DNA of 64,000 nucleotides from IMG/VR virus record IMGVR_UViG_3300025084_003379, positions 1-64,000 of that record. One strand, given 5' to 3'. The notes under the pieces were generated by a model. The model worked only from the letters and a program-made list of their open reading frames with translations, was not told the origin of the DNA and ran no database searches. Positions 1 through 64,000 of this stretch are shown piece after piece (position 1 is the stretch's first letter; every line of letters begins with the position of its first letter). The position numbers and the translations under genes are program-made. The DNA comes from a virus. Its lineage: Duplodnaviria > Caudoviricetes.

Positions 1-312
1 ATTGAAGTCAAAGAAGCAGTTCACGAATCAGTGTATGATGAAAACGATCGATATGTAGGACCTGGTGTTATTGCAAAACAATATCAGAATCTCGTAAAGT
101 CAAATCCATGGATTAGTATGGTAGATCCAAGCGGAGGGCCTTGTTTAAATGAACATACAGACTTAGGTAACTTCTTCAGTGATGAGTTTAATGGATTATG
201 TATTCAATCATTTGAACCAATAGAAACAGGATATAGAATTAATACTTATGGTAAATTTGATCATTTAGCAGATACTAAAATCATAGGCGGTATAATTAAT
301 ACTTCTGAATAG
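1..312 (+). CDS. Hypothetical protein, 5'-truncated by the window edge
   Basis: Frame 1 is open from base 1 (IEVKEAVHESVYDEND...) to the stop at 310-312; the track's GTG start at 31 is probably internal. Confidence 0.6.
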   Translation: MEVKEAVHESVYDENDRYVGPGVIAKQYQNLVKSNPWISMVDPSGGPCLNEHTDLGNFFSDEFNGLCIQSFEPIETGYRINTYGKFDHLADTKIIGGIINTSE

Positions 313-341
313 TGAAACTATTTTTAAATTAAGTATATAAT
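313..341 (+). promoter_or_regulatory. Class A promoter (TGAAAC-N17-TATAAT) upstream of the ncRNA candidate
   Basis: TGAAAC 313-318, 17-nt spacer, TATAAT 336-341; the same architecture recurs at several other gene starts. Confidence 0.7.
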
Positions 342-347
342 AATAAA

Positions 348-812
348 TCCAAACGGATTAATAAGTTCTTTAAAATTATGGGAAGGCACAGAACGGAAAG
401 CTTTAGGTAGCTCCTAAATGATTATTCCAATTATGTGTAGATGCGTTGCTGAAAAATTCCTGAGCAAAAGGGAATAAGGCACTTGGCTAGGACGATGGTT
501 CACTGATATCTTAAATGAGAAATTCAGAACTGGCTAATCACCAGAGCTAAAGGTTTAACGCATTAAAAATCTAAGAGATTTTGCAAAGACTTCCAGGTAA
601 GCAAACCGCTGAATCCTGGTTAATGACTGAACAACGCAAAGAGTATGTGGCGTAAGGTACACTTAAAGATTATGATGATCAATTACGATGATTGAACCTC
701 GGCCGGTTTAATTAAGTAATAGGATGGCAGTCCAAAGAGTGGTAGTCTAATATAAAGCAGCTTTCGTTAATAAAGGTATTCTCAAATCCTTTCGCATCGT
801 CTTCCTTTTTTT
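348..812 (+). ncRNA. Large structured non-coding RNA candidate (large ornate phage RNA class; family unassigned)
   Basis: About 510-nt gap with no ORF in the track, its own promoter and a terminal T7 tract. End-to-end pairing GGAAGGC 381-387 with GTCTTCC 799-805 and GATGCG 440-445 with CGCATC 793-798, plus many internal stems. Confidence 0.65.
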
Positions 813-826
813 ATAAATCAATATCA

Positions 827-1294
827 ATGGTACACAAAGTAAAAACAATTACACTAAATGGTAAAGTTTCTGAGTATGATGTTAAGTACACTGAAGCATA
901 TGTGGCAAAAATCATCTCATCTCAATCAGACTTATATGAAGAATTAACCCCAGGCAATCTTCCATACAACACAGTAAAAGAAATTTATGTAGATGATGTT
1001 TTAGTAGCTGAATTAATAGGCTCTAAACTTTATGCAGTTATACCAGGCAAAAAACCTAAACACGACCCTTACGTAGATCGCCATTCACCAGAAGAAGAGT
1101 TTGATGAATCACATGCATTAGATATGGTATTAAATGATATGATTGAATCTATGACTGAAGAAGAGTTAGAAGAATTTTATGGAGAGATTCAAAATAAGCC
1201 AACGAAAATTTATCTACATAGTGTTACCGCACCACCACCTTATTGGGTTACTGATACTACATTAGGCGATGTAAAGATAAATTACTCTTCTTAA
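827..1294 (+). CDS. Hypothetical acidic protein
   Basis: 155-aa ORF with ATG start; no motif recognised. Confidence 0.7.
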   Translation: MVHKVKTITLNGKVSEYDVKYTEAYVAKIISSQSDLYEELTPGNLPYNTVKEIYVDDVLVAELIGSKLYAVIPGKKPKHDPYVDRHSPEEEFDESHALDMVLNDMIESMTEEELEEFYGEIQNKPTKIYLHSVTAPPPYWVTDTTLGDVKINYSS

Positions 1295-1324
1295 AAATAT
1301 ATACAATAAATTAATTAAAAGATT

Positions 1325-1771
1325 ATGATAAATATTTATGTTTCTGGTAATTGGTCAGATAAAATAACTTCATTACTACCATCGGATGAATATAAAGTAT
1401 ATGATAAAGATACTTATGATAAAGCATTGGCTACCAATCAATGGGTTATTGCAGTTAAGAGTGGAGAAGAACGATTAGTTGTACAAACTACATTATTAAG
1501 GTTTTCAGAATTTTCAACATTATTTAAAGGGTGTAATAATTTAACAGGTGTTACTTTTGGTAAAGGATTAACTGTTGGGTGTTGTTCTTTAATAAGACCA
1601 GGTACTGTAATAGGTGACCAGGTTTATATTGGAGCTGGTTCAATTATAGATTTAAATTGTAATATTGGTGATGGTGTAACTATAGGAGATAATGTAACCG
1701 TAAACGAAGGAGTTACTATTCCTAATAATACTACCATTCCATCAGGATCTGTTGTATCAATAGAAGAGTAA
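1325..1771 (+). CDS. Hexapeptide-repeat (left-handed beta-helix) acetyltransferase, NeuD/PglD-like C-terminal half
   Basis: Hexapeptide repeats: VIGDQVYIGAGSIIDLNCNIGDGVTIGDNVTVNEGVTIPNNTTIPSGSVV. Confidence 0.8.
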   Translation: MINIYVSGNWSDKITSLLPSDEYKVYDKDTYDKALATNQWVIAVKSGEERLVVQTTLLRFSEFSTLFKGCNNLTGVTFGKGLTVGCCSLIRPGTVIGDQVYIGAGSIIDLNCNIGDGVTIGDNVTVNEGVTIPNNTTIPSGSVVSIEE

Positions 1772-1791
1772 AAATTTATAAAATAGTATCT

Positions 1792-1820
1792 AAAAGGCTA
1801 GTTTAAACTGGCCTTTTTTT
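1792..1820 (+). terminator. Intrinsic terminator
   Basis: AAAAGGCTAGTT-TA-AACTGGCCTTTT stem followed by a T-run. Confidence 0.85.
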
Positions 1821-1863
1821 ATTATAAAAATAGATTCATATTGAATAAATACTATAACAGTTC

Positions 1864-1892
1864 TGAAACAAATTTATTATATGCTATATAAT
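1864..1892 (+). promoter_or_regulatory. Class A promoter upstream of the OMP gene
   Basis: TGAAAC 1864-1869, N17, TATAAT 1887-1892. Confidence 0.7.
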
Positions 1893-2051
1893 TAAATATA
1901 ATTTAAAGAAACTAAAGAAAACTGTAAACGTGTCTGTTTACGGCTACTCATTTGAAAATTTATGGAAATTTAAGTACTAGATTCATTTCTCAAAATATTC
2001 AAGTGTTTTATAATAAGTGAAAACAATTAATAACAAAAACAAATTTTAAAA

Positions 2052-2480
2052 ATGAAAAATTTAATTTTAACTTTCGCTCTAACAATCCTAGTAGGTTTTG
2101 GAGCAAACGCGCAAAATGCAAAAGGTGATTGGTACGTAGGTACTGGTGACGTTGCAAATGTTGCATGGACAGAATGGTCAATGACACCAACTTTAGGTTA
2201 CGGAGTATCCGATAAACTTATGGTAGGTTTAGGTATTGCTCAAGCTGACTCAACTGAAGATCTTGCATTAGACGTACATGCAAGGTATTTTATGAACGCA
2301 GGTGGCCAGGATTTTTTCCTATATGCTGCTATGAGTGAATTTGAAACTGATAACCTAGAATTAGGTTTAGGTAAAATGTTCACATTCCATAAAGATGCTA
2401 TTTTCGTTGACCCTAAAGTGGTTTACCACACTGGGAATAAAACAACAAATTTAACATTAGGACTTGGATTAAGATTCTAA
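2052..2480 (+). CDS. Small outer-membrane beta-barrel protein, Bacteroidota type
   Basis: Signal peptide MKNLILTFALTILVGFGANA/Q, alternating amphipathic strands (LALDVHARYF, LELGLGKMF) and C-terminal LTLGLGLRF ending in Phe. Confidence 0.75.
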   Translation: MKNLILTFALTILVGFGANAQNAKGDWYVGTGDVANVAWTEWSMTPTLGYGVSDKLMVGLGIAQADSTEDLALDVHARYFMNAGGQDFFLYAAMSEFETDNLELGLGKMFTFHKDAIFVDPKVVYHTGNKTTNLTLGLGLRF

Positions 2481-2500
2481 TCTAATTTACATATATAAAG

Positions 2501-2532
2501 AAACCCAGGATTCTAGGACCCTGGGTTTTTTT
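2501..2532 (+). terminator. Intrinsic terminator
   Basis: AAACCCAGG...CCTGGGTTT stem followed by a T-run. Confidence 0.85.
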
Positions 2533-2536
2533 GTGC

Positions 2537-2565
2537 TTAAACCTTATCTCTTTTTTCCATATAAT
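2537..2565 (+). promoter_or_regulatory. Class A promoter
   Basis: TTAAAC 2537-2542, N17, TATAAT 2560-2565. Confidence 0.6.
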
Positions 2566-2575
2566 AAATAATATA

Positions 2576-3529
2576 ATGGATATCGGTCAATACATAAATA
2601 AAGATCCTAAAAAGTATTTTATTACTTTTGGAAATGGCTTATTTAAGAATAGGTCAAAAACTCTATTTGATGAAGCCACTTCCACTGGGTGGTTTGATGG
2701 GGTTATTATAGAATCTCCAGATACTATTCAGCATTTTATGAATTTACATACCGATTCATTTTCTAAAGTAAGAGGTTTTGGTTATTGGATATGGAAGCCT
2801 TATATCATACTAAGGCAATTAATGCAAATGAATGATGGTGATTATCTTTTTTATATAGATGCAGGTTCTAGAATACTCTCACATAAAAAAGAAAGGTTTA
2901 ATGATTACATTGGGTTACTAGATACTCAGCCAGTTTGGGCGAGCGGTACAACTTCATATAAGGTTAATCAATTTACAAAAAAATCTTTATTAAGAAGATT
3001 GGATATGCTAGGTAATTCAGATTTATGCAATTGTTTACAAGTAGAGAGTGGATTTATTGCAATTAAGAAAACTAAAGAAGGTATTTCCTTTATACAAGAA
3101 TGGCTTAATCTGTGTCTAGAAGATAATTACAAATATATCACAGATGAGTTATTTGAAGAACAGGATTCTTGTTTTATAGAACATAGACATGACCAGTCTA
3201 TTCTTGATTGTCTTATTAAGATTAATGGATTTAGGTGGTTAAATTCTGATTGTTATGGAGAAGGGCCATTCTTTCATAGTAGAATGACAGATAAAGGTCC
3301 TAGAGAATTTGCACCTGATTGGTGGAGAGGAGAACCTGATTATGATCCTAATATTCATTTTCTTTTACCTGATTATAGAAAAAGTAAAAAGAATCCTAAT
3401 TGGTGGAAATTACAAAATGATAAAGAATCTAATATAGCAAAATCAGAGGAAGAGTATCTAAACCTTAAATGGGAGTATTGGGCAAATGGTCATATAACAG
3501 CAGGAGATAATGTAGATTGGTTAAAATAA
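2576..3529 (+). CDS. GT-A-fold glycosyltransferase-like protein
   Basis: RGFGYWIWKPYII, YIDAG (DxD-like) and HRHDQSIL motifs. Start reassigned to ATG 2576 because the track's TTG start at 2531 lies in the terminator tail, upstream of the promoter. Confidence 0.65.
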   Translation: MDIGQYINKDPKKYFITFGNGLFKNRSKTLFDEATSTGWFDGVIIESPDTIQHFMNLHTDSFSKVRGFGYWIWKPYIILRQLMQMNDGDYLFYIDAGSRILSHKKERFNDYIGLLDTQPVWASGTTSYKVNQFTKKSLLRRLDMLGNSDLCNCLQVESGFIAIKKTKEGISFIQEWLNLCLEDNYKYITDELFEEQDSCFIEHRHDQSILDCLIKINGFRWLNSDCYGEGPFFHSRMTDKGPREFAPDWWRGEPDYDPNIHFLLPDYRKSKKNPNWWKLQNDKESNIAKSEEEYLNLKWEYWANGHITAGDNVDWLK

Positions 3530-3554
3530 ACAAATCATTTTTTTACAATATAAT
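3526..3554 (+). promoter_or_regulatory. Class A promoter
   Basis: ATAAAC 3526-3531, N17, TATAAT 3549-3554. Confidence 0.6.
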
Positions 3555-3569
3555 AATAAACAAACAAAT

Positions 3570-3914
3570 ATGGAAACACTTTATTTTACTTTAGGTATAT
3601 TAACGGTCTTGGTTATATTAGGGGTCGTTGGTATTGTTAATGTTTGGAGCAAAGTTTCAGACTTAAAAATAGTTGAAAGAGATCTTACTGATCATATTAA
3701 TGAAATTGCAGATGATCTTAATGAAGAATTACATACACTTGCTACACAGGTACAGGATGAAACTGAAAACCTTGATATTGAGATTAGAGGAGAAGTTAAA
3801 GAATTCAGTAAATATATTGATTCTCGTCTAGATAAATTTGAAGTTAAATTAAATACTCGTTTATCAAAAATAGAAGCAGCTGTCAGTTCTGTCATCGTTA
3901 ATAACAACAAATAA
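3570..3914 (+). CDS. Membrane-anchored coiled-coil protein
   Basis: N-terminal hydrophobic helix (LYFTLGILTVLVILGVVGIV) followed by a heptad-rich segment. Confidence 0.7.
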   Translation: METLYFTLGILTVLVILGVVGIVNVWSKVSDLKIVERDLTDHINEIADDLNEELHTLATQVQDETENLDIEIRGEVKEFSKYIDSRLDKFEVKLNTRLSKIEAAVSSVIVNNNK

Positions 3915-3921
3915 TTTTAAT

Positions 3922-3994
3922 TGTGCCTTGGTGTAACTGGCAACACGTCTGGTTTTGGTCCAGAAGAGTGGAGGTTCGAGCCCTTCAGGCACAA
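3922..3994 (+). tRNA. trnQ: tRNA-Gln (UUG)
   Basis: Cloverleaf: acceptor TGTGCCT/AGGCACA, D-arm GTGT/ACAC, anticodon arm TCTGG-TT-TTG-GT-CCAGA, T-arm GGAGG-TTCGAGC-CCTTC. CCA is not encoded. Confidence 0.95.
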
Positions 3995-4010
3995 CATTGT
4001 TAAGCTACTA

Positions 4011-4019
4011 AATATATAC
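4011..4019 (+). promoter_or_regulatory. Class B (late-like) motif AATATATAC upstream of bS21
   Basis: Same single-box motif that precedes the structural genes. Confidence 0.45.
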
Positions 4020-4022
4020 TAT

Positions 4023-4223
4023 ATGATTATAATTAAAAACAGTGGTAAAGACTCTATTGATAAAATGCTTAAGAAGTATAAACAGAAACAAAAGAGAACT
4101 AAGCAAATTAGAAGTATTAGAGAAAGGAAGGAATATACGAAACCTTCCGTTAAGAAAAGAGAGCAAAAACTTAAAGCAATCTACATTCAAAAACTCAGAG
4201 ACCAAGAGCAAAAAAGGTCTTAA
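4023..4223 (+). CDS. rpsU: Ribosomal protein bS21, Bacteroidia type
   Basis: MIIIKNSGKDSIDKMLKKYKQK...IRERKEYTKPSVKKREQKLKAIYIQ; S21 KPS motif; start at ATG 4023, after the tRNA. Confidence 0.92.
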   Translation: MIIIKNSGKDSIDKMLKKYKQKQKRTKQIRSIRERKEYTKPSVKKREQKLKAIYIQKLRDQEQKRS

Positions 4224-4276
4224 TTATCTTTCACTTTATATGTAAACTTGTTATATTTAAATTAAATAAATTAATT

Positions 4277-4780
4277 ATGAAATTAGATATAAGTGAATTT
4301 GACATGGACGGTACCCAAAATACTGTTATCTTTGATCTCGATGGTACCCTTGCTGATATTGAAGAACGAAGGGAGTTTTCATCTACTATAGAAGGTAAGA
4401 TGAATTGGGATGAATTCTTTAATCCTAAAAACATTGCAATGGATAAGCCTAATCATTCGGTTATTATGATAGCAAAAATTCTTAAAGATGCTGGTCATAC
4501 TATTGTAATATTATCAGGTCGAAGTAAAGCAACCAAAGATGCTACACGAGAATGGTTAAATAAAAATAATGTACCTTTTGATATATTGAAAATGAGACCT
4601 ACCAGTCATCCATTTAAGTGGATGCCAGACGATAAGTTAAAGAAGCACTGGTTAGATACATTATTTGAAGGAGATAAGAAAAATGATATTCTTTGTGTCT
4701 TTGATGATAGAGATAAGGTAGTTAAGATGTGGCGAGAAAATGGACTTGATTGTTTTCAGGTTGCAGAAGGTAATTTTTAA
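4277..4780 (+). CDS. HAD phosphatase of the polynucleotide kinase-phosphatase (T4 PseT C-terminal) type
   Basis: VIFDLDGTLAD, LSGR, MRP and VFDDR motifs; no kinase domain present. Confidence 0.85.
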   Translation: MKLDISEFDMDGTQNTVIFDLDGTLADIEERREFSSTIEGKMNWDEFFNPKNIAMDKPNHSVIMIAKILKDAGHTIVILSGRSKATKDATREWLNKNNVPFDILKMRPTSHPFKWMPDDKLKKHWLDTLFEGDKKNDILCVFDDRDKVVKMWRENGLDCFQVAEGNF

Positions 4781-4789
4781 AAAACAAAT

Positions 4790-5005
4790 ATGAATAAAAA
4801 ACTATATAGAGGAAACGGTTATATTGGTGGCGTATGTGAAGGATTAGGTAATTGGTCAGGTATACCACCTATTTTATTTAGAGTCGGTTCTTTATTTGTA
4901 CTACCAGCAGTATTTTGGGTGTATGTCATACTATGGATATTTTTATCTAAACCAGTAAAAAGTTCAATAGACTTAGATTATGAATGGCATAATGAATCAA
5001 ATTAA
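4790..5005 (+). CDS. pspC: PspC-domain membrane protein
   Basis: KKLYR...IGGVCEGLG...LFRV...YVILWIFL signature. Confidence 0.85.
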   Translation: MNKKLYRGNGYIGGVCEGLGNWSGIPPILFRVGSLFVLPAVFWVYVILWIFLSKPVKSSIDLDYEWHNESN

Positions 5006-5099
5006 TATGAAAGGATTTTTAACCAAATTAGAATCAATAGATATATTTCTAATTATAGCATTAGGTTATTTTACTCTAATGCTTTTTTGTTTAACTTAA
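4992..5099 (+). CDS. Small single-TM protein (35 aa; alternative start at 5007), absent from the ORF track
   Basis: MNQINMKGFLTKLESIDIFLIIALGYFTLMLFCLT* fills the gap between pspC and the GH73 gene. Confidence 0.5.
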   Translation: MNQINMKGFLTKLESIDIFLIIALGYFTLMLFCLT

Positions 5100-5108
5100 A
5101 TTTAGTAT

Positions 5109-5681
5109 ATGATTTTTAAATATGATAAAGATAAATTAATGTATAACCAAGTATGTATTAAAACTTGGTTATTATATTGTTTAGGAATTTTAACAATAGT
5201 TTTAATAGTTGGGTTTTCGTTTGGTAGAACTACCGCAAAGGAAGTTCTCATTGAAAATTTACAAGAAGGAGAAACTCAAATTTTTATTACAGAGATTGAT
5301 ACCTTTTCACAAGATAAGTTAGTATCCATGCTGAAAGATCTTAATGTTGATTATCCTCACATAGTAATGGCACAATCTATTCTAGAAACTGGTCATTTTA
5401 AAAGTGATATCTTTTTAGAAAACAATAACCTCTTTGGTATGAAACAGGCAAGACGTAGAATTACAACAGCAGAAGGTACTTCAAGAAATCATGCATACTA
5501 TAATCATTGGAGAGAATCAGTATATGACTATGCATTTTATCAATGTAGGTATTTAAGTAAGTTAGATAGCGAAGAAGAATACTTTGAATACTTAGGTGCA
5601 AGTTATGCCGAAGCAAAAAACTATGTTAATATGCTAAATCAAGTAATTAAGAAAAATAACTTAGATGAATTATTTAAATAA
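5109..5681 (+). CDS. GH73 glucosaminidase-type peptidoglycan hydrolase with N-terminal TM helix
   Basis: AQSILETG...NNLFGMK catalytic motif, C-terminal YAEAKNY and TM segment WLLYCLGILTIVLIVGF. Confidence 0.85.
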   Translation: MIFKYDKDKLMYNQVCIKTWLLYCLGILTIVLIVGFSFGRTTAKEVLIENLQEGETQIFITEIDTFSQDKLVSMLKDLNVDYPHIVMAQSILETGHFKSDIFLENNNLFGMKQARRRITTAEGTSRNHAYYNHWRESVYDYAFYQCRYLSKLDSEEEYFEYLGASYAEAKNYVNMLNQVIKKNNLDELFK

Positions 5682-5754
5682 TCCCTTGAAGCTGTAAGGT
5701 TCTTGAGAGTTGAACCTAAACTAAAAATGTAGCTCTCTATATAATTAAATAAAA

Positions 5755-6288
5755 ATGAAGATGAAGAAGATTTTAATGATGATAATGGTTTCGCTTGGCC
5801 TACAATTACAAGCACAGACGTTATGTGATTCAAATATGACTTACACAACAGGTTCACAGTATCAATTAGAAATAGCAATACCAATTACAGGTAATGGTTT
5901 ACCAATGATGGCTCCGCTATATGCTGTCACTTATGGTGGACAAGATATGTTAGGTGAAGATAGTTGTTTCAATAATGCTTGTACACATGTAGTATACAAT
6001 TATAATATGTCTACTGGTATGCCTTATGATACAATCACAACTTGTATTAGTTATACCTTAACAGATTCATTAGGTTATGTTGATACAATGAGCTGTTGCT
6101 TCAATCAAGTATGGGACGGGCAAGCATGGATGAGAATGTCTATGGGTGGTACTGTTGGTATAGAAGAGTTAACTTCTACTATGATTGGTGATAATAAAAT
6201 CTATGATGTATATGGAAGAGAATTACTTACTGCACCTATCGGTCAGATGTATATTCAGAATAGAAAGAAGTATATCAAACTAAGATAA
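5755..6288 (+). CDS. Secreted Cys-containing protein with T9SS-like C-terminal domain
   Basis: Signal peptide (MKKILMMIMVSLGLQLQA/Q) and C-terminus VGIEEL...KIYDVYGRE...GQMYIQNRKKYIKLR. An AAAC-N18-TATAAT motif lies at 5716-5745. Confidence 0.6.
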   Translation: MKMKKILMMIMVSLGLQLQAQTLCDSNMTYTTGSQYQLEIAIPITGNGLPMMAPLYAVTYGGQDMLGEDSCFNNACTHVVYNYNMSTGMPYDTITTCISYTLTDSLGYVDTMSCCFNQVWDGQAWMRMSMGGTVGIEELTSTMIGDNKIYDVYGRELLTAPIGQMYIQNRKKYIKLR

Positions 6289-6305
6289 TAAAAAGCTATA
6301 AGACT

Positions 6306-6334
6306 AAAAGGCCACTCATAGAGTGGTCTTTTTT
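6306..6334. terminator. Bidirectional intrinsic terminator between convergent genes
   Basis: AAAAGGCCACTC-ATA-GAGTGGTCTTTTTT. Confidence 0.88.
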
Positions 6335-6341
6335 AGTTAAA

Positions 6342-6719
6342 TTATATTCCTAAGTCTTTATGAAGAACTTTCATAAAACCATCAAAGGTATGTTTTCCAT
6401 AATCTTCTCTTAAGATCTTACCAATTGCTAAAGCAAAATCTGTATAAGACATTGAATCATCTATCTTAATCATTGCTTTATCCATTGCTTTTGCTAATGC
6501 ATCTGATTTTTTAGATTCATCTATATTTGAAGTTTTCCAATGTTCACTATCACCAGCACCGCGAGCAGGGTGAACCCCACCAAAGTCTTGGTATGCAGGA
6601 GTACCTGTTGCATTAGTATCTTGCCCGGCCATTTCATCCCAATAATTTTTAAAATCTTGTACTGTTCCTTTATAGTGGCGGATCTTACTCAAATCCTTTC
6701 GTTCTTGATTGTTTTCCAT
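6342..6719 (-). CDS. Hypothetical protein (third gene of the minus-strand operon)
   Basis: 125-aa ORF overlapping the upstream stop and ending at the terminator. Confidence 0.75.
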   Translation of the reverse strand: MENNQERKDLSKIRHYKGTVQDFKNYWDEMAGQDTNATGTPAYQDFGGVHPARGAGDSEHWKTSNIDESKKSDALAKAMDKAMIKIDDSMSYTDFALAIGKILREDYGKHTFDGFMKVLHKDLGI

Positions 6720-6964
6720 TATTTACCGAATTTTGTTTTGAGTTTATGAATTTCGGTCTGTACCTTTAATCCTTCAAGATCAATTTTATCCATTTTTATT
6801 TTTAACTCATATAAAGCAATTGCATAATTATCGCCTCTATCTTGAGCTGCTCTATATCTTTGGATATTTTCTTTTTCCCTAGCCTTTAATCTAGTAGCAG
6901 CCTCATTAGGTTTAAATTCATAATCAGATGCTTCATTTAAATAGTTGTTAAATTTAGGTATCAT
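6719..6964 (-). CDS. Putative internal head protein (CTS-like N-terminus)
   Basis: Begins MIPKFNNYLNE/A; coiled-coil-like C-terminus. Confidence 0.6.
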   Translation of the reverse strand: MIPKFNNYLNEASDYEFKPNEAATRLKAREKENIQRYRAAQDRGDNYAIALYELKIKMDKIDLEGLKVQTEIHKLKTKFGK

Positions 6965-7467
6965 TATACTTTATAATTTTTAAGTAGATCTTTTAATTCT
7001 ACAATATCAGCAGGATTTAATTGTACATAATTTCTACCAATGTTTATTTGCATACATTTTCTACCTAGTCCAAAATCTTCAATATCCTTAGGTCCAACAA
7101 AGGTAGTTATCTGAGCATTATCAGAGCCTTTAATACCAGCCTGATTCCATGAACTAATATCAGTCCCTTCATTAAGAGTAGATTCAGACATAGCAGAATA
7201 ACTTTCGCATGCTTCATCTATTTTATTATTAATATGTTCTTTTGCTTCTTTGATATATGCCTCTGCTGTATGTTCTGCATTATCGTTTGATTCATAGCTA
7301 TTTGCCTGTTCTGCTACATGATTACCTAGTGTTTGTACTGGGCCTACTATAGCATTCATATCATATCCTGTTTCTGCTCTATTAGTTCCTCCTAAGGAAA
7401 AGGATGCAGAATCACTAGGAGCAAAACCTACAGGAATAAAATCTTCAAATAAAGGTACCTTTTTCAT
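6964..7467 (-). CDS. Putative internal head protein (CTS-like N-terminus)
   Basis: Begins MKKVPLFEDFI, has an internal TLNE/G and is preceded by a class B motif. Confidence 0.6.
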   Translation of the reverse strand: MKKVPLFEDFIPVGFAPSDSASFSLGGTNRAETGYDMNAIVGPVQTLGNHVAEQANSYESNDNAEHTAEAYIKEAKEHINNKIDEACESYSAMSESTLNEGTDISSWNQAGIKGSDNAQITTFVGPKDIEDFGLGRKCMQINIGRNYVQLNPADIVELKDLLKNYKV

Positions 7468-7480
7468 AATATTGTTATTT

Positions 7481-7493
7481 TGATTATATATTC
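7481..7493 (-). promoter_or_regulatory. Class B (late-like) promoter of the minus-strand operon
   Basis: Reverse complement reads GAATATATAATCA. Confidence 0.55.
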
Positions 7494-7494
7494 A

Positions 7495-7523
7495 TAAAAC
7501 TAACTCGCGTTTTTACATATAAA
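7495..7523 (+). promoter_or_regulatory. Class A promoter, divergent from the late-like promoter
   Basis: TAAAAC 7495-7500, N17, TATAAA 7518-7523. Confidence 0.55.
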
Positions 7524-7538
7524 AATAAACAACTTATT

Positions 7539-7724
7539 ATGTCAGAATTTTTAAGAACCAGTACGGGTCGTAAATTATTAGAAAAGGATATACCGAAATT
7601 AGCATCTGTATTAGAAAGAATTGCAGATCAAATGGAAATTAAGAACAGGCTCGAAGAAAAGAAGTTTAGGTTAGATGAAAAAATCAAAAAACTTCAAATT
7701 AAAGATATTAATGAAAAAGGATAA
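7539..7724 (+). CDS. Hypothetical coiled-coil protein
   Basis: 61-aa ORF directly after the promoter. Confidence 0.65.
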   Translation: MSEFLRTSTGRKLLEKDIPKLASVLERIADQMEIKNRLEEKKFRLDEKIKKLQIKDINEKG

Positions 7725-7980
7725 AGATATTACTTATAAACAATTCATAGCTCACATGGATAAAGGTAATAAAGTCTATATGAAAAAACCTAGATCATGG
7801 CAAAAGGTATGGTTTTGGTGGGAAAGTAAAAAAGAGAAATGGTTTTTAAATAAAGCTTTTGATAAAAGAGAAGATGGTATTGTAAAGCCAGAACCTTCAG
7901 TGTGGATAACTGCAAAACAAATGGAAAGCCACATGGATCACATGGTTAGGATGGGGTATAAATATTATATAGATGAATAA
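7711..7980 (+). CDS. Hypothetical Trp/Lys-rich protein
   Basis: ORF 7675..7980 of the track; ATG 7711 is the more likely start because it gives a short overlap with the upstream gene. Confidence 0.65.
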   Translation: MKKDKDITYKQFIAHMDKGNKVYMKKPRSWQKVWFWWESKKEKWFLNKAFDKREDGIVKPEPSVWITAKQMESHMDHMVRMGYKYYIDE

Positions 7981-8317
7981 GTTAATTTTAGCATTTTTGT
8001 TGTTCTTTACTGGTCAGGCAGCAATATGGTTTCAAACTAATGGTCAATTTGTATGGCCTTGGTTTAAAAAGAATCCATTAACAGTTTCAGTTTTATTTGG
8101 AACTGCAATTAGTTACATATTAATTTATGGTACCAGGTTTATGGTAGAATACTATGATGGTTTATTATGGCCAGGTAGATTTATCGCCTTTGGGTCTGGG
8201 ATTATTTCATTTACATTTTTAACTTGGTACTTTCTTGGTGAAGGGATTACCACAAAAACAATAGTGTCACTGTGTTTAGCATGTAGCTTAATAGGAATAC
8301 AGTTATTTTGGAAATGA
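7973..8317 (+). CDS. Small 4-TM membrane protein, DMT/SMR-like
   Basis: Four hydrophobic helices; C-terminal EGITTKTIVSLCLACSLIGIQ resembles DMT-family ends. Confidence 0.6.
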   Translation: MNKLILAFLLFFTGQAAIWFQTNGQFVWPWFKKNPLTVSVLFGTAISYILIYGTRFMVEYYDGLLWPGRFIAFGSGIISFTFLTWYFLGEGITTKTIVSLCLACSLIGIQLFWK

Positions 8318-9132
8318 AAGACCCTTACAAAATATTAGGTGTTGATAAAACATCCACTGCTAATGATATTAAAAAAGCTTATAGAAAATTAGCCAAAGAA
8401 TATCACCCTGATAAGTCTAAAGGTAATGAAGAAAAGTTTAAAGAAATTGCAGATGCATATGAAACTTTAAGTAATTCTACAAAGAGATCACAATATGATC
8501 AAGCTGCAAATAACCCATTCGGTAAATTTGAAGAAGGTTTCTTTGAAGACTTTATAAAAACAGGAAATGATCCAGGTTTTACTAATATGTTTAACCAAAG
8601 ATATGGATTTAATACTAGAGGTGGTAATATTACTGCACAAGTTTACATTACTTTAGAAGAAGCTTATTTTGGATGTAGTAGGGAAATAAGAGTAGGTACA
8701 AGAGTTGTAAGTGTTGATATTAAAAGCGGTGTAAAGCCAGGGCAGAGAATGAGATTAAAAGGATTAGGTCAAAGAGGCATGACCGAAAACCAAAGCGGTG
8801 ATCTTATTTTAACTGTATTAGTACAAGATGATCCTAATTTTTATTTGGACCAAAAAGGTTTGCATACAATTAAGCATATAAGTTTATATGATGCTTTACT
8901 TGGAGGTAAGGGAGAAGTAAAAGTATTTGATAAAACAATAAGTTATAATATTCCTAAGTGTGTTAAGAACGGTACTATGCTTAGAATAAAAGGTAAAGGA
9001 TTTCCTGCTTATAATAATCCTAATATCTTAGGTGACTTTTTCGTAAATATACTAGTAGATTTACCTAAACAATTATCTGAGGAACAAGAAGCATTGGTTA
9101 AAAAAATGAAAGATATACAAGATGGATATTAA
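8314..9132 (+). CDS. dnaJ: DnaJ-family co-chaperone (type II / CbpA-like, no Zn finger)
   Basis: DPYKILGV...IKKAYRKLAKEYHPDK J-domain, F-rich linker and C-terminal domains (GQRMRLKGLG, GDLILTV, GTMLRIKGKG). Confidence 0.93.
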   Translation: MKDPYKILGVDKTSTANDIKKAYRKLAKEYHPDKSKGNEEKFKEIADAYETLSNSTKRSQYDQAANNPFGKFEEGFFEDFIKTGNDPGFTNMFNQRYGFNTRGGNITAQVYITLEEAYFGCSREIRVGTRVVSVDIKSGVKPGQRMRLKGLGQRGMTENQSGDLILTVLVQDDPNFYLDQKGLHTIKHISLYDALLGGKGEVKVFDKTISYNIPKCVKNGTMLRIKGKGFPAYNNPNILGDFFVNILVDLPKQLSEEQEALVKKMKDIQDGY

Positions 9133-9373
9133 TGACGAAGAATTTATGAAGTCATTATTGGATCAGTTAGAAAATCAGAGCTGGGATCAATATATGAATT
9201 TATGTTATAATACAATTATAATGTTTCCAGACCAGGTTTTACAATATGATGAAAAAACTGCAAAGCATAGAGTTAAAAGTTTAGACAAAATCTTACTACA
9301 TTTTGAAGAAAGGGAGGATTTTGAAAAATGCGCAAAGCTTAAAGAGATACAGGACAAATTGAAAAATTGTTAA
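9122..9373 (+). CDS. UvrB/UvrC (UVR) motif protein
   Basis: C-terminal HFEEREDFEKCAKLKEIQDKL. Confidence 0.6.
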   Translation: MDINDEEFMKSLLDQLENQSWDQYMNLCYNTIIMFPDQVLQYDEKTAKHRVKSLDKILLHFEEREDFEKCAKLKEIQDKLKNC

Positions 9374-9456
9374 TAACTTTTTGAAAATAACTGCTTCAAA
9401 ATTTTCAATTCCCAATTATTTTTATTATATTTATAATATAATTAAATAAACGGAAT

Positions 9457-10779
9457 ATGACTGAATACACAAACCTTACTTATCTACAATCCTTCTTGGA
9501 TGAAATGCGATCTTCCTCTTCAGGTAATCATAAAATTGCAACTCTTAAAAAGTATGCTGATAACTCTGATGAAAATTCTGATAGAGAATTCTTACAGAAA
9601 GTTTTCTTCTATACCTACAATCCTTATTTTAAGTATAATGTAACTCCTAAGAATTGTAAAAAGAATTCAGATTTACTAGGTCACCCAAATACATACGGTA
9701 GTATCTTTACCTTATTGGATGATTTAAGAAATAGGGTATGCACTGGTCATACTGCAATTGCAAATGTAAATAGATTCGTCCTAGAGAATAAACAATGGGA
9801 AGATATTATTTACTATATGCTAAACCGAGACCTTAATATGGGATGTGGTACTACCTCTATCAATAAGGCAGTCCACCCAGATTTAATTCCAACATTTAAA
9901 GTCGCTTTAGCAAATGCATATAATCCTAAGAGAGTAGATTTTCAAAGTGGAGAATGGTACGGATCCAGAAAATTGGATGGTGTAAGATGTATCTGTAGAA
10001 AAGAAATGAATACTGTAACATTCTTTTCAAGGAACGGTAAAGAATTTACTACCTTAGGTAATTTAGAAAATGAAATTTCTAAAATAGGTGGAGACTTTAT
10101 TTTAGATGGAGAAATCTGTATGGTAGATAAAGATGGTAATGAAGACTTCCAAGGAATTATGAAACAAATTAGAAAGAAGGATCATCAAATTGAAAATCCT
10201 AAATTCTTTGTATTTGATTTTTTAACCTTAGATGAATTTGATGATAAGGTTGGAACTACTCCTCTTACTGAAAGACTTAAGAATGGTTATGATATTTTAC
10301 CGGAAGAAATTAAATCTTCTATGTTAGAATTCTTACCACAAGAACAATTAACTACCGAAGAACAATTTACTGAAATGGCAAAAGAAGCCGAAGAGGCTGG
10401 GTTTGAAGGAATCATGGTTAGAAAGAATATTGGCTATGAAGGTAAAAGAAGTCATAATCTTTTAAAAGTTAAAAAATTCCATGATGCTGAATATACAATT
10501 TTAGAATGTATAAACGGTACAATGCGATGGACAGAAAATGGAAAACAAGTTGAGAAAGAAGGTTTAAGTAATATTATAATTGAACATAAAGGTAATAAAG
10601 TAAGTGTTGGATCTGGATTCTCTAAAGAACAAAGAGAACATTACCTTAATAATCATAATGAACTAATTGGTAAAACTGTAACTGTTCAATATTTTGAAGA
10701 AAGTCAAAATCAGAATGGTGGATATTCATTAAGATTCCCGGTAGTAAAACATATATATGAAAATGGAAGAAATTGTTAA
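9457..10779 (+). CDS. lig: ATP-dependent DNA ligase
   Basis: SRKLDGVR (motif I), LDGE, FFVFD, EGIMVR, LLKVK and OB-fold end SLRFP. Confidence 0.95.
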   Translation: MTEYTNLTYLQSFLDEMRSSSSGNHKIATLKKYADNSDENSDREFLQKVFFYTYNPYFKYNVTPKNCKKNSDLLGHPNTYGSIFTLLDDLRNRVCTGHTAIANVNRFVLENKQWEDIIYYMLNRDLNMGCGTTSINKAVHPDLIPTFKVALANAYNPKRVDFQSGEWYGSRKLDGVRCICRKEMNTVTFFSRNGKEFTTLGNLENEISKIGGDFILDGEICMVDKDGNEDFQGIMKQIRKKDHQIENPKFFVFDFLTLDEFDDKVGTTPLTERLKNGYDILPEEIKSSMLEFLPQEQLTTEEQFTEMAKEAEEAGFEGIMVRKNIGYEGKRSHNLLKVKKFHDAEYTILECINGTMRWTENGKQVEKEGLSNIIIEHKGNKVSVGSGFSKEQREHYLNNHNELIGKTVTVQYFEESQNQNGGYSLRFPVVKHIYENGRNC

Positions 10780-10838
10780 TGTATCCATTTCATATCTCAC
10801 CTGTGGTGATGCAACAGAAAGTAACCAATATATATTGT

Positions 10839-11429
10839 ATGGAATTATTTGAGAAGTATAGAAAGTGGGGGAAAGATATAACTGTCTTTGATGTTGATGA
10901 TACTTTGATTGTAACCAAAAGTAAGATTAGAGTTTTTAATCCAAAAACAGGATATGAAATAGATCTTACGCCACAAGAATTTAATACATTTAAAACCAAG
11001 CCGCATGATAAGTTTGATTTTAATGACTTTAGGGATTTAGAAATTCTTAAGGCTGGTAAAATAATTGATTGGGTTTTTAACATTCTTAAAAGAACAATTT
11101 CAAAAGGTACTGCTGTAGGTATTATTACTGCGAGAGACGATTCAAAACTTATCTATGATTTTTTAATGCATAACGGTGTTGATGTTAATCCTGATTTTAT
11201 CTTTGCAATTAATGATCCTTCGTTAGGGTTTACTGGTTCTACTGCACAGAAGAAAAAAGATGCCTTTATGAAATTTGTGCAAATGGGATTTAGGAATTTT
11301 AAATTCTTTGATGATGATAAAGAAAATATAAAAATTGCAAACAGTCTTAATAAAGATTTACCTGAGGTAAAAATGAAGGCGACTTTAATAAAACAAAAAT
11401 GGATTCCAAACTTCAGCGACTTCAAATAA
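10839..11429 (+). CDS. HAD-superfamily phosphatase
   Basis: VFDVDDTL, ITAR and FFDDD motifs; start reassigned to ATG 10839, after the AATATATA motif. Confidence 0.8.
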   Translation: MELFEKYRKWGKDITVFDVDDTLIVTKSKIRVFNPKTGYEIDLTPQEFNTFKTKPHDKFDFNDFRDLEILKAGKIIDWVFNILKRTISKGTAVGIITARDDSKLIYDFLMHNGVDVNPDFIFAINDPSLGFTGSTAQKKKDAFMKFVQMGFRNFKFFDDDKENIKIANSLNKDLPEVKMKATLIKQKWIPNFSDFK

Positions 11430-11872
11430 AGCTAAAAGCATTTACTAATATTTTGTTAAGTATTAGAGATCTTTCGAATTCTTCTACTACTAAGGTTGGT
11501 TGCATGGCCTTAAAAAAAGACTTTAGTAAAATAGCAAGCTTTGGGTATAATGGATCTTATAGTGGGGCTGGTACAAATAAAAATACTGGAACAGAAGAAG
11601 ATTCTTTAACACCTGGTGAAAGTGGATTTATTCATGCTGAGGTAAATATGATTGCCAAGTTTCAAGAATATGATCCACAAAATTACATAATACTCTTAAC
11701 ACTCTCCCCTTGTAAAATGTGCACTAAAATTTTAGTTAATGCTGGATTTAAGCATGTTTATTGGATACAAGACTACAGAGACATGTCTCATCTTAAAATA
11801 TTTAGTGAATGTAATGTGACCTATGGTAAAATTTCTAACCTAGTAAATGACTACCACTCTATAAAGGACTGA
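11399..11872 (+). CDS. dCMP deaminase family protein
   Basis: GYNG, HAEVN and PCKMC Zn-deaminase motifs. Confidence 0.9.
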   Translation: MDSKLQRLQIKLKAFTNILLSIRDLSNSSTTKVGCMALKKDFSKIASFGYNGSYSGAGTNKNTGTEEDSLTPGESGFIHAEVNMIAKFQEYDPQNYIILLTLSPCKMCTKILVNAGFKHVYWIQDYRDMSHLKIFSECNVTYGKISNLVNDYHSIKD

Positions 11873-11886
11873 ATATATACAAAAAA
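11871..11886 (+). promoter_or_regulatory. Class B (late-like) promoter
   Basis: GAATATATACAAAAAA. Confidence 0.55.
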
Positions 11887-11898
11887 TAGTACATACTT

Positions 11899-12480
11899 TT
11901 GGTCGTTGAAGCATTAACATTTAAACTATCTCTTGATTTTTTTGTCTACTTAAAAAAGTACAAAATAGATGTGTCTAAAATCCGTGTAGGATTTTATGAC
12001 CAAGTAAATCAAAAAACTGAATTTACGGATTTTAACAGTATTGAAGAAATGGAATTATTCTATCAGAATAATTATGTCCCATTTGATCCTTGTTTTATAG
12101 GTGATATTGTTTCTATACAATTATTCCTAGGAGCAAGTGAACTATATGAATTTACAACTGAATATAGAGCATCCGATTTAACAGGTAATTTTACATTGAC
12201 TACCGGGTCTTCTTTTGATATTCAAAGAAATTCACAACGTTCAGTTCTCGTAGATAGACAAGTTTCATTTATTAACAAAGCAGTGAAAGAGTATAGAAAA
12301 TATTGGGATGAAATTTATAGAATATATACATTAGGTATTTACTCACCGTGTTATGCAGTGCCTGGTTGGTCACAAGGGACATGGTATTTAAATCAATTAA
12401 GAGAGGTGTTTACATCAAGAAAAGATACTGATGAATTTCCTTATGATGATGCTACTATTATTAATGAACCACCTGAATAA
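11899..12480 (+). CDS. Hypothetical protein, probably late
   Basis: 193-aa ORF with TTG start; no motif recognised. Confidence 0.65.
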   Translation: MVVEALTFKLSLDFFVYLKKYKIDVSKIRVGFYDQVNQKTEFTDFNSIEEMELFYQNNYVPFDPCFIGDIVSIQLFLGASELYEFTTEYRASDLTGNFTLTTGSSFDIQRNSQRSVLVDRQVSFINKAVKEYRKYWDEIYRIYTLGIYSPCYAVPGWSQGTWYLNQLREVFTSRKDTDEFPYDDATIINEPPE

Positions 12481-12488
12481 ATAAAAAA
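12475..12488 (+). promoter_or_regulatory. Class B (late-like) promoter
   Basis: GAATAAATAAAAAA, 13 nt before the fibre ATG. Confidence 0.55.
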
Positions 12489-12500
12489 AGATAAGATTAA

Positions 12501-15500
12501 ATGGCATTCAATCTAAAAGAATACATCATCTACAGAACTGAGGTTCAAAGAGAACTTTTTAACGGAGAGGTAGATGAAAACTTCAAGGCAGTAGCAAACC
12601 CATGGGTAGATAACAGGTCTTACGATACCGGGCATGTAGTATATCACCCAGTTGAAGTTGTTAGTGCTACTGGGACTCCGGAAGAAACCTTAACTTGGTG
12701 GAGAGCTAATAAAAGAACAACACAAGGCTCGTTTGATACTAATGAATGGGATATCATCGGAGGTATAGGTACTGGTGATATAACAGTAAGTGGATCAAAT
12801 GGGTATGGTAAAGTATTAGTTAATTATACTGGCCCAACACCAGCCCTCGCAGCAGGTCTCGATTTTACATTAGCGTCTACAACTGATAATGATACTCTTA
12901 GATTAATAGCAGGCCCAGGTATTAGTTTTCAATATGACAATACAGTTAAGGCAATTAAGATAATAAATAATGGTAATGCAGGCGAGGTAAATCAAGGTTT
13001 AAATATAGGAATAGGTGGCCAAGATTTATTTGCTGGGATGAGCGGCCAAGATTTAACATTCAGAGGGCTTAACGTAACTAATGTTACCGGTACTGGTGAA
13101 GTGTTAGAAATCCAATTGGATGCTGCAAACAATAACGTAGTTTATAATTTTGATGAAGGTGCTCTTGAATTACAGAATTTAAATAGTGGGCAGCCTCTTA
13201 TTGATTATTTGGATGATGTTGCAATAACTAATGTACAGAATGCTGATCTTTTACAATGGGATGGTAATAATTGGATAAACATTGCACCTAGTTCTGCTGG
13301 TCTAACTGGAGCACAAGGTACACAAGGTACGCAAGGTATTCAAGGTATTCAAGGTTTACAAGGTATTCAAGGTTTACAAGGCGTTCAAGGTATTACAGGA
13401 ACACAAGGTGTTCAAGGTATTCAAGGTATCCAAGGTATTACAGGCGCAGGTACACAAGGTATTCAAGGTATTCAAGGTATTCAAGGTATTACAGGTGCAG
13501 GAACTCAAGGTATTCAAGGTATCCAAGGTATTACAGGTGCAGGAACTCAAGGTATTACAGGTATTCAAGGTACACAAGGTATTCAAGGTGTAACAGGAGC
13601 CGATGGTACTTTTGGTGGTGCTACTTTTGATTATCAATTTAATACAACATTAGTAGTTGACGATCCTGGATTTAGTTATGCTTCTTTAAATACAGCAAAC
13701 CAAAGCCTAGCTACCATTATGTCTATAAATGATAATGGTGTTACTGGAACTGACATATCTACATTCTTAAACACAATAAAATCAAGTACTTCTATACCTA
13801 AAGGGCATGTTAGGATATCATCAAAGGCTGATTCAAATGAATTTATACTTTGGCAAATAACTGAAGTATATGACAGACCTTCTGCTCCAGGTACATGGTG
13901 GGAATTAGAAATAGTACCTGTTGCATTTACTGAAACTGCACCATTTACTATGGATGAAGACATATTAATATCATTTGTTGTAACAGGAGATAAAGGTGCG
14001 CAAGGAACTCAAGGAACACAAGGTATAATAGGTTCACAAGGTATAACAGGTTCCCAAGGTACTCAAGGTATTACTGGTGCAGGTACTCAAGGTATTCAAG
14101 GTATCCAAGGTATTACAGGAACTGGCGCGCAAGGCGCACAAGGTACATTTGGTACACAAGGTATTCAAGGTATAACAGGAGGTATTGGTTATTTAGGTAA
14201 TTGGTATTTAAGAAATACAACAACCGGTGTAGCTGATCCAACATCTGGTGAATTTATTGGAAATAGTACTACAAATTTTAGTAATGTTACTTTCTTTGAA
14301 TTAAATACAACAGACTGGGGTACGACAGGTTCTAATGGTATAAATAGAGGAGGATACTTGGAGTATGTTTGTCCTGGATCAATTATGCATATTGAAGATC
14401 CGGCAACCGGTGATGAATGGCAATGGGAAGTAGATGCTAATGCCCTCTCTTCTTCTACAACATTTAGAGAATTAACTGTTACTTTTCTTGCTGGCCCAAG
14501 TGGTATTGGAACACTGGATCATGTATATGAAGTTAGATTTGATACCGCTGGATGTACAGGTGCACAAGGTATAACTGGTTTACAAGGTATACAAGGTATA
14601 GCAGGTAGCGTTTCGGCTCAAGGAACACAAGGTACACAAGGTATTACTGGAACTGGAACTCAGGGTATAACTGGTTTACAAGGTATACAAGGTATAGCAG
14701 GTAGCGTTTCGGCTCAAGGAACACAAGGAACCCAAGGTATAACTGGAACTGGAACTCAGGGTATTCAAGGTATAATTGGTTTACAAGGTATACAAGGTAT
14801 AGCAGGTAGTGTTTCGGCTCAAGGAACACAAGGAACTCAAGGTATAACTGGAACTGGAACTCAAGGTATTCAAGGTATCACTGGTTTGCAAGGAACTCAA
14901 GGTACACAAGGTATTGAAGGTACAGGTACACAAGGCATTCAAGGTATCACTGGTATTCAAGGAACACAAGGAACACAAGGTATAACTGGTACCGGTATAC
15001 AAGGTATAACTGGAACTCAAGGTATAACTGGTTTACAAGGTATACAAGGTATAGCAGGTAGTGTTTCAGCACAAGGAACGCAAGGAACCCAAGGTATAAC
15101 TGGAACTGGAACTCAAGGTATTCAAGGTATCACTGGTATTCAAGGAACACAAGGAACACAAGGTATAACTGGTACCGGTATACAAGGTATAACTGGTTTA
15201 CAAGGTATCACTGGTTTACAAGGAACTCAAGGTACACAAGGTATTGAAGGTACAGGAACTCAAGGTATTCAAGGTATAACCGGTTTACAAGGAACACAAG
15301 GAACCCAAGGTATAACTGGAACTGGAATTCAAGGTATTCAAGGTATCACTGGTTTACAAGGAACACAAGGTATAACTGGTTTACAAGGTATTCAAGGTTT
15401 ACAAGGAACTCAAGGTATTGAAGGCACAGGAACTCAAGGTACTCAAGGTATTCAAGGTATCACTGGTTTACAAGGAACTCAAGGTTTACAAGGTATTGAA

Positions 15501-17438
15501 GGTACTGGAACTCAAGGTATTCAAGGTATCACTGGTTTACAAGGAACACAAGGTATAACTGGTGATCAAGGAACACAAGGAACAACCGGCGCAGAAGGTG
15601 GGTGTTTTACTCCTACTGCGTTTTTTAATAATGGATTTTCATCTACTGTACAACAATATGTACAAGTTGATAACTCAACACCAACGCAGGTATTCATCGG
15701 TAATACTTCAGGTTGTCAGTTTATTGGAGATAATGCATTAAATGAAAACGCTACGATTACTATACAAGATCCAGCTACACCAGCTAATAAGATGATACTT
15801 AGGGTTGACAGTAAAATTCCTGCGGCCCTTCAACCTTCTAATGGTATAATTTATAATATTACTATAATTAGTGGTGCTTTTCTTTTAGCTAATAATCCTA
15901 GCCCTGTTTATACTGTATGTACATACCAGGCAGGTCCACTAATAGTTGGACCAGGTTGTGAACTAATAAATAGAGAGGTATTTACAATAGGTGGTACCGC
16001 TCCTGGGACATTCGCTGTTAATAATGCAACTGCTAATTTAGTAACACAGGTGTTTATTAGTCCAACTTCTAGTAATAATCAAGCGGCAGTAGTAGGCTCA
16101 ATACTTTCATTTTCCCAAAGTTCTGATGGTACTTATTCTAATCCTGATAATTATGAAGTAACTCTAGTGACAACACCGACAGGAAATTTAGTTTATACTG
16201 TTGTATGGGTTAGTGGACCTAATCAAACTTTTAGTGGAGATGATGAAGTAGTTTATTGTGTTAGTCAGCCAGGTACTGCAGGAACACAAGGTATTCAAGG
16301 TATTCAAGGTACCCAAGGTATTCAAGGTATTCAAGGTGTAGGTGTAAATGGTGTAGATGGTGCAAATGCTTTAAGATGGATTTGTAATTCAACTTCCGGT
16401 GCAGGTGCACCTGCAAATAATGATTTTAATATTTCTAATAATGACCCATCATTAGCATCACTTGTAAATATTTCAAAAACTGATGCTAATGCCTCTGTCG
16501 TTGATGGTTGGTTAGCAGGAATCTCTTCAGGTGATCAAATAGCTTTATATAAAGTAGATGATCCGTCACAATTCGGTATCTATTTAGTAAATGGTAATCC
16601 AACCTCCGGTACCAATTCCCTCTTAATCGCTCTTCAATATATTGCTGGTGACGGGCAATTTGCTGCAGGTGATACATATTCAATATCTTATAACATAACA
16701 GGAGTACAAGGTACTACTGGTACACAAGGTACACAAGGTATAACAGGAGGCAGCGGAACTTCAATTGCTCCTCAATTTGAAAGTTCTATAGTAGTAAGTG
16801 ATGGTCTTCCTAATTACAATACTGCTGGATGGCAGGTAGGTGATGCGGCGGCTTCTAGTGGCGGATTGGCACTCCTAGGTGGTTGGTCTGATTCGATTTG
16901 GGCTAGGACGGTACAAGGAGGTTCTTACCCAGGCGGTATAGTAATTGGTGAAATAACATCTGTGGGAGCTCATGGGCCTACCAGGGCTGATCAAGCAAGA
17001 CCTACAACCATGACCTGTGGTGTAGTACCAAATGAATCGGTTGTAGCTGGTAGTAAACAATACAATGTGTACTTCACTGTTTTTACAAATAATACAGGTG
17101 TTTCAAATACTGGTGATTTTCATGTGAAAATGTGGACGTGGGAATGTGGTGATATAATTCCTCCATCAACCGGCGGAACCGGCGATGACATGATGGCCTT
17201 AACTGGCTTAGGGCCTGATGATGGTATAACATTCTCTAATGCTCAATTTACCGTCTTTGACGACCAAGATGTAAATGCTGGAAAATTCTTATGTGGCACA
17301 GCAAGCTTTAATATTAGTGTACCCGTTAATCCATCAACTACAAGGATTTTCTTGGGGTTTGCAGCTAGTAAAGGTGGAACTTTGGAGCTAGATGAAGTCA
17401 ATATTACATATAAGGTATTTATCAGTGATCCATCATAA
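12501..17438 (+). CDS. Collagen-like long fibre protein (Gly-X-Gln blocks alternating with globular domains)
   Basis: Five G-X-Y blocks (GTQ/GIQ/GLQ/GIT) separated by related Asn/Thr-rich globular domains. Confidence 0.85.
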   Translation: MAFNLKEYIIYRTEVQRELFNGEVDENFKAVANPWVDNRSYDTGHVVYHPVEVVSATGTPEETLTWWRANKRTTQGSFDTNEWDIIGGIGTGDITVSGSNGYGKVLVNYTGPTPALAAGLDFTLASTTDNDTLRLIAGPGISFQYDNTVKAIKIINNGNAGEVNQGLNIGIGGQDLFAGMSGQDLTFRGLNVTNVTGTGEVLEIQLDAANNNVVYNFDEGALELQNLNSGQPLIDYLDDVAITNVQNADLLQWDGNNWINIAPSSAGLTGAQGTQGTQGIQGIQGLQGIQGLQGVQGITGTQGVQGIQGIQGITGAGTQGIQGIQGIQGITGAGTQGIQGIQGITGAGTQGITGIQGTQGIQGVTGADGTFGGATFDYQFNTTLVVDDPGFSYASLNTANQSLATIMSINDNGVTGTDISTFLNTIKSSTSIPKGHVRISSKADSNEFILWQITEVYDRPSAPGTWWELEIVPVAFTETAPFTMDEDILISFVVTGDKGAQGTQGTQGIIGSQGITGSQGTQGITGAGTQGIQGIQGITGTGAQGAQGTFGTQGIQGITGGIGYLGNWYLRNTTTGVADPTSGEFIGNSTTNFSNVTFFELNTTDWGTTGSNGINRGGYLEYVCPGSIMHIEDPATGDEWQWEVDANALSSSTTFRELTVTFLAGPSGIGTLDHVYEVRFDTAGCTGAQGITGLQGIQGIAGSVSAQGTQGTQGITGTGTQGITGLQGIQGIAGSVSAQGTQGTQGITGTGTQGIQGIIGLQGIQGIAGSVSAQGTQGTQGITGTGTQGIQGITGLQGTQGTQGIEGTGTQGIQGITGIQGTQGTQGITGTGIQGITGTQGITGLQGIQGIAGSVSAQGTQGTQGITGTGTQGIQGITGIQGTQGTQGITGTGIQGITGLQGITGLQGTQGTQGIEGTGTQGIQGITGLQGTQGTQGITGTGIQGIQGITGLQGTQGITGLQGIQGLQGTQGIEGTGTQGTQGIQGITGLQGTQGLQGIEGTGTQGIQGITGLQGTQGITGDQGTQGTTGAEGGCFTPTAFFNNGFSSTVQQYVQVDNSTPTQVFIGNTSGCQFIGDNALNENATITIQDPATPANKMILRVDSKIPAALQPSNGIIYNITIISGAFLLANNPSPVYTVCTYQAGPLIVGPGCELINREVFTIGGTAPGTFAVNNATANLVTQVFISPTSSNNQAAVVGSILSFSQSSDGTYSNPDNYEVTLVTTPTGNLVYTVVWVSGPNQTFSGDDEVVYCVSQPGTAGTQGIQGIQGTQGIQGIQGVGVNGVDGANALRWICNSTSGAGAPANNDFNISNNDPSLASLVNISKTDANASVVDGWLAGISSGDQIALYKVDDPSQFGIYLVNGNPTSGTNSLLIALQYIAGDGQFAAGDTYSISYNITGVQGTTGTQGTQGITGGSGTSIAPQFESSIVVSDGLPNYNTAGWQVGDAAASSGGLALLGGWSDSIWARTVQGGSYPGGIVIGEITSVGAHGPTRADQARPTTMTCGVVPNESVVAGSKQYNVYFTVFTNNTGVSNTGDFHVKMWTWECGDIIPPSTGGTGDDMMALTGLGPDDGITFSNAQFTVFDDQDVNAGKFLCGTASFNISVPVNPSTTRIFLGFAASKGGTLELDEVNITYKVFISDPS
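13299..13607 (+). repeat. Collagen-coding 9-nt period repeat, block 1
   Basis: (CAAGGTATT/CAAGGTACA)n. Confidence 0.9.
13986..14183 (+). repeat. Collagen-coding repeat, block 2
   Basis: GDKGAQGTQ...GITGG. Confidence 0.85.
14550..15602 (+). repeat. Collagen-coding repeat, block 3, with higher-order duplications
   Basis: The unit GLQGIQGIAGSVSAQGTQGTQGITGTGTQ occurs four times with near-identical DNA. Confidence 0.9.
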
Positions 17439-17448
17439 TATTTAAATT

Positions 17449-17477
17449 TAAAACAATTTTATTTTTTTATGTATAAT
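17449..17477 (+). promoter_or_regulatory. Class A promoter
   Basis: TAAAAC 17449-17454, N17, TATAAT 17472-17477. Confidence 0.65.
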
Positions 17478-17497
17478 AACTATAAAGGGATAATAGT

Positions 17498-17983
17498 ATG
17501 GAAAGTATAGAAGAAAAACTACAGTGGATTAAAGGTGATAAGATAGGGTCGGTAGAAGTTATTAAAACTACCGAGGATGGGTGGACTATATTTGAGAGTG
17601 GTGGAAGAATATCAACTAATCTAATATCTGAATTTTTAGAACCTTTGGATGGAGATCCTTTAGATTTTAATTCACCTACACCAGCATCAATAAAAGCAGA
17701 GGTCTATAAAGAAAAATTGCCACCACAAAAAGAAACCTCATCTCCAATAAGAACTCTTTTTGATAAGCAGAAAAAGAATGATAAAGTAAAACTGAATCTT
17801 ACCTTTCCAATAAGTGTCCCTAAAAAGGCTATTTATGAAATTATTAGTTCATCATTTGATAGTGAAGAAGTAAACGAGGAACTAGAATCATTTATTAAAA
17901 ATCAAATATCAGAAGATTTAATTTTGGATAGTCTTTTTGATAGTATTAAAGAATTAATTAAAACTAGATATAAAATTGACTAA
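17498..17983 (+). CDS. Hypothetical protein
   Basis: 161-aa ORF. Confidence 0.75.
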   Translation: MESIEEKLQWIKGDKIGSVEVIKTTEDGWTIFESGGRISTNLISEFLEPLDGDPLDFNSPTPASIKAEVYKEKLPPQKETSSPIRTLFDKQKKNDKVKLNLTFPISVPKKAIYEIISSSFDSEEVNEELESFIKNQISEDLILDSLFDSIKELIKTRYKID

Positions 17984-18019
17984 GCAATTTAAGGTATAAT
18001 ATATAATAAAATCAATCAC

Positions 18020-18394
18020 ATGACACAAGCACCGAATAGAAGACAGAGAAGATTAGCGATGAAGTATCAAGGTATACTAAAGGCGAAAAGAAACTTACCT
18101 TTTAATGAATGGATGAAACTCACAAAGGCATCTATTGATAAAGGTATAGAATTACATAAAGCTAACACTGATGCAGTAGAGAAGAAAATTACAGAACAGC
18201 TTGAGAGCATGGAAGAAAGTAAAATTATAGCATGGAAAGAAGTTGGCTATAATGATAAAGAAATTGAAATGTTAAGAGAAGCTGATGCTATTTTAACTGT
18301 TAAAGATAAAGAATCATGGCATACCGATAAAAAGGTAGCAAGAAAGCTAATGAAAGAAGCAAGAGAATCTTTAAATAATAGACTTAATGATTAA
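18020..18394 (+). CDS. Hypothetical basic/helical protein
   Basis: 124-aa ORF beginning with an NRRQRR motif. Confidence 0.75.
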   Translation: MTQAPNRRQRRLAMKYQGILKAKRNLPFNEWMKLTKASIDKGIELHKANTDAVEKKITEQLESMEESKIIAWKEVGYNDKEIEMLREADAILTVKDKESWHTDKKVARKLMKEARESLNNRLND

Positions 18395-18716
18395 AATCGT
18401 TTTAGAACCTGCAAGGAATGGGGTTATTAAGAGAGTGATCGATGATAATCATGGCGGCGGTAAAGAACAGTGGACTTCAACAGATGTATATGAATCTAAT
18501 GATGAAAGCCGTAATAAGTACGAATATATTATGAAGTTCTTTTGGGAGCTATGCGAGGATCTAGGTTTAGAAGGCGGTAATAAATTTGAAAAAGAAGTAC
18601 TCAGGTTAAAGACGGAATGGGGTACTCATTATGAGCCTAATAAAAAAGAACTAGAAAGTAAAATAAGAGAGCTCCAAGCAGAGATCGATTTACTAACTGA
18701 ATGGAAACAAACATAG
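18387..18716 (+). CDS. Hypothetical protein
   Basis: 109-aa ORF overlapping its neighbours in an operon-like manner. Confidence 0.75.
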   Translation: MIKIVLEPARNGVIKRVIDDNHGGGKEQWTSTDVYESNDESRNKYEYIMKFFWELCEDLGLEGGNKFEKEVLRLKTEWGTHYEPNKKELESKIRELQAEIDLLTEWKQT

Positions 18717-19090
18717 AATTTAATTTTATATACTCAAAGGATGCGGTAAGAGTAAAAACCTTTTTAGGTGCAGTTCCTAGAAATATTGAATGTATTAATT
18801 ACATGGATATTTTTAACAAACTAACCAAGAATGATTTTTATCAATTTGAACCGTCTGACGCTGTTGTATCGTCTTATCTTATGAAGCAGTTGCAAACTGT
18901 ATTGGATAGAAATACTACTTCTTCAATTTTTTATGTACTTGGTAATCTTAATGAATCTACAGTAACAGGTATAAAGACATATGTAGAATCTTTAACCGAT
19001 AGAGAATTAAAATACAACATATATCATTCACCAGAAATTAATGTAAACGGTAGCGCAGATCTATTTGAGAACATTATAGAATTTGAATGA
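18701..19090 (+). CDS. Hypothetical protein
   Basis: 129-aa ORF. Confidence 0.75.
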   Translation: METNIEFNFIYSKDAVRVKTFLGAVPRNIECINYMDIFNKLTKNDFYQFEPSDAVVSSYLMKQLQTVLDRNTTSSIFYVLGNLNESTVTGIKTYVESLTDRELKYNIYHSPEINVNGSADLFENIIEFE

Positions 19091-19650
19091 AAGCCCATAG
19101 AATATTTACAAAAGGCCAAACTGTTTATTGTCTATTATCTTCTTTTAGTAGGCCTAATGTTTTATTACCTATAAAAGGTCTTATCATGGATACGCAGTGG
19201 GATCCTATTAATCCACAGTATCAAATTCGCATTATTAAAATGTATGATAATATGAAATATTTAAAATCCAATTTTTTTGATATGAATTTTAAATATGAGT
19301 TTGATAATAGAGCCAGAAAAATGCCACTTAAAAAAGAAGACTTCAAAAATGTAAAATCATTAGAAGATAGGTTTAATGAAAATGATAGGGAACGGTTTTA
19401 TGTAATAGTAGAATCTGTTATGTGTAAAAAAACTAAAAATGATTTACAAGGTTTATTTGAAAAAGTTCAGTTTTATATAATATCAAAAAACCTAAAAGAA
19501 ATAAGAGATATATCATCAAGGCCATTTTTTAAAGGTTCTCTTTCAACTGATAGCTCACAGGAGTTTAATGCTAGATTTAAAAAAGGTTGGTTAGATAAAT
19601 TCCAAAGAGGTGATATTGACATAGATAAGTATCTCAACAGCTTAAGCTGA
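19087..19650 (+). CDS. Hypothetical protein
   Basis: 187-aa ORF with ATGA overlap. Confidence 0.75.
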   Translation: MKAHRIFTKGQTVYCLLSSFSRPNVLLPIKGLIMDTQWDPINPQYQIRIIKMYDNMKYLKSNFFDMNFKYEFDNRARKMPLKKEDFKNVKSLEDRFNENDRERFYVIVESVMCKKTKNDLQGLFEKVQFYIISKNLKEIRDISSRPFFKGSLSTDSSQEFNARFKKGWLDKFQRGDIDIDKYLNSLS

Positions 19651-19664
19651 ATATATACAAAAAA
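19649..19664 (+). promoter_or_regulatory. Class B (late-like) promoter opening the baseplate module
   Basis: GAATATATACAAAAAA, overlapping the 3' end of the palindrome CAGCTTAAGCTG. Confidence 0.55.
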
Positions 19665-19678
19665 TAAGAGTTTAACTT

Positions 19679-21532
19679 ATGGGAGGTTTTAGTGATGCAG
19701 TAGGTAGTATAAATGATGCGATGTTTCCAACAAACCCTAATAAAAGCACTAGCTTAAAATTAGGTGCATTTGGTGGTGAATCTGCTGGTTTAGCTAAAGA
19801 TATTACAGAAGGTGTATATAAATCATTTTATCAAAATAAAGCAGAAGCCGATTCAATAGCAGTACCATCTGGTATGAAGGCGGAAATTCCTAGATCTATT
19901 TTTAATAAGTTTGCTTTATTTAATTTTAGAGGAATGTATGGTGGTCTTACTGGTGGTGAAGTATTTAATGGTTACTTTGATGGCCCGACAATAGGTACAA
20001 GCCAAGATGGGAAGTCTAGTGAAATAACAGCAACGGCAAATCCTGCTATGGGTGGTGATGCTTCTAAAAGAGTATCTATAGCAAAGTTAATTGAATACTT
20101 TAATACTAATTATCCTAAAATAGGTTATAGTGCTTCTGATTTTCTATATTGTAAATACTATAAAAAAATACCTGTTAATCATCTTGTTACATTAAGAAGA
20201 TTCCCAACACCAGTAGAAGACAATATATTTGACTTAGCAAAAACACCAGGTAGTAAAGATGGTAAAACGGTTAAGACTGATGAAGCTGTTGATGCTACTC
20301 AAGTTGCTGGAGTTACTGCTGTTACTTACTTAGGAGAGAAGAGTGGTAATAAGCTAGAAGATATGTTAACTTTTTCTTATGGTCTTAGTTATAAAGAAGT
20401 TAAATCTGAAATGGAAAGTATAAGTAGTGGTGATGGTGGATATACACAGCAACCAATTTATACTAAAATGGGAAAGGGTGGTCAGGCTTTAGCTGATTCT
20501 CTTAAAGGTGTTAGCTCTAGGCAAAAATTTTCAAAGTCATTAAACGGTACATCTGATAAGCTAGGTACTACATATGCCAACTTTGTAATAGGACCAGTTA
20601 ATGTTGTTAATAAAACAATGATTAGAGATACCGGTTTAAATTTTCAACAAGATATGAAACTTAATTTTGAGTATCAATTAAAATCTCTTAATTATGTTAA
20701 TCCTAAAATTGCAATGATTGATATAATGAGTAATATGTTAACTATGACTTATAATAATGGTCAATTCTTCGGAGGAGGTCAAAGATATTATGGTAGTGGT
20801 GGATATGTATCTAGTCAATTTGGTGACATAAATAAATTAAAACAAGGTGACTTTAGTGGTTATATAGGCAGTGTTGTTACTGATGTAGAAAAAGGTTTTA
20901 GTAATGTTTTTGGTGGAGGTACTGGTGAATTTAATTTACCTAATTCAATAGAAGGATTTAAAAAGGTTGGTAAAACGTTACTAGGGAATGTATTAGGTGG
21001 ATTTTTAAGTTCTAATGTTGGTTCAGTTGGTGGAACACAGGCAACTAAAGCATTAATTAGTGCAGAGCCTACAGGTGATTGGCATGTTACTGTAGGTAAT
21101 CCGTTAAATCCAATTGTAATGATGGGGAATATGTATTGCGATAATTCAGTTATGACATTAGGCCAAGGGTTAGGTTATGATGATTTTCCAATGGAGGTAA
21201 AATTTGAAATAGATCTTAAACATGGTAAGCCTAGAGATAAAGGAGATATAGAAAATATGTTTAATGCAGGTCGTGGTAGAATTTATGCATCGGCTGCAAG
21301 CGAAGAAGATGTACTTAATTTAGCCGGTATAGATAAAGCTACTTATGGCTCAGTTAAACCTAAAGGTGCTAACCTCCAAGATAATCAAAGTTCACGTTTT
21401 ACTGGATCCGCTGCACCTGGCGACGCAAAGAATAGCCAAATAAGCAATATTAAAAATAGCCCACAGAAAGTAGATCGTAGTGTAACTGCTGATTATATTT
21501 CTAGTGTGGTCAGTATGACTATAGATTCATAA
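19679..21532 (+). CDS. Baseplate/tail-tube-associated virion protein (gp48-like position)
   Basis: First gene of the baseplate cluster, Gly-rich central region and tube-fold-like C-terminal strands (FPMEVKFEIDLKH); assigned by synteny. Confidence 0.45.
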   Translation: MGGFSDAVGSINDAMFPTNPNKSTSLKLGAFGGESAGLAKDITEGVYKSFYQNKAEADSIAVPSGMKAEIPRSIFNKFALFNFRGMYGGLTGGEVFNGYFDGPTIGTSQDGKSSEITATANPAMGGDASKRVSIAKLIEYFNTNYPKIGYSASDFLYCKYYKKIPVNHLVTLRRFPTPVEDNIFDLAKTPGSKDGKTVKTDEAVDATQVAGVTAVTYLGEKSGNKLEDMLTFSYGLSYKEVKSEMESISSGDGGYTQQPIYTKMGKGGQALADSLKGVSSRQKFSKSLNGTSDKLGTTYANFVIGPVNVVNKTMIRDTGLNFQQDMKLNFEYQLKSLNYVNPKIAMIDIMSNMLTMTYNNGQFFGGGQRYYGSGGYVSSQFGDINKLKQGDFSGYIGSVVTDVEKGFSNVFGGGTGEFNLPNSIEGFKKVGKTLLGNVLGGFLSSNVGSVGGTQATKALISAEPTGDWHVTVGNPLNPIVMMGNMYCDNSVMTLGQGLGYDDFPMEVKFEIDLKHGKPRDKGDIENMFNAGRGRIYASAASEEDVLNLAGIDKATYGSVKPKGANLQDNQSSRFTGSAAPGDAKNSQISNIKNSPQKVDRSVTADYISSVVSMTIDS

Positions 21533-21544
21533 AAAACTAATCAC

Positions 21545-22087
21545 ATGGATATAAAATCATTAGCATTAAAAAATAGATTAATAATAGATGAAACTGGTGA
21601 AGGATATTGGGACCTTACTGCACCATCATTTATTTATGATTATGAATTAGGTGTAAAGGCTTTGCATTATGTGTTACCAGATCAGATAGGTCGCATTGAC
21701 AAAATATCTGAAATTTATTATGGCAGTGGGGAATTCGTTGATGCATTATGTATTGTTAACAATATCTTTAATCCGTTTAGTGTTAACGAAGGTGATATAT
21801 TATGGATTCCAAATTTAAGAGATCCTAACTTAGTTTATAAAAGACCTAATCCTGCAAGTAGACCTAATGAAGTACAAGAAGCATATGTAGATACAGGAAG
21901 ACAGAGTGAAAAAGATCAATCAAGAATTCAAAGATTAATTGAAAAAGCTAAACAGAGTCCTGCTGGCGTATCACAACCAATGCCGCCTAATATGCTACAG
22001 CCTGGCCAGGAATCAAAAACATACGAAGGTGGTTCAATACAATTAGGTACGAATTTACCATCTAAGAAAACTACTCAGTCTAATTAA
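21545..22087 (+). CDS. gp53: LysM-like baseplate wedge protein (gp53 / tail-X type)
   Basis: GRIDKISEIYYG...LCIVNNIFNPFSVNEGDILWIP. Confidence 0.75.
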   Translation: MDIKSLALKNRLIIDETGEGYWDLTAPSFIYDYELGVKALHYVLPDQIGRIDKISEIYYGSGEFVDALCIVNNIFNPFSVNEGDILWIPNLRDPNLVYKRPNPASRPNEVQEAYVDTGRQSEKDQSRIQRLIEKAKQSPAGVSQPMPPNMLQPGQESKTYEGGSIQLGTNLPSKKTTQSN

Positions 22088-22089
22088 TT

Positions 22090-23577
22090 ATGTCAACTGT
22101 AGAAAGAAACATATTAACTGTAATAGAGCCGACGATAGAACTTGACGAGTTAGAAATAGTTGATCTTGAGAGCGGATCTGAAAACTCGGAAGGGCAAACG
22201 ATGAAAGAAAAACCTTCTAAATTTTCATCTATTGTACCAACGATTGTAATTAATAGTTATACTGTACAAGGTGATCGTTTAAATACTTTTGAATTGAGGT
22301 CAGTTGGTTTTTATCCTACTTGTAGATTTACATTTACTGATAGAGATGGTTTATTTACCGCTAGATTTTTTCCTAAAGATGGTGATATCATTCAAGTGTA
22401 TATAAGATCACAAGGTAATGAAGATACATTTAAACCTATAAGAATTGATTTTACCGTTGAGGATATAAGACCTCTTGGTGGTGGTGGCGTTACAAACAAA
22501 CCACCCGAACTTTTAGTTGAAGGAAGAATGCATGTTCCTAACCTATTTACAGAAAAAGTACAATTTCAAGATAATAATAGTTGGAATTCTTTACTGTCTA
22601 TTGCAGAGGAATTAAAACTAGGGTATGCATCTAACGTAGAAGAAACAGCAGATCAACAGATTTGGACAAATCCATATGATACTTCACAAAGGTTTATACA
22701 AGACATAACTTCAAATGCTTATTTGAATGATGAATCTTTTTTTACTTCTTATATAGATCCTTACTACTATTTAACTTTTGTTGATGCTAATAAGTTTTTT
22801 GGACAAGAAGATGATATAGAAACATCTCAGCAATTTCAACAAAATGCAATAGACACAATAGGAAGTGGTGATGAAAATGAAAGTGATATGACATTTCCTA
22901 ATATGTTAACAAATAATTTACAAACACAAGGTAGTGCAAGATACATTGCAAATTATCAACAAGTTAACAAAAGTGGTAAAATTAGCAAAAATAACGGATA
23001 TAAAAGATATACACAATATTGGGATTTAAATGCAAAAGAATTTATAAGTGAATTTGTAGATCCTATAACAAATGATACACCAGGTATGATACCTGTAACT
23101 AAGGGTAGAACAATTAATGGTGAAGTAGAAGGCCCAAGGAATGAGCAGGTTAAATTTAAATTCTTAGGTACACAAGGTGATAATGTTCATGATAATTATT
23201 ATTATGCATCTATACAAAATTTTCAAAATCTTGCAGAGATTAATAAGCTAGGAATGACCATAGAATTAGATACGGTTAATCCTGCTATTTTAAGATATAG
23301 TAGAATGTATTGTCTAATATATGAATACGGGCAAAATGTAAAAAGTGTATTAACTGCACCTAGTAATAATGAAGATGCACCAAATGATTCTGTCCGTAGG
23401 TCTGATATTGACGGTGATGACAAGAAAAGCCAAAATGGTATTATTAATGAATATCTTAGTGGGTTTTACGTTATTACTGGTTTAGAGTATTTTTTAATTA
23501 AAAATTCTCCAACCGGTGGTTCAGTATTAAAACAAAGAATACATTTACGTAGACGAGAGGTAACACCATCTACATAA
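22090..23577 (+). CDS. Baseplate hub protein (gp27-like)
   Basis: Size and position between the LysM and spike genes; C-terminal SGFYVITGLEY...QRIHLRRRE typical of hub proteins. Confidence 0.6.
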   Translation: MSTVERNILTVIEPTIELDELEIVDLESGSENSEGQTMKEKPSKFSSIVPTIVINSYTVQGDRLNTFELRSVGFYPTCRFTFTDRDGLFTARFFPKDGDIIQVYIRSQGNEDTFKPIRIDFTVEDIRPLGGGGVTNKPPELLVEGRMHVPNLFTEKVQFQDNNSWNSLLSIAEELKLGYASNVEETADQQIWTNPYDTSQRFIQDITSNAYLNDESFFTSYIDPYYYLTFVDANKFFGQEDDIETSQQFQQNAIDTIGSGDENESDMTFPNMLTNNLQTQGSARYIANYQQVNKSGKISKNNGYKRYTQYWDLNAKEFISEFVDPITNDTPGMIPVTKGRTINGEVEGPRNEQVKFKFLGTQGDNVHDNYYYASIQNFQNLAEINKLGMTIELDTVNPAILRYSRMYCLIYEYGQNVKSVLTAPSNNEDAPNDSVRRSDIDGDDKKSQNGIINEYLSGFYVITGLEYFLIKNSPTGGSVLKQRIHLRRREVTPST

Positions 23578-23578
23578 T

Positions 23579-23593
23579 GAATAAATAAAAAAA
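23579..23593 (+). promoter_or_regulatory. Class B (late-like) promoter
   Basis: GAATAAATAAAAAAA. Confidence 0.55.
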
Positions 23594-23604
23594 CAAAATT
23601 ATAA

Positions 23605-24948
23605 ATGGCAGATCCAGGCATTTGGAATCAAGAAATACCAGAAGACGTTACTAATTTGGCTGCAAATTTTCAGAAGTCATTCCCTAACAGTTATGATTTT
23701 GCTAAAACTTTTGTGCAGACACCATCTTCGGTTGCAGGTGGTGGTAATGGTGTAACGAGTTTAGATGATCCTACTTATTTAGGGTTTAACCTTTTGTTTG
23801 ATAGATCATCGGCTTTATTTAACGGAGCATTGGTAGGTAGCCCTTCTATACCAGCGCCACAGGATCCTAATGATTTTAGCGGTGGTGATTCAAATTCAAT
23901 GCTAACTGAATATAACGGATCTGCTGTAGGTTATTTAAATAGACAAGGTGAAACTACCTTAGCAACTTATCTGAAGGCGTTTTGCCAAGGGCTAAAGGAA
24001 ATTGAATCTAAAAGACCTTATTATTTTCAAACGATAGAAGGTTTACAGGAAGCATGGAATAAAACAGTTAATATGACACCGTATGGTGGAAGTGCAGAAG
24101 GTGAAGGTATACAAATAGGTATGTTAGAGGCTATAGATTTAAAAATGTCTGCTTTGTTTAATTTATATAAGTTAGCTTGTTATGATAATAAATACAGAAG
24201 AAATCGTATTCCTGTTAACTTAATGTATTTTAATGTTGATATACAAATAGTAGAAATTAGAAAATTTAAAAGAGTAAGAAATTGGATTAGTTCATTAAAC
24301 CCAAACTCACCTAATAATGAAATGGATAAGTTTGTTAATGAAAATGCATCAATGATAACTTTAAGATTTACTGACTGTTTATGGGATCCTACTGTAAGTG
24401 GTACTACATTTGCTAATGTTTCTAATGATGGTAGTAATTCAATGGCGACGGCTGCAATGAAATGGTCTTATGCTAAAGTAGAAGTATTATCTCAATTTTC
24501 AGGATATGACTCATCTCTTAAAGACACAGCAGAAACAAAGACACTAGGTGACCTTGCTAAAGGTATGGGTAAAAAGTTTTTAGATAAACAAATGGTTGGT
24601 GTTGAAAATTTAGTACAGAGAAAGGTATTTGGGGCATTACAAAATCTTAAGTTTGGTAATGCGTTTGGTTTAAGAAATGACATAATAAATACAATACAAA
24701 ATCCACAAGGACTAGTTAGTTCTTTACAGGGTGCATTAGTACAAGAAGAAACTACACCAGGGTTTGACTCTAATATATCAGATAATATATTTGGAGATGA
24801 TGCAAGTACAGTAGGTGGTTCTGGCCAAACACTTGAGACTAGTAATAATTTTGGTGATAGCCCAGAGCAAACACCCTTTAATGGTGGTACACTATTTTCA
24901 CCACAGCCTTCTGGGCCACCTCTTAACTCAACTAACATATTTGAATAA
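23605..24948 (+). CDS. Virion protein, probable tail-tube initiator (gp54-like)
   Basis: Baseplate context; tube-like segments (YFQTIEGL, FNVDIQIVEIR); assigned by synteny. Confidence 0.4.
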   Translation: MADPGIWNQEIPEDVTNLAANFQKSFPNSYDFAKTFVQTPSSVAGGGNGVTSLDDPTYLGFNLLFDRSSALFNGALVGSPSIPAPQDPNDFSGGDSNSMLTEYNGSAVGYLNRQGETTLATYLKAFCQGLKEIESKRPYYFQTIEGLQEAWNKTVNMTPYGGSAEGEGIQIGMLEAIDLKMSALFNLYKLACYDNKYRRNRIPVNLMYFNVDIQIVEIRKFKRVRNWISSLNPNSPNNEMDKFVNENASMITLRFTDCLWDPTVSGTTFANVSNDGSNSMATAAMKWSYAKVEVLSQFSGYDSSLKDTAETKTLGDLAKGMGKKFLDKQMVGVENLVQRKVFGALQNLKFGNAFGLRNDIINTIQNPQGLVSSLQGALVQEETTPGFDSNISDNIFGDDASTVGGSGQTLETSNNFGDSPEQTPFNGGTLFSPQPSGPPLNSTNIFE

Positions 24949-24951
24949 TTT

Positions 24952-25848
24952 ATGGGGAAATTAACAACAAAGGATTTAAGAGACGATAATCTTAAGGGTA
25001 CACAATGGATCGGTATTGTTGAAGATATTAATGATGATATATTTGAAGGGCGATGTAGAATTAGAGTCTTTGGTAAAATGGATCAAAGACAAGACCCAGA
25101 AGATCCAGCAAGTGCATTTGTTATGCCAACTGCTTCTTTGCCTTGGGCTAGGCCATCTGTAGCATCTTCAGGTGGAAGTAACACTGGTAGTGGTACATTT
25201 TCAGTACCTAAACTAGGAACGATTTTAAGAGTAAGTTTTGATAATGGTAATTATTATGCACCAGTATACCATGAGTCGCTATACCCTTCTGATGAGACTA
25301 AGGCGGAGATAGAGGCAGCTTATCCTAATTCACACGTATTAATATATGACACTGCATTTGGTTTAACTGGTGAGTTAGAATCTGGTAGCCCTGATGTTAC
25401 TAATGAAAGAGAAGGCGAACATATTAAAGTTTTCTTTACGGAAGAAAAAGGTTTAATGATGGATTATACAACAACTGAAGGTCCAACTACAATAAATATA
25501 AAACCTGATAACTCAGTTGAAATAATAAATGCAAACGGTGATTCTATTGTAATGTTAAATGATGGAAATATAACATTTACACACTCCGCCCAATTTACGA
25601 TTAATAGTGGAGCTAATACTGAGATCAATTGCGAGGACGCATTAATTAATTGTAAAAATATGGTTGTTAATCATGCATCATCAATTGAACTAGGGGAAGG
25701 CGCGAGTGAGCCATTAGTACTAGGTAATTTAATGACTACCTTATTTAACACACATACCCATGTTGGTAATCTAGGCGCACCAACTAGCCCACCTACAAAA
25801 CCGATGACTCCTAATGAATTAAGTAAGAAACAGGTTAAATCATTGTAA
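24952..25848 (+). CDS. gp5: Baseplate central spike (gp5/VgrG-type OB fold plus beta-helix, no lysozyme domain)
   Basis: GIVEDINDDIFEGRCRIRVFG...LPWARP...VPKLGTILRVSF; C-terminal HTH (HxH metal-binding apex). Confidence 0.85.
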   Translation: MGKLTTKDLRDDNLKGTQWIGIVEDINDDIFEGRCRIRVFGKMDQRQDPEDPASAFVMPTASLPWARPSVASSGGSNTGSGTFSVPKLGTILRVSFDNGNYYAPVYHESLYPSDETKAEIEAAYPNSHVLIYDTAFGLTGELESGSPDVTNEREGEHIKVFFTEEKGLMMDYTTTEGPTTINIKPDNSVEIINANGDSIVMLNDGNITFTHSAQFTINSGANTEINCEDALINCKNMVVNHASSIELGEGASEPLVLGNLMTTLFNTHTHVGNLGAPTSPPTKPMTPNELSKKQVKSL

Positions 25849-25880
25849 ATATATAAATTAATAAATTAAACTAATAAACT

Positions 25881-26174
25881 ATGCCATTAACTAAGAGTAT
25901 TTTAAATGACGAGCTGATTACTGCATTTTCTGATGCTATGTATAAGTTTCTTGAAATTTCATCTCAGCCTAATGGTAACGAAGGAAAGGATAAGTCAGTA
26001 GAAGCTATTAAAGAAGCATCAGAAACATTTGCAGCTAAAGCATCAACTTCTATAGATGCTTACATAAGATCAGGCTTGGTAACTACTGTCGTGGCTACTA
26101 CTGTTGCTACAACAGGTACCGCAGTTGCTCAAGCAGGTGCCGGTGCAGGTTCAGGTACTGGCGCAATTACCTAA
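25881..26174 (+). CDS. Small spike-adjacent virion protein
   Basis: 97 aa with a Thr/Ala/Gly-rich C-terminus; directly follows the spike gene. Confidence 0.6.
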   Translation: MPLTKSILNDELITAFSDAMYKFLEISSQPNGNEGKDKSVEAIKEASETFAAKASTSIDAYIRSGLVTTVVATTVATTGTAVAQAGAGAGSGTGAIT

Positions 26175-26229
26175 TGAAACTATTTACTAACTCATATGTA
26201 TAACTAATATTAGATGTACAAATATATAA
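26175..26229 (+). promoter_or_regulatory. Tandem class A (TGAAAC-N18-TATAAC) and class B (AATATATAA) motifs upstream of the S1 gene
   Basis: TGAAAC 26175-26180, TATAAC 26199-26204, AATATATAA 26221-26229. Confidence 0.5.
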
Positions 26230-26259
26230 TCTATAATAACACTCTTAATAAAAAAAATA

Positions 26260-27432
26260 ATGATTGAACAAGAAATCACCATCCAATTAAGCGATGATCC
26301 ATTTGACACTAAAGTAATTAAAGTTAAAGTACCTAAAGGAACTAAATTAATGTGTACTGAAATGTATGCAGCCGATGCAATGTCAATGTATGATTTAGCA
26401 GACGATGAGGCTGAACGATTACAGAAATCTGAAGAATTACGAAATTACATTACTCAAGGTGAAATTTCATATATTAAGAAAGAAACACAATTAATAGATG
26501 GCGAGGAAGTTGAAGTAAAAACAGAAGCTCTTATTGATATATCCAGAAAAAATACAGCCATCTGTAATTTAATCAAGGAACCTAAAGAAGTAGTAGACCA
26601 ACTAGAAATTGGTATGGTAATTGACATTAAAGTCAAAGAGCATAAACAAGGTACATTATATGCATCAATTGGAGATGCATTGGATGAGGTTAAACGAAAT
26701 GAAATTTATAATGCTATAGGAAATAAGACGATCGGATTTACTGGTAAAGTAAAAGAATTAATTCACGGTGGGTATTGGGTAGAAGTTGGTGGAGTAGAAT
26801 GTTTTATGCCTGGGTCATTAGGTGGTCTTAATAAATTACAGAATTTTGAAAAGTTAGTAGGTAAAGAATTAATAGTAATGCCAATAACATATTCAAACGA
26901 AAAGAAAACTATTGTAGTATCCCATAGAGAATATTTAAGAACCATGATTCCTTCTGCGGTTGAAACTCTAAGAGAAGAAATTAAAGAACCTATTACTGGA
27001 ATTGTTACTGGCGCTACTAAGTTTGGAATTTTTGCAGAGTTTAACGAATGTCTTACTGGATTAATACCTAAAAATGAATTGGATGAATCGACTTTAGGTT
27101 TATTTGATAATAGAAATATTAAACCTGGTGACGAAATAAATTTCTGGGCAAAAGAAATAATATCAGATAGAAAAATTATCTTGAGTCAAGCTGGTCCTAA
27201 GATTGATTTATGGGATGGTGCCGATGAAAAATACAAACCTATGATGGTTACCGAAGGTAAGGTTACTAAGGTTACTAAATATGGGGCGTTCGTCGAATTA
27301 GAAAAAGGGATAAGTGGACTTGTTCATAGAACTAAATTAAAGAACACTGAACTTAGTAAAGGTGATATTATAAATGTAAAGATTGGTAGTGTTAATGTTA
27401 GCGATCGCAAGATCACTATGAACTTAGTATAA
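26260..27432 (+). CDS. rpsA: Ribosomal protein bS1-like protein with about four S1 domains
   Basis: S1 repeats GKVKELIHGGYWVEVGGVECFMPGS, GIVTGATKFGIFAEF...GLIP and GKVTKVTKYGAFVELEKGISGLVH, plus a degenerate first repeat. Confidence 0.85.
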   Translation: MIEQEITIQLSDDPFDTKVIKVKVPKGTKLMCTEMYAADAMSMYDLADDEAERLQKSEELRNYITQGEISYIKKETQLIDGEEVEVKTEALIDISRKNTAICNLIKEPKEVVDQLEIGMVIDIKVKEHKQGTLYASIGDALDEVKRNEIYNAIGNKTIGFTGKVKELIHGGYWVEVGGVECFMPGSLGGLNKLQNFEKLVGKELIVMPITYSNEKKTIVVSHREYLRTMIPSAVETLREEIKEPITGIVTGATKFGIFAEFNECLTGLIPKNELDESTLGLFDNRNIKPGDEINFWAKEIISDRKIILSQAGPKIDLWDGADEKYKPMMVTEGKVTKVTKYGAFVELEKGISGLVHRTKLKNTELSKGDIINVKIGSVNVSDRKITMNLV

Positions 27433-27438
27433 CCTTTA

Positions 27439-27469
27439 TCCTGGTTTGGAATATATAAACAAATCAGGA
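27439..27469 (+). promoter_or_regulatory. Hairpin with a class B promoter motif in its loop, adjacent to the start codon
   Basis: TCCTGGTTTG / GAATATATAAA / CAAATCAGGA; ATG at 27475. Confidence 0.6.
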
Positions 27470-27474
27470 ACTAC

Positions 27475-28773
27475 ATGTATTCTAACGAACAACTTAATGC
27501 TATACATTCTTCAAAGATCGGATTTGAATTTGAGTTTTTTTCAAATGAAAATTTAGATCTCACGAAGGATAGCTTATCACAAGCTCTTAATAAGAAAATC
27601 AGAATAGAGGAAAAGGCTCATAGTGACTTTACCCCAACCGAAGAAACTTTTAAATTAGAACCAGATAATTCTGGTGGTACCGGTATGATTGAATTGGTAA
27701 CCGGCCCACTTCCATTTGTTGAAGCTAAATTAGTTATGGCTAAAGCTTTAAAATGGATTAGAGAAAATGGCTCTACTAATGAAAGATGCTCTATCCACAT
27801 AAACCTTGCGTTTGATGGTAAAAAGCTAGGCCCTATTACAAATATGTCTAATTTAGATATAGGTAAATTTGTACTTAACTTTGATGAAAACAAAGTATAT
27901 GAAGCCTTTCCAAACAGAAGAGATTCTGTTTATGCAAAATCTATAAAGTTTATTGTACCTTTAAGTGGTATGACACAACCATCACCAGAAAAAAATCTTT
28001 GGAAAAACTATATGTTTGTCAAAGAAAAGTATTATGGTATTAATTTTAGTAAAGTACCTAAAGGTTATATTGAATTTAGATACTTAGGTGGAAAGGATTA
28101 TGAAAATAGATATTCTACTATACTCTCACTAACCGAACATTTTATTACTTCATTATATGAGACTTTAGTTAATCCTCAATATAGTGAATCTGACCTAAAA
28201 GTTTTAGATAAGATTTTAGAAAAGCATAAAACTGTTATTGAATCTTATAGAACATATTCTTCATTTAAAGAAAAGTTTCCAAATATTCATTTAATGATTG
28301 ATCTAAAAACAGCAGATCAAATTGTAGAAATGTATTATCCTAAAATACGCGAAAAGATTTTTGATTTAATTACTAAGGCTGATATGAATGAAGGCTTTAT
28401 TAATTATGACGCGGACACTGGAAGAATACAGATAAAGGATGCTAAATTAATGAGATGTTTTGAAATAAATGGAATTGATATAGTTGATTCTATAATTCAA
28501 GGCAATATTGTTAACTGTGATATTTTTAGCTGCGATTTAAAAAATTCATCAATATTTGAATCTAACTTATTTGGGGCTACTGTTGCAGAAGATTCCAAGA
28601 TAGAAGAATCTTATGTTAGTAGAAATGTAATATGTGAGGATAGTTATGTATTTGGCAAAAGAGGAGTTTTTAGTGGAGAAATGGTTGGAGGTATATTTAG
28701 ACAAGGTAGAGCTACAAAGCTTGCTAGGTTTGGTGATAATACTGAGGTGATAGAAATAGAAAAAATTAAATAA
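27475..28773 (+). CDS. Putative amidoligase (COOH-NH2 ligase fold) with C-terminal beta-helix-like repeats
   Basis: IGFEFEF, IELVT, CSIHIN, KYYGIN and IEFR motifs. Confidence 0.75.
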   Translation: MYSNEQLNAIHSSKIGFEFEFFSNENLDLTKDSLSQALNKKIRIEEKAHSDFTPTEETFKLEPDNSGGTGMIELVTGPLPFVEAKLVMAKALKWIRENGSTNERCSIHINLAFDGKKLGPITNMSNLDIGKFVLNFDENKVYEAFPNRRDSVYAKSIKFIVPLSGMTQPSPEKNLWKNYMFVKEKYYGINFSKVPKGYIEFRYLGGKDYENRYSTILSLTEHFITSLYETLVNPQYSESDLKVLDKILEKHKTVIESYRTYSSFKEKFPNIHLMIDLKTADQIVEMYYPKIREKIFDLITKADMNEGFINYDADTGRIQIKDAKLMRCFEINGIDIVDSIIQGNIVNCDIFSCDLKNSSIFESNLFGATVAEDSKIEESYVSRNVICEDSYVFGKRGVFSGEMVGGIFRQGRATKLARFGDNTEVIEIEKIK

Positions 28774-28777
28774 AGTT

Positions 28778-29632
28778 ATGGCTAGGAATAAAAGTTGGTG
28801 TAACCCAGACGCACAAGAATGTTTAGATGCACTCATAAAAGAAATTAATGATGATTTGACTGTTGCGTGCCAAATACCTTTTACTGTACCAAAAAAGGAA
28901 TTGGCTCATATTATAAATAGGGCAAAGGATTATTTTTATAAAATATATGAAGATAGTGTTGAAGAGATGTTTATCGCTTTACCTAAATCTGCATGGTACG
29001 AAAAAGACTTTAGGCAAGGAATAAGTCATAATGATGGTGGAAATACTCTAACCGAAAATGATGTAAAAAATCCTAGAGGTGTTGTAAAAATGCCTAGTAC
29101 TATTTGGGCAGTCAACGATGTATTTCAGATTAATGGATTTTCAGGAGAAGATGGTGGCTTTGGTAGTCAATCATTTTCAGCAGGTGATGTAGACTTTTCA
29201 TTAGATAAATTTATTTACTCTGATGTGTACGGTGCAGGAATTGGATCAGAAGAACTTATGTATTATGTAATTAATGAAAAATTTATTGATAACGCAAGAC
29301 AGGTATTACAACCACAAATATCATATAACTACAATAGACTGACCAAGAAATTCAGATTTATGGGTAAGTTGCCAAATAAAGGTGCATGTATTTTTCAAGT
29401 ATATAATACTATTCCTGATTGTGATCTTTTCCAAGATGAAGCTTTTATAAGATATTGTATCGGTATGGCAAAAATTCAATTATCTAGAATATTAGGTACA
29501 TTTCAATTTAACCTTCCAGGTAATATTACCATTAATTATGATTTGATTTCAAGCGAAGGGCGAGAAGAGGTTGATTCGATAGTAGAAGAAATAAAAGGTG
29601 ATGAAGGTGTTGACTATTTCTACACGGGGTAA
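28778..29632 (+). CDS. gp13: Neck protein (T4 gp13-like)
   Basis: C-terminal RYCIGMAKIQLSRILGTFQFNLPGNITINYDLISSEG resembles the gp13 end. Confidence 0.78.
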   Translation: MARNKSWCNPDAQECLDALIKEINDDLTVACQIPFTVPKKELAHIINRAKDYFYKIYEDSVEEMFIALPKSAWYEKDFRQGISHNDGGNTLTENDVKNPRGVVKMPSTIWAVNDVFQINGFSGEDGGFGSQSFSAGDVDFSLDKFIYSDVYGAGIGSEELMYYVINEKFIDNARQVLQPQISYNYNRLTKKFRFMGKLPNKGACIFQVYNTIPDCDLFQDEAFIRYCIGMAKIQLSRILGTFQFNLPGNITINYDLISSEGREEVDSIVEEIKGDEGVDYFYTG

Positions 29633-29661
29633 AATATAATCTAATACCCTCAAAAAATGTA

Positions 29662-29688
29662 GAGAATATATAATAAAATAATATTCTC
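29662..29688 (+). promoter_or_regulatory. Class B motif forming the left arm of a hairpin that abuts the gp25 start
   Basis: GAGAATAT 29662-29669 and ATATTCTC 29681-29688; ATG at 29690. Confidence 0.5.
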
Positions 29689-29689
29689 A

Positions 29690-30055
29690 ATGATAAAGGA
29701 AATATACAGTAGAGACATAGATTCACCTAAGTATAATAATGATGTAATTGAAGTAACAGATCAATTGCAGCAACTTATTCTTAAAGTAGAGAATTGTTTA
29801 TTTACTCGCAAGGGAGATGTTCTAGGTGCACCTAATATGGGATGTAACTTAGATGACCTTATCTTTTCGTTAGTATTAAATGAATCAGTTATTGCTCAGA
29901 GGATCAGTACACAGATTCAAACATACTGTTCTAATAGCAGCAGCTCCCAATTTGGTGTTGATGTTAGAGTACAGTTTTATAGTACAGCAGAAAGAAATGG
30001 TTGCCTTGTAGATATTTACATAGATGAGCGAAGAGTAATTGGTGCTTTGTTTTAA
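29690..30055 (+). CDS. gp25: Baseplate wedge / sheath initiator (gp25-like)
   Basis: LFTRKGDVLGAPNMGCNLDDLIF. Confidence 0.82.
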   Translation: MIKEIYSRDIDSPKYNNDVIEVTDQLQQLILKVENCLFTRKGDVLGAPNMGCNLDDLIFSLVLNESVIAQRISTQIQTYCSNSSSSQFGVDVRVQFYSTAERNGCLVDIYIDERRVIGALF

Positions 30056-30073
30056 AATAAAATAAAATAGTTA

Positions 30074-31930
30074 ATGTCATTTTTTAGTAAAACCAGAATT
30101 AAAGCAACAGAGTTATTCTTTGATGCATTTGAGTACCTACAAAGACAGTATGAACAAGCCGGTGAAGTATTTACACCTGCATCTCCATTTGGACAGATAC
30201 TTACAGTTGTTTCTAACTTAGGTGAACTTATTTTATTTTATATTGAGGCTGTTGCTACCGAGCTTAATATAAGTAGAGCAAGAAACATTGAATCCATATA
30301 TGGTTTATCTAGATTAACAGGGCATGATCCAACTAGAGGAATATCAGCACAAGGTATATTAGGATTAAGACTTAATACATCAGCATCATCATTAGTGGAA
30401 GGTGATTATGTACAAATACAAAATTACATTGCATTAGAGGTAGGTCAAAATAGTTTATCTTATTTTTTAAAATTTGATAGCGATTATATTAGATTAGAGA
30501 AAACTACAACTGCATTTGTAAATGTAGAATTAATTCAAGGAGAAATTGAAGATCAAACTTTTACTGGAACTGGTGAAGCATTGCAAAGTTATAATTTAAC
30601 TACAAAAGAACCTACTGATCAATATATGGTTAATGTAGTGGTTGATGGCAAGCTATGGAGAAATGTAGATTCACTATATGATATGAACAACGGAGATGAG
30701 GCTGCTTTAGTAAAGACAAGCGTTAATGGTGGGTTAACAGTATTTTTTGGAAATAATCAGTTTGGCCAACCACCTGCACTAGGATCAATTATTAGAGTTA
30801 CTTATGTAAAGACTAGAGGTTCTGCTGGTAACATTGGTGGTAGTAATTTAGATATTAAATTTAAAGATCCTGCAACAGACGCACAAGGTAATGAAGTTGA
30901 CTTGGATCAGGTATTGGCAATAAATATTGTAAGAAATCCAATGTTTGGTTCTAATAGTGAAGATCCTGAGTTTACTAGGCTTATTGCGCCATATCAGAGT
31001 AATTCATTTGTTTTAGCTAATCCTAACAATTATATTTACTATTTAAGTAAATATGATTTCTTTTCTTTTGTAGATGCATATAATACTAAAAATGATCAAT
31101 ACTTAGATGATGATAATATTATATACTTATTCTTAATACCAGATGTGGCAAAAAAGATAACAAGTGATTTGGATTATTTTAATGTTCCACAAGAAGAATT
31201 TTCGCTAAGCTTAGATGAGAAAGAAATGGTATATGAAATATTAAATGAAAGTGGGCGACAAGTTGTAACAGCTGAGGTTAGAATAAATGATCCTGTAATT
31301 AAAAAATATGCTCTTAATATTGTTTTAAGATATGTTGAAGGTTTTGATAAAGATGAGATTCATGCAGAGATAAGAGAAAATCTTAGTACATATTTTATAA
31401 GTGTAAATAGAAGAGATAGAATTCCGAGATCAGATTTAATTGCAATTATAGAAAATGTAGATGGTGTAGATTCTGTTAATGTATTTTTTATATCAGAAGA
31501 AAATGAAAAAGCAATCAGAGATGGTTTTTATGAAATACCTGTTTTTGGAACTGACCCAGTCACAGATCAAAAAGTTCTTATCGAAACTAACAAAATTACT
31601 TTGGGGCCTGATGAAGATCCTCAGTTAGGTTTAGATAGCTTTGGTGATGTTGTAATTGGACCAGAAGAATTAGCAATAATAAGAGGTGGTTGGGATGATA
31701 GGAACGGTACTTATTATGAAGAGACCCCTAATAAAAATGCTATCAGTTCTTTAAACATATTCTTTAAAGGTACTATTCCAAATAACTTATATAATAAAAC
31801 ACAACAGGCTAAATTTAATAACTTAAAAAGAAATAGAGGTACTACAATAGCAACATCAAAAAATTCTAGAAGTACTAATACAGGTAGGTTAAAAGATAAC
31901 CCAACGTTAAAAGCAATACAAGGAAATTAA
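30074..31930 (+). CDS. gp6: Baseplate wedge subunit (gp6 / baseplate J-like)
   Basis: NISRARNIESIYGLSRLTG, VELIQG, TVFFGNNQFG, IRVTYVKTRGSAGN. Confidence 0.78.
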   Translation: MSFFSKTRIKATELFFDAFEYLQRQYEQAGEVFTPASPFGQILTVVSNLGELILFYIEAVATELNISRARNIESIYGLSRLTGHDPTRGISAQGILGLRLNTSASSLVEGDYVQIQNYIALEVGQNSLSYFLKFDSDYIRLEKTTTAFVNVELIQGEIEDQTFTGTGEALQSYNLTTKEPTDQYMVNVVVDGKLWRNVDSLYDMNNGDEAALVKTSVNGGLTVFFGNNQFGQPPALGSIIRVTYVKTRGSAGNIGGSNLDIKFKDPATDAQGNEVDLDQVLAINIVRNPMFGSNSEDPEFTRLIAPYQSNSFVLANPNNYIYYLSKYDFFSFVDAYNTKNDQYLDDDNIIYLFLIPDVAKKITSDLDYFNVPQEEFSLSLDEKEMVYEILNESGRQVVTAEVRINDPVIKKYALNIVLRYVEGFDKDEIHAEIRENLSTYFISVNRRDRIPRSDLIAIIENVDGVDSVNVFFISEENEKAIRDGFYEIPVFGTDPVTDQKVLIETNKITLGPDEDPQLGLDSFGDVVIGPEELAIIRGGWDDRNGTYYEETPNKNAISSLNIFFKGTIPNNLYNKTQQAKFNNLKRNRGTTIATSKNSRSTNTGRLKDNPTLKAIQGN

Positions 31931-31931
31931 T

Positions 31932-32201
31932 ATGAATAAATTTACAGAAAGACGTACTGGTATGCCAAGTGTATATAAAGCTACATATGAAGAGGGGTGG
32001 GAATTAAAAAACCTAGGTAATGATTATAATGAAAACTTAATGAGAAATTCTTTTTCTAATTATATGTTTAGAAATGAAAGACTTGGAATATTCTTAGATG
32101 AGTATTTAAAACCTATAATGACTTTCTGGATTAATAAAGTAAAGTATCTAAGAATATACTATAATTTTGGTGTACCTAAAGATTATCAAAAAATAAATTA
32201 A
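31932..32201 (+). CDS. Small baseplate-cluster protein
   Basis: 89-aa ORF tightly packed between gp6 and the gp7-like gene. Confidence 0.6.
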   Translation: MNKFTERRTGMPSVYKATYEEGWELKNLGNDYNENLMRNSFSNYMFRNERLGIFLDEYLKPIMTFWINKVKYLRIYYNFGVPKDYQKIN

Positions 32202-32202
32202 G

Positions 32203-35200
32203 ATGGCTAATAATTGGCAATATTTAAACTTCTTTGATAAGAATGGAAAATACTTAAACCTTGATTATGATAAAGATCAAGATAAGTGGACGGGAAATGT
32301 TTATTTGCCTGAAGTTTCTATTGGTTTATTTGAAGTTGGACAATTATTTATTTTACAAGAATTTATTAATTCGAATACTAATACAAAACAATTTGGATTT
32401 CCACATGGTCTTGAGGTTGCTACTGGTACAACTGGATCAACTAATGGTATATGTAATTGGGTTGCTGAATGGGAAACATCAGATCCTACTGAGATATTCT
32501 TGTTTCAGTTTGATATGAATTTTGATACAGGTACTCAGACTTCGTTAGAGATAGAACCAGATGGACCACCTTTAAAAATAGTATCTGAAGTAGAGATACC
32601 GTTAGATAGCGATCCTAATTATATAGTTAGTCCTGAAGGATTTTTAATCACTGATCAAATTACATCAGAGGCATTACAAATTAATGTTGCAATAAGATCT
32701 GAAGTAGAAAATACGTTTAAGAGGACTTTATTTATTAAAGATGATTGTACTGGTAACATTATAGCTGAAATATTATTTTGGGGAGAAACTGTTGGTGAGG
32801 ATGAAAGGTTAAAGGTTATGACTCAAAATATGGGGTATAATATTTTAGAATCAGATAGTAGTGTATTTAGAGATACTAATATTAAAGAAATTCTACCTAA
32901 CTTTGAAGAAGTAAATTTAAAGAGAAAGGAGATCATGTTAGAAGGTTCTAATATTTACCCTTTCATAGGTTCTTACAAAGGATTAGTTAATGCAATTAAA
33001 TTCTTTGGTTATGATAAATTAGATGTTAAAGAATTTTGGAGAAATGTTGATGCTAACTCTCCACAGTTCGGTAAATATATTATGAGTAATAGTATTGATA
33101 TATTTAACCCAACGGTTCAATTAAATGACAAATCAATAACACTACCTAATAAAAGATTTAGAAAAACAAGTTTATTTAGTTTAGTTTATAGAATTAATAA
33201 TATAGTACCTGATAAGTTTGATGAAGAGTCATTACCTATAACTGAAGAAAATTTTGATTTTACTATTGAAGAAATTTTAATAAAGTTATTTGGTTTAAAA
33301 AGAAAATTAGAAAGCGAATTTTTACCTCTTAATGCTAGGATTAAAGATATCACAGGTGAGGCTGACTTTTTTGGTTTATTAGAAGTAGTTAATACAATAA
33401 GTAGAAATGATAAGAGAGAAATTGTAGCAGGTATAGATACTAACTTTAAACTTTCTACCGATGATTGTATTTACATGGAAGATCTTAGATCATTTAGCCA
33501 ATTTTGTTTAGCATCGGAGGCTATAGTTAACCAAGCTATAATAAATTATTGTAATGCATATATAGCACCACTTGCATCGGCTCAGAATATTGGTAGAAAT
33601 TTAGTAGTTGGTCCTGTGTCAGGTTCTTATAATTATCCTCCGGCTCCAATTGGACCAGATCCTAATAGCCCTCTAGGTAATATACAAAATGGTAATGATT
33701 TTAAAGTTTCAGATTTAGCAGATGCGTTTTTAGCTTATTTTACTAGGTATGCGCCAAAATTAAATAAGGTTGGTGCGTGGCCTGATGGTGAGTCTTCGTA
33801 TTATTTACCTGACAAGCCGGATATACCAGTTGGGGCAATGACTGTTTTAAAGAATGATTCATTTAAAAATATAACATGGGATAATGTAAACTCTACATGG
33901 AATCAATTAAACGATGCAAATACATTCTTTACATTTGACATTGATCCACAAGGAGTATTCGTAGGTGATGTATTTTCTGTTACTGATCCTGCTACAGGAA
34001 CAGGCGCTAGTTACACTGCTGTAGTCGGTGATACTGATGTTGAGGTTAGGGATGCTCTCTATAACCAGTTAGCATTATTAAAGTCATCATTTACAGACCC
34101 TTGGTTATTTTGGGATATTAGTAAAGAAACTATTTCTACGGGTGAGGTGATTAGATTATTTGGGCAGAATGTCGATAGATTAAATGTTTCATGTCAATCT
34201 TCAGTAGGAAGTCAATTATTATTTAACCAATTACCAGGAGAAACTTTATTTACCTGGGATGGTATAGAAAGAGGTAATTTTGATGAAATAGAGTGGACCA
34301 TATATAAAGATGCTACAGATGTTTCACCTTCTTACTACAAGAAAATAAGAGGTCCTATTGCACAGTATAATAATTTACCTATAATATTACCATACGTAGG
34401 AGTATATAGTGTAGAAATGAAGCTATATGACTTATACAATAATATATCGTCAAATGTTAAGACTGATTTTATTTGTGTAGAAAATAGAGAAGTTGAATAC
34501 TCTGGTTGGTATCAAGCAAGGAAATTAAATTATACTTGGTCAAGCGAAGGATCTTACGATTGGAACAATTATGGATCTTTATGGAATTTACCTATTACCC
34601 CTGATGTAACATGGGATCAAGAGACTCCTAGCTTATATGCATCGTTAGATAGAGTAAATGCAATATTAAATAATTTTGGTTTAGGTACATCACCTGACTT
34701 TCAGTTATTAAATTTTCAAGATGATGGTAAAGCTAGTTTTTCTAGCCCATATAGGTGGGAGAATTTAACCACCGGTGGTTGGAATGACACTTATCATTTA
34801 TGGTGGGATATGACTAGTACTACTGGTGATACACCTGCATTTTTTCAATTCCAAGAAGTTGTGCCTGAAACATATCTTAAAATAACTGATGTTAATGGTG
34901 AAACGGCCGAGCATTATTTTGACTTATCAATTAACACATTGGCTGATGCAGCTGCTAGTTTAAATATTAGTACCAATAGAATTATTAATAAGTATGTTTA
35001 TAATGTAGTTTATGACGCAAGTAGTAATCAAAAATTTATACAAGCCGTCTGTAGATATTTTGGGGTACATGGTGATTGGGTATATCTTGATATCGTATAT
35101 GCTAACGGTGATAGAGTATGTCCGAGTACTGGAGTAACAGGTTCACCTTTTTCGACAGGTTCAACTGGCTGCCCGAGTTTGATTTATAGAAAAGGGTTAA

Positions 35201-35493
35201 GCAAAGCAAGCAACCCTACATGGAATACAGCTAAGTTTGTAAACAACGGTAAAACATTACCTAAAATGACTTGGTTAATGTTTGTTTATGATAAATGCAA
35301 GATTCCAGGTAAAACTAATCCTAGGTGGATTATTAAGAATACAACTAACTCAAACATAGCTGATATATATTTTGAGAGTAAATACTTAACATATCTGTTT
35401 AAGGAATCTGGTAAATACGAGATTACCCTTGAACTTACAGATACGAATGGGAATAAATATAAAAAGGGAAGAAATATCCTAGTAATTAAATAA
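32203..35493 (+). CDS. Large baseplate wedge protein (gp7-like) with PKD/Ig-like modules
   Basis: IGSYKGLVNAIKFFG motif; GVYSVEMKLYD and GKYEITLELTD strands. Confidence 0.55.
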   Translation: MANNWQYLNFFDKNGKYLNLDYDKDQDKWTGNVYLPEVSIGLFEVGQLFILQEFINSNTNTKQFGFPHGLEVATGTTGSTNGICNWVAEWETSDPTEIFLFQFDMNFDTGTQTSLEIEPDGPPLKIVSEVEIPLDSDPNYIVSPEGFLITDQITSEALQINVAIRSEVENTFKRTLFIKDDCTGNIIAEILFWGETVGEDERLKVMTQNMGYNILESDSSVFRDTNIKEILPNFEEVNLKRKEIMLEGSNIYPFIGSYKGLVNAIKFFGYDKLDVKEFWRNVDANSPQFGKYIMSNSIDIFNPTVQLNDKSITLPNKRFRKTSLFSLVYRINNIVPDKFDEESLPITEENFDFTIEEILIKLFGLKRKLESEFLPLNARIKDITGEADFFGLLEVVNTISRNDKREIVAGIDTNFKLSTDDCIYMEDLRSFSQFCLASEAIVNQAIINYCNAYIAPLASAQNIGRNLVVGPVSGSYNYPPAPIGPDPNSPLGNIQNGNDFKVSDLADAFLAYFTRYAPKLNKVGAWPDGESSYYLPDKPDIPVGAMTVLKNDSFKNITWDNVNSTWNQLNDANTFFTFDIDPQGVFVGDVFSVTDPATGTGASYTAVVGDTDVEVRDALYNQLALLKSSFTDPWLFWDISKETISTGEVIRLFGQNVDRLNVSCQSSVGSQLLFNQLPGETLFTWDGIERGNFDEIEWTIYKDATDVSPSYYKKIRGPIAQYNNLPIILPYVGVYSVEMKLYDLYNNISSNVKTDFICVENREVEYSGWYQARKLNYTWSSEGSYDWNNYGSLWNLPITPDVTWDQETPSLYASLDRVNAILNNFGLGTSPDFQLLNFQDDGKASFSSPYRWENLTTGGWNDTYHLWWDMTSTTGDTPAFFQFQEVVPETYLKITDVNGETAEHYFDLSINTLADAAASLNISTNRIINKYVYNVVYDASSNQKFIQAVCRYFGVHGDWVYLDIVYANGDRVCPSTGVTGSPFSTGSTGCPSLIYRKGLSKASNPTWNTAKFVNNGKTLPKMTWLMFVYDKCKIPGKTNPRWIIKNTTNSNIADIYFESKYLTYLFKESGKYEITLELTDTNGNKYKKGRNILVIK

Positions 35494-35502
35494 AGAAAAG
35501 AA

Positions 35503-36153
35503 ATGGCAATTAGCGTAACAGAAATTCTCGGAACAGATTCATTATCCGGATCCAGGTTAGTATTGAATGATAATTTCAATATAGTGACCAGTGAAATTAA
35601 TGCAATGGAGGTTTATTTTAACCCTACTGCAGGTACTATTACCAATCTTAATGATCTGAAGACAGAGTCACTAAGGGTTGGTTTATCTACTGTATTATTA
35701 GATATTAATGCATCTACGTTTGATGTATTAACTAATGTTAATATGACAGGTAATTTAAACTTAAATGGTGGAGGGTTATTTAGAAATGACATAGACCCAC
35801 AAACATTAGATGATATTTTTGCAGGTGCAGTACCTTATAATATAGCAGTAGGTACAAGTACAGCTATACCACCATATACAACAGAGCGTGTTGGTAATAG
35901 TGATGTAGCAAACATTGTAACACTTTCACTAAATGATGGTGCAATTGGTCAGGAAATCTTTTTTGTATATTCACAAGCACAAACTGGTACAGTAAGAATT
36001 ACTGGAGCAGTTACACCACTTGTATTAAGTGGGGGTAATACAAATATAGATTTAGCTGCACAGGGGCAGACTGTTCATTTACTATGTGTTGACGATGGAA
36101 CCGGAAACGGAGTATGGTTTATTGTAGGGGGTGATGCATATACATTATCATAA
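35503..36153 (+). CDS. Baseplate / short-fibre structural protein
   Basis: N-terminus MAISVTEILGTDSLSGSRLVLNDNF is related to that of 46890..50228. Confidence 0.55.
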   Translation: MAISVTEILGTDSLSGSRLVLNDNFNIVTSEINAMEVYFNPTAGTITNLNDLKTESLRVGLSTVLLDINASTFDVLTNVNMTGNLNLNGGGLFRNDIDPQTLDDIFAGAVPYNIAVGTSTAIPPYTTERVGNSDVANIVTLSLNDGAIGQEIFFVYSQAQTGTVRITGAVTPLVLSGGNTNIDLAAQGQTVHLLCVDDGTGNGVWFIVGGDAYTLS

Positions 36154-36176
36154 TAATTAAAAAGAAAAAGTAATAC

Positions 36177-38291
36177 ATGGCAACTACGCCTTTAATTAAA
36201 ACACCGCAAGCTGATGGGGGTACATTTTATACCTTCTCTTCCTCTGCGAGAGATTTGTCTAAGACACTCAATAATGATGAGCTCAAACTGGTCTTTTCTA
36301 AGTTTGTGCTTTTAAATATTCCTGACTTTGATAAGCTAGACCCAAACACATTTAGTAATTACGAAAACTATATGCAGTTTGATACCATTGATGGTATGAT
36401 TCTTAGTGGTGGATTAAAAGGTGATCCTAATGTTAATTTTACAGAAAGTCTTCAGAATTACGCGCTGAACTTAGAAGAATTAATTATTAGTGATGCTTCT
36501 TATGATAATACAATACAGAGATCTGTTGCCGAAAGAGTATTTTTTAAATGGATGAAAGAGACTGGTGCAATGCGATTTCGTGCTGCTACTAATCTTGAAA
36601 AAAATCCTGGAGTTTCAAGGCCTTTGTTTGTTGAAGAAGATGAGATTAAAACAGGAGCAAGGCAATATAGAAAGGTTGTACAATATGTAGGCGATATTGA
36701 TATTGTTAATAATGTAGATAAAGCAGGTGAAGCTTATACAGAACTTTATATTAATGTACCAACTGAAGTAGGTGGAACACCAACTATTTTATTTGATTCT
36801 ATATCTGATGCAAACTATCAACCAAGTTTAAGAATACAGGGTAAAGACGAATTTATCTTAGGGCGTAATGCTAGTACAATACAACCACAAGGATTAAGCA
36901 TAAATGCATTTTATGATTATGATCAACCTTTGCTAGGTTTAAACTCAGGTGGGTATACGGATTCTAATGCAAATTGGATGAATGAACCTACGCCGCCAAC
37001 ATCATTAGATTCTTATTTTACCGAGCCTATAACATTCACATCACCAATCAGTGTTGATATACAAAAATATCCTAGTGATTATAATAATCCCGTTGGATTT
37101 AATGGCTCTGCTTATGTTAGGTCTCAGTTAGATGGTATTTCTGTAGATTTTACACCTAACGATTATGAGCAGATTATAACAGATCCAACAATTGCAACAA
37201 TACCTCAATTTAATGGAACTGATTTAGCAAGTACATTTGAATTTAATGCGGTATTGGTTTATTACGATTTAGTAGACACTAGTAACACAGCAAATACTGT
37301 TACTAACCTTTACGGTATTTTATTAGTAGATAACATAACACCTACAACTGATGGTGGTTATATCCAAAGATACCCAAAATATAAACCTAATAAAGTTACA
37401 GGACAGAATGGAAACAGTTATGGATTTAAAATCAATTTACGATTTGATGCTTCACCAGGAACGGCCGGTATCGATACAATTGTCAATGACTATAATACAT
37501 TTTCAATGCAGCTCTTCAGTGAAGCGACTGCACAACTTCAAGAATCAGCAAAAATATTTCAGACCCAACAATTAGAAATTTCTGAACTGGATCAAAAAGT
37601 ACAGTCATTAGAAAATCAGATAACAAATGTTTCTGATGTTACTTCATTACAAGCACAACTTAACAGTATACAAAGACAATTGGATAATGCCAATCTTGCT
37701 TTTGCTAATGATACTGTTCTGCTTGATTTAATAGCTAAGAACTCTGATGAAATCCAAGGATTGGCAAATGGAAATGTTCCTATTACATTACAATATAACA
37801 CTAATGTAATTAGACAAGGCACAGGAATAAATGTAGATACCAATACACCAAACCTTATAACCATTTCATTAGCAAACCAAGAATATAATTTGATGGTTCC
37901 CTTTGACAAAGATCAATTAGAAATTACTACATCTAATCCTCTTAATTTAAACCAAGCGACACCGCAAGTATTTTCAGACCTTAGGATTTATACAAATATG
38001 CTAAGATTAGATACTGTTAATGAAGCAGGTGGAGATTTAAATGTTTATATAGATGATACTGACATACAATGGTCAACGGGACAAACTTTAAGATTGGTAT
38101 TTAATAATAATCTAAATATAGGTTCAAGAAATATCAGAGTTTGGACAGATGCACAAAGTAGATTAAATACTGGTTCATTTGGAGTTTCTATGGGTGTTAT
38201 AACAAATATAGATATATCACAAAAACCTATCATAGAATTTATATGCACAGAACAAGGCATCTTAAATTTTGTGTATGACGTAATTAAATAA
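36177..38291 (+). CDS. Large virion structural protein with coiled coil
   Basis: 704 aa in structural context; heptad stretch ISELDQKVQSLENQI. Confidence 0.55.
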   Translation: MATTPLIKTPQADGGTFYTFSSSARDLSKTLNNDELKLVFSKFVLLNIPDFDKLDPNTFSNYENYMQFDTIDGMILSGGLKGDPNVNFTESLQNYALNLEELIISDASYDNTIQRSVAERVFFKWMKETGAMRFRAATNLEKNPGVSRPLFVEEDEIKTGARQYRKVVQYVGDIDIVNNVDKAGEAYTELYINVPTEVGGTPTILFDSISDANYQPSLRIQGKDEFILGRNASTIQPQGLSINAFYDYDQPLLGLNSGGYTDSNANWMNEPTPPTSLDSYFTEPITFTSPISVDIQKYPSDYNNPVGFNGSAYVRSQLDGISVDFTPNDYEQIITDPTIATIPQFNGTDLASTFEFNAVLVYYDLVDTSNTANTVTNLYGILLVDNITPTTDGGYIQRYPKYKPNKVTGQNGNSYGFKINLRFDASPGTAGIDTIVNDYNTFSMQLFSEATAQLQESAKIFQTQQLEISELDQKVQSLENQITNVSDVTSLQAQLNSIQRQLDNANLAFANDTVLLDLIAKNSDEIQGLANGNVPITLQYNTNVIRQGTGINVDTNTPNLITISLANQEYNLMVPFDKDQLEITTSNPLNLNQATPQVFSDLRIYTNMLRLDTVNEAGGDLNVYIDDTDIQWSTGQTLRLVFNNNLNIGSRNIRVWTDAQSRLNTGSFGVSMGVITNIDISQKPIIEFICTEQGILNFVYDVIK

Positions 38292-38313
38292 ATAATAAAA
38301 GAAAGCATAACTA

Positions 38314-41300
38314 ATGGCTGAAAATAATTCAATATCAACACTTTTACCTGAGCTTCTAAGGTTATTTAATAATTCTTTAGAGAGTTTTGAAAAGGTTAAT
38401 CAGGCCATAACTTCAAGTAATGAATCTGTTACAATTAATATTCAAAATGATAACGGTACAAATTCTAGAGTTACTATTCCAAGTTTTGGCTTTCTTAAAA
38501 ATTCAATAGATAGATTAGATAATAATCTTAATACAATTACAAATGTAAATGGATCAAATAGTTCTATAAGGTTATCTGATGGTACATTTAGAAAGTTAGT
38601 ATTGGCACAGTTACCTGTTGAGGCTAGTGATTTATCTAGCATTAATACAGTAGAGAGATTTAATGTAAAGCCTAATTGGTTTTTTGAAGAATTAATAAAT
38701 CCTCTATTATATGTATCTTTTGATTTAACTGGCCAAGTACCTATTGATACTGAAAGAGCAATCATAAGAAGATACATACTTAATACTAACACGCAATCTA
38801 AGATTAATTATTTTAATAGTAATTATGAAGGGCGATCAGATATAAATTACACTACTTTTTTACAACAAATCGTAGAAAGAAATATATCATATGTATTAGA
38901 TGAAGCAGTTGTTGATTTACCGCCTAGGTCCAAAAGATATACTGGTAATTTTAGTGTACTTAGAATATCGGATGCTACTGTTACGGAAGAAGTAAATGGT
39001 GTTACTGTAGTATCACAAAAAAAGCAATATAAATTAAATAAGATTTTTTATACTGACTCTGAGGCAAATTTTGGTGATACTATTCAGCTAGCAGTTGGTG
39101 ATAGTCTTGAAGTAATTAGCGATCCTATTAGTACAAGATATAAAGTTACTAAATTAGATTCTAGCACAAATACAGTTATCTTAGAATTAGTTGAAGGATC
39201 TGATCCTGTTTTAATTGGTTCTGATATGCTAAAAATCGCATCATCAGTAGAAGACAATGTACAAGTAGATGTTACTGTAGGATTTAATGAAAGATGTGTT
39301 ACTTTTGTAAAACCAATAGATCCTAATTCTAAAATACCTTCAGTAAATTGGTCACCAGGTAGTTCGTTTTATACAAATACACTTACTACTATTAATGCAG
39401 CCGGCTCTAGTCAAACATTAGCAGAATATTATCAGCAGAGTGCAATTGATTTTGGATCAATGTTACTTTCTTTTGCGGATGATAAAATCCCAACAACAAG
39501 AGAAGGAATTAAGCCTAATTCACCTACAATAAATACTGAAGATTTTGGTGTTAAATTAATTAATGCACAAGTAAGCGATTCACCTGCTATAATTGAACTT
39601 ACTGATTTAAATAATCAAAAGAATACTATTGAGTCTACCTTAAAGGAACTCGATGTGGCGATTCAGCAAAGTAGAACTAAAATACAAACCACTAATTATT
39701 CTACTGAAGTAGAAAGAGATGCTGACAAGAATGCATTACAAGGTTTAATTACAGAAAGATCTTCTCAGGCTGAATTATACTCATCTGTTGTAAAAGAGAT
39801 AGATGCAAAAGCGAAAGATAATTCTGTATCAAGCATTGCACCTAAATATAGAGTAAGAGGTTTTTGGTCAATGCCATTAGAAAAATCTACCCCAGCAACA
39901 GGGCCACAGTCTATTGTTAAATTTAAAATAAGATATCGTTATTTATCTAATGACGGTGTGGCAAATCCTGTTAATCAATTTGAATTTCAAGACGGTTCAG
40001 GTACATCACAAGGCGCGTTTTCAAATTATTCAATAATAGAAAGTACACTAAGACCTAGGGTTAAAAATTCTTTAACTGGTGTTTATCAATGGGTACCTAT
40101 TGACTCCGATAATGCAGAGTCAGTAAATATTAATCAACTAGATATACCTATAAGAAAAGGTGAACAGGTTGAAGTACAAGTTAAATCTATAAGTGAGGCT
40201 GGATGGCCATCTAACCCATTAGAGAGTGATTGGTCAATCGCTGCTATAATTCCATTTCCTGCAGATCTTAGCTCTGATAATGCTACTGAAGCAATCATAA
40301 ACCAAAATCAACAAGACTTAGCAAAAGTTTCTTTAGAACAAGATTTAAATGAACTGGGTATACAAGAACATTTAAGTAGTTCATTTACTGCTAATGAAAC
40401 ATATTATGCACATTCATCTCCGGTTATTGCATCTGGGTTTTTATCTGAGAATCAGACGCCTATTGATTTATTTACTAAGTTAACGGAAATGCAAAATCAG
40501 TTAGATTTGTTTTCTGAGATTTTACAATCTGCACAAGGTGAATTACAAACTACTTTGGTAGATGATCAAGGTAATGTTACAAATCTTAATAGAAATGCAA
40601 CAACAAGTATTTTTGCTGGATTTTATTCACAAGAGGTCGCTAACTTAGATGATCCTAGAGGTGCAATTATATCAAAAACTTTCTTTATTAATATTGCAAA
40701 CACTGCACAAACTGGACTAAGATTAATAGCTAGGATTGCAGGTAATAGAACTAGAATGGTTAAGCAATCTGAAAATCCGCCAATAAGCCCATATCTCACT
40801 AATGCAGATGTTACTAATGGCGCTACCATTTTGCCTGCAACATATTCATGGCTAGATAATAGTTCAATAAACCAAAGCTCAGGTATTAATACATACACGG
40901 CTGATGATGCTGATTATAATACAATTAGAAAATATGATTTAACCCCAATCTTATTAACTAACCCGGCTACGAGTAATTCATGGAGATTTGGGCAGGATGT
41001 TTCTATTGCACCATATCAATCAGCACAAAATAAAAACCAATTCTTATATAGTAGATTTAGTGATGTTTCATCAGAAGATAACTTTTATAGTTATAGAAAC
41101 CCTGATGGTGACTTTATTGTAAACCTAGACCAAGCAGAAAATTTTTATGGTAGAAATGCATCTTCAAATACAGCTTTAGCAACTGACTTTTTCTGGGGAG
41201 GTGGATTTGATGCAACAGGAGCACCTTTTACTACTAGCGGTTATGTAGCAGGTAATGATGATGTAATTGATGTACATACTGAACACCCATATGTTAAAAG

Positions 41301-42207
41301 TTATGCTGCATTTAGATCAAATTATATTTTACAAACAGGTGATACCTTAGGTGGTGTTAATGCAACTTTACCGGAAGTGCAGGTAGGTGCTATTGATTGT
41401 ACTAGTGCATCTGCAACATCTGGTGCAGGAACCGCTAATGTTTTATTTAGACAATCAAAGTTTATACCTTTGCAATCAGATGAAAGCTATGGTAAACAAC
41501 AATCAATATATTTAAATGAAAATGCAGTAGATCTTATTGCATTAGGTTTAACTGAACCTGTTACTTTTAATGATGCTAATAATACATCACTAGCCGCTAG
41601 CCCATCATTAGTAGCCGTACCTAATTTATCTAATGCTACATTAAATCCAGATCTTACTAATGGTGGTGATGGGTATGAAAGAAATGTAAAAACTGCATTT
41701 GATAGTTTTGACCAATATTTATTAGGTAAGCAATCATGTGGTTCTTATTTATTTGTATCGACCGATACCCATCAAAATATTCAAGTAGATGGAGACTCGG
41801 TTCAATCTGAAGAGGTTGTACAATTTGGTCAGCAAAATTCTATTAATATACCTTTAGTATTTCAGTATAGAATGACAGACTATTTTGGTACAGGAGCTGG
41901 TTCATCTGGAGGTATAGGTAATATTGCAGGTGATTCTACTGGAGCTACTGTAAACGTAACATACACCAAGAAGCTTGGTTTCGATTTATACCCTAATAAT
42001 CAAAGTGTATTCCAGTATGACATTGAGGTTTTTGCTAAATACAGATCGGATAATTTAAATATAGATGTATTCCCATCGCAGACAGTAACTAAAGGATTAA
42101 ACGATTTAGAAAAAGTAGTAGCAGGATTAAACCCTTCAGTAAATCAAACAAGAGTTTCTAGGATACAACTTGCTAATGTTAACGGTGGTGCTGGACCAAT
42201 AGGTTAA
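38314..42207 (+). CDS. Large virion structural protein
   Basis: 1297 aa with coiled-coil and FnIII-like (VQVKSISEAGW) segments. Confidence 0.55.
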   Translation: MAENNSISTLLPELLRLFNNSLESFEKVNQAITSSNESVTINIQNDNGTNSRVTIPSFGFLKNSIDRLDNNLNTITNVNGSNSSIRLSDGTFRKLVLAQLPVEASDLSSINTVERFNVKPNWFFEELINPLLYVSFDLTGQVPIDTERAIIRRYILNTNTQSKINYFNSNYEGRSDINYTTFLQQIVERNISYVLDEAVVDLPPRSKRYTGNFSVLRISDATVTEEVNGVTVVSQKKQYKLNKIFYTDSEANFGDTIQLAVGDSLEVISDPISTRYKVTKLDSSTNTVILELVEGSDPVLIGSDMLKIASSVEDNVQVDVTVGFNERCVTFVKPIDPNSKIPSVNWSPGSSFYTNTLTTINAAGSSQTLAEYYQQSAIDFGSMLLSFADDKIPTTREGIKPNSPTINTEDFGVKLINAQVSDSPAIIELTDLNNQKNTIESTLKELDVAIQQSRTKIQTTNYSTEVERDADKNALQGLITERSSQAELYSSVVKEIDAKAKDNSVSSIAPKYRVRGFWSMPLEKSTPATGPQSIVKFKIRYRYLSNDGVANPVNQFEFQDGSGTSQGAFSNYSIIESTLRPRVKNSLTGVYQWVPIDSDNAESVNINQLDIPIRKGEQVEVQVKSISEAGWPSNPLESDWSIAAIIPFPADLSSDNATEAIINQNQQDLAKVSLEQDLNELGIQEHLSSSFTANETYYAHSSPVIASGFLSENQTPIDLFTKLTEMQNQLDLFSEILQSAQGELQTTLVDDQGNVTNLNRNATTSIFAGFYSQEVANLDDPRGAIISKTFFINIANTAQTGLRLIARIAGNRTRMVKQSENPPISPYLTNADVTNGATILPATYSWLDNSSINQSSGINTYTADDADYNTIRKYDLTPILLTNPATSNSWRFGQDVSIAPYQSAQNKNQFLYSRFSDVSSEDNFYSYRNPDGDFIVNLDQAENFYGRNASSNTALATDFFWGGGFDATGAPFTTSGYVAGNDDVIDVHTEHPYVKSYAAFRSNYILQTGDTLGGVNATLPEVQVGAIDCTSASATSGAGTANVLFRQSKFIPLQSDESYGKQQSIYLNENAVDLIALGLTEPVTFNDANNTSLAASPSLVAVPNLSNATLNPDLTNGGDGYERNVKTAFDSFDQYLLGKQSCGSYLFVSTDTHQNIQVDGDSVQSEEVVQFGQQNSINIPLVFQYRMTDYFGTGAGSSGGIGNIAGDSTGATVNVTYTKKLGFDLYPNNQSVFQYDIEVFAKYRSDNLNIDVFPSQTVTKGLNDLEKVVAGLNPSVNQTRVSRIQLANVNGGAGPIG

Positions 42208-42224
42208 TAACATTCTTAATTTAT

Positions 42225-42269
42225 TTTATCTTTATCTTTGGTGAATAAATAAAAAAAGAGAAAGATAAA
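42225..42269 (+). promoter_or_regulatory. 15-bp hairpin with a class B motif in its loop, covering the translation start
   Basis: TTTATCTTTATCTTT 42225-42239 pairs with AAAGAGAAAGATAAA 42255-42269 (one mismatch); the loop contains GAATAAATA; ATG starts at 42269. Confidence 0.65.
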
Positions 42270-45200
42270 TGGCTGAAAAACTTTTAGACAAGGCTTCTTA
42301 TGGTATAATTAGAACAAATCCTAAATTAACAGGTAATGTTAAGATAGTTAGTAATGGTGATAACATATACTTAGAATCTTTTAGTGCAAATACTCAGCTA
42401 GCTTCATCTACATTTAAAGCGTTTAAAGTAAGTGGTGATGATACTTATGATAGAGATGTTTTTAAATTTTTTCAAGGTGGTAAATTTCCAAAAGACTTAG
42501 CATATGAAGTATTTCAAGAATTTCAAGATATATCAGTTCTTTCACAATACCAAAACCAGTATGAAATGTTTTATTCTGCTGGTACAAGGTCAGTTGCCTC
42601 AGAAGCATATTCTGAAAACTTAGGGATGTTATCACCGCTTTGGTTAAATGAACAGATTCCTAATAATTTTGTAATATTTAGAATAGACAACCCAGCAGCG
42701 GTAAACAATATAAATGAATCTTTAGAAAATACTAATTATTTAGACGCACAAACATCTACTGCATTTACAAAAAATGTTCTTGAGAATTGCACTGCAATCA
42801 AAACATTTGATTTAAGCAGTAATAGTTTATTGGGTTCCTATATAAGAAACTACAGAAACCAAGAATCTTTTCCAGAAACACCTTTAAATATTTCATGGAG
42901 AAATGACGAACCTTTACAGTGGGCAGGTATTAATTATGCAAAGGGCGGATTTACAGCAAATGGTAGTTTTGCATATAATGATTTAATAACAAAGGATGCT
43001 ACAATAATACAAAATGAGTCCTTCTTTACTGAAGGATTTCAGAGAAACGGTGTACTATTGGCTAACTTAGTAAATTTAGAATTTTTGTTTTCTGATGCAG
43101 ATGCTCCTGATTATTCTATTAATCGCTATTTTGGTTTATATGTAAACGAAATAGAAGAAGGGTTGTTTGATATATCAGGTGAAGGTTTTTATAAAAATAC
43201 AGAAAAAACTCAGTTACCTAAAATTAAAACAATAACTGAAGTATCCGAGCAACTTAATACACCGTTTGAAATGACAAACACTAACGGTATGCTTATTTAT
43301 TTAGATCCTGCCAAAACTACAACTATTACAGGGTTACCTACACCACAGAGGGTGAATGAAGTAGAATCAATATTTTATATTAAGGATAAGAATAATAGTT
43401 TCCATACAGTTAAAAAAGGCTCGTTATGGGGTAATAACGAAATAAGAATTTTTGACACTAAAATTGACATTTCAGTTCTTGCTGGATTTAAATACCCTGA
43501 TACCTATGCTAATGCACAAATCTTACCACAGCAGGGTAAAGCCACATGTAAGTTTGATATATTAGATGAATTAACTGATGGGTTTAGAATTACCTTTTAT
43601 GATGGTATTAATGAAGTAGGCCAAATAGGTGCTAGTTCAATAGAGGTACCTGAACCAGGCAAGAGTAAGTTTCAATTTTTTAATCCTAACGGTACACCCG
43701 AAGAAATTGCTAAAGCTATTACATCTGCTATCAATATTGGTATACCTCTAGAATCTAGATTTTTTGAAGCTTCTTATAACAACGGTACTGTTTTTGTTCA
43801 ATCAAGATTTGCTGGAGATAGATTTAATAGACTAAGCTTTAAGATGGATTTTGTAGATTATCCATTAATGGTAAACTCAATTTTAACATATCCTTTATCG
43901 TCAGTAGCAGAAGACACTAAAAACTTTGTAGGAGGAAATGATGTAAAAGGATCTTTACTTAAAGTTACAAACGGTGATCAGAATAGATTCATAAAAGGTA
44001 ATTGGATACAATCTAAAGATGGGTTTGCTCAAATTGGTGATTGGGTACCTTATCTGGATAATCCTATAAGAAACAAAGTTGGTAAAATTATAGGCTATGA
44101 AGGTGTAGACGAAAATGTAATAATAACACTTAATGACGATCAAATAAATATTACCCGCAGTGGTCAGGTTGCACTATATTCTGATTATAGATCATCGTTC
44201 GGTAGATTTTCAATATTTCCTATTAAAGATTTTGATTATGATTTTTATAGTACTATGTATAGTAAATTAGGTGAACTTAATTTCGAGTTTATGAATTATA
44301 ATCAAACAAGTGATGATGGTGTTTATACTAACGTTAGTGCTAACCCGGAAATTAGAGCATTTTATGATGATGGTGGTTTTGCTAGGTTAATAGGATTGTT
44401 AAAAGACGCATCACCTGACGAAACTTTTGATACTGTTATAAAATCCGAATACGATAGGCTTGAGGAAAATTACCTAATACAACAAGCAACAGCTTCTAGG
44501 ATCATTCCTTACATAAATAAATGGTCTTGGGTAAATGATGGTAAAAATGTTAGAAATTTACCGTATAGCTTGAATGTCAATGAGGCATTTGGCCAAAATA
44601 ATTTTGCACCATCTAAATGGGAAGTAGGCCAAATAGCACAAGGGTTTACTCATGAGTGGTATTACTTATGTGAATTTCCTGAATATTTTGGTAATGAAGC
44701 AATTAAGAGCTCTTGGAGTTATATTGATTATGCACCATCTGATACTATTGAAGCTAATCCTATAACAGGAGCTGTTTATACACCAGGTACTTTTCAAAAA
44801 GTTAATAAAGATTATTTTAATGATTATTTTATTATTGATAAATTTGTTACGGGTGGAGTTATTAATTTAATAGATAGACAACTTAGATATGGTAGATTTA
44901 GCGGTGGGGATGAAAAGAATTTTTCAGAAGCCTTTTTAAGAGGTGTTAGAGTTATAGCAAAATCAAAAGCTAATCCTAAAGATAAACCTAACTTTAATGC
45001 TAGGTCATTAAAATATCTCACTGATGGTAGTTTTAATGATTATAGATTTTCTGTAATGCTTATACCTAACGCACCAGATAAACCTACTACACAAATAAAA
45101 TTTGTAAAAAATGAAAAGTGGAAGACTGTTGTAATGATGATCTTTTTAACTTTAGATAATGCATGTTTTAATAACGGTGAACAAATTATTGATAGAACTG

Positions 45201-46882
45201 CGTTATATTCTTTAAGAAATGAATATGTAACACAAAGCACACCTCCGCTAACTAATGAATGTAAACCTGAAATAGATGCAGTAACAAATGAATATATTTA
45301 TACAAAGGGTTTTTTAAATGGGGCCATTGCTTTAAATGCTGCGCAGTTTGAACCTAGTATTAATGCATATCTTATAAAAGGTATTCCTGATATAAATGGT
45401 AATGCTACTAGATTTTTAACTGACATTAGGAGAGGTAGCGATGGTTTATTTAACACGATACAATTTACAATAGGAGTAGACCAATTTCAAATAAGTGATA
45501 TAGTAAGAGTAGTATCTAACACTGAATTTTATGCATCTACTCTAACAAAAAATGGCGTGCAGTATTTCCCTGGTGGTGGTATACCAACAACATCATCTTT
45601 AGTACAAACTTCATATACTACTCTTGGTGGTGGGTTTGATGCTTATTCTACTAGATTAACCGATGTTGGTTCTGCTACACTTTTTAATAATGTTAATTTA
45701 GGAGATCCATCTATAATTTATGAAACTATTGATAAAGACGGTAATCGTATATTGGATTCTGATGGAAACATTGCACAAACGTTTGCTATTGAATTAAGGT
45801 CACAAGAGGATATTTTAAAATCTGTTTATATTGGGGCATTACCTGATCCTGCTAAACCTACTGTATTTAACTTAACGGATATTATTGGTTATGGTCTTTC
45901 GCTACAAACAAAACCTAGGATAACCCCAATAGGAAGGCATGCAGGTTATTATCAACCAACTGCGCTAGATATTTTATATTTTAGAGACCCTTATCTTAAT
46001 GTTGATTTTAGTCCACCTATACCAGAAGATGCTATATATAAAGAGAAAGTATTAGAACTATGTAGATATACAAACACTCAATTTAATTCTAGTGATGTTA
46101 GTAACTTTGGGCAAATAAAGAATTTATTTTATCATAAAGTTAATGAAGAAGATCCGTCTACTGTATTAGAGCTTTCTATTGACAGTGCATTCTTAAGTTT
46201 ATACCCTTTAATTAATGAAGTAGGAATTGCTAACAGAAACTTTTACGCATTTGCGTCGAACTGGGAGCCGTCTTACTTTAGGAAGAGTATAGATAAATCT
46301 CAAGTAGAATCTGTTATTGGTACCAGAGCAATGACAGAAAAGAAATCATTTTTTGGTTCTAAATATTTAAAAGTACCTGAGCAAATTGAGTTAGAAACAT
46401 TTGAATACTCACCATTCGTAAAAGGTGCTATAAACCAGCCTTCATTAATAGAAGGTACATTTATGACTAGTGAAAATGATACATCAATTAAATTTTTTAA
46501 TTTTATACAGAAAAGATTAATTGAATTTTTATTTAACCCTATTAAAGAACAGTTTGTAAAATACATAAAGCCTGAATTTAGTTTCGGTAATTTAGATACT
46601 ATTGACGATGATGTAATAAGATATATTACTCAAAATATACTACAATTATATAAAGTAGGTAATATAGATTTTTATGTAAAAAGCACAAGGGATAACAGCC
46701 CTATTGATTATTCTACTGCATCATTAACAAACGTAGAAAAGTCCGCTGCTGGATTAAGTATAAACACAGCGGTTGGGTCAAGATTAATAAATAATAATCC
46801 ATTTGATCTTAGCCTAATATATAACAAAAGGACAGGTTTTACTGAATCGTTTGGATTTAGTGTTACTATAGTTAAAAAATAA
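42269..46882 (+). CDS. Very large virion structural protein
   Basis: 1537 aa, late-like promoter, structural context. Confidence 0.55.
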   Translation: MAEKLLDKASYGIIRTNPKLTGNVKIVSNGDNIYLESFSANTQLASSTFKAFKVSGDDTYDRDVFKFFQGGKFPKDLAYEVFQEFQDISVLSQYQNQYEMFYSAGTRSVASEAYSENLGMLSPLWLNEQIPNNFVIFRIDNPAAVNNINESLENTNYLDAQTSTAFTKNVLENCTAIKTFDLSSNSLLGSYIRNYRNQESFPETPLNISWRNDEPLQWAGINYAKGGFTANGSFAYNDLITKDATIIQNESFFTEGFQRNGVLLANLVNLEFLFSDADAPDYSINRYFGLYVNEIEEGLFDISGEGFYKNTEKTQLPKIKTITEVSEQLNTPFEMTNTNGMLIYLDPAKTTTITGLPTPQRVNEVESIFYIKDKNNSFHTVKKGSLWGNNEIRIFDTKIDISVLAGFKYPDTYANAQILPQQGKATCKFDILDELTDGFRITFYDGINEVGQIGASSIEVPEPGKSKFQFFNPNGTPEEIAKAITSAINIGIPLESRFFEASYNNGTVFVQSRFAGDRFNRLSFKMDFVDYPLMVNSILTYPLSSVAEDTKNFVGGNDVKGSLLKVTNGDQNRFIKGNWIQSKDGFAQIGDWVPYLDNPIRNKVGKIIGYEGVDENVIITLNDDQINITRSGQVALYSDYRSSFGRFSIFPIKDFDYDFYSTMYSKLGELNFEFMNYNQTSDDGVYTNVSANPEIRAFYDDGGFARLIGLLKDASPDETFDTVIKSEYDRLEENYLIQQATASRIIPYINKWSWVNDGKNVRNLPYSLNVNEAFGQNNFAPSKWEVGQIAQGFTHEWYYLCEFPEYFGNEAIKSSWSYIDYAPSDTIEANPITGAVYTPGTFQKVNKDYFNDYFIIDKFVTGGVINLIDRQLRYGRFSGGDEKNFSEAFLRGVRVIAKSKANPKDKPNFNARSLKYLTDGSFNDYRFSVMLIPNAPDKPTTQIKFVKNEKWKTVVMMIFLTLDNACFNNGEQIIDRTALYSLRNEYVTQSTPPLTNECKPEIDAVTNEYIYTKGFLNGAIALNAAQFEPSINAYLIKGIPDINGNATRFLTDIRRGSDGLFNTIQFTIGVDQFQISDIVRVVSNTEFYASTLTKNGVQYFPGGGIPTTSSLVQTSYTTLGGGFDAYSTRLTDVGSATLFNNVNLGDPSIIYETIDKDGNRILDSDGNIAQTFAIELRSQEDILKSVYIGALPDPAKPTVFNLTDIIGYGLSLQTKPRITPIGRHAGYYQPTALDILYFRDPYLNVDFSPPIPEDAIYKEKVLELCRYTNTQFNSSDVSNFGQIKNLFYHKVNEEDPSTVLELSIDSAFLSLYPLINEVGIANRNFYAFASNWEPSYFRKSIDKSQVESVIGTRAMTEKKSFFGSKYLKVPEQIELETFEYSPFVKGAINQPSLIEGTFMTSENDTSIKFFNFIQKRLIEFLFNPIKEQFVKYIKPEFSFGNLDTIDDDVIRYITQNILQLYKVGNIDFYVKSTRDNSPIDYSTASLTNVEKSAAGLSINTAVGSRLINNNPFDLSLIYNKRTGFTESFGFSVTIVKK

Positions 46883-46889
46883 GAATACG

Positions 46890-49800
46890 ATGGCAATTAC
46901 CATACAAGAAATATTAGCCTCAGATACTATTTCTCAATTCGTTGATAAAGTAAATTTTAATTTTGATCAACTTATTTTAAATGGAGGAGGGGCACCTGGT
47001 CCATTTGGGCCACAAGGTTTACCTGGTCCTATTGGTGGGCGTGGTGAAAGAGGAACTGAATGGTATCAAGACCTTACAGTTAGCCCAGGAACTGATCCTA
47101 ATACGATTATTGTTTCACCTAATTTATTAGATAATGATTTTTACTTACAAGCCAATGGTCAAGTATGGGAATATGATGGCGTTAATTGGGGCATTACAAA
47201 TACTAACTTAACTGGTCCACAAGGACCTGCTGGTGTATCCATTGGATGGGATTCATTTGGTAATAATCCACTAGGTACTTATGTACAAGCATATCAAAAT
47301 GCTTTGTACCCTGCAATAATTGGTGGTACATCAGGTGCTACATCAGGAAATGGTGGATTATCATCGGTAGTAATAGGTGCTATTTCACCGACCGATATTG
47401 CTTTTGGTCAAGCTGGGTTTAATGCCAAGTTTAATTTAAGTACTGATATGGCTGGTAATGTTGATACTACGGTAATGTCAATGTTAGTACATCAACAAGA
47501 TAGTGGTGTAAGCGCAATCAAGTTCATGGGTGGTGAAACTGGTATAGGTGACAACTTTGAACAAGACGATCCAACTTTATTAGCAGGAATTCAATTAGCG
47601 CCAGATGATTCATTACTTCTAACTACAAGAAAAACTGCTACTGCTCCAGGAAGTATTACTGACACTTACGGTATAAAATTAAACGCATCAGAACGAGGAT
47701 TAAATCTGAGAGCTGGTTTGTCGATTGATTTAACAACAGGTGTTAAAGGTGGTGGTACTAGTATCGGTGGTGGAATTGAAACATCGGATTTAAATATTGA
47801 ATTGAACACAATGGCAGGTGGTAACGGTGCTAAATTAAATTTTGTTAGTATTGGGGCAGGTGCTGCTAATCGAATACAGAGTGGTGGTAATATTTTGTTA
47901 CCAGGTGCGATTTCAGGAATTTATGATGGTATTACTTTAATAGAGTCGAGTATAATCCAAGTCGATGCAACTGAATTTATATTATTACGATCTAATCTAA
48001 ATGCAACAATTAAGAGTGAGGGTGCATTAATTAGATTAATAGGCGATGACGGCGCATATCTTAATGGTGGTGGTGCCGGAGGGGTAGTAATTGGAAATGA
48101 TTATGATGGTGTAAATACAACCGGCGCATTAATTTCTACGCTAACTAATGATCAATTAGGTGTAACAATAGCAGCAGGTTATGGAGCTGTATATAATCCA
48201 TTGTCTACATACCAAACCGCAAAGGCTATTAACTTGGTTACCGATAGTAGTAGTGGTATGGGCGCAGGTAATATAAATCTTAATGCATTAAATCCTGGCT
48301 TAGGAGGTGGTATTGATATAGATTCTGGTGCAAATGGATCTGGGTACTTATCTCTTCGTAGCAAAGGACAAGATTTATCATTATCAACAGGACCTGATTC
48401 TGGAGGACTTGGTGGTAATATTAAAATATCAGTAGATACAGGAACTGCAGTAGAACCAACCCCAGTTATAACTATAGCTTCTACTAGCTCTAGTGGTCTA
48501 GTACCTAAAACAGCATACTTTGGCTATCCTAGCTATATAAGCAATAATTTTGATAAACCTGCTATAGTAATTAGTGCATCTGATGGGCCTACGGGTGGTA
48601 GTGGTTCTAATAATCCTACAATAAGATTAGGTCTTTTAGGTGCTGAAGTAGGCACAGGTTCTGACCCATGGAAGCGATTCCCAGGTGGTGCAATGATAAA
48701 AGGTCCTTATGCGCCGGTTTCTACCGTCGGTCCTGCAATAAACATTGAACAAGAACCTGAGAGTGTATTACATATAAATGGTGGTACTACTGCAAGCGGT
48801 GCTTATGCTGGAGGAGTATGGATATACTCACCAGACAACGCATCTGCCACGATGCCAAATCTCCCATTCCCGAACATAGCTCCTATGAAGTCATCTGTAA
48901 GAATATGGGGTACTGCTGATACAGTAAGCACTAGAATTAGTAACGCAGGAGAGACTAGTAGTGGTGTAACTATTGGTTTAAACCAAGACGAATTTGGTGC
49001 ATCTGCTAACAAAGGTGGAAATAATGTAAGCGGTACAACTCATTTATATGGTATTGGTTATAATAGAGGAAACTTTAATTCGACAGGAGGTACTGGAAGC
49101 GCACTCGTTGCAGGGCTTACTCTTAACCAAGGCTTAACTCTAACAAAGACTTCAGCTTTCCAGAACTGGCCGCAAAGCCCGGTACCTGACGGTCCTTATG
49201 GTGGTGTTAATGTAGGAGATCAATATAGACATAGACAAACGTTTAAGGTTTGGGGTGATTATGTAGGAGATCATTATATCTCCAAGTTTGGTGGTGCATA
49301 TAGCGGCCCTACTATCCAAGAACAGACATTTATGAGTGGCTCACAGGGGTGGTCAAGTACTGTTGACTTATACCAAAATGCAGATATTCAACCTAGTGTA
49401 GCTGCATGGACTACCGCTGGTCTAACGCCTAAGATTCCAGTTGGCTTTCAATATAGATATCAATGGATGAGGGTTGGTAGAGTTGTAACAGGTAGTGGTT
49501 TGATTAGATTTATAACTAATCGATCACCTTTAGCACCGAACGGTGAATCAAGTACTTCAAATACATCTATAGATCTTTATCCTTATTGGAGTTCTCTTTT
49601 TAGTACAAGTGATTATAGTTCATTAAGTGGATCCACTAGCCCAGCTGGATTGGATTTACCTATCGCAAATGTATTCATAGGACCGATACCTCTTCCTATG
49701 CAAGTAAGTGGTGCAGGTAATTCTACGGATAGCAGCCTAGTAACAGGTACTCTGTATGGAGCTGTAAGTAACGTTAATATATCAGGTATTGCTACCGGTC

Positions 49801-50228
49801 TCATCAATAGTGATGGCCATGGTGGTCCACGAGGTGGTGGTCAAGCTATTAAAAATGCAATTAACCAATCAGGTGGTGGTTTCAGTACTAATGGTACAGG
49901 AACTAGTTACGGTAAATTACCTTGGATGGCTACAAATATTACTGTCGGTAGCACAGTTCCAGTCGCGCAAACATCAGGTGAAGTACAGGGTGGATCTCAA
50001 ACTGACCCAGCAGCAGCACATGATACTAATGGAAGTGGTACTCATATGTGGATTAACCTTCATTCAAACCCAGCTAATACTAGACTAGTAGTTGATACTG
50101 ATGGTAATAATGGAACAGCATTAGGCCCAATTAACAATAATGCACCATCAGCCCCTGAAGGAAGTAGAAATGCCATATATCAATCTTATCATAGATTTAC
50201 GTTTACATATGAAATAGCTAACCCTTAA
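46890..50228 (+). CDS. Gly-rich tail fibre / receptor-binding protein with a short collagen segment
   Basis: MAITIQEILASDTISQ...NFNF N-terminus, GPFGPQGLPGPIGGRGERG and a beta-rich Gly/Ser/Thr body. Confidence 0.7.
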   Translation: MAITIQEILASDTISQFVDKVNFNFDQLILNGGGAPGPFGPQGLPGPIGGRGERGTEWYQDLTVSPGTDPNTIIVSPNLLDNDFYLQANGQVWEYDGVNWGITNTNLTGPQGPAGVSIGWDSFGNNPLGTYVQAYQNALYPAIIGGTSGATSGNGGLSSVVIGAISPTDIAFGQAGFNAKFNLSTDMAGNVDTTVMSMLVHQQDSGVSAIKFMGGETGIGDNFEQDDPTLLAGIQLAPDDSLLLTTRKTATAPGSITDTYGIKLNASERGLNLRAGLSIDLTTGVKGGGTSIGGGIETSDLNIELNTMAGGNGAKLNFVSIGAGAANRIQSGGNILLPGAISGIYDGITLIESSIIQVDATEFILLRSNLNATIKSEGALIRLIGDDGAYLNGGGAGGVVIGNDYDGVNTTGALISTLTNDQLGVTIAAGYGAVYNPLSTYQTAKAINLVTDSSSGMGAGNINLNALNPGLGGGIDIDSGANGSGYLSLRSKGQDLSLSTGPDSGGLGGNIKISVDTGTAVEPTPVITIASTSSSGLVPKTAYFGYPSYISNNFDKPAIVISASDGPTGGSGSNNPTIRLGLLGAEVGTGSDPWKRFPGGAMIKGPYAPVSTVGPAINIEQEPESVLHINGGTTASGAYAGGVWIYSPDNASATMPNLPFPNIAPMKSSVRIWGTADTVSTRISNAGETSSGVTIGLNQDEFGASANKGGNNVSGTTHLYGIGYNRGNFNSTGGTGSALVAGLTLNQGLTLTKTSAFQNWPQSPVPDGPYGGVNVGDQYRHRQTFKVWGDYVGDHYISKFGGAYSGPTIQEQTFMSGSQGWSSTVDLYQNADIQPSVAAWTTAGLTPKIPVGFQYRYQWMRVGRVVTGSGLIRFITNRSPLAPNGESSTSNTSIDLYPYWSSLFSTSDYSSLSGSTSPAGLDLPIANVFIGPIPLPMQVSGAGNSTDSSLVTGTLYGAVSNVNISGIATGLINSDGHGGPRGGGQAIKNAINQSGGGFSTNGTGTSYGKLPWMATNITVGSTVPVAQTSGEVQGGSQTDPAAAHDTNGSGTHMWINLHSNPANTRLVVDTDGNNGTALGPINNNAPSAPEGSRNAIYQSYHRFTFTYEIANP

Positions 50229-50240
50229 TATTAATTAAAA

Positions 50241-50483
50241 ATGACAAAGAAAGAAACTAAAGAATTAATAAATTTTGTAGATAGATATAAGGAAATAGAA
50301 ACTTCGATCGATCTAATGCAAAAAAGTATCCAAAGTCTAGCAGAGAAAAGAGATAATCTTTTTGATGAATTAGAGGACATGAAAACTAATGAAAAAAAGT
50401 TTATGGATAAATTAATAAAGAAATATGGAGAGAGTGAAGTTACTCCTTATAAATTATTACAAGTATACGAAAACAGCATATGA
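50241..50483 (+). CDS. Small coiled-coil protein
   Basis: 80 aa with a heptad pattern. Confidence 0.7.
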   Translation: MTKKETKELINFVDRYKEIETSIDLMQKSIQSLAEKRDNLFDELEDMKTNEKKFMDKLIKKYGESEVTPYKLLQVYENSI

Positions 50484-51262
50484 TAATATTAAGAAATATA
50501 TTAGCTATAATAACTGACCCTAAAAATACAAGGATGTTTTTATTAGGTGGTATTGTAGTGTTATGTATTTTGCTGTTAAGACAGTGCCAAGCTACTGATG
50601 ATGCAAAGAATGAAGTTTACCGAGTTGAAAATAATTGGAAAGCATCACTAGACACAATTGAAAATTATATTGATGCTAACGGTAATGCGGTAGCTGAGAT
50701 AATGGCTTTAAATTTATCGATAGAAGAAATTGAAAATGAATTAGAATTTGAAAAAGGAAAACCGCCAATAACTATAATTAAAACCGAGACTGTTATTAAA
50801 GAGGTTATTGTAGAAGTACCTGTGTTTATACTCGATACTGTTATAAATACGGTGATTGGTGATTTTAATTCAGCTTTAACATTTTCAGATAAAAAAGAAT
50901 GGGGTAAAAGTTCTAGAACGATTGATGCTATAATACCTTATGAAACTTCCGATAGTCTTATATCGTTTGGTAATGCTAGTATAGGACTAGAACAAAATAT
51001 ATTTTTAACTGCATCATTAATTAAAGATACTAAATCAAAAGAATTATTTGTAAATCTTTTAACCGATTATCCTGGAACTACATTTAATAGTGCTGAAGGA
51101 ATATTAATTGACCAAAAGAGTAAAGCGTTTAAAAGTTTACAATATGAAAATAGAAAAACATTAGGCTTAGGTTTACAGTTAGGTGTTGGTTTAAGCGGTG
51201 AGCAGATAAGCCCATATGTAGGCATTGGTTTAAATTATACACCAAAGTTTTTACAATGGTAA
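50480..51262 (+). CDS. Putative spanin-like envelope protein
   Basis: N-terminal TM (MFLLGGIVVLCILLL), coiled coil and C-terminal amphipathic beta-hairpin LGLGLQLGVG...PYVGIGLNY...W. Confidence 0.5.
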   Translation: MIILRNILAIITDPKNTRMFLLGGIVVLCILLLRQCQATDDAKNEVYRVENNWKASLDTIENYIDANGNAVAEIMALNLSIEEIENELEFEKGKPPITIIKTETVIKEVIVEVPVFILDTVINTVIGDFNSALTFSDKKEWGKSSRTIDAIIPYETSDSLISFGNASIGLEQNIFLTASLIKDTKSKELFVNLLTDYPGTTFNSAEGILIDQKSKAFKSLQYENRKTLGLGLQLGVGLSGEQISPYVGIGLNYTPKFLQW

Positions 51263-51275
51263 ATAAATAAAAGGA

Positions 51276-52655
51276 ATGGAATCATCTAAATTTATACAAT
51301 TATCCGACGGTATTTTATTAGAGTACATATACACTAGTCAAACTAACCCAACGGAACTTAATACATCCATTTATCCTATAGAGATAATGAGAGATGGTCA
51401 TACTGATGGTAGCTATCTTTTTAATACTGATAGTGTATCTGCAGAGATGGGTAACTATCGTGACATTTCAGCAGCAGCGATTAATAAAAATAAAACACAA
51501 TATGCATATTTAGATACTGATATTGGTGTACCTTATAATGACTTTGATCCTGAGTTAACTGATAGTGCAAATTTACTACAGACATTTAACCCACAGCAAA
51601 ATATAGCATATGATAAAATAAGAGTACATTTTGTTGCAGGGTTTACTTTTACAGGCTATGACGGAATAATATTTGAAACGCTAGTTCCTAGAAGAGATGG
51701 TACTTTACTTAATTTATCTTCTATAAATTTCTTAAAGACTGATACGCCTGTATTTAATCCAGATCCAGTTTTAATTAATGATAATCTTTATGCTACATAC
51801 ATAGAATGGAGAATACCTTCATTATTCTTTATGAATAACAGTTTCAGTAATACTGTACCTAACGGTTTAGGATATCGTTTAACTGAAGGGCAAGGATTTC
51901 TTAGTACACCTACCATTACATTTAAAGCTACTGGTATTTATGAAACGGTTGTTGATAACGGTTATAACTATTATAATGTAGAGGAAATAAATGCAGTAAG
52001 TTTACCTAGTAGAGATATTTATGATAATCTATATGCAAGTGTTGTAGAGGCAGATGGTGGAGATTATTTTGAATTATCTGGTGAAGTAACAGGTTCTACT
52101 TTTTCTAATTTTATTGCTCAGTTAAATTCATCAGGTGGTGACTATGTAGTATTTCATGAAATTAATGTAAGTGAACAAATAAATACTTCATTTGTTAAAA
52201 CTAGTACTCAGGTATTTACACAAACTACTAATTTTGATAATCCTATTTTATTTAGGCCTATTATTTTAAACAGTGCTATTGCTACATCTTTTTCAATTAA
52301 TTACTTATTAAGATTATACAATAGAGCAGATAATACACAGATTTTAAAATCAGCAAAACTAACTTCGTTTGATGTTAAAAAATATGGTAGACGATTAATG
52401 AAAATTAATTTAGGTGTAGTTCCTACTGTTGCTAATGTATATAACCAATTGGCTAATGATGATGGTTCAAATATTATTGTTAATAATGGAGGTGTTGGAA
52501 ATAACCCAGGACAGACATCTACTGAAATAGTTGAACAATTAGTTATAAAAAATAAGTATGTTACTACTTTTAGAGATAGGATAAACGTAAAGGCTGCAAT
52601 TTCACCAGCTAAAATACAAACAATAACAGATACAGAAGATGGCAGTACAAACTAA
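51276..52655 (+). CDS. Hypothetical virion protein
   Basis: 459 aa, beta-rich, preceded by AATAAATAA. Confidence 0.6.
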   Translation: MESSKFIQLSDGILLEYIYTSQTNPTELNTSIYPIEIMRDGHTDGSYLFNTDSVSAEMGNYRDISAAAINKNKTQYAYLDTDIGVPYNDFDPELTDSANLLQTFNPQQNIAYDKIRVHFVAGFTFTGYDGIIFETLVPRRDGTLLNLSSINFLKTDTPVFNPDPVLINDNLYATYIEWRIPSLFFMNNSFSNTVPNGLGYRLTEGQGFLSTPTITFKATGIYETVVDNGYNYYNVEEINAVSLPSRDIYDNLYASVVEADGGDYFELSGEVTGSTFSNFIAQLNSSGGDYVVFHEINVSEQINTSFVKTSTQVFTQTTNFDNPILFRPIILNSAIATSFSINYLLRLYNRADNTQILKSAKLTSFDVKKYGRRLMKINLGVVPTVANVYNQLANDDGSNIIVNNGGVGNNPGQTSTEIVEQLVIKNKYVTTFRDRINVKAAISPAKIQTITDTEDGSTN

Positions 52656-53574
52656 CGAGACAGTTACAGCTAACCAAGCTGAATACTTTAAAAGATTTAC
52701 ATCTCTTAATCCTACAGCAGAACCGTTACCACAAGGCGATGGGCAAATAAGAATTTCACCATTTGATGATTATGTAATTTTTACAATATTTGATGAGACT
52801 GGTGAAAATGGTGACTTAGCAGATTCCCCGATTGATTTGAGTAATGTTGGTACTCTTACTTTGGTTTTTGTTGGTGAAAACGATGAAATACGAATTCCTA
52901 ATTGGACACAAGTTGAAAATGTAGACTTGGCGCAAGGTCAAGTTTTATTTAGAATAGACAAAGAAAATTCAAAAAAGATATTATCATTAGATAATAAAAA
53001 CTTTTACATATCGACTAGAATGGAAGATGAATTTGGTATTAGTGATGAAAGTGTTTTATACACTGGTACGTTTTTAGGTTTAACTGATGCAGCACAAGAA
53101 AGACTAACAACAAAAATGAATGCACAATCATTACTGTATTCTGAAGAGCTATCTAGATTACAGAGTGAAATAGATGAATTGAACACTACATTAGGGCAAA
53201 GAGATCAAACAATATCAGAAATGCTAGCAACATTAAATCTATTAGAGCAATCAAATATTTCATTAAGTGATGAAAACGCTTTACTATATGAACAACTAGG
53301 CCAAGCACAGTCAGATATAATAGCAGCAGAGGCAGCAGCTGCGCAATCATCAGTAACCTCTATTAAATCTCGAATAATACAACAAGCAGGTATAGATGAA
53401 ATAGTGAACAACGCTGCTTCTAATATTAATGATACTTCTTATTGGGAAAACGCATCTGCTTTGAATGAAGAGTTCAATACAGCAAGTAATCCTGTCACCA
53501 GCGATGGTTTACAGGGAACACAGGGAACAACAGGAGGGTCGGGCGTTTTCGACGTTGGCGATCTTCTCTTTTAA
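52639..53574 (+). CDS. Hypothetical virion protein with C-terminal coiled coil
   Basis: 311 aa; heptads LSRLQSEIDELNTTL... Confidence 0.6.
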   Translation: MAVQTNETVTANQAEYFKRFTSLNPTAEPLPQGDGQIRISPFDDYVIFTIFDETGENGDLADSPIDLSNVGTLTLVFVGENDEIRIPNWTQVENVDLAQGQVLFRIDKENSKKILSLDNKNFYISTRMEDEFGISDESVLYTGTFLGLTDAAQERLTTKMNAQSLLYSEELSRLQSEIDELNTTLGQRDQTISEMLATLNLLEQSNISLSDENALLYEQLGQAQSDIIAAEAAAAQSSVTSIKSRIIQQAGIDEIVNNAASNINDTSYWENASALNEEFNTASNPVTSDGLQGTQGTTGGSGVFDVGDLLF

Positions 53575-53609
53575 GTTTCTTAGAAGATCTCGTATAAAAA
53601 TAAAATAAT

Positions 53610-54164
53610 ATGTTACTAAGCGCAAGAAATAATCAGTTTAAATTTGAATTCCCTAGAAATTTTATTCCAAAGGAAATTGCAGATAAGTATAAATCATATT
53701 TAAATCGCATGCCAGGTTCAATGATTAAAGAACCTATAGACTTTTTTAATTACGGTATACAAGCAATGAATTTACCAGGACCTAGCTTTGACCCAGTATC
53801 GCAAAATGACTTTCCAGGTAATACCAGAAAATTTAGAACTAGTTTACCTAAACAAGAACTTTTTGATAAATCGCTAACCGTTACAATGCAAGCCTTTGAT
53901 GGTTGGATTAATTATTGGATGGCTGTTGATGTTTTTGATTATTATTATAAGCAGAGCGGTAAAACTCCATTTGTACCTGAAGGTGTTGGTTTACAGATGA
54001 TTGATGGTGAAGGGCAAATATTTGTAACTGTTCAATTAAAAGATATGATAATGACCGGTGTTAGTGCGTTAGATTTAAACTTCTCAAGTAACACAATTGA
54101 ATTTCAAACATTTGATATTGAATTTAGCTACAACGTTTTAGAAACTATAGTTAACTTAACTTAA
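53610..54164 (+). CDS. Tail-tube-fold protein (gp19/gp3-like)
   Basis: IQAMNLPGPSF, LTVTMQAFDG and FQTFDIEFSY pattern; tube-like size. Confidence 0.6.
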   Translation: MLLSARNNQFKFEFPRNFIPKEIADKYKSYLNRMPGSMIKEPIDFFNYGIQAMNLPGPSFDPVSQNDFPGNTRKFRTSLPKQELFDKSLTVTMQAFDGWINYWMAVDVFDYYYKQSGKTPFVPEGVGLQMIDGEGQIFVTVQLKDMIMTGVSALDLNFSSNTIEFQTFDIEFSYNVLETIVNLT

Positions 54165-54186
54165 TATATAAACAAATAGAAAAGCA

Positions 54187-54543
54187 ATGAAAACATTTAA
54201 AGACTATCTTACAGAATCAACAGATGATTCAGTTAATATACAAAATTTACTAAATGAATCTCACGATTTAACTGAGGAGCAAGAAACTGCTATAGATAAC
54301 GCAGTAGACAGAATTATGGAAGAACATAATAACGGAAAAGATTTAGAAGTTATTATGGAAGAAATAATTAATGAAGGTATATTAGGATCTGTTTTAGGTG
54401 GTCTTACTGGTTTTGCTTTAGGTAAAACAGTAGGAAAGGCCATTGCAAAGGTACTCGGTATTCAAAAAGGAGCCTTGTACGATTTATTAACTAGTCGATT
54501 AATTGGTGCTGCATTAGGCGCAGTATTAGGTAAACGCATTTAA
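54187..54543 (+). CDS. Putative internal head protein with CTS-like N-terminus and glycine-zipper C-terminus
   Basis: MKTFKDYLTE/S; GILGSVLGGLTGFALG...LIGAALGAVLG. Confidence 0.65.
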   Translation: MKTFKDYLTESTDDSVNIQNLLNESHDLTEEQETAIDNAVDRIMEEHNNGKDLEVIMEEIINEGILGSVLGGLTGFALGKTVGKAIAKVLGIQKGALYDLLTSRLIGAALGAVLGKRI

Positions 54544-54553
54544 TTCAATATAA

Positions 54554-55222
54554 TTGATTTACTCAGGTATAGATTTTTCTCTTAATAGTCCAGGTGCATG
54601 TACACAGGACCATAAAGGCAAATACACATTTATTACATTCTTTAATTATGGTAATAGGGTGTGGGATGAAAAGGGTAGAAAAATACCTAAATCATTCTCG
54701 GTTCATAAAGAATTAATGGATAATAAAACAATATTAGGATTCCCTTATTATAGACAAGTTAAAGATAAAGACTTTTTACTTAGGGAACGAGAAAAACTCA
54801 CAGATGGCCAAAACATAGCCGACTTAATTTCAAATATTTTAATAACATTATATGGCACAGAAGATCATAGAGTTGCTTTAGAAGGATTCTCTTATGGATC
54901 AAAAGGTAATTCTTTTATTGACATAGTTCAATATAATACCTTTTTAAGAAACGAAATTGTAAACTCTTGGGGTGTAGAAAATATTTCAATTTATCAACCA
55001 TCACATGTTAAAAAATTAGCAGGTAAAGGTAATGCAAATAAACATTACATGGTAAAGGCATTTCAAGACGATGTTTTTAATGATAGTGATTTAAGGAAAA
55101 CTAAATTGTGGAAATGGACTCAAGGTAAAGACTTTACAGAAAAGATCCCTAAACCAATAGATGACCTTGTAGATGCGTACTTTATATTAAACGCGAATAA
55201 GAAAAAGGAAAGTGAACAGTAA
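54554..55222 (+). CDS. RuvC-like Holliday junction resolvase
   Basis: GIDFSLNSPG, ALEGFSYG and DDLVDAY acidic catalytic motifs. Confidence 0.8.
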   Translation: MIYSGIDFSLNSPGACTQDHKGKYTFITFFNYGNRVWDEKGRKIPKSFSVHKELMDNKTILGFPYYRQVKDKDFLLREREKLTDGQNIADLISNILITLYGTEDHRVALEGFSYGSKGNSFIDIVQYNTFLRNEIVNSWGVENISIYQPSHVKKLAGKGNANKHYMVKAFQDDVFNDSDLRKTKLWKWTQGKDFTEKIPKPIDDLVDAYFILNANKKKESEQ

Positions 55223-55335
55223 AATACTTTATACCTTAAAACCACAATATACTTAAATGCTAGTAATTAGATACTTCTCTTTCTTTAATTAGGTATATTT
55301 TATATATAGAGTTTAGAATTTAGTTTCAGAAAATT

Positions 55336-55602
55336 ATGATAAAGGCAATAAAAAATAGAATATTTCTTAAAAAAGATGAACAACCAGAAAAAATTGGGAG
55401 CATCTATGTACCAAAATCTGAAGGCCAGTATGCACCACCATATTCAGGTGTTATATTATCTGTTGGTGAAGATATAGAAGATTCGGATTATAAAATAGGA
55501 ATGACGGTATTATTTCATGACTTAGCAGGTACTGAATTTACTTACAACGGTGAAAAGATATTTAGTATTAGAGATTCCGATGTAACTGCTATTATAGAAT
55601 AA
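55336..55602 (+). CDS. groES: Co-chaperonin GroES
   Basis: IKAIKNRIFLK...GSIYVP...GVILSVG...KIGMTVLF...G..IFSIRDSDVTAII. Confidence 0.9.
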   Translation: MIKAIKNRIFLKKDEQPEKIGSIYVPKSEGQYAPPYSGVILSVGEDIEDSDYKIGMTVLFHDLAGTEFTYNGEKIFSIRDSDVTAIIE

Positions 55603-55619
55603 TTTTTTTCTGTTTAGTG

Positions 55620-55650
55620 TGAAACTAAATAGAGATATGAATATATAAAT
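55620..55650 (+). promoter_or_regulatory. Overlapping class A and class B promoter motifs for gp32
   Basis: TGAAAC 55620-55625, N18, TATAAA 55644-55649; GAATATATAAAT 55639-55650. Confidence 0.55.
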
Positions 55651-55685
55651 AACAAAGGAACTGATTATTCAGTGACTTATAAACA

Positions 55686-55798
55686 GGCATATAACAAGGC
55701 AAAGTATATTGGCAATTCCCGGGCAAGTTAAATAGGCAGCGCTGCGTTATATCCATTAATTAATAACAAAGTAAAATAAAAAGGCAATTAAAATGGCA
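55686..55798 (+). repeat. Periodic GGCA repeats in the gp32 leader
   Basis: GGCA at 55686, 55698, 55711, 55722, 55735, 55783 and 55795. Confidence 0.75.
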
Positions 55799-56725
55799 AA
55801 TGAATTCGACATTTTCAGTGTAAGCGTCAAGGACCTTGACACTGGAGACAGACCTGCACCAAGCAGCGATCTGTACACACCAAAACCCGATCAGGGACAA
55901 GACGGTACTTACCGTTCACTAATTAGGTTTCTTCCTAATGTAAAAAATCCACGTAAACCTTTCGTTCGTAAATATGTCTATTGGTTAGAAGATAGAGATG
56001 GCAACGGATTTTACGCAGACTCACCTTCAACTGTTGGAGATAAATGTCCGGTACAGGATATGTTCTTTAAACTTAGAAACTCAGAATCTGCTGTAGATAA
56101 AAAGATGTCAGAAGGGCTTAAGCGTAGAGAAGTATTTTATGCATTGGTTCAAATCGTAAAGGATCCACAGAACAGAGATCTTGAAGGCCAAATTAAAGTA
56201 ATGAAATTTGGTTACAAGATTAAGGCTAAGATTGATGAGGAATTAAATCCTCAGTTTGATGAACCAACTCAAGTATTCGATCCGTTTGAAGGAAAGAATT
56301 TTGAATTAGTAATTTCAAAGAAAGGTGGTTATCCTAATTATGATTCTAGTAAATTCCAAGGTAGCCGAACTGCAATGGCAATCGGCGGAGAATCAGTAAC
56401 AACTGATGATGCTGGTAGAACTGCAATTCTTGGTTACATTAAGGATGCACCTGAATTAGGCAACTTTGATTATCGTCCATGGACCGATGAGCAGAGAAAT
56501 AAGGTAATGGGTGTACTATCTCAATTTAGTAATCCTGGTTCCTCTATTGATACTGTAACTCGTAAACAGGCTGCACCGTCTCCTGCAAAATCTGAAAAGG
56601 CAGCGGCGTCAGTAACTGAAACGGCTGTTGCAGGATCTGCTTCCCCGGCGGCAACAGAAACAAAATCAGAAGATTCTTCTAAAGGAGATGATTTTGATGA
56701 TTTCATTAATGGTTTAGATCTTTAA
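55793..56725 (+). CDS. gp32: Single-stranded DNA-binding protein (T4 gp32-like)
   Basis: LIRFLP, CPVQD, VQIVKDP, FGYKIKAKI, FDPFEGKNF, YPNYDSSKF and acidic tail DDFDDFINGLDL. Confidence 0.92.
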   Translation: MANEFDIFSVSVKDLDTGDRPAPSSDLYTPKPDQGQDGTYRSLIRFLPNVKNPRKPFVRKYVYWLEDRDGNGFYADSPSTVGDKCPVQDMFFKLRNSESAVDKKMSEGLKRREVFYALVQIVKDPQNRDLEGQIKVMKFGYKIKAKIDEELNPQFDEPTQVFDPFEGKNFELVISKKGGYPNYDSSKFQGSRTAMAIGGESVTTDDAGRTAILGYIKDAPELGNFDYRPWTDEQRNKVMGVLSQFSNPGSSIDTVTRKQAAPSPAKSEKAAASVTETAVAGSASPAATETKSEDSSKGDDFDDFINGLDL

Positions 56726-56729
56726 TGAT

Positions 56730-57803
56730 ATGGCAACAGAAGTATTAATATCTTCTGATATGAAAGCTCGGATCATCGATAAGGTGGTCCGAGTTCTTCA
56801 TACTAACCATTCTCACCCTGAGAAAAGAAGAATATTAGAAAGTAAGGAAAGATTAAATTTTGCATGTCCTTATTGTGGAGACTCCACAGATTCGGTAAGA
56901 AAGAAGAGAGGTAATCTTTATTGGAATAATTTACAATATCATTGCTATAATTGTTCAGCACACGAAAGTTTAGACGTCTTCCTAAAAGACCACAATGAAA
57001 ACTTCGAAGGTGAAGAAAGAATCAATGTAATTAATTTCATTAAAGAAAACCGTAAAAACTTTTCACTAGGTGAAACTTTAGAGTTTCATTTATTTGAAAT
57101 GGCAAATAATTTATCATTAACATTTGATGAGATTGCATTAGGTTTTAATGTCTATCCAATAAACTCATTAACATATAGAGCATATCCTTATTTAAAAAGT
57201 AGATTACTTCATCATAAAACCGAAAAGTTCGGTTATGATCCAAGACGAAAGGAACTGTATGTATTTAACCTTACACCTAAAGGAAAGATTGTTGGTTTTC
57301 AAGTAAGAGCGTTGGATGACAATAGTGGTCCTAAATATAAAACGTGGAATATTGAAAGAATATATGATAGGCTTAAAAAACCTTTAAAAGTTTCAGAAGA
57401 AGAATTAGATTCTCTTAATAAAATATCAATGATATTCGGTATACTTACTACAGATTTAAGTAGGCAGTTTACTGTATTTGAAGGTCCTATAGATTCATTC
57501 TTTATGTCTAATACAATTGGTCTTACTGGTGTTAAAAAACAAATACTAGATTTTGATGAAATTCCAACTGTTAGATATTTCTTTGATAATGATATTGAAG
57601 GAAAGACTAAAATGATACAAAAACTAAAAAGAGGTAATACTGTTTTTATGTGGGATAAGTTTTTAAAGGATTTTAGAATACCTTCTAAAAAGGTAAAAGA
57701 TTTAAATGATCTAGTTAAATATGAATATAAACATAGGACTGGGTGTTTAAACGAGTTGGATAAATATTTTACAAACAACCATTTAGATCTCATATTCATA
57801 TGA
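56730..57803 (+). CDS. gp61: DNA primase-like protein (gp61 type: Zn finger plus TOPRIM)
   Basis: CPYCGDS...HCYNC, VFEGPIDS, FFDND, KDLND. Confidence 0.82.
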   Translation: MATEVLISSDMKARIIDKVVRVLHTNHSHPEKRRILESKERLNFACPYCGDSTDSVRKKRGNLYWNNLQYHCYNCSAHESLDVFLKDHNENFEGEERINVINFIKENRKNFSLGETLEFHLFEMANNLSLTFDEIALGFNVYPINSLTYRAYPYLKSRLLHHKTEKFGYDPRRKELYVFNLTPKGKIVGFQVRALDDNSGPKYKTWNIERIYDRLKKPLKVSEEELDSLNKISMIFGILTTDLSRQFTVFEGPIDSFFMSNTIGLTGVKKQILDFDEIPTVRYFFDNDIEGKTKMIQKLKRGNTVFMWDKFLKDFRIPSKKVKDLNDLVKYEYKHRTGCLNELDKYFTNNHLDLIFI

Positions 57804-58015
57804 TAAAAAATTATAGTAATTTTGTGACAGAACAGTTTGATGATTTTTATGATGATTTAGAAACTTCTAAGAAAAAACTTAAATTATTTACTAAGTTTAA
57901 AAAAATTGAAGCAGAAGAAGTAAAAACTAGTTTTTCTTTACCTCAGCCTAAAAAGAAGTTTCAACCAAAGATTAAAAATTATAAAAAGATTAATAATAAT
58001 AAAGGAATATTTTAA
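57800..58015 (+). CDS. Small basic protein with CTS-like N-terminus
   Basis: MIKNYSNFVTE/Q; Lys-rich C-terminus. Confidence 0.55.
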   Translation: MIKNYSNFVTEQFDDFYDDLETSKKKLKLFTKFKKIEAEEVKTSFSLPQPKKKFQPKIKNYKKINNNKGIF

Positions 58016-58464
58016 TGGCATTTGACGATACACAAATAAAAGAAGCTAATGAGCAGTTGGAAGGTAGATTAACATCAGATAGAAATGATTGGAAATCAAA
58101 GATTAAAGATCTTGTTTCTAAGCTTAAAAATATGAATGAGCTGGCCGAGTGCCAAGTAAGAATGTTATCATATCGACAAATACTATTAGATAAAGTAACT
58201 GATTTTAAAACTACCATATATAAAAGGAACGCTACTTGGGATAGGTATTATAAACAACAGTACCGAGAATATTCAATTAACTATGATGTTAAGTTAACTA
58301 ACGGTGAAAAGAATCAATTTATAAAAGCAGATCTTTCATCTCTTAGGCAACAAATTGATATGTTACAATCTCATATAGATTATTATTATGAGTGTATTAA
58401 AACATTAGATAATATGGCGTTTGCTATAAGAAACAGAATTAATCTGGATGATAAGGAATTTTAA
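58015..58464 (+). CDS. uvsY: Recombination mediator UvsY-like
   Basis: Helical protein directly before UvsW ending IKTLDNMAFAIRNRI; conserved uvsY-uvsW order. Confidence 0.75.
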   Translation: MAFDDTQIKEANEQLEGRLTSDRNDWKSKIKDLVSKLKNMNELAECQVRMLSYRQILLDKVTDFKTTIYKRNATWDRYYKQQYREYSINYDVKLTNGEKNQFIKADLSSLRQQIDMLQSHIDYYYECIKTLDNMAFAIRNRINLDDKEF

Positions 58465-59966
58465 TGGAACTATCTCTGTCGGAAAATAAAAAGTTTTTAG
58501 TAATTGATTCATGCACCGAATTGGAATATGAGCAATTAAAATCTAGTCTTACTAAGAAAATAGAAGGTTGGAGATTTCACCCTCTAGTAAAGAAAAAGGT
58601 ATGGGATGGTAATATTTCATTTATCAAAAGAAATAAAATTCCGGCAGGGTTATGGAAAGAAGTAATTGATATATGTAAAGAATATGATTATCAATTTACA
58701 TTAAACGGTATAACTGATATTTTTGATACTTCTATAGATGAAGAAATATTTAGATCTTGGGTAGATGAGTTTTTTGCTACATCTGAAATTAAGCCTAGAG
58801 ATTATCAAATTGATGCAGCGATAAAGATTTTAAAGTATAGACGGTGTTTGGCTGAATTAGCAACATCTGCAGGTAAAACTTTAATTTCATTTATGGTGGT
58901 TGCTTATATGATGGAACAGTTAGGTAAAAAGAAAATCTTAATGATAGTACCTAATGTAAGTTTAGTTGTTCAAGCAAGCGGAGACTTTGAAGAATACAAT
59001 AAAGGCAGGGTACCTATTAAGATTCAACAAATTTATGCAGGCGTAAAATTACGAAAGAGTTCTAATGTTGTTATAGGTACTTACCAATCATTAACTAAAA
59101 AGGACGAGGAATACTTTAGCCAATTTGATGCAGTCTTTGTAGATGAAACTCATAAAGCAAAAGCAAATTCAATTCAAAAGATAATGGATAAATGCTGGCA
59201 TTGTGACTACAGATTTGGTTTGAGCGGTACTATTCCTAAAAGAGGAACTGTAAATAGACTAAGCTTAATGTCGGCAATGGGCCCATTAGTAACTCAAGTA
59301 AAAGCTGCTCACTTACAAGAAGAAGGTCATATTGCAAAATGTAAAGTATTGCAAATCCACATGGAATATGCAACCGATGCTCAAAAAGAAGCATTTTCAT
59401 CATTATCTAAAAACCCATATGATAGACAAAAGCTATTTAGTTTAGAACAGAACTTTATTAATGAAAGCGAAAAGAGGTTAGATTTCGTTTGTCAAGTAAT
59501 TAAAAAGTCTACATCTAATTCACTAGTGCTATTTCATAAAATAGCTTATGGTGAAAAGATATACCAAAAACTTCGAGCAATAACAGATAAGAAAGTTTAT
59601 TATGTAGACGGTTCTGTTAAATCTGATTTTAGAGAAGAGTTCAAAAAAAGAATGGAAAAAAATGATGATGTTATTATTGTAGCTTCGTATGGTACATTCT
59701 CAACCGGTATATCTATTAAAAATATACACAACATATTTTTTACTGAATCATTTAAATCCGAAGTGATCATTAGACAATCAATCGGTAGAGGATTAAGAAA
59801 GCACTCATCTAAAGACGTTGTAAAAATATATGATTTTATTGATGATTTCCGTTATAAAGTAGATGATCATGACTGGGTAAATTACATATACAGACATGGT
59901 ATGGAAAGAAGAAAAATTTACAAAGAGGAAAAGTTTCCATTTGAGGTGCAAAATGTTAGATACTAA
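58464..59966 (+). CDS. uvsW: SF2 DNA helicase UvsW
   Basis: PRDYQ, LATSAGKT, VDETH, GLSGT, ASYGTFSTGISI, QSIGRGLR. Confidence 0.95.
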   Translation: MELSLSENKKFLVIDSCTELEYEQLKSSLTKKIEGWRFHPLVKKKVWDGNISFIKRNKIPAGLWKEVIDICKEYDYQFTLNGITDIFDTSIDEEIFRSWVDEFFATSEIKPRDYQIDAAIKILKYRRCLAELATSAGKTLISFMVVAYMMEQLGKKKILMIVPNVSLVVQASGDFEEYNKGRVPIKIQQIYAGVKLRKSSNVVIGTYQSLTKKDEEYFSQFDAVFVDETHKAKANSIQKIMDKCWHCDYRFGLSGTIPKRGTVNRLSLMSAMGPLVTQVKAAHLQEEGHIAKCKVLQIHMEYATDAQKEAFSSLSKNPYDRQKLFSLEQNFINESEKRLDFVCQVIKKSTSNSLVLFHKIAYGEKIYQKLRAITDKKVYYVDGSVKSDFREEFKKRMEKNDDVIIVASYGTFSTGISIKNIHNIFFTESFKSEVIIRQSIGRGLRKHSSKDVVKIYDFIDDFRYKVDDHDWVNYIYRHGMERRKIYKEEKFPFEVQNVRY

Positions 59967-59993
59967 TATAGAATATCTTTCTTATGAGAGATG

Positions 59994-60007
59994 GATATAT
60001 AAAAAAA
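59994..60007 (+). promoter_or_regulatory. Class B (late-like) promoter
   Basis: GATATATAAAAAAA, preceded by the small hairpin ATCTTTC-TTAT-GAGAGAT. Confidence 0.5.
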
Positions 60008-60029
60008 GAATCAAAAAAAGATAATTATA

Positions 60030-61577
60030 ATGAAACCAATCAAAAAGTTTTCAATGATGACAAAGGCCGAAGGTTCAATTAATGAATCGGCAGATGTTAA
60101 TCACGATGCAGTAATGGATCTTGTTAAAAAACTCGGTTACGAAAGCGTTGACGAATTAAAGAAAGAAAAAAATCTTCTAACTAAATTAGAAGGTTTATTA
60201 AAGGATTTTACTCCTAAACAAGATATCTCTGAAGATGAGCTTGAAGAAGATAGAGCCGAAGATATAGCTGATGAAGTTAAAAAGAAAGGCGAACCTAAAT
60301 CATTAGAAGGTGAAGAAGGTGAAAAGGAAGAAGATAAAGAAACTGGTGCATCTGGTGAAGTCGCTGAAACTGATGAAGTTGAAGAAGATACCGCGAAAGA
60401 TATCGAAGATGAAGTATTAGCTAAAGGCGAACCTAAAGATATAGAAGATAAAGCAGGTGATAAGGTATCTGACGATCCTGAAATTACTGCTGATGTTCCT
60501 GCTGAAGCTGATGAAGTTAAAGATGAAGATGGTGTTGATGTTGCTGCTGAAGAAGAAGAAACACCAGCTGCTACTAGAAGAATTATGGCCTTTGAAGATT
60601 TTATTAAAGAAAAAGAAGTTACCGTAAATAAGAATGTTAAATATCACGATGATGATGAAGAACCTGAAGACTATGCTGTTCCTATAGCAGCGTCTAAAGA
60701 GCCTCTTTCTGAAGATGAAGAATCTAAAGGTATGGAAGATGAAAAAGAAGGTGATGAGCTAGAAGATAAAGGTGATAAGAAAGTTGATTCTGAGGATGAC
60801 AAAGAAAAAGCTGATCATTATAAAGGAGCTGTTAAATCTGATGACTCTGAAATTGATGCATTAAAGAAAGATGTTGAATATGATGAAGATGAAGAAAAGA
60901 AAGATGAATCAAGAATCATGTCTTTTTCAAACTTTGTAACTGAAGCTTATGTAGAAGAGGAAGATGAAGAAGTAGAAGAAGCTGAAGATACTGAAGAAGA
61001 TGAATCAGTAGAAGAAGGTGTTGGTGAAGTAATTACTAAAGTTGAAGGTGATGAAATTGCTGATGAAGTTGCTGGTGATGATGGTCTTGCTATTCCTGCA
61101 GAGAAAGGTGACGGTTCTGAAACCGCTGCTGGTATTGCTGGAGATATAATGGATATGGGTAAGGTAAAAGAACAACCTGAATCAAAAGGTGAAGAATTAG
61201 TTACTAAAGATCAAAATATTACAACTGAAGTAAAGGGTGAAGCTGATGATCTTAAGGATGCTACTGAAGTTCCTGCAGAAATGGGCGATGGTTCTGAATC
61301 TGCCGCAGGTATTGCTGGAGACATAATGAATATGGGTAAGGTAAAAGTACAACCTGAATCAAAAGGCGAAGCATTAGTTGGAGAAGCTAAGATTAATGAA
61401 AAGGATATTACTTCTGCTGATGAATTTAAAGAATATGCAATGGCAATTCTAAAAGATGCATTCGGAGATGACTTTGATGAAACTAAGGCAACTGAAACTG
61501 CTGAAGGATTACTTAAGAAGTATGGTGAAGATTATGGAGCAATGGTTGGAGCTTTACAATCTACGATGGGATCATAA
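60030..61577 (+). CDS. Highly acidic prohead core/scaffold-like or internal head protein
   Basis: D/E-rich; repeated CTS-like motifs (IMAFEDFIKE, IMSFSNFVTE) and internal duplications. Confidence 0.6.
   Translation: MKPIKKFSMMTKAEGSINESADVNHDAVMDLVKKLGYESVDELKKEKNLLTKLEGLLKDFTPKQDISEDELEEDRAEDIADEVKKKGEPKSLEGEEGEKEEDKETGASGEVAETDEVEEDTAKDIEDEVLAKGEPKDIEDKAGDKVSDDPEITADVPAEADEVKDEDGVDVAAEEEETPAATRRIMAFEDFIKEKEVTVNKNVKYHDDDEEPEDYAVPIAASKEPLSEDEESKGMEDEKEGDELEDKGDKKVDSEDDKEKADHYKGAVKSDDSEIDALKKDVEYDEDEEKKDESRIMSFSNFVTEAYVEEEDEEVEEAEDTEEDESVEEGVGEVITKVEGDEIADEVAGDDGLAIPAEKGDGSETAAGIAGDIMDMGKVKEQPESKGEELVTKDQNITTEVKGEADDLKDATEVPAEMGDGSESAAGIAGDIMNMGKVKVQPESKGEALVGEAKINEKDITSADEFKEYAMAILKDAFGDDFDETKATETAEGLLKKYGEDYGAMVGALQSTMGS
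61095..61371 (+). repeat. Imperfect ~100-bp direct repeat (61095-61194 and 61272-61371)
   Basis: Both copies encode PAE.GDGSE.AAGIAGDIM.MGKVK.QPESKGE. Confidence 0.85.
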
Positions 61578-61595
61578 TAAATTAAAACTAAAGAT

Positions 61596-61934
61596 ATGAG
61601 TAATATAAAAAAGTTTGCAGATTTTGTAAATGAATCTTTAAATGAAAGGTTTACTTTCGCCGATGCAGTAGATACTGCTGGTGAAGATGTAAAGAAAAAT
61701 GAAAAAGGTATTGCTACTGTTCTTAAAGCTCTTAAGGCCAGAAAAGCTGATGATATCATGATAATGACAGATACTACCGAAGATGAAGGTTCTGATTTAT
61801 TTGATGTTATTGGAGGAATGAAATCTCTTCCTATAGATTCTACTATTTATGATAAAGCATATCACGGCAAATATAAAGGTAAGAATGTAGTTGTATTTGA
61901 CGATGGTGAAGATCTTTTTGCATATACAAAATAA
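61596..61934 (+). CDS. Putative internal head protein (CTS-like)
   Basis: MSNIKKFADFVNE/SLNE. Confidence 0.65.
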   Translation: MSNIKKFADFVNESLNERFTFADAVDTAGEDVKKNEKGIATVLKALKARKADDIMIMTDTTEDEGSDLFDVIGGMKSLPIDSTIYDKAYHGKYKGKNVVVFDDGEDLFAYTK

Positions 61935-61941
61935 TTAAAAC

Positions 61942-62328
61942 ATGAAACATATTAAATTATTTGAACAATTTCTATTAGAATCCGATTTAGATAAATTTTA
62001 TAATAGTAAGATCAAGAATCCTAAAAGTGGTAGAGAAGTTACCGTAAAGACAATATTAGGAGATCCTGACAATCCTTTATATAAAAAGGTAAAGGCAAAG
62101 GAAGATCAACTAAAAGGTGGATCTGATGATAATTCCGAAGAAATTAAAAAGTTGGAGGATGAGATCAAGGAAATGGATGATCGCATAGAAATGATTAGAA
62201 TGGATATAGCTGAGATTGAAGATGAAGATCCTGATGATTATAGAATTCAAGAATTGGAAGAAGAAGAAGGTGGCTTGCTTGCTGATATTGAAATGGCTAA
62301 AGAGAAATTGGCTAAACTTAAAAAATAA
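61942..62328 (+). CDS. Putative internal head protein (CTS-like)
   Basis: MKHIKLFEQFLLE/S, NPKSGREV motif and acidic coiled coil. Confidence 0.65.
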   Translation: MKHIKLFEQFLLESDLDKFYNSKIKNPKSGREVTVKTILGDPDNPLYKKVKAKEDQLKGGSDDNSEEIKKLEDEIKEMDDRIEMIRMDIAEIEDEDPDDYRIQELEEEEGGLLADIEMAKEKLAKLKK

Positions 62329-62330
62329 CC

Positions 62331-63602
62331 ATGAAACATATAAAATTATTCGAGGAATGGCTGACTGACAAAGGTCAGCCATTTCTTTTTGAAGGTGGCG
62401 CCGCTGGTCACATGGCTCATCCATTTGATGATAAGGATTTAACCTTTGGTGATTTTAAGGCAATGATAGATGCTGGTCTTAGAGGTGAATTAAACTTTGA
62501 AGAAGAGGCTACCGAAAAGACTGATGGTCAAAATGCATTTGCTACTATTCAAGATGGCGAAGTTAAATTTGCAAGAAACAAAACAGAGTTAAAGAATCCA
62601 ATGACTCTTTCTGAATTTAAGAATAAATTTGAAGGTCATCCTAGTAAATTAGTACAAGATACTTTTCAATTTGCTGCACAAGATTTGGCTAGATTATTAA
62701 TGAACCTTTCTCCAGCTGACCAGGAAAAATATTTTAAGAATGGAAAAGACTTTATGAACATGGAGTTAATCTATTCACAAAACCCTAATGTTATTCATTA
62801 TGATACAGATGTTATTCAATTTCATGGTATAAAAGAAACGGATGGAAATGGTAATATTACAGGTACTAATAATAAACCTGCAAAAGAAATCGCAGATATA
62901 CTTAAAAAGGTTGAATCTGATATTGGTAAAACATTTAAAATAATTCCACCTAAGGCTATTAAATTACAAAAAGATTTAGATTTTACTGCAAATAAGAAAA
63001 GATTTATTAATCAAGTTAATGCTTTAGAAAAAAGATATGGTTTAACTGATAGTGATGAGGTTTCTAAATATCATGAAATGTGGTGGAGAGAATTAATTAA
63101 TAAACAATTTCCTTCACTATCACAAGATGTAAAAGAAGGTTTACTTAAGCGATGGGCATACGGAGATAAGAAGAGCTTAAACATGAGATCTCTCGCCAAA
63201 CAAACTGGACCTAAAGAAGCTGCGTTAGTTAAAAAGTTTGATAAAGAAGATGTTGCTAAAAAATATAAAGAAAACATTAGACCTTTTGAAGATCTGTTCT
63301 TGGAACTAGGTTCAGTGATTTTAAAAAATGCGTCTGACTTTTTAGCTGCTAATCCATCTGATGAAGCCCAAAGATTAAGAACACAAATACAAACAGCAGG
63401 GAGTAAGATTAAAAAGACTGGTGGCGCTGACCAAGTAAGAAAGGTAGAGGCTGAGTTAGCAAGGCTCGATAGAATTGGTGGAATAGAATCTATATTTCCA
63501 ACTGAAGGTATAGTATTTAAATATAAAGGAAAAATTTACAAACTAACTGGAACCTTTGCTGCAATTAATCAACTATTAGGTATCATTAAGTTCGGTAGAT
63601 AA
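62331..63602 (+). CDS. Ligase-superfamily (KxDG) nucleotidyltransferase-like protein with CTS-like N-terminus
   Basis: MKHIKLFEEWL; GGAAGHMAHPFDD; ATEKTDGQN (motif I-like); EGIVFKY...YKLTG (motif IV/V-like). Confidence 0.6.
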   Translation: MKHIKLFEEWLTDKGQPFLFEGGAAGHMAHPFDDKDLTFGDFKAMIDAGLRGELNFEEEATEKTDGQNAFATIQDGEVKFARNKTELKNPMTLSEFKNKFEGHPSKLVQDTFQFAAQDLARLLMNLSPADQEKYFKNGKDFMNMELIYSQNPNVIHYDTDVIQFHGIKETDGNGNITGTNNKPAKEIADILKKVESDIGKTFKIIPPKAIKLQKDLDFTANKKRFINQVNALEKRYGLTDSDEVSKYHEMWWRELINKQFPSLSQDVKEGLLKRWAYGDKKSLNMRSLAKQTGPKEAALVKKFDKEDVAKKYKENIRPFEDLFLELGSVILKNASDFLAANPSDEAQRLRTQIQTAGSKIKKTGGADQVRKVEAELARLDRIGGIESIFPTEGIVFKYKGKIYKLTGTFAAINQLLGIIKFGR

Positions 63603-63688
63603 AATAGTATATAGGCCTATATAGATCACCTGTATTAAGAGTTAGCATTTGTGATATTTGTATATACTCTGAAGATAATAGAGTAAGA

Positions 63689-63720
63689 TAAGGGGTAGGT
63701 ATTATGCTATCCTTTTTTTA
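63689..63720 (+). terminator. Probable intrinsic terminator
   Basis: AAGGGGTAG...CTATCCTTT stem with G-U pairs, then a T-run. Confidence 0.5.
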
Positions 63721-63738
63721 TATAGCTATTAAACTAAA

Positions 63739-63750
63739 GAATATATAAAT
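63739..63750 (+). promoter_or_regulatory. Class B (late-like) promoter
   Basis: GAATATATAAAT. Confidence 0.5.
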
Positions 63751-63770
63751 TGACAATATAAAATAAGCAA

Positions 63771-64000
63771 ATGAAAGAGTTAACTCAGATTTATAAAGAT
63801 GCAGGGCAACAATTAATAGAAGATCTTTTTAAGGATTATCTTGTAGTTTCAGAAAAACTATCAGGTTCTTCATTTTCATTTAAAAAAGGCGGTGAAGGAA
63901 TTACTTTTTATAAAGGTGGAAATCAAAAGCCTATTAACTTAATTGATAGGACTATAATGGTTTATTATGAAAAGCCTATTAATTTTATAAAATCTGTAAC
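63771..64000 (+). CDS. Ligase-motif protein, 3'-truncated by the window edge and absent from the ORF track
   Basis: MKELTQIYKDAG...YLVVSEKLSGSSFSF..., open to the window end; the EKLSG motif resembles ligase motif I. Confidence 0.7.
   Translation, partial: MKELTQIYKDAGQQLIEDLFKDYLVVSEKLSGSSFSFKKGGEGITFYKGGNQKPINLIDRTIMVYYEKPINFIKSV

What the first reader, a model, noticed from the sequence alone, without database searches (positions are those of the whole stretch)
348..812. Stand-alone ~430-460 nt multi-branched ncRNA with its own promoter
Seen: this is the largest ORF-free gap in a gene-dense window. It starts just after TGAAAC-N17-TATAAT (313-341) and ends in a T7 tract (806-812). Its ends pair: GGAAGGC 381-387 with GTCTTCC 799-805, and GATGCG 440-445 with CGCATC 793-798 (an alternative partner AACGCAT lies at 557-563). 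Internal stems include TTTAGG-TAGCT-CCTAAA, TTATTCC/GGAATAA (422-428/471-477), TTGCT/AGCAA, CTGG/CCAG, AAAATCT-AAG-AGATTTT (566-582), CCAGG/CCTGG (593-619), ACTTAA/TTAAGT (661-717) and AAAGG-TATTCTCAAAT-CCTTT (772-792). Known: large phages carry large ornate RNAs (GOLLD, ROOL) of unknown function, often near tRNA genes. Inference: this is such an RNA, possibly a compact GOLLD-like 3' domain or a new family. I cannot assign the family by eye.
Basis: partly seen in the sequence, partly recalled or inferred. Interest (0 to 1): 0.82.

Follow-up and report, generated by a model that had tools for sequence, protein, structure and literature searches.

The report
Double manA-like phage RNA gene
The flagged gap in this marine giant-phage fragment is a real, strongly conserved folded RNA gene of about 465 bases, built from two diverged copies of the "manA" RNA module (reported in 2026 to build RNA-only cages) and not a GOLLD or ROOL RNA; its role in infection is unknown.

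Summary
Window 342-812 (+) is a genuine structured RNA. It has no ORF. In relatives it is 88-98% identical in DNA, while the neighbouring genes are only 68-87% identical. Conservation stops at the T7 tract. In 40 distinct homologues from marine viral and metagenome contigs, 42 of 128 predicted pairs show compensatory double changes (5-11 in register-shifted controls) and 98% of cells stay paired. Rfam has no family above threshold. The only family that matches is manA (RF01745), and it matches both halves: 428-624 and 624-792, more clearly in a divergent relative (27 and 29 bits). The RNA is a 5' hairpin domain plus two manA-like modules. A bridging helix joins the modules and two shared end-to-end helices enclose them, the outer one running straight into the U tract. 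Neighbouring genes vary; in other lineages the RNA lies next to tRNA-Gln/bS21 or a mini-tmRNA-like gene. I therefore read it as a stand-alone RNA gene, not a leader switch. A 2026 preprint reports that manA RNAs self-assemble into cages, so a covalent double module may be a pre-formed building block; this is inference. GOLLD/ROOL membership is rejected. Earlier notes of this scan describe double manA-like RNAs on other, non-similar DNA. Expression could not be tested.

The parts
313..341 (+). Promoter-like site, TGAAAC-N17-TATAAT; transcription start predicted near 347-349
   Evidence: It is conserved in close relatives. The same motif recurs at 1864-1892 (2 matches against 0.21 expected). Group B relatives carry a similar site before their copy. 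No transcript data.
346..359 (+). Small 5'-terminal hairpin
   Evidence: Pair 349-356 switches from C-G to U-A in 11 of 40 sequences. Group B has a different, larger hairpin at the same place (read by eye).
380..387 (+). 5' strand of the outer closing helix (partner 799-806)
   Evidence: Helix 3: 99% paired, 4 of 6 pairs with double changes. The divergent relative L059 keeps it with different letters.
386..438 (+). 5' hairpin domain with a conserved apical loop at 408-412; shortened in group B, different in L059
   Evidence: Helices 4-6.
440..445 (+). 5' strand of the inner closing helix (partner 793-798); it encloses both modules
   Evidence: Helix 7: 100% paired, 3 of 6 pairs with double changes.
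446..621 (+). Module 1, manA-like. Signature hairpin 448-480, four-way junction 482-552, hairpin 560-584, bridge strand 587-591, terminal hairpin 593-619
   Evidence: RF01745 match at 428-624: 26.1 bits, E 1.1e-4. The same module scores 29.6 bits in L049 and 27 bits in L059. Helices 8-19 covary.
622..792 (+). Module 2, manA-like. Signature hairpin 626-658, four-way junction 660-741, bridge strand 744-748, unpaired stretch 749-771 with an invariant 10-mer at 753-762, terminal hairpin 772-792
   Evidence: RF01745 match at 624-792: 16.1 bits, E 0.032. The same module scores 29 bits, E 9e-6, in L059. Helices 20-25 covary. 624-662 is nearly invariant in all 40 sequences.
587..591 (+). 5' strand of the bridging helix between the modules (partner 744-748)
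   Evidence: Helix 17: 100% paired. L059 changes pair 591-744 from U-A to A-U, which breaks the alternative local pairing 551-555/588-592.
699..704 (+). Invariant hexaloop containing a self-complementary GGCC, on a stem that covaries
   Evidence: That it is a contact site is inference only.
793..806 (+). 3' strands of the inner (793-798) and outer (799-806) closing helices
806..812 (+). U7 tract directly after the outer closing helix; probable 3' end. Conservation stops here
   Evidence: L059 also has a U-rich tract here; group B does not.

Best explanation
Window ~348-812 (+) is a stand-alone non-coding RNA gene of an uncultured marine jumbo-phage lineage. It has its own promoter-like site and an end formed by a long-range closing helix followed by U7. 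The RNA folds into a 5' hairpin domain and two diverged manA-like modules. Each module has the signature hairpin with its conserved internal loop, a four-way junction and the conserved terminal hairpin. A bridging helix ties the modules together, made from the strand that would close the fourth stem of module 1 and the strand that would open it in module 2. Two shared closing helices clamp the whole.

Shown here: the RNA is real, its structure covaries, both halves resemble manA, and the flanking genes vary.

Inferred: it acts as a folded RNA particle and not as a leader. Because manA RNAs are reported to self-assemble through loop-loop contacts, this covalent pair of modules is probably a pre-formed two-core building block. 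Its invariant loops would mediate contacts within the RNA, between copies, or with a partner. The biological role is unknown.
For: Conservation:
- No ORF.
- The RNA is 88-98% identical in DNA where the downstream gene is 68-85% and the upstream gene 80-87% identical.
- Conservation ends at the U tract.

Structure:
- 40 distinct homologues were collected.
- 42 of 128 pairs show double changes, against 5-11 in slid controls and 10.4 +/- 1.9 in shuffles. 98.3% of cells are paired, against 31-47%.
- The structure derived from 9 close sequences is essentially the same as the one derived from all 40.
- G-U/G-C alternation fits the + strand only.

Likeness to manA:
- manA is the only Rfam family matched by both halves, in order and on the right strand.

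Independence from neighbours:
- The upstream gene differs or is absent in about 12 loci.
- A sulfotransferase gene lies between the RNA and the usual downstream gene in 4 loci.
- Group B places the RNA after a hexapeptide-repeat gene and before another structured element plus tRNA-Gln/bS21.
- L059 places it before a mini-tmRNA-like gene.

Self-assembly of manA: bioRxiv 10.64898/2026.07.01.735769.
Against:
- manA scores of 16-30 bits lie far below the gathering score of 55.2.
- A model built from module 2 does not detect module 1, so the two halves are related only through the manA model.
- Most of the alignment is 81-100% identical, with a single lineage near 73%, so many compensatory cells are inherited and not independent events.
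- In the main clade the same gene family nearly always follows the RNA, 14-20 nt after the U tract. That also fits a leader.
- Self-assembly of this RNA is untested, and the cage report is an in vitro preprint.
Confidence: 0.6

Rival explanations
1. The RNA is a cis-acting leader, a tandem-aptamer riboswitch or another sensor, for the downstream 155-aa gene. When the fold is stabilised, the outer closing helix forms next to U7 and terminates transcription; otherwise RNA polymerase reads into the gene at 827.
For: - manA was originally proposed as a riboswitch candidate in 5' UTRs (PMC2864571).
- The closing helix directly abuts U7.
- The 155-aa gene family follows the RNA in most loci.
- The closing strands have conserved alternative partners: 381-385 with 590-594, and 795-800 with 492-497 or 685-690. 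These could act as anti-terminators.
- Tandem aptamers are known from glycine riboswitches (own knowledge).
Against: - Group B has no U tract after the closing helix and is followed by RNA genes.
- L059 is followed by a tmRNA-like gene.
- A sulfotransferase gene is inserted in 4 loci.
- Conservation ends before the start-codon region.
- The downstream gene has no recognised family and none of the functions linked to manA.
- No ligand is known for manA.
Confidence: 0.2
2. The RNA is a new structured RNA family unrelated to manA, and the sub-threshold manA matches are convergent or chance resemblance.
For: All manA scores are below half the gathering score. Module 2 lacks the fourth stem of manA. 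The module-2 model does not find module 1.
Against: - Five separate matches fall on two modules in three lineages, with E of 1e-4 to 9e-6 in searches over all 4227 families; no other family recurs.
- The matches fall on manA's most conserved letters and keep the order of elements.
- A clear single manA from a viral contig also scores under threshold, at 51.6 bits, so the Rfam model is narrow.
Confidence: 0.12
3. The RNA is a member or a compact domain of GOLLD or ROOL.
For: Only the general resemblance: a large, ornate RNA in a large phage with a tRNA gene in the region.
Against: Neither family, nor any other large-RNA family, matches at E up to 10 or at gathering score.
Confidence: 0.01

Closest known systems
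manA RNA motif (Rfam RF01745; Weinberg et al. 2010, PMC2864571; cryo-EM assemblies in bioRxiv 10.64898/2026.07.01.735769)
   Same: It occurs in marine phages. Each half has the signature hairpin with the conserved internal loop, then a four-way junction, then the conserved terminal hairpin. A helix brings the ends together.
   Different: - There are two modules in one chain of about 465 nt, against about 190 nt for manA.
- One pair of closing helices encloses both modules.
- The fourth stem is re-wired into an inter-module bridge, and module 2 has an unpaired conserved stretch instead.
- There is an extra 5' hairpin domain.
- Scores are 16-30 bits against a gathering score of 55.2.
- It has its own promoter and U-tract end and variable neighbours, and is not in a typical 5' UTR of metabolic or chaperone genes.
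Double-module manA-like phage RNAs noted earlier in this scan on other genomes (unchecked AI notes e1-5833224, e1-5366135, e1-5366153)
   Same: They describe two manA-like cores in one RNA of about 390-425 nt in uncultured marine large phages, behaving as a gene of its own. One note describes swapped helix strands between the halves.
   Different: No sequence likeness to this window was found in the scan's index. Those RNAs lie beside tRNA-Ala or an SSB operon. I did not align them with this family, so whether they share an origin is open.
GOLLD and ROOL large ornate RNAs
   Same: They are large, multi-branched, phage-associated RNAs of unknown function. They are reported to multimerise (own knowledge of 2024-25 cryo-EM work, not checked here).
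   Different: There is no model match. This RNA is shorter and has a different architecture.
Tandem glycine riboswitch
   Same: Two homologous domains lie in one transcript (own knowledge).
   Different: It has a known ligand and an expression platform, and it lies in 5' UTRs. Here no ligand is known, the context varies, and both modules sit inside shared closing helices.

Membership tests
manA (RF01745) | Score at or above the Rfam gathering score (55.2 bits) | tested here: not met
   26.1 bits (428-624) and 16.1 bits (624-792) in the window. The best score in relatives is 29.6 bits. A plain single manA on a viral contig reaches 51.6 bits.
manA (RF01745) | Hairpin flanked by the conserved internal loop (5' side CUGAA-AA, 3' side UAAGG) | tested here: met
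   Present at 448-480 and at 624-660. The flanking pairs covary (U-G/C-G at 450-478) and the inner stems covary.
manA (RF01745) | Four-stem junction right after that hairpin | tested here: met
   482-552 (helices 10-14) and 660-741 (helices 21-24), both with compensatory changes.
manA (RF01745) | Stem with an internal loop (fourth stem) between the junction and the last hairpin | tested here: inconclusive
   Module 1 has only the inner hairpin (560-584). Its outer strand 587-591 pairs with 744-748 of module 2. Module 2 has an unpaired stretch instead.
manA (RF01745) | Terminal hairpin with conserved GGUA...AAUCC | tested here: met
   593-619 and 772-792.
manA (RF01745) | Closing helix joining the 5' and 3' sides of one module | tested here: not met
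   A closing helix exists (440-445/793-798) but it encloses both modules together. Neither module has one of its own.
manA (RF01745) | Location in the 5' UTR of mannose/fructose, nucleotide, ibpA or photosynthesis genes | tested here: not met
   The downstream gene has no family. Context varies among relatives.
manA (RF01745) | Self-assembly into closed oligomers (preprint) | not testable with these tools
   Needs purified RNA with SEC, mass photometry or cryo-EM.
GOLLD (Rfam) / ROOL (Rfam) | Match to the family covariance model | tested here: not met
   No match at E up to 10 over 250-900, nor at gathering score over the whole window.
tmRNA / RNase P / group I intron | Match to the family models, or to ARAGORN for tmRNA | tested here: not met

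The most novel reading that the evidence does not exclude
The RNA is a natural covalent dimer of manA cores, locked by a strand-swapped bridging helix, that assembles in infected cells into an RNA-only shell or other closed particle through its invariant loops. That would make manA-type assembly a real part of jumbo-phage biology, for example to sequester or scaffold something, and not an in vitro curiosity or a riboswitch.
Probability: 0.22. Interest if true: 0.9.

Novelty: new variant of a known kind. Interest (0 to 1): 0.62.

Why it matters
manA has been an orphan "riboswitch candidate" since 2010. In 2026 it was reported to form RNA-only cages in vitro, with no known biological role. This family fuses two manA-like cores into one clamped transcript. 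It has its own promoter and end, it moves between gene neighbourhoods, and it is more conserved than the surrounding proteins. It occurs in about 50 marine contigs, but in none of the cultured phage records or 185,579 prokaryote species genomes that were searched. This argues that the manA fold can work as a free-standing RNA. It also provides a defined construct (about 348-812) for testing whether module-module contacts and assembly matter in nature.

Tried and rejected
- Rfam at gathering score over the whole window gave only tRNA-Gln.
- ARAGORN found no tmRNA.
- blastn against 50,697 phage records found no match.
- The genome search with RF01745 on the phage's own record found nothing through its filters.
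- Minimum free energy against shuffles was not significant on either strand.
- More distant relatives of the upstream protein (L023, L031-L043) have no gap and no RNA at the syntenic site. A module-2 covariance model (R1) found nothing in ten of their contigs; all are fragments, so this carries little weight.
- R1 did not detect module 1.
- The tandem pattern in viral contigs also returned three chance hits in coding DNA (L064-L066) and one single manA (L063).
- The same kind of pattern had no hit in prokaryote genomes.
- A scan for extra, non-nested helices with covariation gave no convincing pseudoknot. It did give conserved alternative pairings (464-469 with 579-584; 381-385 with 590-594), which I leave unexplained.
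- A pairing of 555-559 with 767-771, considered by eye, is not kept in other lineages.
- The downstream 155-aa protein has no PHROG or Pfam family. Its AlphaFold model is poor (pLDDT 58.8) and Foldseek against the PDB gave nothing below E 0.3.
- The extended -10 motif is not enriched in the window.

Full report
**Setting.** The window is the first 64 kb of a 75-kb IMG/VR viral contig that CheckV rates about 25% complete, so it is a fragment of a jumbo phage. It has about 31% G+C and nearly all genes lie on the + strand. The flagged stretch lies between the truncated end of a 162-aa gene (stop at 312) and a 155-aa gene (827-1294). Neither has a known family.

**The observation.**
- The gap 313-826 holds no ORF above 35 aa.
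- The promoter-like TGAAAC-N17-TATAAT (313-341), the T7 tract (806-812) and both end pairings are present.
- Folding energy is not better than shuffles: z = -1.25 on the + strand and +1.11 on the - strand. I relied on comparative evidence instead.

**Conservation.**
- The flanking proteins led to 42 loci in viral contigs.
- Where the gap exists, it is 88-98% identical in DNA. The downstream coding sequence is 68-85% identical and the upstream one 80-87%.
- Conservation covers the promoter and stops abruptly after the T tract.
- Pattern scans added more viral contigs and 47 metagenome contigs from JGI, ENA and TARA. This gave 40 distinct full-length sequences, 81-100% identical to the window, plus one lineage (L059/L106) at about 73%.
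- There was no hit in 50,697 phage records or in 185,579 prokaryote species genomes.

**Structure.**
- RNAalifold on nine close sequences gave 125 pairs with almost no broken cells.
- RNAalifold on all 40 sequences gave essentially the same structure.
- On those 40, 42 of 128 pairs carry compensatory double changes. Shuffles give 10.4 +/- 1.9 (0 of 500 reach the observed value) and register-shifted controls give 5-11. 98.3% of cells are paired, against 31-47%.
- Many pairs alternate between G-C and G-U or between A-U and G-U, which only makes sense on the + strand.
- Caveat: most sequences are close relatives, so cells are not independent events. The structure was also derived from these data.
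- Helices in window coordinates are listed.

**Identity.**
- At gathering score, Rfam finds only tRNA-Gln (3922-3994) in the window.
- With permissive thresholds, the only notable match in 250-900 is manA (RF01745) at 428-624: 26.1 bits, E 1.1e-4, over the full model length.
- In the divergent relative L059 the same scan gives two adjacent manA matches, of 27 and 29 bits, E 4e-5 and 9e-6.
- The window's second half also matches, at 624-792, with 16.1 bits and E 0.032. In L049 module 1 scores 29.6 bits.
- The matches rest on manA's most conserved letters: the internal loop around the first hairpin and the terminal hairpin. They also keep manA's order of elements: hairpin, four-way junction, terminal hairpin.
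- A plain single manA after an hsp20-like gene on another viral contig scores only 51.6 bits, so the Rfam model is narrow.
- A model built from module 2 alone does not find module 1. The halves are alike only at the level of the manA consensus.

**Architecture.** In order along the RNA:
- a small 5' hairpin (346-359);
- the outer closing helix (380-385 with 801-806);
- a 5' hairpin domain (386-438);
- the inner closing helix (440-445 with 793-798);
- module 1 (446-621);
- module 2 (622-792);
- U7.

A helix between 587-591 and 744-748 links the modules. It uses the strand that in manA would close the fourth stem of module 1 and the strand that would open that stem in module 2. L059 keeps it through a U-A to A-U change that breaks the alternative local pairing. 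Several loops are invariant on covarying stems: 699-704 (contains a self-complementary GGCC), 726-729 and 639-645. The unpaired 10-mer at 753-762 is also invariant.

**Context and mode of action.**
- In most loci the order is 162-aa gene, RNA, 155-aa gene, hexapeptide-repeat gene, and further on tRNA-Gln and bS21.
- The upstream gene differs or is missing in about a dozen loci.
- A sulfotransferase gene separates the RNA from the 155-aa gene in four loci.
- In group B (L049, L077, L079, L104) the RNA follows the hexapeptide-repeat gene behind its own TATAAT site and lacks the U tract. It runs into a further element of about 95 nt that ends in a U tract, followed by tRNA-Gln and/or bS21.
- In L059 it is followed by a 117-nt tmRNA-like gene.
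- A cassette that keeps its promoter and its end while its neighbours change is best read as a gene of its own. I put this at about 0.6-0.65.
- The leader or riboswitch reading stays alive at about 0.2. The closing helix abuts U7, the 155-aa gene usually follows within 20 nt, and the closing strands have conserved alternative partners.

**Link to known biology.**
- manA was described in 2010 as a marine and cyanophage riboswitch candidate (PMC2864571).
- A July 2026 preprint reports that manA RNAs assemble in vitro into octamers, decamers and a 60-subunit shell through kissing loops and a loop-receptor contact. It mentions no tandem or fused forms, and a literature search found none.
- A covalent pair of manA-like cores, clamped at its ends and carrying invariant loops, could be a pre-formed two-core unit of such an assembly. 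This is inference and nothing here tests it.
- Earlier unchecked notes of this scan report double manA-like RNAs in other marine phages. None resembles this sequence. I reached the double-module reading before seeing them.

**Verdict.** The GOLLD/ROOL interpretation is rejected. The object is a new double-module variant of the manA kind, most likely a stand-alone phage RNA gene, with unknown function. Expression data could not be obtained.

Noticed in passing
L059:4806-4922 (+): Directly after the divergent copy of the RNA lies a 117-nt match to tmRNA (RF00023, 54.9 bits, gathering score 47). Only 43 nt stand in place of the roughly 300-nt middle part, so it is essentially a tRNA-like domain without an obvious tag region.
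   Followed up: no
L049:~9960-10055 (-); also L079 and L104: In group B relatives the RNA runs into an extra conserved element of about 95 nt. It has two hairpins, and a long-range helix closes it and abuts a U tract. It has no Rfam match and is absent from the window.
   Followed up: partly
window 1864-1892 (+): A second exact instance of TGAAAC-N17-TATAAT lies upstream of the beta-barrel-like gene at 2052. This may be a shared promoter class (2 matches against 0.21 expected).
   Followed up: partly
window 3922-3995 and 4023-4223 (+): tRNA-Gln (UUG) is followed by a 66-aa ribosomal protein bS21 homologue (Pfam PF01165, 31.4 bits). The same pair follows the RNA directly in group B relatives.
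   Followed up: partly
window 464-469 with 579-584; 381-385 with 590-594: The loop of module 1's first hairpin is complementary to the 3' strand of hairpin 560-584. L059 keeps this complementarity through two double changes. In addition, an internal segment mimics the 3' closing strand. These may be alternative folds, folding intermediates or contacts between copies.
   Followed up: partly
window 57665-57707 (-): A near-copy of the terminal hairpin of module 2 lies inside a coding region on the opposite strand (module-2 model, 17.7 bits, E 0.002). It is probably chance.
   Followed up: no
L063:9989-10188 (+): A single, ordinary manA-type RNA (51.6 bits, just under the gathering score) lies right after an hsp20/ibpA-like gene on another marine viral contig.
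   Followed up: partly
L073:3154-3822 (+); also L095, L096, L100: A sulfotransferase gene (PF17784) is inserted between the RNA and the 155-aa gene in a subset of relatives.
   Followed up: partly

Follow-up and report, generated by a model that had tools for sequence, protein, structure and literature searches.

Huge phages carrying genes for rpS1 and rpS21 were described by Al-Shayeb et al. [quoted passage not shown] Mizuno et al. (2019) treated phage bS21 and put S1 aside as ambiguous (PMC6375957), and Chen et al. (2022) tied bS21 of Bacteroidota phages to late expression (PMC9723584). The Microcystis jumbo phage PhiMa05 encodes bS1 among other ribosomal proteins; in that study, its bS1 gene clusters with those of Vampirovibrio hosts, pointing to recent capture (PMC13157829). 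On the bacterial side, bS1 and bS21 of Flavobacterium johnsoniae are interdependent on SD-less mRNAs, and bS1 boosts SD-less initiation solely when bS21 is present (PMC13000457). In F. johnsoniae studies the N-terminus of bS1 lies on uS2 and uS8 and is disordered without bS21.

The stretch of DNA analyzed here (the window, 64,000 nucleotides) covers the first 64 kb of an IMG/VR virus contig with a length of 75,123 bp. Its completeness was estimated by CheckV at 25%, and the full genome is therefore likely near 300 kb. The data point to a large, uncultured, marine phage infecting Bacteroidota. The window encodes an S1 protein which, judged by its sequence, is a well-supported case of the huge-phage rpS1 kind already published; the finding is thus not new, since genes of this kind, like the hypothesis, have been known since 2020. 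The interpretation that we consider fairly probable is that a bS1 of the phage lineage docks on the uS2 site of the 30S subunit and aids the translation of A-rich, SD-less phage mRNAs. The features of the window that are relevant to this interpretation are the following:

3922–3995, plus strand: tRNA-Gln (UUG), directly upstream of bS21 (ARAGORN)
4023–4223, plus strand: phage bS21, 66 aa, with Tyr54 (PF01165, 31.4 bits against a cut-off of 27)
24952–25848, plus strand: gp5-like baseplate hub/spike with an OB domain (phrog_430, E 4e-12; weak Phage_base_V match)
26198–26229, plus strand: two boxes, GTATAA (26198–26203) and the late-type AATATATAA (26221–26229), conserved in relatives
26230–26259, plus strand: A-rich leader without SD, ending in TAATAAAAAAAATA before the ATG (sequence; kept in relatives)
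26260–27432, plus strand: phage bS1-like gene, 390 aa, ATG start, corresponding to D1–D4 of bacterial bS1 (open reading frame, NCBIfam, family profile, AF2, dN/dS)
27475–28773, plus strand: amidoligase-like protein, 432 aa, directly downstream of S1 (weak PF12224 match)
28778–29632, plus strand: T4 gp13-like neck/adaptor gene (phrog_211, E 2e-11; homologues carry PF26809, Phage_T4_gp13)
29690–30055, plus strand: gp25-like baseplate wedge gene (phrog_43, phrog_261)

The open reading frame assigned to S1 in a previous inspection of the sequence alone (the sequence-only reading) is genuine. Its start codon is called correctly, because homologues conserve the N-terminal residues from residue 1. 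The dN/dS ratio, calculated for nine relatives with 78–87% identity and the window's own copy, was about 0.11 across the phage S1, 0.15 for the N-terminus and no higher than this in any region, which indicates purifying selection, the values being rough since dS is near saturation.

The structure of the protein was predicted by AF2 from an alignment of 95 sequences (pLDDT 92, pTM 0.71); this model superseded the one obtained from the single sequence, whose pLDDT was only 36. The following parts of the gene were delineated:

26260–26445, plus strand: N-terminal element specific to the phage family, residues 1–62, with a beta-hairpin, the VPKGTK(I/L) segment and a helix bearing Y36 and Y44 (AF2, conservation)
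26446–26667, plus strand: D1, residues 63–136, a degenerate OB fold whose beta1-beta2 hairpin is long, with K97 (AF2, HMM alignment)
26737–26922, plus strand: D2, residues 160–221, best conserved of the domains; contains the motif GGYxV...FMPGSL as well as Y172 and F182 (alignments, AF2)
26992–27186, plus strand: D3, residues 245–309, a canonical S1 RNA-binding domain (Pfam PF00575 at 26983–27186, AF2)
27247–27429, plus strand: D4, residues 330–390 (330–389 in the AF2 model), a canonical S1 RNA-binding domain (Pfam PF00575 at 27244–27420, E 2e-13; AF2)

The four OB/S1 domains agree with the previous estimate of about four, and only D3 and D4 exceeded the Pfam threshold. The protein ends after D4 in the AF2 model; domains 5 and 6, present among the six repeats of bS1 of Proteobacteria and Bacteroidota, are absent. 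The N-terminal extension, previously given as approximately 100 aa, is shorter and comprises about 60 aa, with a beta-hairpin at residues 2–24 and a helix at residues 36–58; the degenerate D1 was probably counted into the extension.

Several comparisons identify the protein as bS1. The NCBIfam rpsA model PRK06299 aligns residues 43–387, in order, with model positions 16–371. The scores are far below the curated cut-offs, namely 131 bits for PRK06299.1-2 (equivalog cut-off 524) and 120 bits for TIGR00717 (cut-off 577), and the model of the Firmicutes-type four-domain S1, PRK06676, gave 116 bits, its cut-off being 368. A profile built from the phage family matched residues 10–347 (D1–D4) of Escherichia coli bS1 with E 3e-86 and 293 bits, the best protein other than bS1 being Rrp5 with 142 bits. 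The top Foldseek matches were ribosome-bound E. coli bS1 (30S; 9gut_B, E 6e-23), the D1–D2 pair superposed on ribosome-bound D1–D2 (9guq_B, TM 0.72), and CvfB-like proteins, Tex, NusA and RNase R ranked far below bS1. The clustering with RNase E, Tex or CvfB that would speak against a ribosomal protein was thus not seen. Models of the non-ribosomal S1 types (Tex, RNase E/R, PNPase, CvfB, GSP13) matched D4 alone with 19–50 bits and were rejected, and the domain scan of the phage S1 found no domain, catalytic or otherwise, besides the S1 domains. A phmmer search of the N-terminal 165 aa alone against PDB yielded no match. By these profile and fold comparisons, the phage S1 is a bS1 homologue along its whole length, D1 to D4.

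In cellular bS1, an N-terminal aromatic helix stacks on Phe32 of uS2, and in Bacteroidia a helix-loop-helix lies on uS2 and uS8. Domains D1 and D2 of bS1 attach the protein to the ribosome and are not modules for RNA binding; in E. coli the loop-2 lysine K43 of D1 enters the acidic/Zn pocket of uS2, and the D2 pocket is formed by K117, F120 and F130 (PMC10123108). In the phage S1, K97 of the D1 loop aligns with K43 and is kept in at least 90% of the 18 near-clade sequences. Y172 and F182, matching F120 and F130, are invariant in the near clade, and H169 occupies the position of K117. In the near-clade N-terminus P14, K29 and Y44 are invariant, while P25, G27, E34 and Y36 are nearly so. HMM and profile-profile comparisons revealed no similarity of residues 1–50 to the docking N-termini of E. 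coli bS1 and five Bacteroidota bS1. Retention of the host-type docking helix-loop-helix was rejected, since hhalign of the phage and Bacteroidota N-termini aligned just the first D1 strand, with a probability of 1%.

The complex proposed in the sequence-only reading was modeled using residues 1–160 of S1 with the family alignment and uS2 of F. johnsoniae, a stand-in for uS2 of the phage's host, together with three controls; no uS2 gene was found within the 75-kb contig. The model scored 0.79, the best control scored 0.00, the runs shared at least 98% of contacts, and the pLDDT of the partner was at least 82. Of 80 solved complexes, 58 came up to this mark, as did 2 of the 110 mismatched pairs. 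The controls were therefore passed; since a like complex has already been solved, this outcome indicates likeness to it and not binding by the phage copy. The uS2 side of the modeled interface consists of residues 16–20, 32–39 and 204–209, and E. coli His18, Phe32, Asn203, Asp204 and Asp205 correspond to positions 19, 33, 204, 205 and 206 of Flavobacteriales uS2 (an offset of +1). The contacts in the model are thus those of the canonical bS1 site (His18, Phe32 and the acidic pocket). The S1 side includes residues 24–46 (VPKGTK(I/L)..E.Y), 51–59, 95–101 around K97 and 130–133. In the model, residues 95–101, the K97 loop, touch uS2 204–209, and the segment with Y36 and Y44, which has no sequence similarity to cellular N-termini, is placed against uS2 32–39. 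The N-terminal element is therefore the predicted uS2 dock of the phage S1, and we infer from the model that the phage S1 could bind the ribosome.

Alternatively, S1 could be an RNA chaperone or mRNA protector acting off the ribosome, in which D3–D4 and perhaps D2 would bind A-rich leaders and stabilize or unfold them or steer RNases. In the wide family D2 and D3 are best conserved, with about 50% mean identity to the query, while the N-terminus and D1 are least conserved (16%–24%); the conservation of D2–D4 against a variable D1 and N-terminus, like the absence of homology between this N-terminus and cellular docking segments, is what such a protein would display. Host S1 works off the ribosome with RegB of T4 and with Q-beta replicase (PMC13157829), and the question left open by Al-Shayeb et al. 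concerned this very role (PMC7162821). Nevertheless, we regard an off-ribosome protein as unlikely, because the lysine equivalent to K43 and the N-terminal segment predicted to touch uS2 are both conserved, the N-terminus is under purifying selection, and D1 and D2 of bS1 serve for binding to the ribosome (PMC10123108).

The family to which this S1 belongs is large. More than 100 clusters of 379–390-aa proteins, 67–99% identical, were found, many of them from Tara and other marine data; the contigs carrying them reach 215 kb, and more than 540 IMG/VR contigs encode an S1 relative. Some members are already labeled "30S ribosomal protein S1" in UniProt/BFVD. A tree of 88 rows was built by a quick IQ-TREE search; it is unrooted, has SH-aLRT support only, and was made without the Firmicutes-type four-domain S1. 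In this tree, 64 short relatives (340–450 aa) and the window's S1 are split by a branch with 100% SH-aLRT from cellular bS1; the long cellular proteins, including that of E. coli, are opposite, and the five Bacteroidota sequences form a well-supported clade nested among them. The phage S1 scored 74–104 bits against the five Bacteroidota rpsA and 93 bits against that of E. coli, being no closer to Bacteroidota than to E. coli rpsA, contrary to what a recent capture from the host would predict. The names retrieved for the best long cellular matches were few (Elusimicrobiota, Deltaproteobacteria). Recent capture from Bacteroidota rpsA was rejected, as the phage S1 does not group with Bacteroidota bS1 and its scores do not favor this over bS1 of E. 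coli. The split and the scores together characterize S1 as an old resident of the phage lineage and not a recent acquisition from the host.

Expression of the gene can be considered from its upstream region. GTATAA is located at −62 and AATATATAA at −39 of the S1 ATG. Both boxes stand at a constant distance from the ATG in relatives, including some whose proteins are only about 50% identical, whereas the surrounding sequence has diverged; a few relatives have no box upstream of S1. The two promoter classes reported upstream of the gene are thus present and conserved as sequence elements, and their role as promoters, with late timing, would follow if they resemble the late promoters of T4 in function. 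With 10 occurrences in the window against 6.4 expected from shuffling, AATATATAA is not above chance in raw number, and the case for this box is based on strand bias, position and its footprint in relatives. The box, as (A/G)ATATATA(A/C), was also found 12–39 nt before the starts at 1325, 4023 (bS21), 18020, 19679, 25881, 27475, 29690, 54187 and 60030, and thus precedes bS21 as well as neighboring structural genes.

Gene starts are A-rich and lack SD, as had been noted from the sequence: among 59 plus-strand genes, the upstream frequency of A was 0.53–0.68 at most positions from −17 to −5 (0.46 at −10), and SD-like 4-mers occurred at 4 starts against 5 expected. The supposed preference for A at −3 was not observed, its frequency there (0.42) being below that of neighboring positions. 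A 14-mer, AATAAATAAAAAAA, occurs in three plus-strand copies (12476, 23580 and 42244) and in none on the other strand, and from the start of each copy it is exactly 25 nt to the ATG of a gene of the structural module (12501, 23605 and 42269), two of these genes being very large; this sequence could be a leader or promoter element.

Both bS21 and tRNA-Gln, previously noticed in the window, were detected, by PF01165 and ARAGORN. The bS21 gene begins 27 nt after tRNA-Gln and lies about 22 kb from S1. Its product has Tyr54, as in F. johnsoniae, and its closest bacterial relatives, with 50–61% identity, are almost all from Bacteroidota; this likeness suggests that the host belongs to Bacteroidota and that bS21 and S1 differ in their histories. 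The "paired capture" of S1 and bS21 suggested in the sequence-only reading therefore fails, since an old phage S1 clade is combined with a bS21 of Bacteroidota type. The two genes do occur together, as was expected: among the related viral contigs with a length of 49 kb or more, 28 in total, 12 carry bS21, always 19–26 kb upstream of S1 and on the same strand. When only those contigs reaching at least 19.4 kb upstream of S1 are counted, it accompanies S1 in 12 of 14, and the two that lack it, with 52% and 62% identity, are related more distantly. The ATG of bS21 (4023) is located 3 nt after the late-type box AATATATAC (4011–4019). Given this short distance, the bS21 message may be leaderless; alternatively, it may be co-transcribed with tRNA-Gln.

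A phage S1 placed on uS2 could also act as a dominant-negative subunit shutting off the host, filling the bS1 site and, without D5–D6, failing host mRNAs, so that host translation would drop while phage messages less dependent on S1 still initiate. The same uS2 surface is predicted for it, the bS21 message, with its ATG 3 nt after the box, may be leaderless, and the four domains differ from the long multi-repeat bS1 of the five Bacteroidota genes checked. We consider this quite improbable, because an inert plug would not need D3, D4 and the D2 pocket, all of which are kept and strongly constrained, and because the leader of the S1 gene itself is A-rich, of the kind favored by S1. Moreover, S1 proteins with four domains are found naturally in bacteria of several phyla.

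As the sequence-only reading had stated, S1 is located between spike and neck genes, with the hub upstream (24952–25848), the neck gene downstream (28778–29632) and then the gp25-like gene. Genomic context was inspected in seven contigs whose S1 homologues share between 69% and about 35% identity with the window's S1. All seven were phage-borne and carried S1 in the same baseplate/neck part, and all neighbors together were present in none. The gp5-like hub (Pfam Phage_base_V) is upstream of S1, with one or two ORFs between, in contigs L006, L096, that of P0170 and LR756500.1. In L004, L005, L006, L095 and L096, a gene for an amidoligase-like protein of about 430 aa and then a T4 gp13-like gene directly follow S1 on its 3' side, and next come a gp25-sized gene and a large gene; the latter has a weak Baseplate_J match in L004 and L005 only. 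In LR756500.1, two small ORFs on the reverse strand separate S1 from the 435-aa ORF that follows, and a gp13-like gene was not detected there. Packaging or attachment near the baseplate or neck for delivery into the next cell, or an assembly role of the OB folds, is highly improbable: the position between hub and neck genes is conserved in the sampled clade contigs, packaging of phage bS21 was raised as possible by Chen et al. (PMC9723584), and a role in translation after injection would be compatible with it, but PHROGs gave no structural-protein family for S1, its homology to bS1 is full-length, and gene order alone is a weak argument.

Some other properties of these regions were observed. 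The C-terminal half of the amidoligase-like gene product is repeat-rich in the window (27475–28773), as well as in L004, L005, L006, L095 and L096. Between the hub and S1 lies a 97-aa ORF (25881–26174) with a Gly/Ala/Thr-rich tail and without a family match, which occupies the place of the small spike-tip genes of T4. The S1/baseplate region of the 462-kb LR756500.1 is flanked by TnpB/Cas12f-like (PF07282) and DUF7487/TnsA-like ORFs (L180:809-2011 and L180:11426-12628), and mobile elements have apparently been inserted beside this module. The window also encodes an ATP-dependent DNA ligase (PF01068 and an OB domain; 9457–10779) and a UvsW-like helicase (ResIII, UvsW_N; 58464–59966), both typical of T4-like replication modules. 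Assignment of ORF 5755–6288 to type IX secretion cargo with a T9SS C-terminal domain is not supported by family scans, as neither Pfam nor NCBIfam gave a match.

Docking of a phage-lineage bS1 on the 30S subunit would thus proceed as follows. S1 would be expressed along with baseplate and neck genes, from a late-type promoter box of its own. Its N-terminal element, D1 and D2 would attach to the 30S platform where host bS1 normally binds uS2, and D3 and D4 would bind A/U-rich single-stranded leaders. The phage protein would join or replace the loosely bound host bS1 when much structural protein is needed and help to load A-rich SD-less phage mRNAs, probably beside phage bS21 on the same platform. 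The late timing and the preference for phage mRNAs are suggested by the upstream box and the A-rich leaders. Of the original proposal that the phage swaps ribosomal proteins, the bS1 homology, the docking residues, the uS2 model and the co-occurrence with bS21 all speak in favor, and the paired capture has to be dropped. A broader version is tentative, and we hold it with some doubt: an old lineage-specific bS1 paralogue with a re-invented uS2 dock may be a core baseplate/neck gene of widespread aquatic T4-like jumbo phages of Bacteroidota and, jointly with a bS21 that was acquired independently and is preceded by the same late box, may rebuild the 30S platform for A-rich SD-less or leaderless late mRNAs.

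To our knowledge, S1 and S21 are the sole ribosomal proteins by which a virus could directly alter the choice of mRNA. The S1 family is abundant in ocean data and strongly constrained. The published F. johnsoniae in vitro system would suit the phage S1/bS21 pair, and K97 and the VPKGTK(I/L) segment are precise targets for mutants. At least one marine jumbo-phage survey discarded bins holding more than one ribosomal protein (PMC9123017), so phages with both S1 and S21 may be undercounted.

Compared to the known systems, the locus most resembles that of Al-Shayeb et al. Their "possible rpS1", a 389-aa ORF of LR756500.1, is 41% identical to the window's S1 over 376 columns, including the N-terminal motif; in both cases S1 lies downstream of a Phage_base_V hub, rpS21 is present in the same phages and SD is absent. 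In contrast to those phages, the window's S1 comes from a separate marine lineage with 67–99% identical ocean relatives. The 2020 paper does not describe how the domains are arranged, which residues would dock, that the gene keeps its place within the baseplate module or that S1 and S21 have separate histories. As in the cases of Mizuno et al. and Chen et al., the phage bS21, a small protein of the platform, has Tyr54, belongs to a Bacteroidota phage and is proposed to favor late phage mRNAs; the difference is that S1 is treated here and that the window holds both S1 and bS21, about 22 kb apart. PhiMa05 also encodes a bS1, whereas the S1 family of the window is an old clade of its own. With bacterial bS1 of E. 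coli and Bacteroidia, the phage protein shares the order D1–D4, the K43 equivalent, the D2 pocket, canonical D3 and D4 and the predicted uS2 surface. It differs from them in having four domains instead of six, an unrelated hairpin and helix in place of the N-terminal docking segment, a long branch apart and scores far under the curated cut-offs.
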